Shown piece after piece: positions 1 to 64,000 of a DNA stretch of 64,000 bases. Location of the stretch: NCBI GenBank assembly GCA_951406725.2, contig OX597830.1, positions 2,356,001 to 2,420,000 on the forward strand, given 5' to 3'. Below the pieces are notes generated by a model, which saw nothing but the letters and a program-made list of their open reading frames with translations, ran no database searches and had not been told where the DNA came from. Position 1 is the first letter of the stretch. Every line of letters starts with the position of its first letter. The translations under genes were made by a program, and so were the position numbers. This DNA comes from Octopus vulgaris. Lineage: Eukaryota.

Positions 1-2190
1 TGACAGACAGCAGCATATTCCCTAATGAACAGAAAGGATGTAAACGTGGATCCTACGGTTGTAAAGATCAACTACTCATCAATAAGATGATCTTAGAAGA
101 TTGTCACAAACGACACAAAAACTTATCAATAGCCTGGATAGACTATAAAAAGGCTTTTGATAGCCTACCACATAGCTGGATTAAGAAATGCCTAGAAATG
201 TATAAGATAGCACCTACTCTGTGAAACTTTTTGTCTGTAAGTATGAGATTATGGAGAACCACATCAACTTTGAACAGTGACAATGAATCTCTAAATGCTA
301 GAGATGTAAAAATCTCATGTGGCATTTTCCAGGGTGACTCACTATCACCACTCCTCTTCTGTTTAGCCTTAATACCTCTCTCAAAACTGCTCAATGACAC
401 GCAGTACGGGTATAAAATGTTTGATAAAAATATAAATCATCTCATTTACATGGATGATTTAAAGCTCGTTGCAAAAAATGACCAACAACTCAAGGGCTTA
501 CTAGCGATTGTTAAACAATTCAGTGATGACATCAGAATGAAATTTGGCCTCGATAAATGTGCAAAAACTACCTTTATCAAAGGAAAAATGACAGAAACAT
601 CTAACGTTAACCTTGACCAGCAGCACGTCATAAAAGAGTTAGACTCAGCGGAGAGCTACAAGTACCTAGGGATAATTGAAGGAGAGGGAATAAGGCATTC
701 AGTGATGAAGGAAAGGATCAGGAGAGAATGTTATCGCAGAGTAAGAGCAATACTCAAGACAGAGCTGAATGCGAGAAACAGGATCGAAGCAATCAATGCA
801 TTAGCCATACCAGTTGTGACTTACAGTTTCAATATCGTTAACTGGTCATTTACTGAAATATGTAATCTTGACAGAAAAATACGAAAACTGTTGACAATGC
901 ATAGAATGCACCACCATAAGGCAGATACATAACGACTTTATCTGCCAAGAAAAGAGGGAGGCCGTGGACATTTACAACTGGCAATAACAATGAAGATTGC
1001 TACAATTGGCCTAGACACCTACCTGAAAAACTCTGAGGACTGGATGTTAAAACATGTCTCAAAACATGAAAACAAGAAAGCATCATACTCAGTAACAAAA
1101 CAGGCAAAGGAATATCTTTGTGAATTCCGAATACAACAAATTTCAGAATTAGAGATAGACATACAAGAAACAGGCACAGAAAAGGCTAAGCGCATGAAAA
1201 CCCGTGCTAAATCTGCGGCCTTAGATATTCTGAATGATAAATGGCAAGAAAAACCTCTCTATGGCAAATACCCAAAGAGAGCAAATAATGCAGATGTTGA
1301 CAAAGCCCTGACCCATCAATGGCTAATGGCCTCTGGCTTAAAATCTGAAACAGAGGGGTTTATCATAGCAGCTCAAGATCAATGCCTACCAACAAGAAAC
1401 TACCAGGCCAACATATTAAAGATCAGAAGCAGTCCAACGTGTCATGTATGCCAGCAATAAAATGAAACCATTGACCATGTGGTCTCCAAGTGCAGTCTTC
1501 TAGCGCCTACAGAGTATCTCAACAGACACAATAGAGCTGCACAATATATTCACTGGGTAATCTGCAAAAACCTGGATTTGCCCCATGAAAAAAACTGGTG
1601 GGAACACAAACCACCCCCAGTGCTTGAAAATGACCACATCTCACCCCTCTGGAACTTCACCATTCAAACTGACAGAAAGATAGATGCAAATAGGCCAGAC
1701 ATCATATTGAAAGACTTCAAACAAAGAACATGCCTCCTCATTGATATGACTGTCCCAATCGATATAAACGTATCTGTCAAGACCTACCAAAAACTGAGCA
1801 AATATAAAGATCTTGAAATAGAAATCAGCAAAATGTGGAAGCTGAAGACTAAAACAATACCTGTTGGCTGATAGCTACCTAACTCAGATACCAGGAAACT
1901 CCAAAATGGCAGAAATTCAAAAGATAGTGCTCATGGGAACTGCTCATATCCTACGCAAAATACTTTCTATGTAATCTCAAGGTTTAAAACAAACATAATT
2001 TCCGGTTTAAAAAAAAAAAAAATTTTTTTTTCTTTTAGACATTCATTAGTACAACACCAAAAACTCCCCCCCCAATATATGGCAGACTAGGCATAACAAC
2101 AACATGAACTTCCAACCTGTTGTCTCTTGAGGTCTCTGGGTGAGACTTGGAGCCAACTTGTACAAATATAAAGCAAAAGTCAAACATAGA
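1..2190 (+). mobile_element. R4/Dong-clade RLE non-LTR retrotransposon, family A (5' part outside window, disrupted)
   Basis: RT motifs [21 protein letters not shown] and YMDDLK; CCHC knuckle CHVC..ETIDHVVSKC; RLE motif RPDII..LIDMTVP..KLSKY. In-frame stops near 221, 930 and 1458, and a deletion near 1865. ORF ends TAA 1972-1974, then 3' UTR and (AAT)n tail. Confidence 0.93.
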
Positions 2191-2240
2191 ATAATAATAA
2201 TAATAATGATAATAATAATAATAATAATAATAATGATAAT
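2191..2240 (+). repeat. (AAT)n tract: tail/target shared by Dong family A and family B copy 1
   Basis: Direct reading; lies between the family A 3' UTR and the family B 5' end. Confidence 0.9.
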
Positions 2241-5200
2241 AAACAAAATAAAGCGATTTTTCACGAACAAACGCAAAAAAGAGCAAATTGGTCACTGAAT
2301 TTTTAACGTCACTGAACAGTTATGTCCGGAAACATGTCCACCAAAAGAAATAGAGGCGAATTTCGATCTATAAGTCTCATGCGAGTTCGATATGGCCAAT
2401 ATATTAATTCGGAGAATTCAGAAGCGGTGTCTTGACAAAAAGTTGACCCTGTACAAACAGTCCCTTCTTCTAACGTCACCGTTACAGTTGACTCTGAAAA
2501 AATGGACCCCTCTGATGTCGCCGTCAATCATTTAATGAAAACAAGCCAAAAATCATGCCGGATCGGTCATCGCCAGGGCCAACAAGGACCGCGTTACCCA
2601 GTAGGGAACCAGACTGGGGTCAAAAAGTTTGCTGCTGGAACAAACTCTCAAAAAGACGATCTACCAGGTGACCAGGACCAGAATACTTCTAACTCTGAAC
2701 TTGTAGTGACACCACCAAAAACACCACCTAAAGCAAAACGTATAAAATGGACCAGAGAGGACTATAGAGATGTGTTGAAAGCTTTTTATACAGCCCAACT
2801 AAACCCAAACAATAACCTCAGTGTACAAACATACATCTCATGGAGAAATTCAGTAGGCAACGAAGTACATAGATATATAGATGCAAATAAATTAAGTAAT
2901 GTATGCAGAGATATAATTAGAAACAAAAGACTAACTGACGCTGAAATTGACCAAATTAGGACACTAATAGCTCATGGTAGACCAAAAGAAAACAGCAACA
3001 ATGTAGACGAAATAGGTAACAGTAGCACAGAAGCCAGTGTACAAGCGGCAAATCAACTTCCCAATAGGGAAGTTAAACAAAGAATAGCGAAGACGAGAGA
3101 TTTGAAAAAAGAGGAGAACGTAGACCTTCCTCAAGAAAACCAAAATAGATATGGCATAGAATTTGAGGTGAAAAATAGAGAAAAGATTATGGAAGCAAAA
3201 GTGGACGTTATGAGACAACTCGGCAAGATTGAGCTCACTGACATGGTTAATAGAGAACCGCTACCAAAGTTTTCAAACGGCACAAGAAATAACAACACAA
3301 TCATGACATATAACGTTGCCCTAGGACAGATCTTAAGAAATAAGGGGAATGATTTGACAACCTTAAATAATCTCATTTATTCCACTGCTAAAGTAGTAAC
3401 TACCCAACTAGGTATTAAGATGACAAAGAAAAAGGCCAGGCATGTCAATGAACCTCCTAAGTGGAAAGTAGCGATACAAAAAGAGATTGAATCTCTGCGG
3501 GCGGATGTTTCAGTTCTCGATGAGCTTGCTAGAGGAGTGAATATTAAGCCGAGAAAAGCTAGAAAAATCAAACAAAAATAAAAAATCAAAGATCTCATAA
3601 ACCTCCCTGCAACCAAGGAACTGTTGAAACAACGGATACAGTTGAAAGTCCAACGGCTTAGAAGGTATGACAAAAGAAACAAATTTTATCGACAAAATAG
3701 ATTTTTTAAGACAGATGCAAAGAAATTTTATAGGGAAATTGGCAAACATAAAATACACATAGAAGATCCACCTAAGATTGAGGAAGTGGAGGAGTTCTGG
3801 AAGAAGGTATGGAGCAATGAAAAAGAGTTTAATGCTGAGGCTGACTGGATAGAACGTGAGAAAGAGAGACTGGATGAACTTGAAGAACAGAAATGGGAAG
3901 CAATAGGAATAGAGGAGCTAAGGTGTGTCCTTAGGAAGGCTCATAAATGGAAAACCCCAGGACTGGATTGGATCCCTAACTTCTGGCTGAATTGTTTGAC
4001 AGAGGTACCCGAAAATCTCGCTGCATCTCTGTCTGATGTCATTCAGAACCCAGAGCAAATACCTGCTTGGCTGACTGAAGGAACCACCTACCTATTACCT
4101 AAAACTGAAGACACAAAATACCCAAAGAATTACCGGCTAATAACATGTCTCAACACCACCTACAAAATCCTCACATCCATAATAACAGAGAGAATGTACG
4201 CTTTCCTTGAATAAAGCTCTATCCTTCCACAAGCTCAAAAAGGTTGTAAAAGAAACTCTTATGGGTGCAAAGACCAATTGCTCATAAACAGAATGATTGT
4301 AGAGAATTGCCGGAGCAAAAACATAAACCTGAGTATGGCATGGATAGACTACAGGAAAGCGTTTGACAGTGTCCCACATAAATGGATACTCAAGGCCCTT
4401 GAGATATACAAGATCTCTCCTGTCGTCTCAAAATTCTTACAGAATAGCATGACCATGTGGAACACACGTCTCTTTCTAAGCCATAGTAATGGGATGAGCC
4501 AGTCCAACAGCATCAACATCAAACGAGGCATCTTTCAAGGTGACTCCCTCTCTCCATTACTTTTTTGCATGGCACTGATCCCACTCTCAAAAGAATTGGA
4601 TAGTACCAGATATGGGTACAAAGTTTTTAGTAAATCAAGAAACCACCTTTTCTATATGGACGACCTAAAACTGTTTGCCAGGAATGACCAAGAGCTAGAA
4701 GGGCTGCTAACAACTGTTAAAGAGTTTAGCAACGATATCGGAATGGATTTTGGCCTTGATAAGTGTGCTAAAGCAACTTTTGTAAGAGGCAATCTCAGGC
4801 AAACAGATTCTGTTAAATTAGATATTGACACTACCATCAAGGAACTTGACCCACAAGAAAGTTACAAATACCTAGGAATCAACGAAGGAGATGGTATACA
4901 TTATGCTACTATGAAGGAAAAAATAAGAAAGGAATACTATAGGAGAATAAGGCTTGTACTGAAGACTGAACTCAACTCCAAAAATTGCATTGAGGCCATT
5001 AATACCCTGGCACTTCCAGTAGTCCAGTACAGTTTTAACATCATTAACTGGAACCTTACGGAACTCCAACGCTTGGACAGGAAGACAAGTAAATTACTGA
5101 CATTCAAGAACACCCTAAGGCAGATGTAGACTGCCTGTACCTACCTAGAAGCAGCGGGGGGAGAGGAATGATGCAATTAAAGCTGTGCTATAAGACCTCC

Positions 5201-6353
5201 ACTGTAGGAATGAACAGGTACCTATCTAATACAAAGGACTGGATGCGGCGACTTGTGTGCGAACACGAAAGCAGCAAAAAGCTGCAATTCATTGTCAAGG
5301 AAGCTTATAAGTTCGAAAGGGAACTAGACATTAACCTTGAATCAGATGAAGAGCCGGAAACCACTACTACCAAGCAAGCAAAGCGAATCAAGCAGACTGC
5401 AAAAAAGAACAGGCAGAATCAAATTGAGAGGCAGTGGAGCCAGAATCCCCTGCATGGACAATATATTCTCCGAAGCCAAAATGCTGATGTAGACCAAGCA
5501 ACAACCCATCAGTGGCTGAAGAGTTCAGGATTGAAAGCAGAGACTGAAGGCTTCATACTGGCAGCACAAGATCAAAGTTTGTTTACCAGAAATTACCAGG
5601 CTAGCGTTCTCCGAAATTGTACTGACCCTAAATGCAGATTCTGCAACACATTTGATGAAACAATAGACCATCTCGTTTCGGGATGTCCTGTGCTGACACC
5701 AAACAAATACAAAAATCGCCACGATAGGGTAGGACAGTATATACATTGGAAGATATGTAAACACTACAAATTCGGCACTCCTGCTAACTGGTATGAACAC
5801 CATCCTCAGCCAGTTGTTGAAAGTAAAAATGTCACCATCCTCTGGGATTTTCCAGTCAACACTGACAGAACGATCAAGGCTAATCGACCAGACATAATTG
5901 TTAAAGACAGGGAAGAAAATACCTGCAGACTAATAGAGGTAAGCGTCCCCACTGATAACAATATATCTGTAAAGGAATTTGACAAACTTAGTAAATATAA
6001 GGACCTGGAAATCGAAATACAAAAGATGTGGAATCTTAAAACAAAAACTGTTCCTGTTATTGTAGATGCCCTAGGTATGATAAAAAAGGGATGTCAGAAA
6101 CACTTAGACAATATCCCTGGAGAACCATGTCTCAAGGAAATCCAAAAGATTGTGCTAACAAGTACTGCCCAAATCCTTAGAAAAACCCTATCAATGTAAA
6201 TGTTTGTGTTTGTATTACATGGAAATATTTCTCTACTTCCCCTCCCCAAGCTTTCAGCTATATTTCAACAACTCTTAACCTTCACTTGCCCTAGGGCGCT
6301 GGGTGTGCCCCGGCAACTGATTGCATCAAACATGCAGATTAAAAGTAAATGAC
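2241..6353 (+). mobile_element. R4/Dong-clade RLE retrotransposon, family B copy 1 (apparently full length, defective)
   Basis: N-terminal Myb-like region (RIKWTREDY..W..KLSN), RT (QGDSLSP, YMDDLK), CCHC (CRFC..ETIDHLVSGC) and RLE (RPDII..KLSKY). Bounded by (AAT)n on both sides; same 5' and 3' ends as copy 2. Confidence 0.95.
2502..6199 (+). pseudogene. Dong B copy 1 polyprotein ORF, broken by two stops and a frameshift
   Basis: ORF track pieces 2502-3581, 3624-4214, 4278-5129 and 5168-6199. TAA at 3579-3581 and 4212-4214; frameshift near 5108 just before HPKADVD. Confidence 0.93.
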
Positions 6354-6417
<64 letters not shown>

Positions 6418-6441
6418 GTAATAATAATAATAATAATGGTA

Positions 6442-6479
<38 letters not shown>

Positions 6480-6530
6480 CATAATAATAATAATAATAAT
6501 GGTAATGGTAATATTAACGACAACATTAAT
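6354..6530 (+). repeat. Imperfect (AAT)n microsatellite (Dong tail/target)
   Basis: Direct reading. Confidence 0.95.
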
Positions 6531-7457
6531 ATTACCTTCAAGATTCAATAACAATAAATGTAGTTACAATTCCCACCTAAGACCATGTATTTATTTAAAT
6601 ATAATTTAGTTATTAAAAATTGTATAACGAATCTATGAAATGTATGATATTAAATGGTATTACAAATATATTACATTTAAATTATTGATTATCAATGCTC
6701 AAGTCAAATATTCTGAAACTTATTAAATACGATTTAATGAAATTCCATGAAATAGTTTGCTTTAGTTGTGACAATTTTGTTGTGTGAATTAATATGACAA
6801 ATCCAGATAACGAGTAGAAGAAGCTTGATGGTTTTCCACCACATAACTACACTGATTCTGTCTGTAGTGTGGCAACAAAAATCTAGGTGGCTCAGTCTAT
6901 TCAACTCATGTGCCAAATTCCCTTAAATTCCTCTCACATCATTGAATCTCGTGCAAATGAGGTTCTACAAGAATAATGATTAGCTACCAACTGCAGAAAA
7001 AAGAGAAATGGATGTGTGTGTGGTGGAGGGTGTGCTGCTGGTAGTGGTGGTGTGTGATGGTGGTGGTGGTGGTAGTGGTGTCTGGTGCTACTGGTGGGTG
7101 GGGGTGCTAGTTTAATTTTGGTGGTAAATGTATGTCTGTATTAAGTTTATCACTTAAGTGTTCATAAATTAGGATGCACACATGGATAATGTACTCCTAG
7201 CTATACTATGACCAAATATTTAATTTTAAAAAATGGTGGAAAGTTCGGATCTGGACAAAAGAAAGTGTGCTAGATATTTGTTGGCTGCACTCACGATATT
7301 CCTTGTGTGGTCATTTAGTGGTCATTATATTTGCCTGGGATATGTTTAACAATCACAAAAGTAGAATCCAAGCTTGGTAACTATTTGCTGTAGAATGCAT
7401 CTTGCATACACAAATAATACAGGAAAATATTTATAAAAACATCTGTAGTAAATTTTA

Positions 7458-7491
<34 letters not shown>

Positions 7492-8720
7492 TCTCCTCTC
7501 TCACTTTCTCCCACCCTTTTTCTTTCTCTTATATTTCTTTCATTGTCTCTTCCTCTCTCTTTCTCTCCCCATCAGGCTTTGTCTCATACACACACACACA
7601 CACAATATATATATGAATGGCAATTTCTGTCTGTCTGTTACCATCTTAGTGCCTAAACCAGCTTACCAATATTAGCAAAACTTTGCGTACATGTTACACT
7701 AACATCCAGTTCAATAATAAGGAAACTGGATTTCAATAAAAGTTTATAATGTGCCTCCCCCCAGAAGCATTGGATGAATTATATGATAAAATGAGAAGGT
7801 TGCAAAAAGTATTAGTCTGAGGGAAAGGTAGTAACAAGAGAGGGTGAATCATATCAGCAAAGGCGAGAACAACGGAGGCAATGGGATAAACATTAATACA
7901 GCTGTCATATACATGTGATGCTGCATACATACTTTCATAAATACATAGATACAACCCCCCACACATACAGAGAAAGGTGGGTGTGAGGAATACACAGCTT
8001 TAAGGAGAGAGGGGGTAGGTGGCTTTTCTGGAGTCCATTGCAAAGAAACACTCACACATACACACATACATATATATGCATATATACTTATGTCTACTAT
8101 ACACTGTTCTAGACTTGTGATTACCTGTGTGTATGTTTGTAAGTGTGTGTGTGCGCATGTGTGACATCCTATAACTGTCTGTCTACTTTTGCAGGGTCAT
8201 CCCTGTTGCTGTCACATGTGAGATTTTAAAATTACGTCAAAATTTCCAAATTTCATATACTGAAATAACTTTCCATGTTAAATCCAATTTTGTTATTTAT
8301 TTGTTCCAGAATAATTGGAGAAGAATGTTATTGAGGTTTAAAGTTTAATCAGTTTTACCTAATCAGAAAACAGGATTAGATAGCTGGCATTTTTTGCATG
8401 ATACCTATCACAAAATGAAAGCCAAATCATTAGGAGGAAGAAGTTTTATGAAACAAATAAAAGCAATACCTTACGATGAGCAAAGTTGTAAGATCTTTTA
8501 AAGTTTTAATGAATAAATTCATGTGAAAGGGTCACACAGACATGTAAATAATAGAAAAAGGAAAAAAATCCTTAACAAAGTTTTTGCGTGAAAAATTGCA
8601 CAAATCTGTCCTAATGTAGACACCTATCTGTCAGGGACGGCAAGCTCTGACATGGAACAAATAAAAATTTATATACAACATTCTATTGTAAAAATTGCCT
8701 GGCAACGACAGGCTATTCAG

Positions 8721-8756
<36 letters not shown>

Positions 8757-8758
<2 letters not shown>

Positions 8759-9369
8759 GGAGTAAACACAGCATATCTCTAACTGATACTGATACAACTT
8801 TACGTCCCCCTTACTTAAGCTTTACTCAGTAAATGAGAAGCGCTACATCGATGATTTTAACTTGCGTGCGAGATAGATTGCGTGCATATATGTACGCATG
8901 CATTTATGTGTATATTTTAGATTTATATTTATACGTCTGTATATGTATGGCATTTGCACGCATCCTTCTGTGTATGTTGATATATATATGTACACTTTAA
9001 TATAAATATGTATTGCAGTATAATATTTATAATAAGTTTTAATTTCTATGCATTAATTATACTTTCTTCATTAACGTCAATATGTATTTTATTCAATGTA
9101 AGGTTTTTTTCCTCGAATTTTATAATTTTTATAATTTTTTATACATATATATACATATATTTTTGAGCTTTTTTTGTTTATCGCTCGAAGATTGACCGTT
9201 ATTTCTAAAGGACCAATCAAACAAGTCCATTTTTTTTAAAGGTGTAGCGTTTGTAAGAGTCTAGATTGAATTGATATATCGGTTCCATTCTAGCAAAAAC
9301 TGTCTGATGAACGGCAACGAGAAACTCAGAGTAACAGATTTTGTTGAATTTTCTGCTGCTTCAAATAAA

Positions 9370-9370
<1 letters not shown>
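8757..9370 (+). mobile_element. Probable PLE pLTR / 3' fragment inserted in (TA)n
   Basis: Flanked by (TA)n on both sides; T-rich body; hammerhead motif near the 3' end followed by AATAAA. Confidence 0.6.
9295..9342 (+). ncRNA. Minimal type I hammerhead ribozyme motif (weak stem II)
   Basis: aaaaactgt-CTGATGA-acggcaacga-GAAA-ctcagag-TA-acagatttt. Stem I ctgt/acag; stem III ACTC/GAGT; GUA cleavage triplet. Confidence 0.7.
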
Positions 9371-9459
<89 letters not shown>

Positions 9460-9909
9460 GTATATATATATACAGTCATAATTTGCTATTGTGGATGTAT
9501 ATTTTTTATGAATATATGCTGTCATTTCTCATTGTGTCACTCTACAAACTTTATTCATCAGTCTTCTTTCAATCTGTGAATCCTTTACTTAATATCATTG
9601 CCATTCTCCTCATCCACCTCCACAGATAATCATTTATAACTTGTCATAATTCTATTTTCTGGCTTCTAATCTATCCATACTTTAATATACCAATGAAGAT
9701 GGATATGATATTGAGAGAACAGTAAATATCAAATAGCTTATAACAGTTCTGTGTATTGCACTTTGTCCTTTTAAATATCAAATGATTTAATAACAGTTCC
9801 AGGTATCTAAATATTGTTATATATCAGATACAATCATCACCACAGCTCGGATTTCAAATTATCTTCTAATTCAAAGAAAAATTACATTATACATATCCAT
9901 CCATCACTA

Positions 9910-10370
<461 letters not shown>

Positions 10371-10449
10371 ATTTAGATATGATTCAGCCTAAGATTGGTG
10401 CTGGCCATGTTGAAATTAATGGCACCACCTGATAGGATCTGCTAAGTCA

Positions 10450-10800
10450 TTTTTAAGTCAAGGTTTGTGGTGTTATGTCCCATTCAAGTTGGAAAATGTT
10501 GATTGCGATGTATTCAGGTATAGTGATGTATCTGGTATTCCATGAAGGAATTTGTCCAGGTTTCATTTGAAGGTAACGGTACTTTTTCTTCCTTGATTTG
10601 TTTTGGGATAATATTAAATAGACCAGGGCCTGATGTGGAAAAGAAATTATGCTGCAGTGAATGTGTTGTGAACCTGAATTATGCAGAGGACATGTGGTAT
10701 ATGGTCCTAGCCTTAAATGAATTCCAAAGGTCATTTGGGTAATGCTGGTCGTATATCATCCACCTTGTGCAAACAATGTAAGGGCTCATGGCAGCACTGA
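10450..10800 (-). mobile_element. Decayed CR1-group LINE ORF2 C-terminal fragment
   Basis: Minus-strand translation NFFSTSGPGLFNIIPKQIKEE, then after a frameshift FK*NLDKFLHGIPD, typical of CR1-group C-termini. Confidence 0.65.
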
Positions 10801-13112
10801 AGAAAATAAAGTTTCCCAGTTTGGATTTATCTGATCCTAGCCAGATGATTATCTAAAGACCACACTTTCCACCACTCACTTCATTTTCTTCAATCTCCAT
10901 CTCCATGTGTCTGCTGCAACTGTCTTCTCATAATCCTGCAAAATTACTAACCAGCCCGTATCATTTCCATTCTATTCACCTTCCTTCAACTTAAGGCGAT
11001 GCCCTGATATCTTCATCATCACCTTCTTTCTTTTCTCACAGGAGTGACCATCTCTCCTACAGCAAGACACTTGTTCCCAATCCCTTAGTCATGCTTTAAC
11101 TTCTCAATGCCTGGCAGAAAACCACCTCTCCCGATACAACACACCTCCACCCAGCTTCAGTTGTGGGATCTCCTCTTGTGAGGTACTTAGTGACCTTGCT
11201 AGCGATGTGGTCACATAAAAAGCACCCAGCACACTGTAAAGCGGCTGGGGTCAGGCATCTGGCTGAAGAAAACACGTAAAACAGGCACTGGAGTACAATG
11301 CAGCCTTTGGACACATGGGATCCTGTCAAACCCTATAATCCATGAGGGTATGGGACATGATGAGGAAGAGGTAGGTGATATTAGTGTGAGTGTGTGTGTG
11401 TGAGTGAGTGAGTGAGTGTAAATGTGTATGTGTGAGTGTGTGCATGAGTGTAAATGCGTGTGTGAGTGAGTGAGTGAGTGTAAATATGTGTGTGAGTGTG
11501 TGCATGTGTGTGTGCGTGCGTGTGTGTGCACGTGCTTAAGGCACAAACAGAAATGCATGACTCACTTGAAATAATTGTTGTATCACCTCTGGATGCAGAA
11601 TGTATTTCCACTTGTCCTGCCAACCAGTTTCCACTTCTTCAGCAACTCAAGGACAACAAGTCTCTTTTGTTTTAAGAAACTTTAGAAAACTTTGTGTGTG
11701 TGTATTGTTACAACTTTGTATACAAGGCTCACTTTATAGTTCTGTGGGTTCAAATTCTAAGCACTCTGTAGTGACATGGGTAATTGATGCAACTTTAAGG
11801 TGAAGCCAACCAATAATTTGTGACTGTCACTAGGTTATCAATCATGGAAACTCAGTGATTCAGTGATGTTCAGATGTCTCTTTAAGGTGATCACATTTGT
11901 CATCCCACCTATTGAAAGTTCTTTTGTGATAGAAGAGGGTGCTATATGCAGACCAAACAAGTCTTCACATTTCACAATTTAAATTGTTTTTTTTTTTTTG
12001 TGTAGTCAAGGAGAGAAAGTTCCATCCATAATTTTAAAAATGATCTCTGGTGAAATTATAATATACAATTTCTTTTTAACACAAAGACTGCACCTGCTGC
12101 TTTGTACCTTTTATTTATTTTAGCACCAGCTTTGATGCTCCAGTTTATTTTAGTATTTCACACAATCCTATTTTTAAGGCTTTTCACCATATTAAACAAT
12201 ATTGTGTCTTTTTCTAAAAGCATATTGTGTCTTTTTCTTGTATCTCTAAACAAAACCAAGTGTTAAATATTTCCTGGAAGGCATTTCCAGTCATTCCAAA
12301 GTAAGTTCTTCTAGTTCCATCTACGTAAGGTATTGGTAGAGATGAAACAGCTATTAGCAAAGCTGAACAAGAAAATGAACTTAACACACATTTTTCAGGG
12401 GATTGTTACTAAAGAATCTACAGTTACAAGATCTGTGTAGGGTACTGCTGATGCCATCGTTCACATTTCCTAATGAATTAACACAAATGTGTGCGTGTGT
12501 GTGTGTGTGTGTGCATGCATGTGCACGTGCGTATGTGTGTGTGTGTGTGTGTGTGCATGTGTTTGCTTATGTTCATCCGTTTAGAATTATACTATAGAAA
12601 CCATAGATGCATTCCTGACAGATATGCTTTCTCTAATATAAAAATATCTCTTCTTTCTTTGATACTAAAACTATTGGAGACATGACATATTTACCTCAGT
12701 GTCCCTAGTTCCTATTCCCAGTGTTCCTTACAAACATAAAAACTACATCCCAATATTACTAACACAATCGACTACCTTCAGTGTCATTTGAACTCACAAC
12801 ACAAGGGCTAATAGCTTTCATACTTATCTATTCTTTCGTCTCATGACCATAATTTTCGATAGACATTATAGGAAGCAGTTTTCATATTGATAAAGTAATT
12901 TTGGCTCGAATAGGGTTCTTTAAACATTTTTCTACTTCTAAAAGAGTTAACCCCAATCAACAAATTTCATCTCACATTTCATATCTCTTGTATTTTATCC
13001 CATATTTAAATAAGTTATATATTATTGTGCACTATATATGTACACGCTCTATATTTGGGTGAGGGGTGAATATATATACACACACACACACACACATATA
13101 TATATGTGTGTG

Positions 13113-13207
<95 letters not shown>

Positions 13208-13332
13208 ATGATAAGAGTAAATAATTTCTATAAAGGCTTTTAAAAAAAACCCAATTATTTACTTGTAGAATTCGGTATGTAAATATAGCCGATTACCGGC
13301 AGGAACTTCTGTAAAGTTCAGTATATATATTG

Positions 13333-13688
13333 TATATAAGAAAAAGGGACAGGCAAAACAGGTTGCTTCACCGCATACCGAAAAAATAGAAATAGCAGTC
13401 AAGAATGCTTATTTCTATCAAAGTTGGACTCCGGGCATGACAGACCCTGTAATTCACATATGCAAAACAGAAGGAATAGATAACGAATACGAGGTCTGGC
13501 GGTTATCTGTGAACATCATGTTTCTGGATTATAAACATATTGAATATATATTCCATATATTTTTGATATATATTTCATATATCATGCCCAGAGTCCAACT
13601 TTGATAGAAATAAGCATTCTTGACTGCTATTTCTATTTTTTCGGTATGCGGTCAAGCAACCTGTTTTGCCTGTCCCTTTTTCTTATAT
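13333..13688. repeat. ~107-bp inverted repeat with ~140-bp spacer, probably a truncated PLE with inverted pLTR
   Basis: 13333-13440 is the reverse complement of 13582-13688 with few mismatches; embedded in (TA)n. The spacer holds a possible hammerhead 3' half on the minus strand (GAAAcatgatgtTC). Confidence 0.85.
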
Positions 13689-13693
13689 ACATA

Positions 13694-13778
<85 letters not shown>

Positions 13779-13780
<2 letters not shown>

Positions 13781-14761
13781 GTGAAATATGGGCCGTGACT
13801 GCTGAGGACATGCGTAAGCTCGCGAGAAATGAAGCCAGTATGCTCCGATGGATGTGTAATGTCAGTGTGCATGCTCGACAGAGCGTTAGTACCCTGAGAG
13901 AAATGTTGGACCTAAGGAGCATCAGTTGTGGTGTGCAAGAGAGACGATTGCGCTGGTATGGTCATGTGGCGAGAATGGATGAAGATAGGTGTGTGAAAAA
14001 GTGCCAATCCCTAGCAGTGGAGGGAACCCGTGGAAGAGGTAGACCCAGGAAAACTTGGGACGAGGTAGTGAAGCATGACCTTCGAACTTTAGGTCTTACT
14101 GAGGAAATGTCCAGCGACCGAGACCTTTGGAAATATGCTGTGCTTGAAAAGACCAGGCAGGACAAGTGAGTCCAGCCCACTTATGCATGCCTTTCCTCCC
14201 TTGGACACACAAAGACCTGTTGAGGCAAGCGAAGTCGATATCGAACCTCATCCGACGACAGGCACCTATGCCTACCCCACTTTGCCTGCGAAGATCTGTT
14301 GGGGCAAGTGAAATCGGAATCGAAATTGAACCAATCCTCTGACTGGCACCCGGCAGATGCCAGGACCCCTGGACTGGAGATACGTAAAAAGCACTATCCG
14401 AATTGTGGCCGATGCCAGCGCCGCCTCGACTGGCTTCCGTGTCGGTGGCACGTAAAAAGCACCATCCGAATCGTGGCCGAAGCCAGTGCCGCCTTGACTG
14501 GCTTCCGTGCAGGTGGCACGTAAAATGCACCAATCCGACCGTGGCCGATGCCAGCCTCGCCTGGCACCAGTGCAGGTGGCACGTAAAAAGCACTCACTAC
14601 ACTCACGGAGTGGTTGGCGTTACGAAGGGCATCCAGCTGTAGAAACATTGCCAGATAAGACCGGAGCCTGGTGCAGCCTTCTGACTTCCCAGATCCCCAG
14701 TCGAACCATCCAACCCATGCTAGCATGGGGAATGGACGTTAAACGATGATGATGATGATGA

Positions 14762-14764
<3 letters not shown>
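13779..14764 (+). mobile_element. 5'-truncated RTE LINE (ORF C-terminus, 3' UTR, (GAT)n tail)
   Basis: GSEIWA..RRLRWYGHVARM..GRGRPRKTW; stop at 14169; 3' UTR with ~65-bp tandem units; (GAT)n tail; same family as 48205-50790. Confidence 0.93.
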
Positions 14765-14806
<42 letters not shown>

Positions 14807-14946
14807 CACTACTGTACACTTACTTAATTATGAAATAAAATGTAAGGTATATGAAATATGAAATGAAATTTGATGATTGTTCACAATGTTCATTTTATAT
14901 ATCTGTGTGTATATATAAATGAACATATATATTCATACATATATGC

Positions 14947-14981
<35 letters not shown>

Positions 14982-14994
14982 AAGAGAAAGAGAT

Positions 14995-15027
<33 letters not shown>

Positions 15028-15029
15028 CA

Positions 15030-15088
<59 letters not shown>

Positions 15089-15175
15089 AAGGGTGAAAAG
15101 GAACACACGAGTTGATATATATGAAAAAACAAGTAAAAAATAGAAAATGCTAAAATAATTTTATAGTGAACATTT

Positions 15176-15213
15176 CAGTACCGGTTTCGGTCATTTTGAG
15201 ACCTTTTCAACTG
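15176..15213 (-). ncRNA. Minimal hammerhead ribozyme, U3-A8 core variant (pLTR copy)
   Basis: Reverse complement of 17802-17839. Confidence 0.75.
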
Positions 15214-15916
15214 TAACGATTAAATAATTAAATTTAGAAAAATTAGAAGAAAAGTTTTTTTAAAAGAATATTTCTATAGTAGTGTTCAGATTTAAGTGGC
15301 ATTCTGCCTTTCTCTGACTCCCTTGTTTGCACTTGTGTGTTCGAGGTAGTTGTGAGTTCTCGGTAGGGTAGTAGAGGGAAGGCTGGTGAGGAAAGGGGGT
15401 GGGAGAATCTGGGAGTGCCCTGATGGTCGTATTTTGAATGGTCAGTGGCGGCTGGCAGTCTCAGTTCAATTCAGGATTGTTTATAGAATTAGCGTAGGTG
15501 TTATACTAAAAAACATTAGTGACAAACTTAAGGGGTAGGGGGTGAGAAGAAGAAGAAGAAGAAGAAGAAGAAGAAGAAGGAGAAGGAGAAGATGATGGTG
15601 ATGGTGGTGATGATTATGACGACGATGATGATGATAACGATGATGATGAAGAAGAAGAAGAAGAAGAAGAAGAAGAAGAAGAAGAAGAAGAAGGAGAAGG
15701 AGAAGATGGTGGTGATGATGGTGGTGATGATGATGACGCCGATGATGATGATAACGATGATGATGAAGAAGAAGAAGAAGAAAAAAACAGAGAAGGGAGA
15801 ATATGAATGGGTGTAAATATAGCTATGAAGGGGCTGATTAGTAATGGATTCTATGGAGTGTAGTATTTGTGTGTGTATATATATATTTTTTTCTTTTATT
15901 CTAAAGTTGAGGTATA

Positions 15917-16354
15917 TTAATTGTTTGTCGTAGACCCGTTAAGAAGTGGCTTGTATTTTGTAATAAAGAGATTTTCTTTACTTATTCTTTGTCTCGAGGT
16001 TGTATCGTCCCTAAATTGGTAGAGGGGGAAAATTCTGAAGTTTGGTGTTTTTTTGTTGGCGCAAGTATCTATGTGTTGGCTAAAAGCTATTTTTCTGTTT
16101 TGGGGAATTTTTATCTGGGATCTGTGCAGGGCCATTCGTTTACGCAAACCATTTTTTGTTTGGCCTATGTACTGCTCTTGACACCCGGAGCAGGTTAGTG
16201 AGTATATTAGGTTCTCCGAAGCACATGTGAAGTTGCTTTTCACTGTAAACCGTTGTCCCTGTTTGAAGGAGAACTCCGAACCCTCGATTAGATAGTCGCA
16301 TATCCCGCAATTGGGTCTTCCACATTTTTTTACTGTCGGCTTCTGTGTTGAAGA
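15917..16354 (-). CDS. GIY-YIG endonuclease of Neptune-like PLE, inverted copy (partial)
   Basis: CGRPNCGIC linker, LIYSLTCSGC-QYIGQT, RKRMALH; nearly identical to the plus-strand arm. Confidence 0.85.
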   Translation of the reverse strand, partial: SSTQKPTVKKCGRPNCGICDYLIEGSEFSFKQGQRFTVKSNFTCASENLIYSLTCSGCQEQYIGQTKNGLRKRMALHRSQIKIPQNRKIAFSQHIDTCANKKTPNFRIFPLYQFRDDTTSRQRISKENLFITKYKPLLNGSTTNN

Positions 16355-17105
16355 AGAACTAAAAGATACCCTAATCACCAGGAACTATCCACCTTCACTT
16401 ATTGACAAGTGCATTCAACGTGCCCTTCAACTTAACATCAAGGAACTGAGACATCCCAAATCAAAGAAAAACTTACAACCAAAAGCCTTACCATACATCT
16501 CCACACACAACCCTCTCAATAACGAAGCCTTCGACACCATCCTCCACAACATACCCCTCCTAAAAAAAGACCACAGAATGAACACAATCCTCCAAACACA
16601 CACGATCATAAAAAGCAAAAGACAGCCTAGATCCATGAAAAGTCTCCTTACACAAGCCCGAATTCACTCTTCAACACAGAAGCCGACAGTAAAAAAATGT
16701 GGAAGACCCAATTGCGGGATATGCGACTATCTAATCGAGGGTTCGGAGTTCTCCTTCAAACAGGGACAACGGTTTACAGTGAAAAGCAACTTCACATGTG
16801 CTTCGGAGAACCTAATATACTCACTAACCTGCTCCGGGTGTCAAGAGCAGTACATAGGCCAAACAAAAAATGGTTTGCGTAAACGAATGGCCCTGCACAG
16901 ATCCCAGATAAAAATTCCCCAAAACAGAAAAATAGCTTTTAGCCAACACATAGATACTTGCGCCAACAAAAAAACACCAAACTTCAGAATTTTCCCCCTC
17001 TACCAATTTAGGGACGATACAACCTCGAGACAAAGAATAAGTAAAGAAAATCTCTATATTACAAAATACAAGCCACTTCTTAACGGGTCTACGACAAACA
17101 ATTAA
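16352..17105 (+). CDS. RT thumb, Cys linker and GIY-YIG endonuclease of Neptune-like PLE (5'-truncated, uninterrupted)
   Basis: RNYPPSLI..LPYISTHNP..KRQPRSMKSLLT (PLE thumb), Cx4Cx2C linker, LIY..CxxC..YIG, E-x2-YI, LN. Confidence 0.9.
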
Positions 17106-17801
17106 TATACCTCAACTTTAGAATAAAAGAAAAAATATATATATACACACACAAATACTACACTCCATAGAATCCATTACTAATCAGCCCCTTCATAGCT
17201 ATATTTACACCCATTCATATTCTCCCTTCTCTGTTTTTTTCTTCTTCTTCTTCTTCATCATCATCGTTATCATCATCATCGGCGTCATCATCATCACCAC
17301 CATCATCACCACCATCTTCTCCTTCTCCTTCTTCTTCTTCTTCTTCTTCTTCTTCTTCTTCTTCTTCATCATCATCGTTATCATCATCATCGTCGTCATA
17401 ATCATCACCACCATCACCATCATCTTCTCCTTCTCCTTCTTCTTCTTCTTCTTCTTCTTCTTCTTCTTCTCCACCCCCTACCCCTTAAGTTTGTCACTAA
17501 TGTTTTTTAGTATAACACCTACGCTAATTCTATAAACAATCCTGAATTGAACTGAGACTGCCAGCCGCCACTGACCATTCAAAATACGACCATCAGGGCA
17601 CTCCCAGATTCTCCCACCCCCTTTCCTCACCAGCCTTCCCTCTACTACCCTACCGAGAACTCACAACTACCTCGAACACACAAGTGCAAACAAGGGAGTC
17701 AGAGAAAGGCAGAATGCCACTTAAATCTGAACACTACTATAGAAATATTCTTTTAAAAAACTTTTCTTCTAATTTTTCTAAATTTAATTATTTAATCGTT
17801 A

Positions 17802-17839
17802 CAGTTGAAAAGGTCTCAAAATGACCGAAACCGGTACTG
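17802..17839 (+). ncRNA. Minimal hammerhead ribozyme, U3-A8 core variant
   Basis: cag-TTGAAAA-ggtc(tcaaaat)gacc-GAAA-ccgg-TA-ctg. Stem I cag/ctg; stem II ggtc/gacc; palindromic stem III ACCGGT; GUA triplet. Confidence 0.78.
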
Positions 17840-18001
17840 AAATGTTCACTATAAAATTATTTTAGCATTTTCTATTTTTTACTTGTTTTTTCATATATAT
17901 ATATATATATGTATAAGGGTGAAAAGGAACACACGAGTCGATATATATGAAAAAACAAGTCAAAAATAGAAAATGCTAAAGTAATTTTATAGTGAACATT
18001 T

Positions 18002-18039
18002 CAGTACCGGTTTCGGTCATTTTGAGACCTTTTCAACTG
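18002..18039 (-). ncRNA. Minimal hammerhead ribozyme, U3-A8 core variant (third pLTR copy)
   Basis: Same motif on the minus strand within the 17911-18152 repeat. Confidence 0.75.
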
Positions 18040-18149
18040 TAACGATTAAATAATTAAATTTAGAAAAATTAGAAGAAAAGTTTTTTTAAAGGAATATTTC
18101 TATAGTAGTGTTCAGATATAGGTGGCATTCTGCCTTTCTCTGACTCCCT

Positions 18150-18195
<46 letters not shown>

Positions 18196-18223
18196 TACAT
18201 ATATGCGCACATATATATATACA

Positions 18224-18266
<43 letters not shown>

Positions 18267-19178
18267 ATATATGCGCACATATATATTTGTATGTATGCAT
18301 GTATACATACACACATATATACTCACAAAAACTATATATATATACACATACAAATATGTGTACATATATATTTGTATGTATGCATGTTTGCATACACACA
18401 TATCTACTCACAAAAACTATATATATAATGCACATACATAGATATACACATTTCGTATATTTTTTGTTTTCTAAGATTTTTTCATGTATTATCAATTATT
18501 TCTTGTCAATTTTCCTCCAATCATCCTCCTACGAATATTTTTGTATTTATATGAATGGTTTCCTTCAAGCAACAACAAGAACAAGAACAACGACAACTTG
18601 TTATGATTTACTAGTTTTAAACTTGCTAGACACAGTAATCTGATAGTATCATGTTTAGAAAACTAAAACAACAACAACAACAACAAAAGCACAAAATAAC
18701 AAACCAAAATATTCTGTGGCATCACATAGACACCATTGAAGATCTGAACACATTCTAATGAGATCTTAATGGCATCAACTGAGTCCCAAATCTAATATTG
18801 TGTTGTGACTAGCAGCACTAATTAGGATTTATGTTCTGCTATCGAGATATGGTCAACTGAAGATTAATGGATTACACAAGCTTTAATCTCAAGTGCACTC
18901 TTAAAGCCAGAAACATTAGAATGGTCAACTTAACTAAGAATAAAGAAAAGAAGAAATAAAATATATGCTATGATGTTCTCTTTTTCTGGCTCAGCTGTTT
19001 TACTGTACTTTCTGTGCTCAGTGGTCCTGGATTTGTGTAGATTCTCTTTAAAACTAGTATGAACGGGGGTATATGTGTGTATATGCGTATCTATATACAT
19101 AGGTACATGCATAATATATGTATATATATATATATATACATACACACACACAAATATATATATAAATGTGTGTGTGTA

Positions 19179-19218
<40 letters not shown>

Positions 19219-19263
19219 CATACACACACACACACAAATATATATATAAATGTGTGTGTGTAT

Positions 19264-19337
<74 letters not shown>

Positions 19338-19485
19338 TATATGTATGAATATATATGTTCATTATGAAAATGGTGAACAATCATCAAATTTCATTTCATA
19401 TTTCATATACCTTACATTTTATCTCATATTTAAGTAAGTGTACAATAGTGTATGTATATATATATATATGTATGTATCTATATAT

Positions 19486-19517
<32 letters not shown>

Positions 19518-19622
19518 TTGTGTGTGTGTGTGTATATATATATTTATGCATGTACCTATAAATATATATACATACATACATATATAGATATATACATATA
19601 TATACATGTGTGTGTGTGTATA

Positions 19623-20365
19623 CAGAGTGCGGTGAATAAACTGTCATCTAAATTATGCAAAAATGAAAATTACACTGACTTCTCATTTTAATTAATATAT
19701 TTACCAAAATTACATAAAAATATCTGGAAGTACGAAAGAGTAGGTTTATTTTTAAAAAATCGTCACTGGCTTCAACCATGACCTCCAGACAACTTCGGAA
19801 TCTCCTGTAACTTTTCTGAATGGTCTCCTTCTTTAAGTTGGTGAATGCTGCCATAATCTTTGCTTTCGGTTCATCTTTGTTGTTACAAGAAGTTTTGTTG
19901 GTCTCTTTCTCAATTGTGCCCCACACATAATAATCAAGGGGGTTGCAGTCTAGGAAATTAGGTGGCCTGATGTTAGGGGTGATGTGGTTGCAGAAAGTGT
20001 CTGACAGTCATGACTGCATTTTCCTGCTTGTGTGGCATGGTGCAGAGTCCTGTTACCAGATATAGGGTCTTCTAGTAGCCACCCTCTTCACCCAGGGCAG
20101 CACTACCACCTGCAGGCACTTGATGTAGGCCTCCATGTTGAGTCTGAGGCCGTGTGGGAAAATGAATAGAAGCATAACGTCACTCCAAACACTATGATGG
20201 AGACTGGATGTTTGATTTTTATCCCTCTCGGTACATCTGTCCTCAGATTGACACCCATTCACTTTGAAAGGTTCGTATTGGAGCTTCTGACACAAATACC
20301 AAGCAGTACAGCGTGCCATTTCCAAATTCCTGGTAGCGTGAATTGCATCATGGTGCTGTTTTTCT
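19623..20365 (-). mobile_element. Decayed Tc1/mariner-superfamily transposon of DD37D (maT) type, 3' part
   Basis: Minus strand QDSAPCHTSRK...PPNFLDCNPLDYYVW with 37 residues between the last two Asp; internal stops; TIR-like end TA-CAGAGTGCGGTGAATAAA at 19621. Confidence 0.85.
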
Positions 20366-20368
20366 CTA

Positions 20369-20410
<42 letters not shown>

Positions 20411-20412
20411 CA

Positions 20413-20803
20413 TTAGCAGTATCGCCCGGCGTTGCTCGGGTTTGTAAGGGAAATAATTATATAAGCATTTTTAGAGATGTAAAGTATAATAGCCATCTCA
20501 ATATGGTCAACCACAAAGGGGAGGGTGTTACTGTAGCTTTTTACGTTCTGAGATTTAATAATAAATTTTAGAGAGTTACTTCCCTTATATATGTCAAAAA
20601 TGGATTAACAATGGGAAAAATTGATGGTAAATTTTTTTTTAAATCGTAGACTCATCGTAGACGCGCGCTAATACCCAGACGGTCTCGATATGAATCACGA
20701 CTATAAGATACCCGGTTTTGGTTAAACTGCACCGCAAAATGTGGGAGTAGTTAGGAATCTAAATCGTAGGAGACAGACACACAACCTCACTTTTATATAT
20801 AAA
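20413..20803 (-). mobile_element. Non-autonomous Helitron-like element
   Basis: Minus-strand 3' end has a GC hairpin CCCGAGCAACGCCGGG followed ~8 nt later by CTAA (CTRR). The 5' end reads TATATATAAAAGTGAG. No TIRs. Confidence 0.7.
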
Positions 20804-20905
20804 AATTTCCTCTATTTACATAATATTGAGGTCTCTTTCTTTCTTTTGTTATCTTACTGTTTTTACCAATATACATATATATATATATATATAAATATAT
20901 ATATA

Positions 20906-21228
20906 GTTACAGAGATGTACTTGCATAGCAAGTGACTTGATCTGAGATCGTGTGCTGGAACGAAAACAGTTGCAGCGTTGAAGGTGTTTATAAGCCATTT
21001 AAGAAACACACAAAAACCGTTAGATTCACTTCAACATTTAAATTTAATTTGTCAAAATATTTTCGTCGCTTTGAGACCGCGACCTGTTAGCACGATATGT
21101 TTGTCAGTGAACAGGTCGCGGTCTCAAAGCGACGAAAATATTTTGGCAAATTAAATTTAAATGTTGAAGTGAATCTAACGGTTTTTGTGTGTTTCTTAAA
21201 TGGCTTACAAACACCTTCCACGCTGCAA
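20906..21228. mobile_element. Fold-back pLTR-only PLE insertion (~119-bp arms, 21-nt loop)
   Basis: 20970-21088 is the reverse complement of 21110-21228; (TA)n flanks; contains a hammerhead motif. Confidence 0.85.
21100..21150 (+). ncRNA. Minimal hammerhead ribozyme, G3-C8 core variant
   Basis: tttgtca-GTGAACA-g-gtcgc(ggtctcaaa)gcgac-GAAA-atat-TT-tggcaaa. 7-bp stem I; 5-bp stem II with one extra nucleotide after A9; palindromic stem III AATATT. Confidence 0.68.
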
Positions 21229-21289
21229 TATATATATACACACATATATATATATGTATGTATGTATGTGTGTATATGTGTATGCATGT

Positions 21290-21510
21290 GCGTGTCTGTG
21301 CTTGTGATTGTCCTCCACCACTGCTTGACAACGAATGTTGGTTTGTTTACATCCCTGTCACCTAGTGGTTTGACAAAGGAAACAGATAGAATAAGTACAA
21401 TGCTTACAAAAATAAAACTGGAGTTGATTCATTAAACTACAATTCTTCAAGGCATTGCCCCAGCATGGCCACAGACCAATGGCTGGAAAAAGCAGAAGAA
21501 TAAAAGAATA
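21290..21510 (+). mobile_element. SINE 3' half (same family as 35735-36078)
   Basis: Shared motifs cttgacaac..tttacatccc..cttcaaggc..gccccagcatggccacag. Confidence 0.75.
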
Positions 21511-21559
21511 CATTCTCTGCTTTGGTCTTATGTTCAAGGCATGAGAAAGCTTGAGTTTA

Positions 21560-21836
21560 CATGAGAAGGCCTAACAAACCTGGTAGAAACAGCAGCCAAA
21601 TCTCCCTCAAATCACACCTTACTGTCTTATGTATGTATATATATATGAGCCAATGAGGGGACCTCTACATGGTAGCTAGACCTGGTAGAAATAGCAGCCA
21701 AATTTCCCCCAAATCACACCTTACTGTCTTATCTATGTATATATGTATGAGCCTATGAGGGAGACCCCTACATGGCAGCTAGACATGGTAGAAATAGCAG
21801 CTAAATATCCCTCAAATCACACCTTACTGTCTTATC
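21560..21836 (+). repeat. Tandem repeat, ~101-bp unit, ~2.7 copies
   Basis: Three copies of tggtagaaa(c/t)agcagc(c/t)aaat..caaatcacaccttactgtcttat. Confidence 0.9.
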
Positions 21837-22524
21837 TTTCTGCTACTTGGATATAGGTCTTATATTCATCGTAAAAAACTTTCCTGTCACACACTCACGC
21901 ACACGCACACACACACACACACACACACACGCACCCTCACACACACACACACGCGCACACACACACACACACACACTGACACACACGCACGTTAGCTTAC
22001 AATTTTATTTATATATTTGCGTGTCTATGTGTGGAAAGAGGAAGTGGGAGGCAGAGTGAAAGAATCACTCACTACAGTAAGTGAATTAGTTTCATTTTAT
22101 TCGTTGCCCACTGTGTGTGTGCGTTTGCGTGTGGTGTAAAGCAGACTAAGAAAAGCATTTGACACACACACCAGAATGTGAGTTTTCTGTAAATTTTGCT
22201 TAATTGGAGTTTAAATTTTGAAAACTGGACCTGGCATGACGCGATGCATTGTACTCTTAAAAATGCTAGGTAAATTGTAATTGAAGAAATCCTATATTGT
22301 AGATTTGTATAACTCCCAAAGGGAGGCAGATAAAATCTGCCTTTTATAATAAGAGATATACATATAGAGAGAGAGAGTGAGATGGGGAGTAAGGGAAATG
22401 AGAGAGTGAAAGATATAAGCATGTGTGTGTGTGCGTGTGTGTGTGTATATATATATGCATACTCATATACACATGCATCATAAAAATGTTGTGTAAATAC
22501 TTGCATTGTTGTTGCATATTTTGA

Positions 22525-22695
22525 CACAAGGCCAGCAATTTTGGTGTAGGTCTAAGCTAATTACATCAATGCCAGTCCTCAGCTGGTATTTATCCAATTG
22601 ACCCTGTGCGTACGAAAGGCAAAGTTCAACTCAGCGGAATCTGAACTCAGTGAATAAAGACAAGCCAAAGCATTTTGCCAAGTGCAATAATGATG
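22525..22695 (-). mobile_element. Decayed tRNA-derived SINE (family of 62701-62933)
   Basis: gaaaggcaaagttcaactcagcggaatctgaactcag motif. Related decayed copies at ~32220-32350, ~33390-33480, ~57880-58100 and ~62300-62355. Confidence 0.7.
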
Positions 22696-23378
22696 CGTCC
22701 AGCTTTGCACCTTATGCATACATAAATGTAGGCCAACCCACAAACAAAATGCAACAGGCTGATAGATCTTCGTGCATACAAACACATGAATAAATGTATA
22801 TGTGAACTTGTGTATGTGTCTAAGTGTATGTGTGTGGGGTGCACATGTGTGTATATTTGTGTGTGTCTAGTGACCGGAGATGCATGCACTTCACAGTGCA
22901 TCTCTTAATTCATGTGATGAATCTATTTATACACTCAGCATACTGTGCAATTACTTATAAATTAGTCGGGGCTATGACCAATATCTTTATGAAATGTATT
23001 ATTGGGAAAAATTAATCCCAATTAATATTGTCGCTTAAAGAAAATACAAGAGTAACTTCTAAAAATCTTGCAATAAATCTTCTCGGAAATAAAGGTGATT
23101 CTGCATCTGTTTAGGGTTTCACATAAATTGGTTCCATAAGTCCATGATATAAATAGCAGTGAGCCACAATGAATAAAATATAAAGTGAAACATATGAGAG
23201 AAACAAAATGAGTGAGCATGTAGACAAGCATTAAAGTCCTGTCTTATTAATGTACTGCAAACATCACGGAAGGGGTCTACCAGGGAGCATATTTGTGTCA
23301 AGAGTAATTTATAGGAGATCTATATGAACATGGACCTCCCAAGACACTTCTTTATTTGTCCAACCAAGGAGATGAATT

Positions 23379-23417
<39 letters not shown>

Positions 23418-23753
23418 ACGCAAGGAAATTAATATTAATATAAATATATTCAGACAAATGCAGAGCTAAACTATAGTGTCGTTCTGTCTATCGACCATAA
23501 GCCTCAGTGGGTTTCTCAGTCAACCTGATGAATGAAACTGTGATTTAGTCCCCGTTTATCACTCATAAATCAGCATTTATAAGAATCTGTAGACAACGTC
23601 TAACATGAAGTTTGCATTCGGTGTTTTTATATCTTTGAACAAGAATTCATTAAAATATCACTCTTTATATCTCTCTACCTACAACACCCACCTCTCTCCC
23701 TCTCCTGTTCTTTGTCCCCCTCTATCCCCCACTCTCACTCTTTCTCTCACTCG

Positions 23754-23794
<41 letters not shown>

Positions 23795-24590
23795 CATGTA
23801 TACATATGTACAAGCACAGACAAACACAGATACACACATACATATCTATGTACATAGATATATGGTGTTGTGTTATCTGTGTATGTATGTATGTATGTAT
23901 GGATGTATGTATGTATGTAAACAAGTGTATGTCTTTTTTAATATCTAATATTCTTCCAAAGAAACAAAAGCTTCTCCACCAACAGGAATTCGGTTAACAA
24001 ATTCAATTAGTGTTACTTGCTGCACCTTAGAAAATTCTTGTATATTTCTCACATTCCACTTAAAGATTCTCTTTGTAGAGTATGTGTGTGCTGACCATTT
24101 TTCGTTTTTAAAGATTCGCAATGAGATATTTACAAACATTACCATTTGTATAAATGTGAATTTATAATCAAGGTAGACAAGCTTCAGGTTTTGAAGCAGC
24201 TGTCCACAGACAGTCACCTTCTCATTGGTTTTGGAAGCTGACTCCAATGATAATACACAATTATACCTTTCTGTCCCAGATAACTTTTTCCGGTATCTGC
24301 AATATATATAAGTTTTAATGGGTATGTTGCATCACTACTACTTGCGTTGATATTCAATAACTGATGCATTCTCAAATTTGTATCTTAGGACAGACTTCTT
24401 TAAGGGCTGCATTGTGTGTGGTTTAAGCATCAACACCATTCTGCAAAGAGTGGTAAAACCATGAGGTTTTTGTGTAGCTGCTTTCACAGACATTTGACAT
24501 TATCACATAAATACATGCATGCATATATTTATGTAAGTATCTATGCATATTCGTGCAAGCATATACTTGTTTGCATGTTTGTATGTATGC

Positions 24591-24665
<75 letters not shown>

Positions 24666-25338
24666 CATATATATATATACATGTGTATATATGTGAGTCT
24701 ATATTTCTCATTCATTAGAATTTTAAGACCATAATGGAGTGTCACCATTTAGCCAAAGAGAAGGGAGAGAAATGGTAATGTTTAGGGAAACCACTTTCCT
24801 AGAATACAAATTAGCAAAGCTGAAATTAACATAACGCAATTTAAATGCAAACCTGCATCTACATGTCCGTGTGCTTATATCTGAGTACCTGTATTTGTAC
24901 ATGTGTGTGTCAGTGTGTACATGTGTGGTGATGCATACATGATGGTGTGTATATATGGTTCTGTAAATGTGGGAAATTAAATGTGGGAAATTAAAAGTCA
25001 TTAAATGTGGGAAATTCTCCCAACATATTCCGATCATTCTTCAGTCATTAAGCTATTACTGGACCTGTTGCCATAAGAAGCACAGGAACATATTGTCACT
25101 ACAGGAGAAAACATATTTTTATGCGCACAAACATAGATACATATATGCATATGTGTGTGTGTGTGTATAGATAGACAGATATAGATATATAGAAATATAT
25201 TTATTATATATACAATTATTGCATGTATACATGTATGTGTATCTATATATATACATCTACATACACAAACACTAATATATAAGTTTATGTTTATATATAT
25301 ATATTATATATATATTTACATACATATATACATGTGTG

Positions 25339-25381
<43 letters not shown>

Positions 25382-25438
25382 GTGTATGTATATATATGTT
25401 TATATACATATATACATGTATGTATGTATGTATGTATG

Positions 25439-25471
<33 letters not shown>

Positions 25472-25668
25472 GTATGTAGGTAAATGAATTATCCTATGTT
25501 TATCGTCAGCATGGAAAATTCGTTTAACCAAAACCTGGGTAGCAAATTCACGTCAGAAACACGGTTGAAGCGACCTGTCAAGGGTAGAAACTCCGGGTTC
25601 ATGTGCAGAAATTTGTGTGTTGAGAGTAAAGGAATTTTGTTAACATCTTCGTTCGACTCCATTCTTTC

Positions 25669-25723
<55 letters not shown>

Positions 25724-25724
25724 T

Positions 25725-25924
25725 AATCCAAACATGAACAAAAAGAAAACATAACAACGTGAGGACGTGGAACAAGTATAGTGTTATTGGACGCTCAGGA
25801 AAGGAAAGAAAGAAGGAGATTAAATATTTTGAGCGGAGCTCTTCGTCACATACAAAGAAAAAGTAAAGGTCCAAGGAAGGGAAGACAGAGAAAGAAAATC
25901 GCCAACGAGACACACGTGGTCATA

Positions 25925-25925
<1 letters not shown>
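25725..25925 (-). mobile_element. Probable PLE pLTR end with decayed hammerhead
   Basis: Minus strand gTGACGA-a-gagc(tcc)gctc-aAAA-tattt at ~25820-25855; lies between (TA)n tracts. Confidence 0.5.
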
Positions 25926-25980
<55 letters not shown>

Positions 25981-25981
<1 letters not shown>

Positions 25982-26945
25982 ATTATTACAAATTTGGGAT
26001 TTTACCAAAAGCACTGCAACTCCTATTTCAGGATAACCTTATTGTATGGAATACACATAGAAATTTATATCCAATGAAATAATATAAGCAGTTAAAAAAA
26101 CCTACTATAAAATACAATAAAATTATTTGAAAAAATATTTTGAAAACCTATTTGAAAAAATCTATATAACTTACCTGTTATTAGTCTGTGTTGAAAGAAG
26201 ATATTTTTAATCAATGCTACACGTGTTTCTGCACTGGTGGGGTGTTTATAAAGGCTATAGCTAATACATAAATCCAACAATGCGTCCTCAGGCTATTTAT
26301 CGTATTGTTATTATTATTAATGTATCAAGGTTAAAAATACATATTATAAGTCATCTTAAATAGGAAAATATTAATAAAAATATATAAATTACAAATATAT
26401 TTTTAGAAATTAGAAAATTACACAAATTGAAATTTTTTTTAATTTAAAAAATTAAAAAATTAAACACCTAAAATTACAATACTGATTATATATATAAAAT
26501 TCTAAACCTAAGGAAACCCTCAATGACTATATCATAAACACATCAAATCCTACAACCTATCTATATAAACATTACGGGAATTAATAATTTAGTGTTACCC
26601 CTATCTATACAAGTATAAATTACCATTTTTTATGTCAAACGTAAGTTAATGGTATTAAAAAATATTGTTAGTAAAAACCACTTTTTTGTTATAAATTTAT
26701 AGAATAAAACTAGTAAAAAATTTAGTAAAAAGATGAAGAAAGGAAGAATATTTATCGACATAATGTTTACTCCTTCTCGTTCCTGTGTAAATGGCTGCTC
26801 CTTCTATCATGCGTTAAGGTTATCCTGAAATAGAAGTTGCAATTCTATCGGCAGAATCCCAAATTTGTAATAGTAAAGTGTAAAATAGCAAATGTCCTGA
26901 TAACCTGGGATACTTATAATTCCCTAAGATTTTAAAAATATTCCT
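25981..26945 (-). mobile_element. Non-coding PLE-derived element with hammerhead and short inverted terminal segment
   Basis: Hammerhead at 26213-26297. 25981-26042 is an imperfect reverse complement of ~26815-26875. Microsatellite flanks. Confidence 0.6.
26213..26297 (-). ncRNA. Type I hammerhead ribozyme motif with long stem II
   Basis: Minus strand aatagc-CTGAGGA-cgcattg...cagtgca-GAAA-cacgtg-TA-gcatt. Palindromic stem III ACACGTGT; first stem II pair mismatched. Confidence 0.75.
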
Positions 26946-29789
26946 ATATATGTGTGTGTGTGCGTGTGTGTGTTTGTGCGTGCATGTGTGTGTGAGTGTG
27001 CGTGTATATACATATACATACATATATGCATGTATATATGTGTGTGTATCTATATACATACATATATGCACACATAAACGCTTGCATGGACGGATATGAC
27101 ACTAATGTCTCTTCTAGTATTAGAAATTAAGATATACACATCAATCGAGTAGGATGCAGATGTGGTGGAAGGATTGGGGGTGAAAGGAATTCTAAAACTT
27201 ACTGTGTTTTGGATTAACGTGGAAATGAGGTTTTTCTTGATAGAATACATTGGAACATTGAAGCATCATAAAGCTATAATAAGTGTACGAATCTGATAGG
27301 GCAATATTTTGGATAAACTCATAAATTAACTGATCCTTCTATATTTTCTTTTACTCAAAATCAGCAACTTTTCAGAACCCCCTCATGTACGAAACAAAAA
27401 GAAAAGACAAAGAATTAATGTAGAACTAGAGGTATCTGAGCCATCATCAACATCGTTGTCATCATCTTCATCATCATCATCTTTCTCATCATCACCATCA
27501 TCTTCATCAACATTGCATCTTCTATGGCCTGAAGCTTGCACACTCACTCTGATTTCTTCAACAGTTGTGCTTCTGTCCTGATCTCAATCGTGATTTCAGG
27601 ACAAACATCAGTCATCCCTCTGCCATTGGTCAGCTGCCAAATAATGGCTTCCCTGTGGGGTTTTGTCAAACCGTGCCTGCAATGGTATCCAGTGAACTGT
27701 AGCCTTCATCTTGCTATGTTGTTTGTGAGTGAAATGTCACTTCTGATTTGTGTGAGGGGTGATGCAGGGCATAGTCGTACCTTTTATAAACAACTGCTTA
27801 TGGTAATCCATTCATCTTGAAGAATTCTTCAAAAAAGTCTTGCATATCAGGTAAGATATCTTTTAAGAACTGGCATCAATTCATAAAATTACAGGATAAT
27901 CTGATTCATTCTAACAAGTCCAGACAGAATTAAGGGCTTTTATAGATTTGTTCCTATGTATGAAGTGGATAAAAGTGAAATTTGCACCTGTCTAGTTTGC
28001 TAGACAATTCCAAACAACGCTCCTAAATATCTGGTCATAGTGATAGCTGCATGTTTAAGGAGTTTACTTCACAAATTTGTTTTTTTATATTGGATCACAC
28101 TCAGAGTGCCTTGTTAAATTTCACTGATCGTACCCTGGGTACCTGTTTCCTACCACAGCCTTAGGTTCAATAAATTACTGTCAATAAAATTTGGTTGATA
28201 GGTAATGAGTAAAATCTGCAGAAAAACAATCATTCTTGCTCTTAATCTGTTGCTGGATTAAACACCAAAACCCATCTCTTGACTGCCTGTAGCAGAGTCC
28301 ACTTTATGGTAAGTATTTGGATTGGGTCAACCATGGGGGTAACTTCTCCCCATGCTTTTTTGGGTCAACCATGAGGATAACTTCCCCCCATGCTTTCTAA
28401 CACATTGCTCAGAATACCTGAAAGGAGTAATTTGAGCTGTTCCCCTTCTTTTGATTAAATCATTAATCAGTTATCGATCCACCACACTTCCTCTCAGTGA
28501 ATAATGTAAAATTAAGTGTATATCCACAATAAAACATCAGGAAGACCTCTGAGTTGGTAGTTCACTATCCTATATTCACTCAAAACCTCACATCGATAAA
28601 ATCCATTCTGCAATGTCAAACTAGGAATACAAAAAAAAAATTACTTTTAAATAAAACAATACAAAAAGTCTACAAAGACACTTTTATATTTATTCATCTG
28701 TAGGGTGACCTAAACCATATCAATTTTTCCTTGCAGCACCAAATACAAAATAGGTTTGAAGTCTTAGAGGCTCTTCTATTTACGACAAACGAATGTTTGA
28801 TAAGTTCCTTCTTTTGACCTAATCCCATAAACATTTTACAGAACTATAGAAAAATATTCCATCAAAAATTAAAGGGAATAGCGGCAGGTTTTATCCTTAT
28901 ATACACTTATGTATATACATGTGTGTGGATGTGAGTGTGTGTGTATAGTTATAGATATTGTCAAGGCTTTATAATAGCTGGATACCTTATAACATGAACC
29001 ACACCCATTCCTCTATAACCATATTGCCTTGGCATCAATCAGTCTAACCCTGCTTTTGAGTCTACAGATGAAAAAAACAAACAAATGAGGAAGTAAAAAA
29101 GAAAATCTGGTTTTACCATTATCGCCATTCGAAAAAACTTATAGAAATATATATAATAAATAAATAGCAAAAATGGGAGGAAAAAAGAAATTTTAAGTAG
29201 TAAAATATGAAAATGATCAATATATTTTTAGTAATGCTATCAACATAATATGATCTTAAACGATTAATACCACCTTCCCGATAGGAATTCATTGTTCCTT
29301 GCTCTTTAAAAATTCCCTTCTTTCTCCTTACTTTTTTTATATCTTTTGTTTTTTTCTTTTACCAAGTTGTTTTTCTTCCATTATAGAATTTCTCTTTAAA
29401 GCTTTAAGCAATTCACTCTTTCATTTATTTATTTATTTATTTATTTTTTCATCCGTTGATCTGTCTTATGTTCTTTCCTTCTTCCTTTCTTCCACTCTTT
29501 CTTTCTTTCTTTCTTTGTCCTTCATTATTTTTGTTTCATTTCAATGCATTTATACACTTTTAAAAATGAAGTAGATTTTAATTTTTACACTTGTCGTATT
29601 GATGAAATATTTCATCCTTATGTAGTATAAAAAAAAACAAAATGAATAAAAACAACCCTCCAATTATTATTAATAATAACAACAACAATAATAATAATAA
29701 TAATAATAATAATACATAAGTTATAAAAACAACAATAATAATAAATGATAAATAATATAATACAAAATAAATAACAAAATATGGTAATA

Positions 29790-30095
29790 ACAATGAAACA
29801 ATGATAATTAGTAGTATTAGTAGTAGTAGTAGTAGTAGTAGCAGCAGCAGCAGAAGCAGCAGCAGCAACAGTGGTGGTGGTGGTGGTGGTGGTGGTGGTG
29901 GTAGTCATAGTAGTAGTAGTAGTAGTAGCAGTAGCAGCAGCAGCAGCAGAAGCAGCAGTGGTGGTGGTGGTGGTGGTGGTAGTTGTAGCAGTAGTAGTAG
30001 TAGTAGCAGCAGAAGCAACAGTGGTGGTGGTGGTGGTGGTGGTAGTAGTAGTAGTAGTAGATGTTAAAATAACGACAACAACAACAATAATAATT
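29790..30095. repeat. Higher-order compound microsatellite [(AGT)n(AGC)n(GGT)n] x3
   Basis: Block order repeated three times, each with the interruption agcagaagca. Confidence 0.9.
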
Positions 30096-30929
30096 ATATG
30101 AGCAACTCATTGTTGTAATTGTAGAAGAAGTGTAAAAGAAATATTCAAATTTAAAGTTGCTTTATTGCTGATAATTTTTTCTATTGTTTCTCCCTATTAT
30201 TTGTTGTTTTTTTTCCCTCCTCCTCCTTTTTCTTCTATATATTGTTATATTTCAACATTTCTTTTTGCTTTTTGTTTTTTTTTTCATCTTGAATATTAAA
30301 TGTTGTTTTGCAATGGACTTCATTTTTAGAATCATTATTTCAATTCTTAGACACAATGAAATTATGCAGCCTCATTTGTTAAGAATTAAACTCGTTATTT
30401 CCAACAACATTCAGTTGTTCAACGAAAGACGAATGAAAAGATAAATAAAAAATAGAAATATCAACAAAAAGACAAAAAAAAATTATCATTTCCAAAGACT
30501 GATCAATATCTTTTAACAAGTGGTAAAATAATATTTCTGTTAGTAACAGACAAACTCAGGATTATTTAGAACATAATGCCAACATTCACGACATTTTTGC
30601 GCTTGATAATATCACCATTGTGATTATTCTATAAGCCACACTAATGAATTCTTTATTTGTTGGACATTAATGAAGATAATTTGATGGTGAAGTCCAGTTT
30701 CTGTACTCATAAAATCATGATTCAATAATATAGATTAACATCTAATCTCTGTTAAATATTGCCTGTAGAATCATCCAGAGACGATGGTAAGAAGTCTGTT
30801 AGACTTCTACTAATTCTATCCTAGTTTCAGGTGAAAAGCCTTACATGGAATTTGATACAAAATGACAGTTTTGCCTTCTTGCATATTCTAAAAACTGCCC
30901 AGAAAGGTGGTGGCTGCCTGGTTCTCCAT

Positions 30930-31180
30930 TGGGGAAATTAATGTGCAACTGGCTGAATACTCCATAGACATGCATACCCTTAACGTAGTTCTCAAGGAGA
31001 TTCAGCATGACACAGACTGCGACAGGACTGGCCCAGTGAATTACAGGTACAACTCCTTTTTACCGGATGAGTGGATTGGAGAAATGAGAAATAAAGGGTC
31101 TTGCTCAAGAACACAACATACTGCCAGGAATTGAACTCATGATCTTACATTCACATGCCAAATGCCCAAACCACAAAGCT
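30930..31180 (-). mobile_element. Decayed tRNA-derived SINE with CORE-like central segment
   Basis: Minus strand head tgtggtttggg..gagttcaattcc followed by gtgttcttgagcaagaccctttatttc. Confidence 0.7.
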
Positions 31181-31717
31181 GTGTTTATGAATGACCAGAG
31201 CAAGTTACAAAGTTCTCTACTTGCAGATAAGTTATAGTCTTCAACCTGTGGCATTTGAAAGGCTTTGAGGAATTAAACTACTTAAGATGAAGGTAGCCAC
31301 CTCTTTGATGTCTTGTCTGAGTGAAGTTTCATGCAGAGTTTATAAGGATGGATGATGCATCCAGCATCTCACCTCATCATTGTTCAAGAGAATGCCGCCA
31401 AGTGGTTTGGTTTGCTTCTGTTGAAAAAGCAAAAGCAAAAACAGAAAAACATTCTTTCTTGTATACGAAATGTCATATAAAAATTTATGATACCATATGT
31501 CGCTGCTGTCACAGGCCATGTCATAAGTCCAATACATGTAATAGCAGTAAATAGATGCTTCACAAGTCATGCTATCACAGTGCCACTTGGTGAACACATG
31601 TCCTGCTTTGCCAGTTTGCAGCAGTTAGAAGATACATCAGAAGTCCTGCTGTCAAAATACTGACGTTTTATTTTGTTTGTCCAAAAAAGTGTTCAATACA
31701 AAGATAATGCATTTATA

Positions 31718-31873
31718 TTGGCGTTGGCGTTAGGAAGGGCATCCAGCTGTAGAAACTCTGCCAGATCAAGATTGAAACCTGGTGCAGCCATCTGGTTCGC
31801 CAGGCCTCAGTCAAATCGTCCAACCCATGCTAGCAGGGAAAGCAGATGTTAAACGATGATGATGATAATGATG
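31718..31873 (+). mobile_element. Short RTE 3'-tail copy with (GAT)n
   Basis: ttggcgttaggaagggcatccagctgtagaaac...ccaacccatgctagca...ttaaacgatgatgat, as at 14613-14764. Other copies at ~11200-11365 (decayed), 42985-43170 (-), 58562-58800 (-) and 59903-59965 (-). Confidence 0.85.
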
Positions 31874-34070
31874 AGATTTGTCTATACATACAGTGTTTGC
31901 TAAAATCTATAGATTTGTTTTATAGTCCAGCGTAGCATTGAAGCAATACATCATAACAAATCTTTAAACATCGTTTTCCTTTCAATGTCCACTTGTTCTT
32001 GCATGCATGGGTCAGATGAATGCTTTGAGGCAGATTTTCTATGGCTAGAAACCCTTACAGTTGCAAACCATCATCTGTTTCGAAACAATGACATGTCCTT
32101 CAACTTCCAGAAAATTATTAGCATCACCAATTCTCATTTTCCAATCAGTGATTAATCAAATGCTTTCTATTAACAAAAGAAATTAAAGGATATCAATGTT
32201 GATGGAGGAAGCAGTTGTGAAATAGACCCCATTATATGCCTGGTACTTTTTCTATCAGTCTTGGAATGTTTGAAGGCAAAATCAACATTGACAAGATGTG
32301 AACTCGGAACTCTAAAGGCATGTAATTAAACGTTGCAAGACAATGAGAAAATCTTGCCCACAGCACAAGTAATTCTACCCTCATCTCCTACATGGTCACT
32401 TATTAAAATATTATGGTAATATTAAAAGCACATGGTGAGAGGTTAATTGCCCAAACATTGATTTCTTGTGAAATGATCCTTCATTTCACAATACCACAAA
32501 TTGGCAGGATCATTAGAGCATTAAACTAAACACTTTACAACACCTACTACCACCCCGATTCTCACCACCCAAACTCTATTTTTTAAATTCAAATTTAGTG
32601 AGGGATCAACTTTCCATTATTCCATTCCATCTCTCTTACATTGTTCCTCCCTCTAATTACAACAACAACAATCTCTCATCCCCAAAACCCATAATTTGAT
32701 TTGCAATTTCAAAATAATGATCTTTTATAATGATTTTTAATTACTTTTTATTTTTTATCCAATTTAAATTTGGAACCAATGTAAGAATAACAGAAAATGC
32801 TAGAAATAGCTGCTAAATCTCTCAGATTACATTCCATCTTCATCATCATGCTCATCAGCAGCATTTCACATTCTCTTTCCATTCTGACATGAGATGGACA
32901 TGTGAAAAATCTAACAAGAGGGAGGAACCCTGCTTTAGTGAGTGGTGCCTGGGTCTCTACTCACATGATGTTTGTGGAACGGTTGGTGTTGTTAAGATGC
33001 TGTTGTCATTGGTGTGTTGGAAGTATTGTGGAATGTTGTGGAATGATGTAAATCTGTAATTTTAGGAAATGTGAAAGATTAAATTTCACTCTAATTTAAA
33101 TTTCTGCTCTTCACAGGTGTTGTTGATCTTTTCATATTTTAGTTTCATTCTGCAGGTGAAAATTTGAAGCAGGACGTCTAATTGTTTTTTAGAAGTGTAT
33201 CCCCATAGACAATTTTGTTTGGAATTAAAAATGTAGACAAAACATTAAAGAGAATTCTAAGAAAATGTGCCATGATTCTGTCTTCTCTATGCTTATTAAT
33301 GAACAAAATGGCTTTGTCCAAGAATTGAAGCTATTTCACTGCCTCTGTTTTGCTCCTTTTAAAAATGGTTTCAAATTTTTTAAGGAAGGACTGGTACTTC
33401 TTTTATCAACCCTGAAAGGATAAAAAGCTAATGTTGACCTCAGCAGAATTTGAACTTGGGACGTAAAGAAACATACCTGAACGTCATGAATCACCTTTTA
33501 GTTTAATTCTCTGGTCTCTCTATCACTTGCTTGCCATTTCCCTCCTTGAATAATAATAAAAAGAACAACCAAAGAAAAGTCAAAACACAAAAAATAAAAA
33601 AGAAGAAAGAAGCAAGAAATTATTCAAACAAAATAGAGAAAATGGTTTTGGAAACATCAATATAAGAATCGGGTGGAATCATTAGATGAAAAGGAAATTT
33701 CTGCAGAAAGATTGTCATTGTTTAACTGTCATTTATTAAGTTTATTTCAAAAACCCTTCCAGTTAATATGGCTTTTTAAAAGACTTCACTGTGTATGCAT
33801 TCCTGTTTGGTGCCATCGTTTCAAAAGAGATTCACAATATAACTGTCAACCGTACAAATAAATAACCTTTGTAAAAGTCCTTCACCTTCTTGTTCTGTCT
33901 TCCCCTGTGGCTTTTGACAAATTAAGTTCACTAGTAATTTTATTGTAGTACATCTTTCTGCTTTTGTGTTCGTAAATATCCATCAACAATGGAAGGTCTT
34001 ACAAGATTTTGCAGAACCTAATTTCAGTTACAGGTAAGGAAATAAAGACATATGAATAATATAAATAATA

Positions 34071-34107
<37 letters not shown>

Positions 34108-34789
34108 TAATAATAATAATGATAATAATGTATACAGTGAATTTATTCGTCCTAGGTGGTGCGAAGACACTCAACAAGAAATGGAAACAAAATTGAGAGA
34201 AGACAAACCCATAATGATGATGATGATGACAACAGCAACAACAACAATAATGAAAAAAATGTCCACAAACATGATCACGATGAGATGATGATAGGAATGA
34301 TGATGGTGATGATGATAGGAATGATGATGATGATGATGAAGACGACAACGATATTGATGATAGAATTACTTTCTTTTCACCAGGAACTCAGCCAATTTTG
34401 TATAAATGAAGGTGTGACAAATTTAATGATCCCATCTTATTATCGTCGCTATTTTGTCTAATGAGTTTCTATGTTTTTGTGTAGGTGTGTATGATTGTAA
34501 TAATTATTTATAACAAAACAGATAGAATATGGATGGCAATTCAAATTAATACACTCGTCAATGTTGTCTGGTGGTTGTAATTTGTGATGTGACATCGGTC
34601 ATCGCTTGTTACTAAAAGAATTCTGGTTCATGCACACATTCACATTCTTCTCTTGTACGCGCGCACACACATACACACATATACTCATACAGAGTTGTAA
34701 CACTGTTTGATTTTTCTTTTCAGCATTGAATGTTCACCATCACACTTCCATTACACACACACACACACACAAGCATTCACAGTTGTCTA

Positions 34790-35070
34790 AGGGTGATGAA
34801 TTATTCAAACCCCAAAGAATCCCTCTCAACACGTGGCTATGATGCCCCTCCACTACTTCTGCTCGTGATCAGAGATGCACATATCATCAACCACTAATTG
34901 ACATGCTGAACTGGTTAAGGTCAAACAACTGACAAGCAAATCTGTGGTATTGAGCAGAATATTTGGTGTAACCCATCTTTTATGCCAAGACAAAACAATG
35001 TACATGAGGACACTTCCAATTTGTTAAGATAAGAAGCCATGAGAGCCACTGCCTGGTACTGCATCAGGGC

Positions 35071-35074
<4 letters not shown>
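34790..35074. mobile_element. Probable short interspersed repeat abutting an (ATT)n tract
   Basis: Higher-GC block ending sharply at (ATT)n; family recognised only by general appearance. Confidence 0.4.
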
Positions 35075-35118
<44 letters not shown>

Positions 35119-35530
35119 GCTAATCCATGCTAATTTGATTAGCAGGAATGTTACTTTGAGTGACCACAATTCTACTCAAATCTAAGAATCATCCTTAGGG
35201 TTCTTGCAGAATATCAGAGAGTATTTTTCTGTGAGTCACCACACAGGCCTCCATTCCAATTCCTTTCAGTCTTTTAGGTAAAATGTTGGGTGTTGTGTCA
35301 GGTTTACCAATTACAACAGGAATAATTATGGTCTTCGTCATCCACAGTCTTGTCAGCAACCAAGATAGATTCTGAGAATTCTCAAATTTTTTCACCATCA
35401 ACTCTGTTACAATAGGGAATTGCAAAGTCTCTGATCTTACATAGTTTATTTTGTCCCCTTTAATCATATCTGGTCTTGTTGCTTTAATAGTGCAGTAAGT
35501 TTTAATAGTGCACAAGATTCCATAATTCTC
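35075..35530 (-). mobile_element. Old R4/Dong-type RLE fragment with (AAT)n tail
   Basis: Minus ORF TIKATRPDMI...RLWMTKTIIIPVVIG resembles the RLE C-terminus of families A and B; followed on the minus strand by (AAT)n. Confidence 0.75.
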
Positions 35531-35734
35531 AGGATGAAACTACAAACTCTAAACATTGCTTATTCATGCAATCACATATAATTCCTTTCTATTGCAGCAC
35601 CCTGCCATTTTGTAAAATGTGTGAAAGACTGGCTTAGAGCTGATGCTGTGACCCTGTTGGGTAAACGGACCCCATTATCTTCTGAACTGAATGCAAAAAA
35701 GAATCTATGGGACCATATATGAATATGGATATGT

Positions 35735-36078
35735 AAAAAGAAGTTTGCTTCCCAACCACATGGTTCCAGGTTCAGTCCCACTGTGTTGCACCTTGGGCAA
35801 GTATCTTCTGCTGTAGTCTCAGAAGGATCAAAGCTTTTTGAGTTAATTTGCTATACAGAAACTGAAAGAAGCCCTGTCATGTATATGTGTGTGTGTGTGT
35901 TTGTCCCCCATTACCACTTGACAACTGGTGATGGTCTTTTTACATCCCCACAACTAAGCAAGCTGGTAAAAGAAAACATAGAATTAGTAGCAGGCTTAAA
36001 AAGAAGGTCAATTTGTTCAACTAAAATTCTTCAAGGTGGTGCCCCAGCATGGCCACAGTCTAATGACCGAAACAAATA
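35735..36078 (+). mobile_element. tRNA-derived SINE with CORE-like segment and internal (TG)n
   Basis: B-box-like ggttcagtccc; CORE-like accttgggcaagt; tail gccccagcatggccacagtctaatgaccgaaac. Confidence 0.8.
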
Positions 36079-36897
36079 TATATACATATATAAAGGAAAT
36101 TATATGAAATAAAGAAAATTGCTTTTATAATGCTTCTTCAAATTTGGATTTAAAAGAAAATACATCACAAGTTTAGACAGAGGACACAACCCCAAATTGC
36201 TTTAAAGACTGCTCTGAAAGACTCCTCTACAGCATCGTGTGTTGGGGAAAAAGTGGGGAGTGTACTGAGTCCTGAATGGAATAACATTAGCATTTAAACT
36301 TTTGGAAGCTGTTCTTAGGTTATCTGCTTCTTTTCTACACCATCATTTACTTTATTTAAAATCTCCCGTTTTGTCAGTGTGTGCAAAATATTGACCAGAG
36401 TTATTAATTCCTAAATGCATTTACTTACAACAGATGCTGAATCCTGTCTAATGCAATTTTAAAGGAGTTAATGTAAGCAGATAAACAATTAAGCAAAGCT
36501 GTTGAATTTGTCAAATTTTAATGCCATTAACTACCACACTGAAATATTTCATTATTTAATTTTGTGTAAATGTCACACTGTTTAATAGGATTAAGGGAAA
36601 TATCTGCACACGAATATAATAGATATAATCATACCCCTGTTTAGATAGGGTGGAGGAGGATTTTTTGATGCACCACAACTACTCAGCTATTTTTTCCTCT
36701 AGAGTAAATATATTCTTCCTGGGCACAAATATGTGTTTAGATACATTATACACACAGAAACAAGAATAAAGAATATGAAGAGATGGGTTTATGTGAATTT
36801 TACCCTGATAATCTTTTAACAATCTAATATATGCAAAAGCAGCCATAAACTAAATCTTGAATTATATCAGAGTTTTATATAGAATACATAGAGATAT

Positions 36898-36931
<34 letters not shown>

Positions 36932-38060
36932 ATAAACATATCTGAATGTTGTAGATAGAATAGAGATACAAGGGTTTGTGTGTATGTGTGTAAAAGCATC
37001 ATATGAAAGCTACAAATTTATAGAGCATGTTAAATATTTATATTTTAGATATGAAAGTATTTTTATTATACGAGTGTGTTTGTGTATGTATACATACATA
37101 TGAAGATACACATGCAGACACATACATAGCACACGTGCGTGTGTGTGTGTGTGTGTGATTAACTTTGCATACTGAAATCTATTTTGTTTTTCTTTATGTT
37201 TTCAGTTCTATTGAGAGGCCATATTTGGTCTGAAGGCTTTAAGTCATAAATCATTCTCTTTTGTTTATTTTGTGTATCTCCTAAGTTGGAATCTAGAAAA
37301 TTTGCAATTTCCTTCTCTCTATATTAACACTGTCATAATGTCTCACTAAAAATTCTATTGAGAATTCTCCATCCACGGATTCTCAAATATGTAAGTAGGA
37401 AGTGATACCTTTATACAAGTAATTCCTCCAACATTCTTCTTTCACAAACCCTTCTCCCCATAAATATTTCCCTGCAGCATTCAACTAAAATTACTTTTCA
37501 CTTTTATGATACCAACACACCACAGGTTGCTCCTGCTATTTTAATACAAGCTTTTTCATTAAACTAATTTAAATTAAAGCCTTCAGCAAAATTTCAAAGT
37601 AATTCATATTTTTAATATCTGTTTAAATATGAGAAAGTTATTGTATATTCTTTATTATTTTTCATAAGTCAATTGAAATTTAGCAAAAACCAAATCAGTG
37701 TATTTCAGAAACATAATCCCAAAAAGATAAAGTTCCAGTTTTAAATTCGCATTGGGTTTCACAAACTAATGTGCTTTGTATATCTAAACTACTATACAAT
37801 CCAGTTTTACCTCCAATCAATTAACAACTATATATTGTGGGAATTTAGTAAGTTTCAAGCATTTATACAGCAAATATAGATGGCAAAATGTGGACAATAT
37901 ATGATAAAAATACTTTATTAGCTGTTGTAAAATTAGACAGTTCTTCCTATATCAATGGAAACTTTGATAAGGTGACAGACACAACCGAACTCGCAATTTT
38001 ACAACCAAAGTTCCTGAAAGTACAAATAAAAATCCAAGAATGTAAGGAAAGAAAAAGTAG

Positions 38061-38461
38061 GGAAATTTCGAACCTGGGTTCTCATTTCCGACATATTTTT
38101 CAATGTTATCATTACTATTATTATTATTATTATTATCATTATTCAGGTCACTGCTTGGAATCAAACTCAGAATCCTAGGGTTAGTATCCTGCGCTCTTAA
38201 CCAATATACCATATGCCTACGAGCATATGGCGTAGTGGTTAAGAGTGCAAGCTATTAACCCTAAGATTCGGAGTTTGATTCCAAGCAGTGACCTGAATAA
38301 TAATAATAATAATGATAGTAATGATAACATTGAAAAATATCTTAGGAATGAGAACTCAGGTTCAAAATTTCTCCAAGACATCTAATGGAGGCTAGAGGGT
38401 ATATCAGCCAAAACAAGATGAGGACAAATATCCATCAAATGTAAATAATGTAAATAATGTA
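38061..38461. mobile_element. Fold-back insertion of a tRNA-headed unit homologous to the 3' end of the Penelope at 45668-47119
   Basis: Arms 38061-38217 and 38223-38372 are inverted about the tRNA 5' end. A box TGGCGTAGTGG, B-box-like AGTTTGATTCC. Decayed hammerhead CTAATGGA-ggct..agcc-AAAA at 38382-38413. Tail matches 47060-47105. Confidence 0.88.
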
Positions 38462-38545
38462 CTTTTAACACATATTAAACGCAAATAAAAGTGAGTTTTT
38501 AAAAATTGCCCGATTTCACTGAAATATAGTTAATTGTGGAACACC

Positions 38546-38594
<49 letters not shown>

Positions 38595-39746
38595 TGTGTG
38601 TGTGTGTGATGATACACAAATATACACAACACACACATTATTACAAGGGAAATGGAGCTGAGAGTGTCATTAGTAACAATTAAACCAAACATAAGAAATG
38701 AAATTTGTGTTTGTTGGAGAGAATAATTTCCAGCTTTCGATTTTAACACTTTGAGGAAAGGCATGAATATTGCTACATCTTTTTTCTCCTTTCTTTCTCT
38801 CTCTGTCTCTTTCCCTTTCTCCTTTCTCTTTCTCTCTTTCACACACACACACAATCACTCACACTTTCTCTTTCTTCCAAATATTTAAGTCTCAATGCCA
38901 AACTAACAGACAGTTAGTTATGATAATATCTTATCATATTTTGGCACATTTTCTCTATTTCAACAAAAATGAACCAAACTGTTGCAATATGTCCGCACTT
39001 CTTCATTAATAAATTTCTGCTGGTGGTGGTGGTGGTGGTGCTGCTGCTGCTGTTGGTGCTGCTGTGAGGCAGTAACAGATAATTGTCTACTCATTACAGT
39101 CCACTCTTCAGTATAATCATACGATAGATACGTTCTTCACATTTATTACTCTTCAAACATTTGTCAAATTCATTTTAGAATAATGCGTCTGGCTGAGTTT
39201 CATTTGACAAAATCTCCCTTGGAGATTATTTCAAGATTGTATTTGTTGATATCTTCTTTGAGATGACAATTAACTGTTACCTTGCTGCTGGTTACATCAC
39301 ATCTTTTAGAAAACTGACATCAGTGGTCCCTTGTTGTTGACAGTCAAAGGTGGGATTTTCGATGCTTCCCTAGCTTGAAGAATTTGAGATTCTGGATCAT
39401 TGAGGTTCAGAATTTGGCCATATAACTTCTTTCTTATTCTTCATTTTCACCAGGCAAAAAATACAGTATTCGCAGGATATTTTATTGCTTGTTACTTCGG
39501 TTTCAGTCTCAAACAAAACAGTAGCCATTAGTCTGAATAATAGTCTAGGACTCTATGATCTCACACAAGTATACACAAGCACACTCACATACACACAGCT
39601 CTCTCTCCCTCTCTTCCTTCTCTCCCATTCTCTTTCTATCTCTCTCTCACACACACCTACAGTATTTTAGGACTTATGATTACATCTATTATGACTTGTG
39701 ATATTGTGATGATAATTGCTGCGGTCTGGGATATTACAATACAATA

Positions 39747-41369
<1,623 letters not shown>

Positions 41370-41429
41370 TATGTATATGTGTGTGTGTGTGTATAAGCAC
41401 AAATATATATATACACACACACATATATG

Positions 41430-42190
41430 AAGGACTCTCCCGTCAGTTTCGACGTATGAGGCTCTGACAACATGCTCTTTCTTTGTCAGTCATAATGCTT
41501 ATGTCTAATGTGACATTTAAGTACCACCAACGATTTGCAAAGAGGCCACAGATCCTGCAAGTAAGGGGATTACTCCTTTGCCTTGTACCCCAAACCCTGT
41601 TAATGCTGCTTGCAACAAAATTACTAATACCCTTTTGACACAATCATCTCCATTTTATTTGCTCAAAAAAGTTGGGAGATATATTCATCTCTAAAGGGTT
41701 ATTCTTCTTATATCTGAGTCATGGTCACCCAATATTCCTGTGCCCACTCTCAAGCTGGCTGCCCATGAAGACTTTGGGTATTCTTTCATCATTCATCCTG
41801 ATGACATGGCCAGCCCAGCACAACTGGGATTGCACAAGGATGCTCTCGATTCCACCAGTCTTACACTTGCTAAACAGGCTGGCATTAGAAACTCTGTCTT
41901 TCAAGGAATAACTGCAGATTGTCCTCAGACAGCTTTTGTGGAAGATGTCTAGTTAGTTAATGTGTTTCCTATAGGGTATCCATGATTCTGAGCCATATAA
42001 GAGAGTAGCAAGAATGCCAGCTTTATAGGCCGGTACTTTGGTGTCAAGTTTGATGCCCCTTTCATTCCACAGGCGATGACAGAGTTTGCCAAATGTGTTG
42101 GTCGCCTTTGAAAGATGGTTGACAATTTCATCATAATAGGAAGTGCTTGAATTCACTTTACTACCAAAATATGTAAATGACTTCACATAA
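41430..42190 (-). mobile_element. Decayed RTE (BovB-like) LINE 3' fragment, a second RTE family
   Basis: FTYFGS..EIVNHLSKA..FGKL..LW..GIKLDTK..YKAGILATLLYGSESW, QLCWAGHVIRMND, terminal CRIC knuckle. Confidence 0.85.
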
Positions 42191-42369
42191 TTTAGGTTTT
42201 ATATATATATATATTTAAATAGAAGTTACTTAGAAAAGGATGTGTGGCTTTTGATTATAAAATAATATAAAAAATATGCAAATATATGCATATATACATA
42301 CATATATATACATACCTACATATATATGTATATATACATGCATATATGGGTAGAGGACATAAAAAAAAA

Positions 42370-42435
42370 CGATACCTCAACTTCAATTCCCACTATCCAT
42401 ACAGTGTAAAGAGAGGGATTGCTCAGCACCTAAAA
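42370..42435 (+). mobile_element. ~65-bp fragment of the Penelope/Poseidon RT
   Basis: Matches 46181-46245 (RYLNFNSHxPYxVKRGIAQHLK). Confidence 0.8.
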
Positions 42436-44279
42436 AAAACTTTGAACACAATGAGAAACGAAAACATAAAAACAAAAACGTAGAAAGGAACTTTTTTTGA
42501 ACAATGAAAAAAAACAAATAGAGAAACGAGACATGAAACATAAAGAATCTTCTGCTTCTTCAGTTTTCCCTGTTTCATCTACTCCACGTTTCGAAAGCAA
42601 TACATGACTTTTTTGAAATAGTCCTTCCCGCAAAGCAAATTAAATAAAATTTGGGATTTTTTGCAGAGGGTGAAAGTGGTAGCAAATTGGGTCTTAAGTT
42701 TACAAGATGGTATCTGTTGTTGTAACTTTTGATTCTTTGCTGACATATGTTAAGTATTGTTTCTGGATTACATCAGTTGAGATTAATTGAGATTTTGGGT
42801 TTTTTATGGCTGTTGTCTATCCCTGTGTCATTTGTGACCGACTTCATCGACAATGAAACACATCTTATGATATCTTCCAATTCCCTTTTTCTTTTCTCTT
42901 TGTTTGTTCTGAAGGCACAGTTAATTGAGCATGAAATCACACAGCATGTCCTTCCATTTTAACCCTTTAGCATTTCAACTGGTTGTCATCATCATCATCA
43001 TTTAACGTCTGCTTTCCATGCTGGCATGGGTTGGACAGTTTGACTGAAAATTCATAAGCTGGGGTTGCTGCACCAGGATCCAGTCTGATTTGGCAAGGTT
43101 TCTACAGCATGATGCCTTTCCTAATGCCAACCAATATAGTGGGTGTTTTTTTACATGCCACCAGCACAGGAGCCATAGGTCTGACACTAGCATCAGCCAC
43201 AACTATGGTTTCACAAGCATGGTATATCACTAAATGTCTCAGTCACCTGTCACTACCTGCAGGAGGCCCAACTCTTGACCAGCATCTGGTCTAAACATTC
43301 TACCTGCTATATGCTCAAGTTAGCTATTTTCAGCTTCTCACACCAACCCGGCAATGTCTTTCTAAAAACAAATCATCATCGAAATCACAAAACTATGAGA
43401 TAATCCATGATTAATTCAAAACATTGTGGATAAATAATCATTACATTTGACTGAATGATTTGAATACTAAAGAATTAAAGAAGGTATGATGTGATTTAAT
43501 GGTGATTTATCTGTAATTTCTGGTCGGTTGACCATCCCCACATAAACACTGCTCCTTCTGTTGGTTTGAGTCACTATTACAATTTACGGTTTGATTTTCC
43601 ACAATAGTTGTAATTGCTTTCTCTGTCTGGAGATTTGTACCTGTTCTTTCTGCTTTCTTAGTCACAGGTGTGATGGTTAACCAATATAGTAAATCAGTGA
43701 ACAAATCTTTTCAGATTTGTTGTGGTTTGTTGAACATAAAGCTTTTCGCTTTTGTCAATTGACTTTGGCTCCTGAAATTGATTTTGCTGTTGTTGTTGTG
43801 ATTGGAGGATTTGCTTTTAATCATCGAAAATAGATTTCACCTTTCTCTGATCACACTTTACTACAAAGGACCATAAGTAATGGTTATAATGATTTAAAAA
43901 CATCAAAACAAAGACAAAAAGCAAAAACAGAGCAAATTGCGAATATTACTGCTTGATGACCATTAAATGGTTAGCAGAATGGCTTTTTGATTGCTGGCTT
44001 CAGAGTACCATTCAAATATTGAAATACCCCCCAAAAAATCAAATTGATATTTGAAGTTTTAAAATTATGTTCACTCAGCTGCTGCTGCTGCTGTAACTTG
44101 AATTATTTGAAAGTTTTAATGATAGATTTTATTTCAATTTCAACTCCTACATTCTTACAGCCTACAATATTAATGGTACCCTTGGCTTCATCATCATCCT
44201 CATCAACATCATTATTACCACTATAGCCACCAGCTGATTCACCACACCATTCCCTGCCACCCTTCCTGCACATCAGCAT

Positions 44280-44422
44280 CATCATTAACCTCATCATCAT
44301 CACTATTCTTCTTCTTTTCCTTATCATCATCATCGCTACTATCATCATCATTATTATTATTATTATTATTATTATTGTTATTGTTGTTGTTGTTGTTGTT
44401 GCTTTTGTAGATTGTTGTTATT

Positions 44423-44469
<47 letters not shown>

Positions 44470-44500
44470 TGTTATTGACGTTGTTTTAGTTTCTATCATT
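44280..44500. repeat. Compound (CAT)n/(ATT)n/(GTT)n microsatellite
   Basis: Direct reading. Confidence 0.9.
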
Positions 44501-45360
44501 ATAATTATTTACTTCTATTCACTTGATTATTTTTAAAAGTTACCTGCAGACACCAATCTCGCAACTTATCCTCTCTTTTCTTTCTTCTTTTTCTAAAATT
44601 TTCCTCTTTTTCTTTTTCTTTCTTTTGTAACATTTTCACAAATGTTTCCAACACACAAGGAACATTTTCAACTGTCAATTTCATATTTATGGTATTGTTT
44701 CAATCATTTTTATCTCTATTTTAATTTTTTTTTTTATATTTTATTTTTCCCTCTTTATCCCAGAAAATTATTCGACTTGTCTACTATAATTCAGTTGAGT
44801 CATTAATTTCAGAAAATGATCTTATATTTAATACCAATATGAAGCCGGAGAATCGGTAGCACCATTCTGACACATCTAGCAATCTACTTCTGTCATGGCA
44901 CATTATGTATGGCTAATTGCATCCTATCATTTTTGTGCTCATTAACACATATCAGATGATTAGATTCAATTGCAGGTTGGCTCTATATTTTAGGCTGTCA
45001 CATCAAATAAGAATCGGCAAAGAAAATGAAGCTGAAATGTCTTTTACAAAACCATACTTACAGGAATCTAACATTTAATCATTTGTACTTGATGGTTTCT
45101 ATACTTCTAATCTGAAAGGATTTGAAGAATTTACACATTCACATCTCTCTCTCTCTTTCCCTATCTCTCTCTCTCTCTCTTTCTCTCTCTATCTCTTTCT
45201 CTCTCTCACTATTTCTCTCTCTCTTTGAATACATACATACATGTAAACACAAACACACACACATATATATATATACACATGCATATATATGCATATATAA
45301 AATATGTGTGTGTGTGTGTGTGTATGAATATATATATGTATACAAATATATATATATAGA

Positions 45361-45410
<50 letters not shown>

Positions 45411-45667
45411 AGTGTGTATGTATGTATGTGTGTGTGTGTATAAAATAAATATAGTTGCAGTTATGATTATACATAGAACCCAGTACAAAACTTAACTGAA
45501 ATCTCCCTTGCTGCCTTTCATTAAAATAACTTATTATTTTCCTTAGCAGGCAGTTTACTTGGAAGTTCCACCCATGTAGCTTTCATCAGACTGTGTGAAG
45601 GCAACAGGAAACTTTAAAGTACCTGTCAGCTTTTCCATGTTACATTAAAATACTATCCTGATATCAG

Positions 45668-46879
45668 ATGGGCCGCATATCTTTTGTAAGTCTGTTCACC
45701 AAAGTCCCAACTGATGAAGCACTATCGGTGATTCAAGAGAAACTAGTGACAGAGACCCATCTAAAAGAATGCACTAATATACCAATAAGAAAGTTGAGGG
45801 AAATGTTGACCTTCAGTGTAGAAACTACCTACTTCAGTATGGACACTGATATATATTGACAAGAAGAGGGTTTAGCTATGGGTTTGCCATTATCACCAAT
45901 AATAGCCAATATATACATGTAATACTTTGAGAATTTGGCTTTAGGATCAACACCACTAAATCCAACCTTATGGCTGCGATATGTTGATGACACCTTCATA
46001 CTCTGGCCCCACCAGGAAGATGTCCAAGTGCTGTTAGATCATGTGAACTCAATAAAGCCATCCCGTACAGTTCAAATGGAAAAAGGAAAAGACAATCAGC
46101 TGGCATTCCTGGACGTATTAATAACACGTACCAAGTATGGATTCAGGACATTCGTATACCACAGGCTGACCTTCACTGGACGATACCTCAACTTTAATTC
46201 CCACCATCCATACAATGTAAAGAGAGGGATTGCTCAGCACCTAAAACATCATGCAAAGAATATAAGTAGCGATCATGATACAGAAGATGAAGAAATGATC
46301 AAGCTCAGTAACAGTCTGTTAAGTAACAACTACCCCCAAAACACTCCAATTGTCCACTCCAATTATGAAGACAAGAGAGGATGAAACTAATGAATTGTCC
46401 ACAGTCTGTCTACCCTATGTGAAAGGCCTCACCGAAAAGATTCAAAAGATATGTGGCACATATGACATCAGGACAGTATTCAAGAGTAATACAACACTTT
46501 GCAAATATCTCCTTCGAGTAAAACCACCAATAGAAAAGAATATGACCCAAAGACTGTGTGTACTCCATTCCATGCAAGTATGGTAGGCCATACAAAGCTG
46601 AAACATGCCACCCACTCAAAATATGGGTAGAGGAACGCTGTGACATGAGGATATATTGATAAGTCAGATATAGCTGATCATGTATGGAAAAATGGAGACC
46701 ACCTCTCCCTGTGGGATGAAGTTAAAATAACAGACAGAGAACACCACTGGAAAATACGAAAACTAAAAGAAGCAGCAGAAATGCTAGGACACAACAATCT
46801 CCTAAGCAGACCAAGTGCAGGTATGAACAGCATATGGGAACCGGTACTAAGGACGGATATAAAAATATTAGATTTATAA
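45668..46879 (+). pseudogene. Penelope/Poseidon-type PLE RT plus GIY-YIG, 5'-truncated and disrupted
   Basis: SLFTKVP, Q..GLAMGLPLSPIIANIYM, WLRYVDDTF, LAFLDVLI, TGRYLNFNSHHP, LPYVKG, CVYSIPC, IADHVW, RKLKEA; stop TAA 46877-46879. Confidence 0.9.
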
Positions 46880-46900
46880 GCCCTAAAATTCACTCCTTAA

Positions 46901-47119
46901 TTGCCCACGGGCATATGGCATAGTGGTTAAGAGCGTGGACTATTAACCCCAAGATTCCGAGTTCAATTCCAAACCTGAATAATAATAATAATAACATTGA
47001 AAAATACCTTAGGAATGAGAACCTAGGTTCGAAATTTCCAAAAGACAGGAGGATATAACAACAAACAAGATGAAGACAAATATCCACCAAATGTAAATAA
47101 TGTACATAATTCCTCATCT
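46901..47119 (+). mobile_element. tRNA-derived head plus (AAT)n and pLTR-like tail directly downstream of the Penelope ORF
   Basis: A box TGGCATAGTGG at 46916-46926, B box AGTTCAATTCC at ~46960-46970. Body homologous to 38221-38461; the hammerhead region is largely deleted in this copy. Confidence 0.8.
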
Positions 47120-48087
47120 TATGATACTGTTGGAATGAAGAAACTCCATGTTATGATCATGTTCTTTTCTCTTATTACATATGCTCAAAGAATTTCATGT
47201 TTCCCACTTTATTTTTTGCCCCAATTGGCTCATTTTTTTTATATCTAACACTATGTCTTTCTCCATTTCTAATTTAAGGTTTAAAACAAAGCAACCCTGC
47301 AAAACACAACTGATCTTTACACAAAGACACACAGAATAACAGCAATTCATATAACGACAGCAAAGTGCACAACAAACACCAGCGATCTGACCATCGCCTG
47401 TAATCTTGGACAAGAGATGCCAGTTACTCTTTTACACCTAGGCTCATTCGTATTAGCCCAAGATGCTGGATAATTTTTCATTCCTTTAAGATTTTTGTAG
47501 ACAGAAAACTTTGCATACATTGGAATTTAAATCTTAATCTTCACAGAAATTTATTGTTTCAAAAAAATTTTGAATTTGAATTACTTTTAATTTTTACAAT
47601 TATAGATAACAACTTGGGCTGTAACTTCTGAGCCCAAGTCAGGCATGTGTGAACAATATCGAGAGAAAGTTTGCTACAAATGGTATTTTTTGAGACAGAG
47701 CATCTCTAAGACCACTGCCAGAAGCTGAACAAAAATAAATGAACTGCAATCAGGCTCAATAAAAGGAGCTTGGCTTATTGACTACCTTTACATACTTGAA
47801 GTTAGTTTTGGCAGAAATCAGCTTCCAAAGACAGGTTCACTTTCCTAGAGTTATACTCAGCCGAAGCCTGCACAGTCCGAGTGATGGAGACACCACTGTT
47901 ATAGATGTGTATATATATATATATATATATAATATATATATATATACATGTATATATATACATGTATATTTATGCATATATATATACATATATATACATG
48001 TATGTATATGCATATATTTTTCATATATATACATGTATATATATATATGCATATATATACATGTATATATATGTATGTATATATGCA

Positions 48088-48129
<42 letters not shown>

Positions 48130-48135
48130 TATATA

Positions 48136-48179
<44 letters not shown>

Positions 48180-48204
48180 CATATATATATGTATATATAT
48201 ATAC

Positions 48205-50790
48205 ATCATCATCATCATCATCGTGTAGCGTCCGCTTTCCATGCTCGCATGGGTTGGACGGTGCAACTGGGGTCTGGGAAGCCAGAAGGCTGCACCAGGC
48301 CCAGTCTGATCTGGCAATGTTTTTATGGCTGGATGCCCTTCCTAACGCCAACCACTCCATGAGTGTAGTGGGTGCTTTTTACGTGCCACCGGCACAGGTG
48401 CCAGACAAGGCTGGCAAACGGACACGAACGGATTGTGCTTTTTACGTGCCACTGGCACGGAGGCCAGGCGAGGCTAGCAAACAGCCACGATCGGAAGGTG
48501 CTTTTCACGTGCCACTGGCACTGGTATCACGGCTACAATTTCTATTCATGTTGATCGATTTTGATTTTTGGTTTTTGATTTTGATTTTGATTTTCACTTG
48601 CCTCAACAGGTCTTCACAAGTAGAGTTTTGTGTCCCAAGAAGGAAAGGTATGCATAAGTGGACTGAGGCCATGGGTTATGGTCTCACTTGTCCTGCTGGG
48701 TCTTCTCACGCACAGCATACTTCCAAAGGTCTTGGTCTCTAGTCATTTCCTCGGTGAGACCTAAAGTTCGAAGGTCGTGCTTCACCACCTCGTCCAAGGT
48801 TTTCCTGGGTCTACCTCTTCCACAGGTTCCCTCAACAGCTAGGGTGTGGCACTTTTTCAGACAACTATTTTCATCCATTCTTGCCACATGGCCATACCAG
48901 TGCAAACATCTCTCTTGCACACCGCAACTGATGCTTCTTAGGTCCAACTTCTCTCTCAAGGTACTTACACTCTGTCGAGTATGAACACTGACATTACACA
49001 TCCATCGGAGCATACTGGCTTCATTTCTCGCGAGCTTACACATATCCTCAGCAGTCACGGCCCATGTTTCACTGCCGTGTAACATGGCTGTTCGTACACA
49101 TGCGTCATACAGTCTGCCTTTTACTCTGAGCGAGAGGCCTTTAGTCACCAGCAGAGTTAAGAGCTCTCTGAACTTTACCCAAGCTATTCTTACTCTAGCA
49201 GTTACAGTTTCAACATGCCCGCCCTCGCAACTGATGAGGTCACCTAAGTAATGGAAGCTATCAACTATTTCTAGTTTTTCTCCCTGGAATGTGGTGGAAG
49301 TTGCTCTCTGCGCATTTTCAGTGTTTATTGCTCCTGAGCATCTGCCACAGACAAAAACTATCTTCCTAGTTAGCCTTCCCTTGATGTTGCTGCACCTCTT
49401 ATGTGTCCATAGCTTACACTTGGTGCATCTTATAGAGTTTCTACCTACGCCTTTCCTACAAATTGAGCAAGGCCATCTACCTGAAGGCGTTTGTGACTTG
49501 TCTACCTTCCTACATATTAGGACTTTGGTTTTAGCTAGGTTGACTCTAAGGCCCTTCGATTCTAATCCTTGCTTCCACACCTGAAACTTCTCCTCCAGTT
49601 CTGATAGTGACTCAGTAATTAGAGCAAGGTCATCAGCATAGAGGAGCTCCCAGGGGCATCCTGTCTTGCTTTCTTCCGTTATTGCCTGGAGGACTACGAT
49701 AAATAGGAGGGGGCTGAGGACTGAACCTTGGTTGACCCCTACCTCTACCTGGAATTCTTCACTGTATTCGTTGCCAACTTTGACTTTACTAGCAGCATCC
49801 CTGTACATGGCTCACACAGCTCTCACTAACCATTTATCTATCCCTAGTTTCCTCATTGACCACCAGATAAGGGATCGGGGGACCCTGTCGAAGGCTTTCT
49901 CCATGTCAATGAAAGCCAGGTACAGGGGCTTATCTTTGGCTAGGTATTTCTCCTGCAGCTGTCTTACCAGGAATATAGCATCAGTGGTGCTTTTCCCTGG
50001 CACGAATCCAAACTGCATTTCATCTAAACTAACTCTCTCCCTAATCAGTTGGGATATGACTCTTTCCGTAACATTCATTACCTGATCCAACAGCTTGATA
50101 CCTCTGCAATTACTTGTATCTAGGGCGTCACCTTTACCTTTGTAGCAGTTGACTATTATGCTACTACACCAGTCATTGGGTATGACTCCTTCGTGTATCA
50201 CCTGGTTAACTATACGGGTGACTAGGCTATAGCCGACACTACCAGATACTTTGAGCATCTCTGCAGTAATTCCTGATGAGCCTGGGCTTTCCCTGTTTTC
50301 ATGCTTCTAATTGCCTTAACTACCAAGGAACTGTCAACTCGGATAGCTGGTCCCTCTGTTGGGTCGACATTCAGCAGACTCTCTTTATCCCATTCATTTT
50401 CTTTATTCAGCAACCTTTCATAGTGGCGTCTCCAAACCTCTCTCTTTGCATCCTCATTTAGCGCAAGTGAACCATCATCCATGCGAACACATTTCTCTCC
50501 TACCACATCACGATTCTCTCTCACACACTGTCTTGCAACGTGAAATACCTCAAGTCTTTGGTCCTCATGGCACAGAACATTGGCAAATTTTTTTTATCTG
50601 CTTCCCCTCTGGCTAAATAAACCTGTCTCCTAGCTTCTCTTTTGGCAGTCTGAAACAATTCCCTGCTGTCCCCATTTTTCCAGTCCTTCCAAGCCTGTCT
50701 CTTTTCTCTAATAGCCCTGTCTACAACATTGTTCCACCACCACGTTATTCTAGGTCGAGAGAGGACTTTGCACCAGCCACAGATCTGGTC
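48205..50790 (-). mobile_element. 5'-truncated RTE LINE with PHD-like finger in the RT region
   Basis: ORF pieces 50222-50524, 49812-50258 and 48684-49808: QFGFVPGKSTTDAIF, FIDMEKAFDRV, QGSVLSP, YADDL, C4HC3 insert, GRGRPRKT. 3' UTR repeats and (GAT)n tail. Confidence 0.95.
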
Positions 50791-50804
50791 ATATATACAT
50801 ACAT

Positions 50805-51072
50805 ATGTATATATGGCTAAATATCCCCTTTAATTGTGCGAACTCGACGAATGTGTACAGTAGACTTAAATCTATACTGGAAAAAAATTTCCCAGCCTCC
50901 CATAAATATGATGAAATAATTTCTAGGAGATCAGTAAGAATTTCCTATTCCACTCTCTCAAACATGGCTACCATAATAGCTGGACTTAATAGTAAAAAGA
51001 TTAAATTAGCCAGGAGTAGAATGAATAGTAACAATAATGATAGTAATAATAATTGTAATAATAGCATTAACA

Positions 51073-51137
<65 letters not shown>
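50805..51137 (+). mobile_element. Naiad-like PLE, left part (RT thumb C-terminus and start of poly-Asn linker)
   Basis: IWLNIPF..ILEKNFPASHKY..ISRRSVRISYSTLSNMATII..NSK resembles the WFNPPF..HFP..KISYS..NM thumb motif; continues after the Dong insertion. Confidence 0.8.
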
Positions 51138-51140
<3 letters not shown>

Positions 51141-54100
51141 CAAAAACAAAGCTATTTTTCACGAACAAACGCAAAAAAGAGCAAATTGGTCACTGAATTT
51201 TTAACGTCACTGAACAGTTATGTCCAGAAACATGTCCACCAAAAGAAATAGAGGCGAATTTTGATCTGTAAGTCTCATGCGAATTCGAGATGACCAATAT
51301 ATTAATTCAGAGAATTCTGAAGCGGTGTCTTGACAAAATGTTGACCCTGTACAAACAGTCCCTTCTTCTAACGTCACTGTCACAGTTGACTCTGACAAAA
51401 TGGACCCCTCTGATGTCGCCGTCAATCATTTAATGAAAACAAGCCAAAAATCATGCCGGATCAGTCATCGCCCGGGACAACAAGGAACGCGATACACAGT
51501 AGGGAACCAGACTGGGGTCGAAAAGTTTGCTGCTGGAACAAACTCTCAAAAAGACGATCTACCAGGTGACCAGGACCAGAATACTTCTAACTCTGGACTT
51601 GTAGTGACACCACCAAAAATACCACCTAAAGCAAAATGTATAAAATGGACCAGAGAGGACTATAGAGATGTGTTGAAAGCTTTTTATACAGCCCAACTAA
51701 ACCCAAACAATAACCTCAGTGTACAAGCATACATCTCATGGAGAAATTCAGTAGGCAACGAAGTACGTAGATATATAGATGCAAATAAATTAAGTAATGT
51801 ACGCAGAGATATAATTAGAAACAAAAGACTAACTGACGCTGAAATTGACCAAATTAGGACACTAATAGCTCATGGTAGACCAAAAGAAAACAGCAACAAT
51901 GTAGACGAAATAGGTAACAGTAGCACAGAAGCCAGTGTACAAGCGACAAATCAACTTCCCAATAGGGAAGTTAAACAAAGAATAGCGAAGACGAGAGATT
52001 TGAAAAAAGAGGAGAACGTAGACCTTCCTCAAGAAAACCAAAATAGATATGGCATAGAATTTGAGGTGAAAAATAGAGAAAAGATTATGGAAGCAAAAGT
52101 GGACGTTATGAGACAACTCAGCAAGATTGAGCTCACTGACATGGTTAATAGAGAACCGCTACCAAAGTTTTCAAACGGCACAAGAAATAACAACACAATC
52201 ATGACATATAACGTTGCCCTAGGACAGATCTTAAGAAATAAGGGGAATGATTTGACAACCTTAAATAATCTCATTTATTCCACTGCTAAAGTAGTAACTA
52301 CCCAACTAGGTATTAAGATGACAAAGAAAAAGGCCAGGCATGTCAATGAACCTCCTAAGTGGAAAGTAGCGATACAAAAAGAGATTGAATCTCTGCGGGC
52401 GGATGTTTCAGTTCTCGATGAGCTTGCTAGAGGAGTGAATATTAAGCCGAGAAAAGCTAGAAATATCAAGCAAAAATATAAAATCAAAGATCTCATAAAC
52501 CTCCCTGCAACTAAGGAACTGTTGAAACAATGGATACAGTTGAAAGTCCAACGGCTTAGAAGGTATGACAAAAGAAACAAATTTTATCGACAAAATAGAT
52601 TTTTTAAGACAGATGCAAAGAAATTTTATAGGGAAATTGGCAAACATAAAATACACATAGAAGATCCACCTAAGATTGAGGAAGTGGAGGAGTTCTGGAA
52701 GAAGGTATGGAGCAATGAAAAAGAGTTTAATGCTGAGGCTGACTGGATAGAACGTGAGAAAGAGAGACTGGATGAACTTGAAGAACAGAAATGGGAAGCA
52801 ATAGGAATAGAGGAGCTAAGGTGTGTCCTTAGGAAGGCTCATAAATGGAAAACCCCAGGACTGGATTGGATCCCTAACTTCTGGCTGAATTGTTTGACAG
52901 AGGTACCCGAAAATCTCGCTGCATCTCTCTCTGATGTCATTCAGAACCCAGAGCAAATACCTGCTTGGCTGACTGAAGGAACCACCTACCTATTACCTAA
53001 AACTGAAGACACAAAATACCCAAAGAATTACCGGCTAATAACATGTCTCAACACCACCTACAAAATCCTCACATCCATAATAACAGAGAGAATGTACGCT
53101 TTCCTTGAATAAAACTCTATCCTTCCACAAGCTCAAAAAGGTTGTAAAAGAAACTCTTATGGGTGCAAAGACCAATTGCTCATAAACAGAATGATTGTAG
53201 AGAATTGCCGGAGCAAAAACATAAACCTGAGTATGGCATGGATAGACTACAGGAAAGCGTTTGACAGTGTCCCACATAAATGGATACTCAAGGCCCTTGA
53301 GATATACAAGATCTCTCCTGTCGTCTCAAAATTCTTACAGAATAGCATGACCATGTGGAACACACGTCTCTTTCTAAGCCATAGTAATGGGATGAGCCAG
53401 TCCAACAGCATCAACATCAAACGAGGCATCTTTCAAGGTGACTCCCTCTCTCCATTACTTTTTTGCATGGCACTGATCCCACTCTCAAAAGAATTGGATA
53501 GTACCAGATATGGGTACAAAGTTTTTAGTAAATCAAGAAACCACCTTTTCTATATGGACGACCTAAAGCTGTTTGCCAGGAATGACCAAGAGCTAGAAGG
53601 GCTGCTAACAACTGTTAAAGAGTTTAGCAACGATATCGGAATGGATTTTGGCCTTGATAAGTGTGCTAAAGCCACTTTTGTAAGAGGCAATCTCAGGCAA
53701 ACAGATTCTGTTAAATTAGATATTGACACTACCATCAAGGAACTTGACCCACAAGAAAGTTACAAATACCTAGGAATCAACGAAGGAGATGGTATAGATC
53801 ATGCTACTATGAAGGAAAAAATAAGAAAGGAATACTATAGGAGAATAAGGCTTGTACTGAAGACTGAACTCAACTCCAAACATTGCATTGAGGCCATTAA
53901 TACCCTGGCACTTCCAGTAGTCCAGTACAGTTTTAACATCATTAACTGGAACCTTACGGAACTCCAACGCTTGGACAGGAAGACAAGAAAATTACTGACA
54001 TCCAAGAACACCCTAAGGCAGATGTAGACCGCCTGTACCTACCTAGAAGCAGCGGGGGGAGAGGAATGATGCAATTAGAGCTGTGCTATAAGACCTCCAC

Positions 54101-55250
54101 TGTAGGAATGAACAGGTACCTATCTAATACAAAGGACTGGATGCTGCGACTTGTGTGCGAACACGAAAGCAGCAAAAAGCTGCAATTCATTGTCAAGGAA
54201 GCTTATAAGTTCGAAAGGGAACTAGACATTAACCTTGAATCAGATGAAGAGCCGGAAACCACTACTACCAAGCAAGCAAAGCGAATCAAGCAGACTGCAA
54301 AAAAGAACAGGCAGAATCAAATTGAGAGGCAGTGGAGCCAGAATCCCCTGCATGGACAATATATTCTCCGAAGCCAAAATGTTGATGTAGACCAAGCAAC
54401 AACCCATCAGTGGCTGAAGAGTTCAGGATTGAAAGCAGAGACTGAAGGCTTCATAATGGCAGCACAAGATCAAAGCTTGTTTACCAGAAATTATAAGGCT
54501 AGCGTTCTCCGAAACGGTACTGACCCTAAATGCAGATTCTGCGACACATTTGATGAAACAATAGACCATCTCGTTTCGGGATGTCCTGTGCTGACACCAA
54601 ACAAATACAAAAATCGCCACGATAGGGTAGGACAGTATATACATTGGAAGATATGTAAACACTACAAATTCGGCACTCCTGCTAACTGGTATGAACACCA
54701 TCCTCAGCCAGTTGTTGAAAGTAAAAATGTCACCATCCTCTGGGATTTTCCAGTCAACACTGACAGAACGATCAAGGCTAATCGACCAGACATAATTGTT
54801 AAAGACAGGGAAGAAAATACCTGCAGACTAATAGAGGTAAGCGTCCCCACTGATAACAATATATCTGTAAAGGAATTTGACAAACTTAGTAAATATAAGG
54901 ACCTGGAAATCGAAATACAAAAGATGGGGAATCTTAAAACAAAAACTGTTCCTGTTATTGTAGGTGCCCTAGGTATGATAAAAAAGGGATGTCAGAAACA
55001 CTTAGACAATATCCCTGGAGAACCATGTCTCAAGGAAATCCAAAAGATTGTGCTAACAAGTACTGCCCACATCCTTAGAAAAGCCCTATCAATGTAAATG
55101 TTTGTGTTTGTATTACATGGAGATATTTCTCTACTTCCCTTCCCAAGCTTTCAGCTATATTTCAACAACTCTTAACCTTCACTTGCCCTAGGGTGCTGGG
55201 TGTGCCCCGGCAAGTGATTGCATCAAACATGCAGATTAAAAGTAAATGAC
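51138..55250 (+). mobile_element. R4/Dong family B copy 2, inserted in the (AAT)n of the PLE
   Basis: Collinear with 2241-6353 at a constant offset of 48898 across the ORF; (AAT)n on both sides. Confidence 0.96.
51400..55097 (+). pseudogene. Dong B copy 2 polyprotein ORF (one stop, one frameshift)
   Basis: ORF pieces 51400-53112, 53176-54027 and 54066-55097; TAA at 53110-53112; frameshift near 54006. Confidence 0.93.
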
Positions 55251-55253
55251 AAC

Positions 55254-55296
<43 letters not shown>

Positions 55297-55299
55297 GTA

Positions 55300-55340
<41 letters not shown>

Positions 55341-55378
55341 TAGTAATGATAATAATAATAATAATAATAGTAACAATA

Positions 55379-55450
<72 letters not shown>

Positions 55451-56970
55451 GTTATAATAAAAATAATATTAATAATGATGATGACAATAATAATAATTAT
55501 AATAATAACAACATTGATGTAAATAGTGATAATAACAATACCAATAATATAGGTAGTATAGATAAACGTATGGTAGGTGATGATGGTGAGGATGGATTAA
55601 TAACTAGTTACCCTAATTTGCATAACAACGTGATTACTAATAATGAAAGTAATATTAATACTAATAATAACTTAAATAACAGTAATGTAAGTGAACTGTC
55701 CTTAAATAATTCCAGTACCGGACACTATCTTCCCAGTTGTAATTGTAGGATTAGATCAAAATGTCCGGTATCTGGTCGTTGTTCGGTCCAAAACGTAATT
55801 CATAAATGCACGATAATAACTTCTAGCAATAGCTTTCTTTATTTCGGATGTTCGGTGGATCTTAAAAGACGTCTTAACAATCATTTTTTCTCTTTTGGGC
55901 TCAAACATAAAGCAGGTTGCACAACACTATCTAGCAAAATTTGGGAACTAAAAACAAAGAATATAGATTTCAACCTAAAATGGGATATAGTTAGAAGGGC
56001 GCAACCTTATAGAAATAGTAGGGATGGTTGTCAACCTTGTTCTATGGAAACTTATGAAATTTTAAAACATCAGAGTAATACAAATCTGTTGAATAACCAT
56101 CTGGAGTTGGGAGCATCTTGTATACATTGCACAACCCAAACGTTTAAATACTTTAAATAATTCTGTGAGTATTCCTATATTTTTCAAATTTTAATTCTTT
56201 ATAATCGAATAAGAAGAAATATACTATACTATACTAGCTTTCAATTTAACATTCATAGATGACTAAAAAAACATCACTGCAAACCTGAAATTGAAATGTT
56301 TTTCTAAAATTAATCTAGCTTTAAAATTAATAAGTCTTTCCCCCAGTTATAAAATACTATGCCTACTCATAATAATAAGTGATAGGTTTTTTTCCCCTCT
56401 TTTTCTCTAAATTATACTCTCTGTGAATGGGATTAAAACCATTTGACATTGACCTAGTTTCTCTCACCAAATAGCAGTAATTGGCATTTATTAGTGGCAA
56501 TTGCTGTCTTCAACATGAATTCCTTTTATGGAGTCCTGAAACCTCCTTTACCCCATTTCTACAATTAAAAAATCTTTATTGCTTCTATCCTTACAGCAGT
56601 TAGGAACAACCATATCTTAGTCAGTGAGTGGAAGGATTTCACTACCTCATATGTTCTTAAAATTTAAATCCACATCTTTGTCTTTATATCTACCTTCTCT
56701 ATACTGATTTGAACATTTTTGTATTAATGGAAAACCTCTATAATTGGCTGATGAGTGCTCAGCATTTTAAAACTGTTGTAATACTTACAACATTTAATAA
56801 AATGATGTAGTACGAAACGATCGTACCAAATTACCGTAGTCATTCTTGTTGCTTATTTTGATTATAATCACCCCACGGATTTTTATGGATAACACCATAC
56901 AAAATTCTGGTGCATCTGGTGCATCTAAATTAAGTACCATATTCATTTGAATATAAATTTTTGCTGAACT
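55300..56970 (+). mobile_element. Naiad-like PLE, right part (Asn-rich linker, CxCx5C, GIY-YIG, pLTR)
   Basis: CNCRIRSKCP..GRC, VIH..LYFG, RLNNH..SF, LSSKIWELK, CQPCxxE, LLN..CIH. Stop at 56160; 3' UTR with hammerhead; ends at (TA)n. Confidence 0.88.
56741..56833 (+). ncRNA. Type I hammerhead ribozyme with extended stem II (Naiad-like pLTR)
   Basis: taattgg-CTGATGA-gtgct...agtac-GAAA-cgatcg-TA-ccaaatta. Stem II extends via catttta/taaaatg and tgttgtaa/ttacaaca; palindromic stem III ACGATCGT. Confidence 0.88.
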
Positions 56971-56979
56971 TATATGTAT

Positions 56980-57553
<574 letters not shown>

Positions 57554-57578
57554 ATATATACATATATATATATATACA

Positions 57579-57662
<84 letters not shown>

Positions 57663-57714
57663 TACATATATATATATACATACATATATATATGTATATA
57701 TATATATATATGTA

Positions 57715-57749
<35 letters not shown>

Positions 57750-59769
57750 TATATACATATATACATACATACATATATATATATATACATACATATATAT
57801 ATATATAAACATATAGACATACATATATATACATGTATATATATATATATAAACAGATACACATATATATAGTTGTGTGTGTGGCATTGGCTTCAAATTT
57901 TGGTTTAAGGTCATCAATTTCAATAGTGGTGGTAGGGTTAAGTTGATTCCATCAACCCCAATATTCAACTGGTACTCATTTTATTAATCTGAAAATGATG
58001 AAAGGCAAAGATGAGCTCAATTTTGAACTCAGAATGTAAAGATGGGCAAAATACCACTAAGCATTTCATCCAGCATCTTGACGATTTTGCCAGCTCACCA
58101 CATTACACACACACACGCACGCACACATTAATGTGCATTTTATTATGCACCATTGCAGCTAAACCTTAACTGAAGGATCACTGAATAGGTCAATATATTT
58201 ATGCAAAGTATTACGCATAATTATAAAGGGAAAGTTGGCTGTGTCTTCAAAGTTTTGTCTTTAGCAAATTTTCATCAGACTATCTAACAAATCCAGATCA
58301 CAGAACGCCTTCAAAGTCTCTATCAAGTGGAGGATTATGAAAAAATCCAAGCCATATGTTAAACACTAAATGCAATCTATACAAAGCAGAATGATCATGT
58401 ATTCTTTTTAGATCTAAGAATTCCACTACACGGCTATATTCCAGATCTGAGTTTTAGCAAGTGCAAACACATATATAAGTGTCTTTTGTCAAACTTGAGT
58501 ACACCACCTACTCTGGATTAAGTGGCTGTCTCACAGACCTTGGCATCTTTTCTGCTATATTCATCATCATCATCATCATCATCGTTTAACGTCCGTTTTC
58601 CATGCTAGCATGGGTTGGTCGGTTCAACTGAGGTCTGGGAAGCCAGAAGGTTGCGCCAGGCCCAGTCTGACCTGGCAGTGTTTCTAACGCCAACCACTCC
58701 ATGAGTGTAGTGGGTGCTTTTTACGTGCCACCTGTACAGGTGCCAGACGAGGCTGGCAAACAGCCACGATCGGATGGTGCTTTTTACGTGCCACTGGCAT
58801 GCATTAATTGTGGTTTCTACAATCTGGGAGGATATGGATCTTGGCTTTCTTGCTTCCCTTTCTTCTCTTCTAGTTTACACTTTTTGCATTTTTTCCTCAT
58901 GTTCTCACAGTCCAGCGCCCTGGTTTTGAAAATACATACAACACATAAACAGTGTCTGAAAGATCACTTGGAGATACTTATTTTATAAACCTGCCTATTG
59001 CAAGTCTTGTAAAAGCATGGATCTATAAGTAGCTGGTAGGTCTTTCGTAATTTGTGTATTTAAATGATATACATACATATACACACAACAGTTTTCTGCA
59101 AAATATATGTCTACCATTTTTCACTCAACCAGCATTCTACTGTATATATATATAACTTCCTTGACTGTTGTTGGCTTTAAAACCAAAGCTCTTGTTATAT
59201 TTTTCCTATATTTCTCTGATTTCCATCTCTCTATATCTGTTCTGACAAGAAATAATTGCATTTGTAATGTCAAGTCGTCTATGATAGTCTAATGCTAATA
59301 ATTAATGTGTTTTGGAAGCATTCTCTTGGATATCGGAAACAATGTATTGTCTGATGGATGATTAGACCAGGAATTTGGTAACTTTGCATTGCTTACATGG
59401 AATTGTTGAACTTAGTATCAAATATAAATAAAGAATATAAATATCTTTGTGTCTATAGACAAGATGCATTATTTATTAAGCTGTCAAGAATGGTGCAATA
59501 TTCAGATGTTGCCTGCTAAGAATCAACAAGTACTGCCAAAGAATTATTGCCAAAATATAGTGCAGTCTATTAAAAATGAGTTCAGGAATTTAGAAGCAAG
59601 AACATTTAATCCACAGACTTATATCAGGTTATGCCACTGTTCTTTCCAAAAAGAAATCATTCTGCAGAAAACAATGGAATTTTCAACTATTTCTAATGCC
59701 ACCAAAATATAGCAGGAATTTAAGAATATCTACATACCAATGATTCGGTTATAATAGCTGATTTTGGTA

Positions 59770-60020
59770 AAGTATTAAAGTTGGAACTTTAAATATTGAA
59801 AAACAGCTAAAATCAAAGGTCTTAGAGTAAACTTATCAAAGACCATGGCTTTAGTTTGAAAGAAAATAAGATTCTACTGGCATATAGAAAGGGACCATGC
59901 TTTCATCATCATCACATCATCATCATCGTTTAACGTCCATTTTCCGTGCTAGCATGGGCTGGACTTTATATGCAGAAATGGAGAAGGTAGGAAATCTATG
60001 GCGTGTATACAAAATATACA
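59770..60020 (+). mobile_element. Old RTE RT fragment interrupted by a short antisense RTE tail (59903-59965)
   Basis: LKSKGLRVNLSKT..GPC|..ICRNGEGRKS is homologous to LESKGLRVNLAKT..WPCSICRKGVGRNS of the 48-50 kb element. Confidence 0.65.
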
Positions 60021-61764
60021 CAAATAAGTAACCAGTGGTAGCTGTACTGAGAAGAAGAGTTGACCTGTAACAAATGAAAAGGGGCCAGAGCTGTCCTAAG
60101 GCTTGGGGACACTGGGAGGTCCTCTACAAGGCGTTGGTTTTTGTGCTTTACTTTTTATGAGTGGGGTCTGACTGCATTGTTCTGTTGGGGACCCTGTAAA
60201 TGTGCTAAAAGGGTCCTGTATCAACTATTAAGTAAACGCTTTTGTCATATGTTCAAAACCTCTAAGAATTTTGAGCCTGTCTAACCATATCTGAGTGTGT
60301 GTACACAGATTTATATACATATGTGTGTGTATATGTGTGCATGCACACATACTTGTGCATATGTACAAACAGTCATATGTTTAGAGATACATTTATATAC
60401 ATACATTCATATACATGTATTTATAAATGTGTACACACACACACACATACACACACACATGCTGTGTATAGATGTATTTATACACCCTATTTTCATGTGT
60501 GTATGCATGTATATGAGTGTATGTATGTGTATAAATTAATAAAAGTTTTATCCTATCAGAAAGGATTGAAAATTTCTTATTAGAATTTATATTTTATTTG
60601 AAACAATGAAATTGCTTGGCCCATCAACGTTTCGAAAACTTTCCAGCTTCATGTCAAGGAGGAAATGGTTGTCAGTGGCATTTGTTGCAATTTACGGACA
60701 CAATTATAACAGCACTGCTACTCTGCCATTAATGACATTCTTATGAACACATCTGAGATTTTTCCTTCAAACATTTAATGATCAGGAAATAGTTTGTCCC
60801 TGAAGGGGACACCTTGCATGTGTTGCCACAATATACCAACTCTGTTTTAATGTTGGTATTATATTTTGCTATAAATATACCTTCAATAAATAATCTTGGA
60901 GTGTTTGTCTTGAGAAATTCTTTATGAAATACTTTCATTATTATTTCTTTTTCTCTTTAGTTCTGTATTAAATAATAAAATGTGTCACAATGGCTTTGTG
61001 TGAAATATACATTGGCATTCTGTGAGAACATGTGATTTTTGGGGGGTTTTTTTCATAATTATTTTGGACTTTTAGAACGAAATTTTGATATGAAAGGATG
61101 ATGCTGAAAATAGCTTCATCTTCCATTTTGGTATCCAATATAGTTTAATTAGAGATTTATATAACTCAATGTTTAAATTCAGAAACAAGTAATAACATAA
61201 ATATAAAACAGAGCCAAGAGTGACCACCACCAACTAATAATGTCTTATGTGCAATGAATTTCCGCCAAGTTATATAGACATGGTGACAAATAATGTCCAC
61301 AGGTGTGTATATGCAGTAATGAATGTACATAGGTGTATATATGCCAGGCAGCAATGAATGTCTTTCCAGATATGAGATATTGGTTATAAAATCACAACAC
61401 AGGAACAAAATTTAGATTCTACTTGACAAATGAAATTAAAAAAAAAACTATTGTAATTAATTGAACACAATTCTTGCCACTCAATCATGGATGTTAAAAT
61501 AGGTGAGGTGACAGAAAAGCAAAAACAAACAAATTGAACGAGGTAAATACAAATTATACAAGCTAAAACATATCTCACATACCTACATTCTATTTTTATC
61601 ATTTATTTACGAATTTTATTTGCAATTTTCTCATGTACAGGGAAAAAATGGGATGAACATCAAACGATGTGATTCTGTGAGAGAAAAGCACTATGGAATA
61701 AATGTGACCAAAAATCTCAGAAACAACACACAGCATTCACTGGAGTTGTTTTGGCATAAATATA

Positions 61765-61796
<32 letters not shown>

Positions 61797-62359
61797 TGTT
61801 TCTTATCCCTAAAATTGCATATAAAAATGGAGTTGTCAAGTTTCTGTTTTCTAAAACAATTTGACATAAACAATTTTGTACGAATATGTGAAATCTGGCA
61901 ATTATAACATTATTATTAACACAACATTCTCCCAATCATTTTTTACATGTTATTCAATGGCAATAATGATAACAACTGTCACCAATATCGACTTCATTCA
62001 GAAGATTGGACCAGGAATATCTCAAAACATAAACTGGCTGAAGAACTTGTTTCTAACAGAAAACTTGAGACTAAAGATTGACTATGACTGAACTACCAAG
62101 ATTGTAATATAATCTATTCCAAAACATGAAATTATGGCTCTTACTCACAACCATTTCTTCTCCATAATATGTAACAGACCTTCACTAATTAATAAAGGTA
62201 GCCATGTGTTATCATGAGCAGACACAGTCTCATCCTCAACCCCCATATAGTCAACTAAATGTAACATCTACAATGTTGGGTGGTATGTATTCTCTTGTTA
62301 TTGACATTGGGAAGATGAAAGACAAAATTGACTTCAGAAGAATTTGAACTCAGACTACA

Positions 62360-62406
<47 letters not shown>

Positions 62407-62700
62407 TGGGGACATGCATTATAATAGCGCATCACTGCATCCACCATTTGTTGGTAATTCCCCTACTTCTGCCTGGCAGGGGGCACCTTTGCACCACTCA
62501 GACAACAACTCTCCAGCCCTTGGGTCTGTTTTTGGTCCTCAATGCTGGTGCAGTGAGAGCGCAAAGCCTACCTCAACCTTTTTTAGTTGTCTTTCTTATG
62601 AGACATAGATGAATGTGAAATGATGTGTTTTGTTCAAGAACACAATTCCTGGTCTAGGAATCAAATCTCTGATCTAGTGATTTTTAGGAAAATACCCTAA

Positions 62701-62933
62701 CTTATTTCTTTACCACCCACAAGGGGCTAAACACAGAGGGGACAAACAAGGACTCACAAACGGATTAAGTCAATTACATCGACCCCATTGCATAACTAGT
62801 ACTTAATTTATCGATCTCAAGAGGATGAGAGGCAAAGTCGACCTCGGCAGAATTTGAACTCAAAATGTAACGGCAGATAAAATATGGATACGCATTTCGT
62901 CCAGCATGCTAACATTTCTGCTAGCTCGCTGCC
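62701..62933 (-). mobile_element. tRNA-derived SINE nested in an older SINE, with ~17-bp TSD
   Basis: TSD ttaggaaaataccctaa (62684-62700) / ttagggaaacaccctaa (62934-62950); B box gagttcaaattc; central gccgaggtcgactttgcc..gataaattaagtac. Host SINE spans ~62610-62970. Confidence 0.88.
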
Positions 62934-64000
62934 TTAGGGAAACACCCTAACCACTAAGCCATGGGCCTTCACACAACACAGATAGAAAGAACAAGAATCA
63001 CAATATATTTTGTATGAACCTTCTACATTTCTACCCATTGACCAATCCTTCAGAAGTTATCAACACCAGTTTGAGAGAGAAAAGAGCAAGAGACCCACAG
63101 AAAGGACTGTAACTGTTATATCGTCTGCCATGCGACCACGTTCCTAATTCCACCAGAGAGCATTTTGTCTTCTAAATTTACTGCTATAAAGTGTTTCTGT
63201 TGTTTGCTCTGTTCTGTTTTATATCTACAAGTTGATATGTCCAGCATTTAGCGCTGGCAGGATAAGTCATTCTATGAATGTTTAATATTGTGAGATATTC
63301 AACCTTTCTGTGAATATTGGGAGTAATAATGAAACAAATCAAGAACATTCCGAATTCCTCGTTAACGTTTGAATGCAAATGATATGAGACATGTCAAGCA
63401 CAAGTCTGTGATGTGAAACCAGAAACAAGTCACTGATTAGATACAAATGTCAGCAAAAAACACAGGGTCTGTTGTTGTGTGGGGCATTTTTTAAGTAACT
63501 GAAAGATGCAAAAACACATTCTTTCTTTCCCTCTCCCTCTATACCTCTATCCATCTATCTATTTCTATTTGTTTATTTAGCTCACTTTGTGTAGAAGAAA
63601 ATACACGCTCCTGATGAGCTGGTAAAGATAGGTGAAACTAGTGAACCTGTTCTCCATTTTGTAATTGAAAGCTCTATGTTTTAACCAAAAGTTTTATTTA
63701 TTGAGCAGAGATAAATATATTGTTACTAAACAAATTCATGTCCATATATTTGCTTACTTAGCCATCATCACATTATCTCAGCACTTTTGTACTCTAAGCT
63801 TATACACACACACACAGATACAGACGTGTGTATGTATGTATGTATCTATATAAATCTATCCAGCTCTCTACCTAGCTATCTATGTATCATCTATCTATAT
63901 CTGTATATATCTGTATATATATATATATGCCCTCTCTCTTTCCTAGTTTCTCTCCTTCTCTCTCCCACCTTCTCATATGTATGCATGGATAGCTACATGA

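Follow-up and report, generated by a model that had tools for sequence, protein, structure and literature searches.

Conservation of a covarying stem-loop close to the 3' ends of Dong-like retrotransposon families

Dong-like non-LTR retrotransposons carry a conserved, covarying stem-loop close to their 3' end, and it is found in families beyond the two that are present in the window (the whole 64-kb stretch of DNA that we analyzed). The motif is 37 nt long: a five-base loop caps a 6-bp inner stem, which is joined to an outer stem through a 3x1 internal loop (Y-N-A opposite C). A preliminary description of the window had noticed this hairpin in two families, and it proposed a covariance model and a test for covariation. 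We performed this check with a tree-based null model (similar to R-scape, but our own implementation and not R-scape itself) and found significant covariation: 7 of the 14 base pairs covary at E < 0.01 across 30 families. Also, a covariance model recovered the motif in 16 of 33 families that were held out when building it.

Results

Dong-like elements in the window

The window is AT-rich animal DNA with microsatellites throughout. It contains three copies of Dong-like elements: the 3' part of a family A element, whose 5' part lies beyond the edge of the window, and two copies of family B, which we call B1 and B2 (Table 1). The open reading frame (ORF) is broken in all three copies; in family A, it contains both stops and frameshifts. 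All three copies match the reverse transcriptase (RT) family PF00078. In the translation, we could read a CX2CX7HX4C motif and a PD..E..K-type stretch, while Pfam alone gave weak matches for the knuckle. Among solved structures, R2 proteins give the best matches to a profile of the full-length relatives (E = 2e-50), and the aligned part spans positions 445–1177 of 1,212. The conserved N-terminal block begins with KWT. We did not see a Cys-pair finger in it, and neither Pfam nor the profile search assigned the diverged Myb/SANT domain that is a feature of the clade.

R4/Dong clade members are described as having an RT, a restriction-like endonuclease, no N-terminal zinc finger, and (TAA)n as their target (PMC7998251, PMC3812793). 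We use the name Dong provisionally, on the basis of the domain layout and the target; our protein tree comprises unnamed relatives only. (AAT)n flanks B1 and B2 on both sides, family A ends in (AAT)n, and B1 appears to have inserted in the family A tail or in the target repeat. Given the (TAA)n targeting of the clade (PMC7998251, PMC3812793), the repeats on both sides of the B copies and the location of B1 in the tail of A are as expected. B1 is stacked head-to-tail on family A, and two of the outside loci (L013 and L077) likewise hold two adjacent Dong families. Because (AAT)n is followed by an identical first base of the element in B1 and B2, positions 2243 and 51140 are probably the true 5' ends, and B1 is probably full length. 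The two B copies are 98.4% identical at the nucleotide level. A and B are distinct families, at 63% amino acid identity over the RT and 52% over the C-terminal part; the preliminary description called them divergent.

The silkmoth Dong carries an HDV-like ribozyme at its 5' end (PMC3774820). When we scanned positions 1900–6500 of the window with Rfam, there was no such call at the 5' end of B1, and the scan gave no known family, with just two chance matches. Elsewhere in the window, the minus strand at 48684–50306 encodes an unrelated RT-bearing element with a weak match to a PHD finger. Tandem repeats with units of 63–68 nt and a common motif are found at 14382–14593 and 48371–48521; we take these to resemble the 3' ends of RTE-type elements.

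Table 1. Dong-like elements, their hairpins, and the adjoining repeats in the window
Feature	Position	Strand	Basis or detail
Family A ORF, 3' part (RT, CCHC knuckle, restriction-like endonuclease)	1–1974	+	RVT_1 match, translations, stop at 1972–1974
Family A 3' UTR	1975–2189	+	Sequence, ORF end, tail position
Family A hairpin	2120–2156	+	Folding, family-wide register, model match of 35.6 bits as a seed
(AAT)n array: family A tail and B1 5' flank	2190–2242	+	
Family B copy 1 (B1)	2243–6353	+	ORF broken, stop at 6197–6199
Family B hairpin, copy B1	6283–6319	+	Loop at 6300–6304; folding, model match
(AAT)n array 3' of B1	6354–6500	+	
(AAT)n array 5' of B2	51024–51139	+	
Family B copy 2 (B2)	51140–55253	+	ORF broken, stop at 55095–55097
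Family B hairpin, copy B2	55180–55216	+	Loop at 55197–55201; folding, model match
(AAT)n array 3' of B2	55254–55508	+	

Hairpins in the three copies

All three hairpins lie where the preliminary description had placed them (Table 1). In family A, the outer stem (2120–2127 with 2149–2156) has one U-C mismatch, the internal loop sets 2128–2130 opposite 2148, and the inner stem (2131–2136 with 2142–2147) encloses the loop at 2137–2141. In B2, the 8-bp outer stem is wholly paired, and the predicted structure has an energy of -21.5 kcal/mol and makes up 92% of the ensemble. B1 has a C at 6317 that disrupts one of the outer pairs; in all four of the public sequencing runs that we compared, the majority letter at this position is the G that B2 also has and that restores the pair. 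Among the rows listed for these runs, there were four variants within the family B hairpin (at 6308, 6310, 6316, and 6317), and all four retain or restore pairing. These variants in the copies of family B weakly favor the structure, as three of the four are common transitions.

The hairpin ends 33 nt before (AAT)n in A and 34 nt before it in B2, which agrees with the roughly 35 nt that had been reported. The observation that the remainder of the two UTRs does not align also held: aligning the whole UTRs of A and B gives an apparent match, but this is not significant once the hairpin is removed (equally good scores were obtained in 593 of 1,000 and 179 of 1,000 shuffles). Beyond the loop, A and B have in common AGG-N4-loop-N4'-CYYGG and the 3x1 internal loop, neither of which the preliminary description had pointed out, and both of these turn out to be constant across the clade.

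Taken alone, the hairpins in the window are weak evidence. Compared to shuffled sequences, the 37-mers have folding z scores of -1.6 (A), -1.9 (B1), and -2.6 (B2), and the family A hairpin with its flanks is unremarkable (z = -0.23). The case for more than chance comes from the related families.

Related families

Starting with an alignment of 79 C-terminal proteins, we collected 88 related loci, namely the best 80 of 384 confirmed metagenome loci and 8 loci from genome assemblies. We removed 21 of these (19 that stopped short of the end of the ORF and 2 that were too short). The remaining 67 outside loci and the three copies in the window were grouped into 45 families at 80% nucleotide identity. 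Identity between families ranges from 50% to 77%, with a median of 59%. For 33 of the 43 outside families, the sequence reaches the repeat tail; most of the other 10 are cut short or rearranged. The named protein relatives are from Clytia, Penaeus, Oculina, Asterias, and Acropora. We infer that the motif is spread across phyla, with the UTRs that we compared coming from other loci than those of the named relatives. Intact ORFs of full length do occur among Dong-like elements, for example P0122 and P0123.

A protein-level search for relatives in viral_contigs yielded none from 260 pattern matches. Searching viral_contigs with the motif pattern and AATAATAAT gave nine stretches, with a best score of 14.9 bits, but either the outer stem or the repeat tail is missing from them and we consider them to be chance matches.

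One of the loci (L085, with relatives L084 and L086) contains a distant element with a restriction-like endonuclease and 27–30% identity to family B. Upstream of this element, positions 1–413 are eukaryotic 18S rRNA (identified with Rfam), and sequence resembling the 3' end of 18S resumes directly behind the element, from about position 5050 onward (judged by eye). This element may target the end of the 18S rDNA. In the model search, the Dong hairpin was absent from its 3' end.

Tests of the structure across families

For a test that makes no use of base pairing, we searched for the eight letters that are common to A and B (AGG...CYYGG) and required at least 7 of the 8 to match. (The outside UTRs had been viewed beforehand, so this test was not fully blind.) There were 20 matches in 19 of the 43 outside families. 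At these matches, the four inner pairs, which the search had left free, were complementary in 70 of 80 cells, versus 95 of 276 cells in controls from ORFs and upstream sequence. All four pairs were formed in 15 of the 43 families, as compared to a mean of 0.10 families and a maximum of 2 in 200 dinucleotide shuffles. In the loops, which were not constrained by this search, the third base was G in 18 of 20 cases and the second base was a purine in 19 of 20. A 13-letter anchor that included UGGGU was also tried, but in several families it picked out incorrect sites, and we excluded it from the statistics.

Covariance model 1 was seeded with 13 sequences, which were the three copies in the window and one sequence from every second anchor-positive family (10 families). 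Across a search space of 333 kb (both strands), this model had 50 matches with E <= 0.22. Every one of these was at the 3' end of a Dong-like copy, with no false match; the three matches that lie away from a matched ORF represent additional or internally deleted Dong-like copies. If we consider only the held-out families that have a tail, then model 1 recovered 15 of 23. Covariance model 2, which was built from 31 sequences and run on 25 loci, adds L057, L061, and L040 with E <= 0.002. Together, the two models identify the motif in 28 of the 33 tail-bearing outside families (10 of the 28 were seeds).

The other five tail-bearing families were not clearly recovered. L082 and L028 are borderline (E = 0.3 and 0.46), which is level with two chance matches of equal score. 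L038 and L064 have a 6-bp stem and a fitting loop, as judged by eye only. From the L054 family, the motif is absent. We also rejected two candidates within the window: a fourth match of the loose pattern (at 60107) was matched by neither covariance model, and a match at 34144 (E of 0.4 to 2) lies behind an AAT array, not before it, and has an odd loop.

To quantify covariation, we considered 820 column pairs in the 30 families and compared a G-test with APC to 300 simulations in which the columns evolved independently along the protein tree. (These families take in L028, which is a weak match, and L078, which had earlier been dropped from the clustering as short.) The seven significant pairs include all four of the variable pairs of the inner stem. 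None of the unpaired column pairs reached E < 0.05 (the best had E = 0.063). When the analysis was limited to 18 held-out families, 4 of the 14 pairs had E < 0.05. Furthermore, in the 31 sequences, 84% of the cells were paired, versus 27–43% if the partners were slid, and there were 138 two-sided changes, versus 48 in shuffles.

The alignments used for covariation were selected by the models and hence lean towards the structure of the model, whereas the anchor-only test does not. This distinction affects the evidence about strand. In the model-selected inner stems, G-U outnumbers A-C by 20 to 1, but in the anchor-only set, the ratio is 3 to 3. Strand asymmetry is thus seen in the model-selected set only, without independent support from the anchor-only set. 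Overall, the motif is conserved down to about 38% protein identity.

Position relative to the tail and the stop codon

The near-constant spacing between the hairpin and the tail, which had been noticed in the two families, holds throughout the clade. Across 30 families, the distance from the end of the hairpin to the tail is 24–61 nt (median 37, standard deviation 9), while the distance from the end of the ORF to the hairpin varies from -8 to 196 nt (standard deviation 54). The length of the UTR follows the distance between the ORF and the hairpin (rho = 0.93) and not the distance between the hairpin and the tail (rho = -0.21). (These 30 omit L026, which has no directly following tail; for L029, which belongs to the same family, the spacing is 26 nt.) Because the spacing to the tail is nearly constant and the spacing to the ORF is variable, the hairpin is anchored to the 3' end of the RNA and not to the stop codon.

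In 9 of 33 families (L020, L033, L044, L049, L056, L057, L061, L063, and L078), the stop codon lies within the hairpin, and in three of these it lies in the bulge. In the remaining 24 families, the stop codon is upstream, by up to 195 nt.

In 10 of 31 families, the stretch that separates the main hairpin from the tail contains a second small hairpin, CCAGC...GCUG (L019, L024, L033, L044, L050, L056, L057, L061, L063, and L080). This pattern is absent from A and B; at the same location, B folds into a different 5-bp hairpin.

Conserved letters and the loop

The consensus of the loop is N-R-G-N-N. Position 3 is G and position 2 is a purine in all 30 families. Outside of the loop, 29 of the 30 families keep the A of the bulge, and 27 of 30 have G-C as the pair below the variable stem. 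The pair next to the bulge is G-C in 19 families, G-U in 9, and A-U in 2.

According to the preliminary description, the conserved signal included the UGGGU loop, closed by a C-G pair, and this view did not survive the comparison. UGGGU is the loop in just 3 of 30 families (A, B, and L033; in L010, UGGGU occurs inside a longer loop), and the most common loop is UGGUU, in five families; L002-type hairpins have UAGUA. The closing pair covaries: among 29 families, it is C-G in 12, A-U in 11, U-A in 3, G-C in 2, and U-G in 1. In the protein tree, A and B are closest to families with other loops, the difference between loops is hardly related to distance in the tree (rho = 0.06), and 20 of 378 pairs of families have the same loop (6 of 378 if the closing pair must match as well), so the UGGGU match between A and B carries little weight. 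The variable positions of the loop (1, 4, and 5) could provide family specificity or could be free to vary. We also considered convergence of the loops in families that reside together and rejected it as unsupported: loci with the same assembly prefix have different loops (L033 has UGGGU and L049 has CGGAG; L057 has GGGUU and L063 has GGGAC), with the caveat that one assembly may contain several organisms.

Discussion

A probable role in template recognition

The hairpin is probably the element by which the Dong protein recognizes its template. We favor this explanation because the build of the hairpin matches that of the 3' stem-loops that the proteins of L2 and R1 LINEs need. In the mechanism that we propose, the element's own protein would bind the hairpin as an RNA tag, and the bound hairpin would keep the nearby 3' end, made of UAA repeats, in position to be copied where a (TAA)n target has been nicked. 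On the model of L2, R1, and R2, the element's protein would sense the shape of the stem and the bulge in a general way and the G of the loop by base contact, and the spacer of 24–61 nt would allow the 3' end of the RNA to reach the active site of the RT.

In genomes, a recognition element usually shows itself through a passenger that has only the tail in common. We did not find any SINE or non-autonomous passenger with the Dong hairpin, either in the 64-kb window or among the 50 matches to model 1. This, together with the broken ORFs of all three copies in the window, weakens the argument for template recognition. The window does contain a tRNA-like SINE that ends in an AAT tail: two inverted copies lie head to head at 38117–38313, a further copy lies near 46900–46992, and the Dong hairpin is absent from them. 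Among the rows listed for the loose ends of family B, there was no junction at the 5' edge of the hairpin, and these rows are uninformative about SINEs.

Other explanations

The strongest competitor is that the hairpin governs the fate of the RNA, either by binding a host factor or by setting or protecting the 3' end of a transcript that lacks a poly(A) signal and continues into UAA repeats. The fixed distance from the 3' end and the conserved unpaired letters fit this explanation equally well, and a host partner that evolves slowly would easily explain the conservation to about 38% protein identity. We still consider it to be unlikely, as no Rfam family matched and as hairpins of the same build and position in L2 and R1 are bound by the protein of the element itself (PMC4176376, PMC5135761). 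A link to translation termination, which might aid the loading of a new protein onto its own RNA (cis-preference), would account for the nine families whose stop codon is inside the hairpin, including the three with the stop in the bulge. This is hard to believe, however, given that the stop codon of the 24 others is upstream and that its spacing is unconstrained.

Covariation by itself cannot separate RNA from DNA, and G-U was not above A-C in the anchor-only set, so we also considered a structure at the DNA level. A cruciform or a single-strand hairpin, in the integrated copy or in the first cDNA strand, could affect integration, pausing, or re-cutting beside the (TAA)n target. Such a structure is very improbable: the pair adjacent to the bulge is G-U in 9 of 30 families, which would be mismatches on the cDNA strand, and a cruciform would have no need of a one-sided bulge or of strand-specific letters in the loop. 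Finally, the resemblance between A and B might be due to chance or to how hairpins were selected. The folds in the window only marginally beat shuffled sequences, and the identity of the two loops may well be chance, given how many pairs of families share a loop (20 of 378) or a loop and closing pair (6 of 378). For the structure, this explanation is contradicted by the anchor-only, held-out, and tree-null tests, which makes it scarcely credible; it stands only for the exact match of UGGGU.

Mobilization across families

If template recognition is the role of the hairpin, then the question arises of whether one family's protein could mobilize the RNA of another, as the preliminary description suggested. 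Our results do not support cross-family mobilization. In the analogue that has been studied most closely, the two zebrafish ZfL2 families each recognize their own loop (PMC4176376), which argues against it unless Dong reads only the shared letters. In a bolder version, which we view as doubtful, the hairpin would be a portable 37-nt tag for the entire clade, read only by its shared letters (the purine-G of the loop, the A of the bulge, and the G-C pair), and co-resident families would mobilize each other. The tag, the spacer, and UAA repeats would then suffice for insertion at (TAA)n, and the likeness to L2 would reflect a mode of recognition that predates the split between restriction-like and APE elements.

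Novelty and implications

In the literature that we searched, in the parts of those papers that were available (including PMC4640811, PMC13580325, PMC5786205, and PMC3531059), we found no description of a 3' structure for R4/Dong. The older primary papers (the original Dong and R4 papers and Kojima & Fujiwara 2004), Repbase, the Fell 2025 survey, or supplements may contain one. The novelty lies in the particular motif and the depth of its conservation; a specialist would have expected some 3' structure, so the surprise is moderate. For R2, L2, and R1, it has been mapped how a non-LTR element chooses its RNA, and we found no such map for R4/Dong in the literature searched. Our analysis narrows the candidate to 37 nt with a few key letters: the third loop G, the loop purine, the bulge A, and one G-C pair. 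Because the covariance model flags the 3' ends of Dong elements, it can reveal truncated copies and Dong-dependent SINEs that are beyond the reach of protein searches. Should the tag prove portable, a gene-writing enzyme that targets microsatellites could use it as a compact handle.

Comparison with known systems

Stem-loops of this kind at the 3' end are known from L2, R1, RTE, Tad1, and plant L1 elements. Among the closest is that of UnaL2 and UnaSINE from the eel (L2 clade), which has about 36 nt, a five-base loop with a critical G, a stem that is split by a bulge, and a 3' end of short repeats next to it. In UnaL2, the GGAUA loop with its recognized G and the bulge hinge are both required (PMC1636434). 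The two systems differ in several respects: UnaL2 is of the APE type and the recognized G is at position 2 of its loop, whereas the invariant G of Dong is at position 3; the hinge of UnaL2 is a bulged C and a U-U mismatch, whereas Dong has a 3x1 loop with a conserved A; and the function of the UnaL2 hairpin is proven and its SINE partners are known, whereas the function of the Dong motif is a proposed one and no SINE partner was found in the sequence searched.

In zebrafish, the proteins of ZfL2-1 and ZfL2-2 bind the stem in a general manner but the loop in a specific one, and stem-loops do not work when exchanged, with each family recognizing only its own loop (PMC4176376). In those elements, the sequence of the stem is exchangeable, its structure is required, and the loop is informative; the covariation in Dong suggests likewise. 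In the consensus for LINE 3' hairpins, the bulge is 4–6 bp from the loop (PMC5135761). The bulge of Dong, at 6 bp, is within this consensus, and a covarying stem and conserved loop letters are found as well. The analogues of the same build that are proven are APE-type LINEs, which have an RNA-binding region between the endonuclease and the RT, and Dong does not have that layout.

A hairpin shared by L1 elements and a SINE in maize and sorghum was inferred in a similar way, and it too has a variable, covarying stem and conserved letters in the loop and flanks (PMC3747384). It differs from the Dong motif in belonging to the L1 clade, in its letters, and in being backed by a SINE that shares the tail. 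In Entamoeba, pairs of LINEs and SINEs share 3' ends, and one of these elements is listed as R4-1_ED (PMC3747384 Table 1); the common 3' end of EhLINE1 and EhSINE1 is about 70 bp (PMC2996970).

The named elements DongBm, DongAg, DongBg, and Darwinula Dong1/2 have an RT, a restriction-like endonuclease, no N-terminal zinc finger, and a (TAA)n target (PMC3812793, PMC7998251); the elements in the window resemble them in the RT, the endonuclease, and the target, and no Cys-pair finger was seen in the N-terminal block described above. For named Dong/R4 elements, the available parts of the papers describe protein domains, targets, and the 5' ribozyme, and no 3' RNA structure (PMC3812793, PMC7998251, PMC3774820). 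R2Bm also combines an RT with a restriction-like endonuclease, and its protein binds a core of about 40 nt within the 3' UTR (PMC10499050). The core of R2Bm consists of two long-range stems and a junction in a 248-nt UTR with diverging sequences, whereas the Dong motif is a single local hairpin that can be aligned across families.

Follow-up and report, generated by a model that had tools for sequence, protein, structure and literature searches.

A tRNA-derived head fixed in the pLTR of a coding Penelope/Poseidon family in Octopus vulgaris, and its possible role as a Pol III promoter

A tRNA-like sequence lies immediately downstream of a decayed reverse transcriptase (RT) gene in the 2.8-Gb genome of Octopus vulgaris, within a 64,000-nucleotide stretch of contig OX597830.1 (assembly GCA_951406725.2, positions 2,356,001 to 2,420,000, forward strand), hereafter called the window. 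This locus raises the question of whether the tRNA-like sequence is a stray SINE or a part of the retrotransposon, and, in the latter case, whether it directed transcription of the element. Pol III heads are a mark of non-autonomous SINEs and TRIMp3 elements, and retrotransposons that encode proteins are generally considered to depend on Pol II, or on co-transcription by Pol I as in R2. A Pol III-headed coding PLE, if true, would break the Pol II rule and would show where SINE-like repeats with a hammerhead can come from.

The element in the window (45687-47119) is of the Penelope/Poseidon type, dead and truncated at its 5' end, with all of its parts on the plus strand. Its broken, 5'-truncated RT - GIY-YIG ORF (45687-46879) shares 61% identity with the 569-aa open frame of a natural copy, L319, which is the longest open frame among the family copies examined. 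The window ORF contains several stops and frameshifts, and its longest open stretch is 153 aa. This copy is not autonomous, contrary to the proposal in an earlier note on this DNA. That note had also placed the ORF start at 45668, but this ATG is spurious and sits in a minus-strand fragment (45649-45686) that is a reverse copy of 46443-46480 and represents the usual PLE 5' inversion. The coordinates that it gave for the ORF stop at 46879 and the start of the tRNA-like unit at 46909 were reproduced, as was the mini-hairpin. The stop codon TAA occupies 46877-46879 and is followed by a 29-nt spacer (46880-46908). The mini-hairpin TGCCC-AC-GGGCA (46902-46913), which has its sole exact match in the 64-kb window at this position, marks the edge of the dominant 5' boundary of family copies and the hinge of their fold-back junctions. 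The tRNA-Arg(ACG)-like head (46909-46977) contains an A box (46916-46926) and a B box (46959-46970), and in the window copy 6 nt are missing behind the B box. A textbook A+B box pattern has a single match across both strands of the 64 kb, at 46916. The head is followed by an (AAT)n tract of variable length (46978-46994), an ATG (47015-47017) that opens the ORF when a window-type pLTR lies upstream in tandem and whose frame passes through the hammerhead and tail, a remnant of the family's minimal type-I hammerhead (47040-47059), and the 3' part of the pLTR with the start of an optional tail (47060-47119). The hammerhead was overlooked in the earlier note because the window copy has lost most of it through two deletions near 47047-47057. 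A lone 67-bp piece of the family's RT region, 95% identical to 46180-46246, is located at 42369-42435.

The linkage between head and ORF was examined across the genome. A query containing only ORF sequence (46560-46860) yielded 2,395 candidates, 40 of which were scored and 30 fetched, comprising the window and 29 other copies. The head sequence is kept in 28 of these 29; L057 has lost it by deletion, the first half of the head is replaced in L055, and several copies have small deletions. The distance from stop to head is 29 nt in 17 of the 21 measurable ORF-selected copies. In a second set, chosen with a distant protein, all 30 loci fetched of 95 listed belong to the window family, and of the 22 whose sequence extends to the end of the ORF, 20 have the head. 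One copy, L122, is a partial tandem in the order ORF end, pLTR, ORF, and pLTR, with the head at both ends. The search for copies with the unit at both ends thus yielded partial tandems; no intact copy was found among the family copies examined. A scan of 1.28 Mb of loci picked for the window family gave 316 hits of the family head, of which 296 lead into pLTR sequence and the other 20 fall at locus edges or long AAT runs, are fold-back stubs or truncated, or are stray; no head shared with another SINE body was found in these loci. One rival explanation of the locus is a chance SINE insertion beside the single window copy. The density of tRNA-derived SINEs in the examined loci would favor such an insertion, but it is refuted by the presence of the head in both ORF-selected sets and is at odds with the continuation of the head into the pLTR and never into another SINE body, so that its probability is close to nil. 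Most copies of the ORF retain the tRNA unit, contrary to what a chance insertion would entail, and the proposal that the unit is a constant part of the pLTR was upheld in both linkage and spacing. That this coding PLE family carries a tRNA-derived head as a fixed part of its pLTR can hardly be doubted.

The family pLTR consists, in order, of the mini-hairpin, the tRNA-Arg(ACG)-like A and B boxes, (AAT)n, the ATG of the ORF, a minimal hammerhead, and the tail. The pLTR ATG opens a frame that in L350, L359, and L409 crosses the hammerhead and tail and joins the ORF without interruption. The predicted type-I hammerhead has the core boxes, stem II, and a palindromic remnant of stem III, and it matches the minimal type as described in the accessible text of PMC4209133; Rfam gave no hammerhead hit in the window or copies. 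An exact hammerhead 38-mer occurs 1,281 times in the genome. The copies differ from the column majority by a median of 5.6% (83 segments, biased toward best matches). An RT domain was identified in L126 (Pfam RVT_1, E value of 5.6e-10), the window pieces being too short to match. Pfam GIY-YIG gave no hit for L128 or the window pieces; the C terminus aligns with the GIY-YIG-type motifs of relatives, some homologues carry PF01541, and the family protein has no Cys-rich linker before the EN. The family also shows partial tandems such as L122 and inverted, 5'-truncated copies, as PLEs do. An Anolis sagrei protein matches the whole query at 40%, sequencing runs from six organisms contain parts of the unit, and scans of viral contigs recovered no relatives of the family. 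The same unrelated repeat sits directly upstream of (AAT)n in L368, L364, and L389, and a LINE 3' end is located there in L387, which indicates that the AAT tract of the pLTR is an insertion target.

ARAGORN made no tRNA call in the window or in six family copies, and Rfam had no hit for the head; its tRNA kinship rests on alignment to the tRNA genes of this genome. Among the eight tRNA types compared, Arg(ACG) is the best parent for 18 of 30 copies, with a median z of 7.2 against 5.1 for the next best, and it exceeds a z of 4 in 26 of the 30. In a ranking with a profile of 25 heads, for which the tRNA-Arg loci were fetched on purpose, tRNA-Arg genes are the top nonfamily hits and other SINE heads follow closely, and a related SINE head may, to judge from these alignments, have been the direct donor. 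At G000:C2:211887730-211907126, over 20 tRNA-Arg(ACG)-type matches form an array, in many cases with a spacing of about 206 bp. In their commonest state across copies, the A and B boxes fit the consensus at tRNA spacing and the acceptor and T stems do not pair, and the head does not form a functional tRNA cloverleaf; single decayed copies often lose one of the two boxes. The retention of boxes with loss of stems is the pattern of SINE heads. RNase P cutting requires paired acceptor and T stems, and cutting by this enzyme at the 5' end of the head was set aside since both stems are unpaired. Conserved promoter boxes with a lost fold are also described for Helenus in the consulted part of PMC10886601. 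The spacer at 46880-46908 is a decayed inverted copy of the first ~20 nt of the head, the imperfect match lying in the 3' part of the spacer, which suggests a fold-back junction as the route by which the family acquired the head.

An exact 31-mer of the head occurs 1,639 times in the genome, and the first 90 listed positions on C1 were fetched, which gave 91 heads, including two tandem near-duplicates. Of these, 82 are solo and nine run on into native upstream sequence, six or seven of them by more than 200 nt. Fifty-eight heads end within 21 nt around the hinge, six more are fold-backs scored just upstream, and 18 end inside the head; L270 starts exactly at the head's first G and has an 8-nt duplication. 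At the other end, two clusters of 3' ends lie about 30 nt apart, with 19 long-tail and 44 short units. An upstream inverted arm accompanies 66 of the 91 heads. Among copies with an intact stem, 18 of the 24 that were head-selected, one of them a doubtful case, carry the fold-back signature, in which bases outside the stem complement the head, versus 0 of the 23 that were ORF-selected. Many fold-backs extend for only a few bases and then switch to another arm or flank. Palindromes at pLTR 5' ends have already been described, and self-priming proposed, for A. vaga PLEs (PMC3846280), and the sharp boundary and short stubs seen here are direct evidence, from the genome itself, of the way in which head-to-head junctions of PLEs arise. 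Two solo pLTRs of the window family lie head to head at 38061-38458 as a fold-back pair, with the hinge loop at 38219-38220. The earlier note had called this pair a 38-kb palindrome; 38 kb is its position, the pair measures ~400 bp, and a self-comparison of the window revealed no 38-kb palindrome. The pair has the same hinge as the mini-hairpin, as claimed, but with two substitutions. The idea that the mini-hairpin seeds fold-back priming gained support from its place at the hinge of the junctions. Contrary to what had been supposed, the pair does not belong to a separate non-autonomous family, since of 162 columns compared between solo (65) and ORF-linked (43) pLTRs, one differs at a P value of <0.01, with the same commonest letter there; a separate solo subfamily was accordingly rejected, and the two form one family.

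A direct pLTR-ORF junction is present in 53 copies, most of which are truncated inside the pLTR. Five copies (L350, L359, L360, L369, and L392) start at the head boundary and continue into the ORF, one of them for at least 917 nt, which indicates the existence of an RNA that extended from the head into the ORF. L379 and L122 begin further upstream than the head boundary, which indicates that longer read-through RNAs also existed.

The sense strand of the family is poor in T runs. Over 2,272 sense columns, there are no shared T4 runs, compared with 11 T3 runs and 26 A4 runs. The 19 long copies, which are not independent of one another, contain 20 T4 runs versus 45 expected, and the absence of T4 from the ancestral state has a P value of 0.04 to 0.12, which is weak alone. 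As controls, ten metagenome relatives have 4 to 19 T4 runs in their ORFs, L348 has three, L349 has none in 939 nt, and an RTE element of the window has one in 1,910 nt. L348 and L349 are eukaryotic PLE contigs in two bacterial MAG records, where host contamination is likely. Four box-less pLTR stretches contain 32 to 46% T and 1 to 11 T4 runs, whereas the two box-bearing pLTRs contain no T4 run.

The second box-bearing pLTR belongs to L306:2008-5064 (JGI contig JGI1357J11328_10009043), an intact head-to-tail Poseidon-type PLE with a 2,791-nt unit and a 901-aa open frame of ~40% identity to the window family. In both of its repeats, the pLTR has its own A+B-box unit between the stop and the hammerhead, before an AAT run. 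This pair was produced in none of 20,000 shuffles, with a pattern written after the data had been seen. The L306 head is longer than that of the window family and shows a weak likeness to Thr and Arg tRNAs (z of 4.5 to 4.7, best of eight). The 2,791 nt contain two T4 and no T5 runs, with no T4 in the pLTR. Among 16 related loci from other sources, L306 is the only one with the A+B pair, several of the other 15 being without a whole pLTR. The closest relatives of the window family share 57 to 72% identity with it. In an RT tree of 195 sequences, which contains no named clade references, the common clade of the window family and L306 comprises 54 of the 195 RTs, including the box-less L305. A sister relationship between the window family and L306 is not supported by this tree, which suggests separate captures of an A/B-box unit. 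The intact tandem of L306 makes the promoter, hammerhead, and priming testable.

On balance, the head likely served as an internal Pol III promoter and thereby fixed where the template RNA of the element began, a reading drawn from sequence comparison. Transcription by Pol III would begin a few bases ahead of the head; in a tandem, it would continue across (AAT)n, the hammerhead, and the T-run-poor ORF. RT would then initiate at an internal site, the tail, as it does in vitro in Anolis Poseidon (PMC11167929). A start at the first tail would give solo units of ~260 to 300 bp ending at the RNA 5' end, which would account for the bulk of the copies. There, head-to-head palindromes would arise when the end of the cDNA folds back on the mini-hairpin or pairs with a second cDNA. 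The Pol III reading is favored by the linkage in both ORF-selected sets, the constant spacing, and the L122 tandem; by the retention of boxes without stem pairing and the predominance of Arg(ACG) as parent; by the dominant 5' boundary at the head and the five copies extending from it into the ORF; and by the contrast in fold-back signature between head- and ORF-selected copies. The lack of shared T4 runs, the occurrence in L306 of boxes, AAT, a hammerhead, and few T4 runs, and the T-rich pLTR stretches with T4 runs in four box-less relatives favor it as well. Against it, L122 and L379 derive from RNAs begun upstream of the head, the T4 absence is weak alone and not unique, as the counts for the window RTE and L349 show, and there are only two box-bearing families. 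Two unstranded RNA-seq runs of a related organism (X22 and X23) and contig sets X18 and X19 showed no pile of transcription starts or ends, and depth over the unit in the two runs tracks copy number. Pol III transcripts lack a cap, and the enzyme is regarded as too weakly processive for autonomous elements (PMC10886601). In viruses, ribozymes are reported to drive cap-independent initiation (PMC13725137), but this route is not directly applicable to the window family because the ATG precedes the hammerhead cut.

The same features can be read with Pol II as the transcribing enzyme. The head, whether from a tRNA or a SINE, may have entered the 3' untranslated region of the master element once and stayed there as a fixed passenger; Pol II would transcribe the element, from a TATA-like stretch at the stop codon or by read-through, and the boundary would reflect either the site where Pol II starts or a snap-back of RT at the hairpin. 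The D. virilis Penelope pLTR, the sole dissected pLTR promoter, is of the Inr/DPE type and in this respect unlike the window family (PMC2377424), and A. vaga pLTRs have a TATA, an Inr, and 5' palindromes, with no tRNA mentioned in the accessible portion of PMC3846280. In the window family, two motifs upstream of the head could, on sequence grounds, serve Pol II, namely, the TATA-like stretch, which lies ~30 nt from the boundary, and an Inr-like TCACT, and the weakness of the T4 depletion also suits this explanation. However, both boxes were kept while pairing was lost, only 1 of 91 heads (L225) starts near the Inr-like site, L350 and L360 begin at the head, and a second family, L306, has boxes in the same place. 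The hairpin, which could itself stop RT, is weak as well, its fold being no more stable than those of shuffled sequences (z of -0.3 to -1.3 in L324). We regard a passenger head as rather unlikely. A division of labor, with Pol III making only a short, SINE-like pLTR RNA copied by the element's own RT and Pol II supplying the mRNA and ORF-length templates, appears more doubtful still. It accords with the excess of solo heads, with the exact start and duplication of L270, and with the 1,639 exact head words against 155 pLTR-ORF junction matches, two counts of different stringency. It is countered by the five copies that run from the head boundary into the ORF, by the lack of separate subfamilies of solo and ORF-linked units, and by the absence of a T4 terminator after the pLTR inside the ORF.

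The octopus SINEs OR1 and OR2 (Ohshima and Okada 1994) also have tRNA-derived heads and are reportedly of Arg origin. Unlike these SINEs, which are cited as CORE-SINEs (PMC4824008 and PMC4758252, both in part), the window unit has a hammerhead and a PLE tail; the two are set apart here by their descriptions. The unit also differs from a conventional SINE, which has its own body and a LINE-derived tail, in being a PLE pLTR without a subfamily split. In overall organization, the family resembles the Anolis carolinensis Poseidon PAc (Frangieh et al. 2024; PMC11167929, available in part), in which RT and GIY-YIG lie in one ORF, partial tandems and 5' inversions occur, the ORF starts in the pLTR ahead of the cut of a minimal hammerhead, RT starts internally at the tail, and two 3' ends lie ~30 nt apart. 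Unlike Penelope/Poseidon PLEs, the window family has a pLTR with tRNA-like A/B boxes and without T runs. The TRIMp3 elements Cassandra, Helenus, and Ajax likewise carry a small-RNA-derived Pol III promoter in a terminal repeat, with the boxes kept and the fold lost (Kojima 2024; PMC10886601, the accessible part). However, those are short, noncoding, non-autonomous elements with two LTRs, a PBS, and a PPT, whereas the window family encodes a PLE RT and its repeats are pLTRs; the same source argues that the autonomous partners of TRIMp3 elements must use Pol II. Schistosoma Sm-alpha also has a Pol III promoter followed by a type-I hammerhead, and its upstream unit transcribes the downstream one. 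Unlike the window unit, the pLTR of an RT-encoding element, Sm-alpha is a noncoding tandem repeat with an efficient hammerhead and no RT partner identified in the consulted parts of PMC6765202 and PMC8490949. Animal non-LTR retrozymes share pLTR-derived short units and type-I hammerheads with the window family but form tandem arrays, with no tRNA head reported in the sections available of PMC7229834 and Li et al. 2026 (10.64898/2026.07.22.740005), whereas the solos of the window family are dispersed or head to head and form no subfamily of their own.

No tRNA-headed autonomous or coding PLE was found in the parts of the literature compared, a comparison that lay outside Repbase and Dfam. The accessible portions of Craig 2021 (PMC8557442), the retrozyme preprint 10.64898/2026.07.22.740005, the octopus repeat annotation PMC13282606, and SINEBase mention none. 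The family may already be catalogued without being read as a tRNA-headed PLE, and tens of thousands of its short copies (an estimate from 1,639 exact 31-mers and 6 to 9% divergence) may be filed as SINEs though they are PLE ends. We put forward, tentatively and as a possibility short of probable, a coding retrotransposon transcribed wholly by Pol III from a captured tRNA promoter, with a 2.5-kb ORF purged of terminators and cap-free translation. Such an arrangement would have arisen at least twice among Poseidon PLEs, from tRNA-Arg in the window family and from another tRNA in L306, and would offer a direct route from a PLE end to hammerhead-bearing SINE-like repeats such as Sm-alpha.

The window contains further elements. 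A second, young PLE family, presumably Neptune-like, is located at 15115-17900 as an inverted repeat with arms of 99% identity; it has a Pfam GIY-YIG hit after a Cys-rich linker and no A/B pair. Two 4.35-kb direct copies of a LINE with a restriction-like endonuclease end, which we take to be R4/Dong-like, lie at 2190-6534 and 51087-55438, are 97.8% identical, and each end in (AAT)n. A GIY-YIG-like frame with a Cys-rich motif, on the minus strand at 55246-56160 beside an (AAT)n tract, probably represents a third PLE family.
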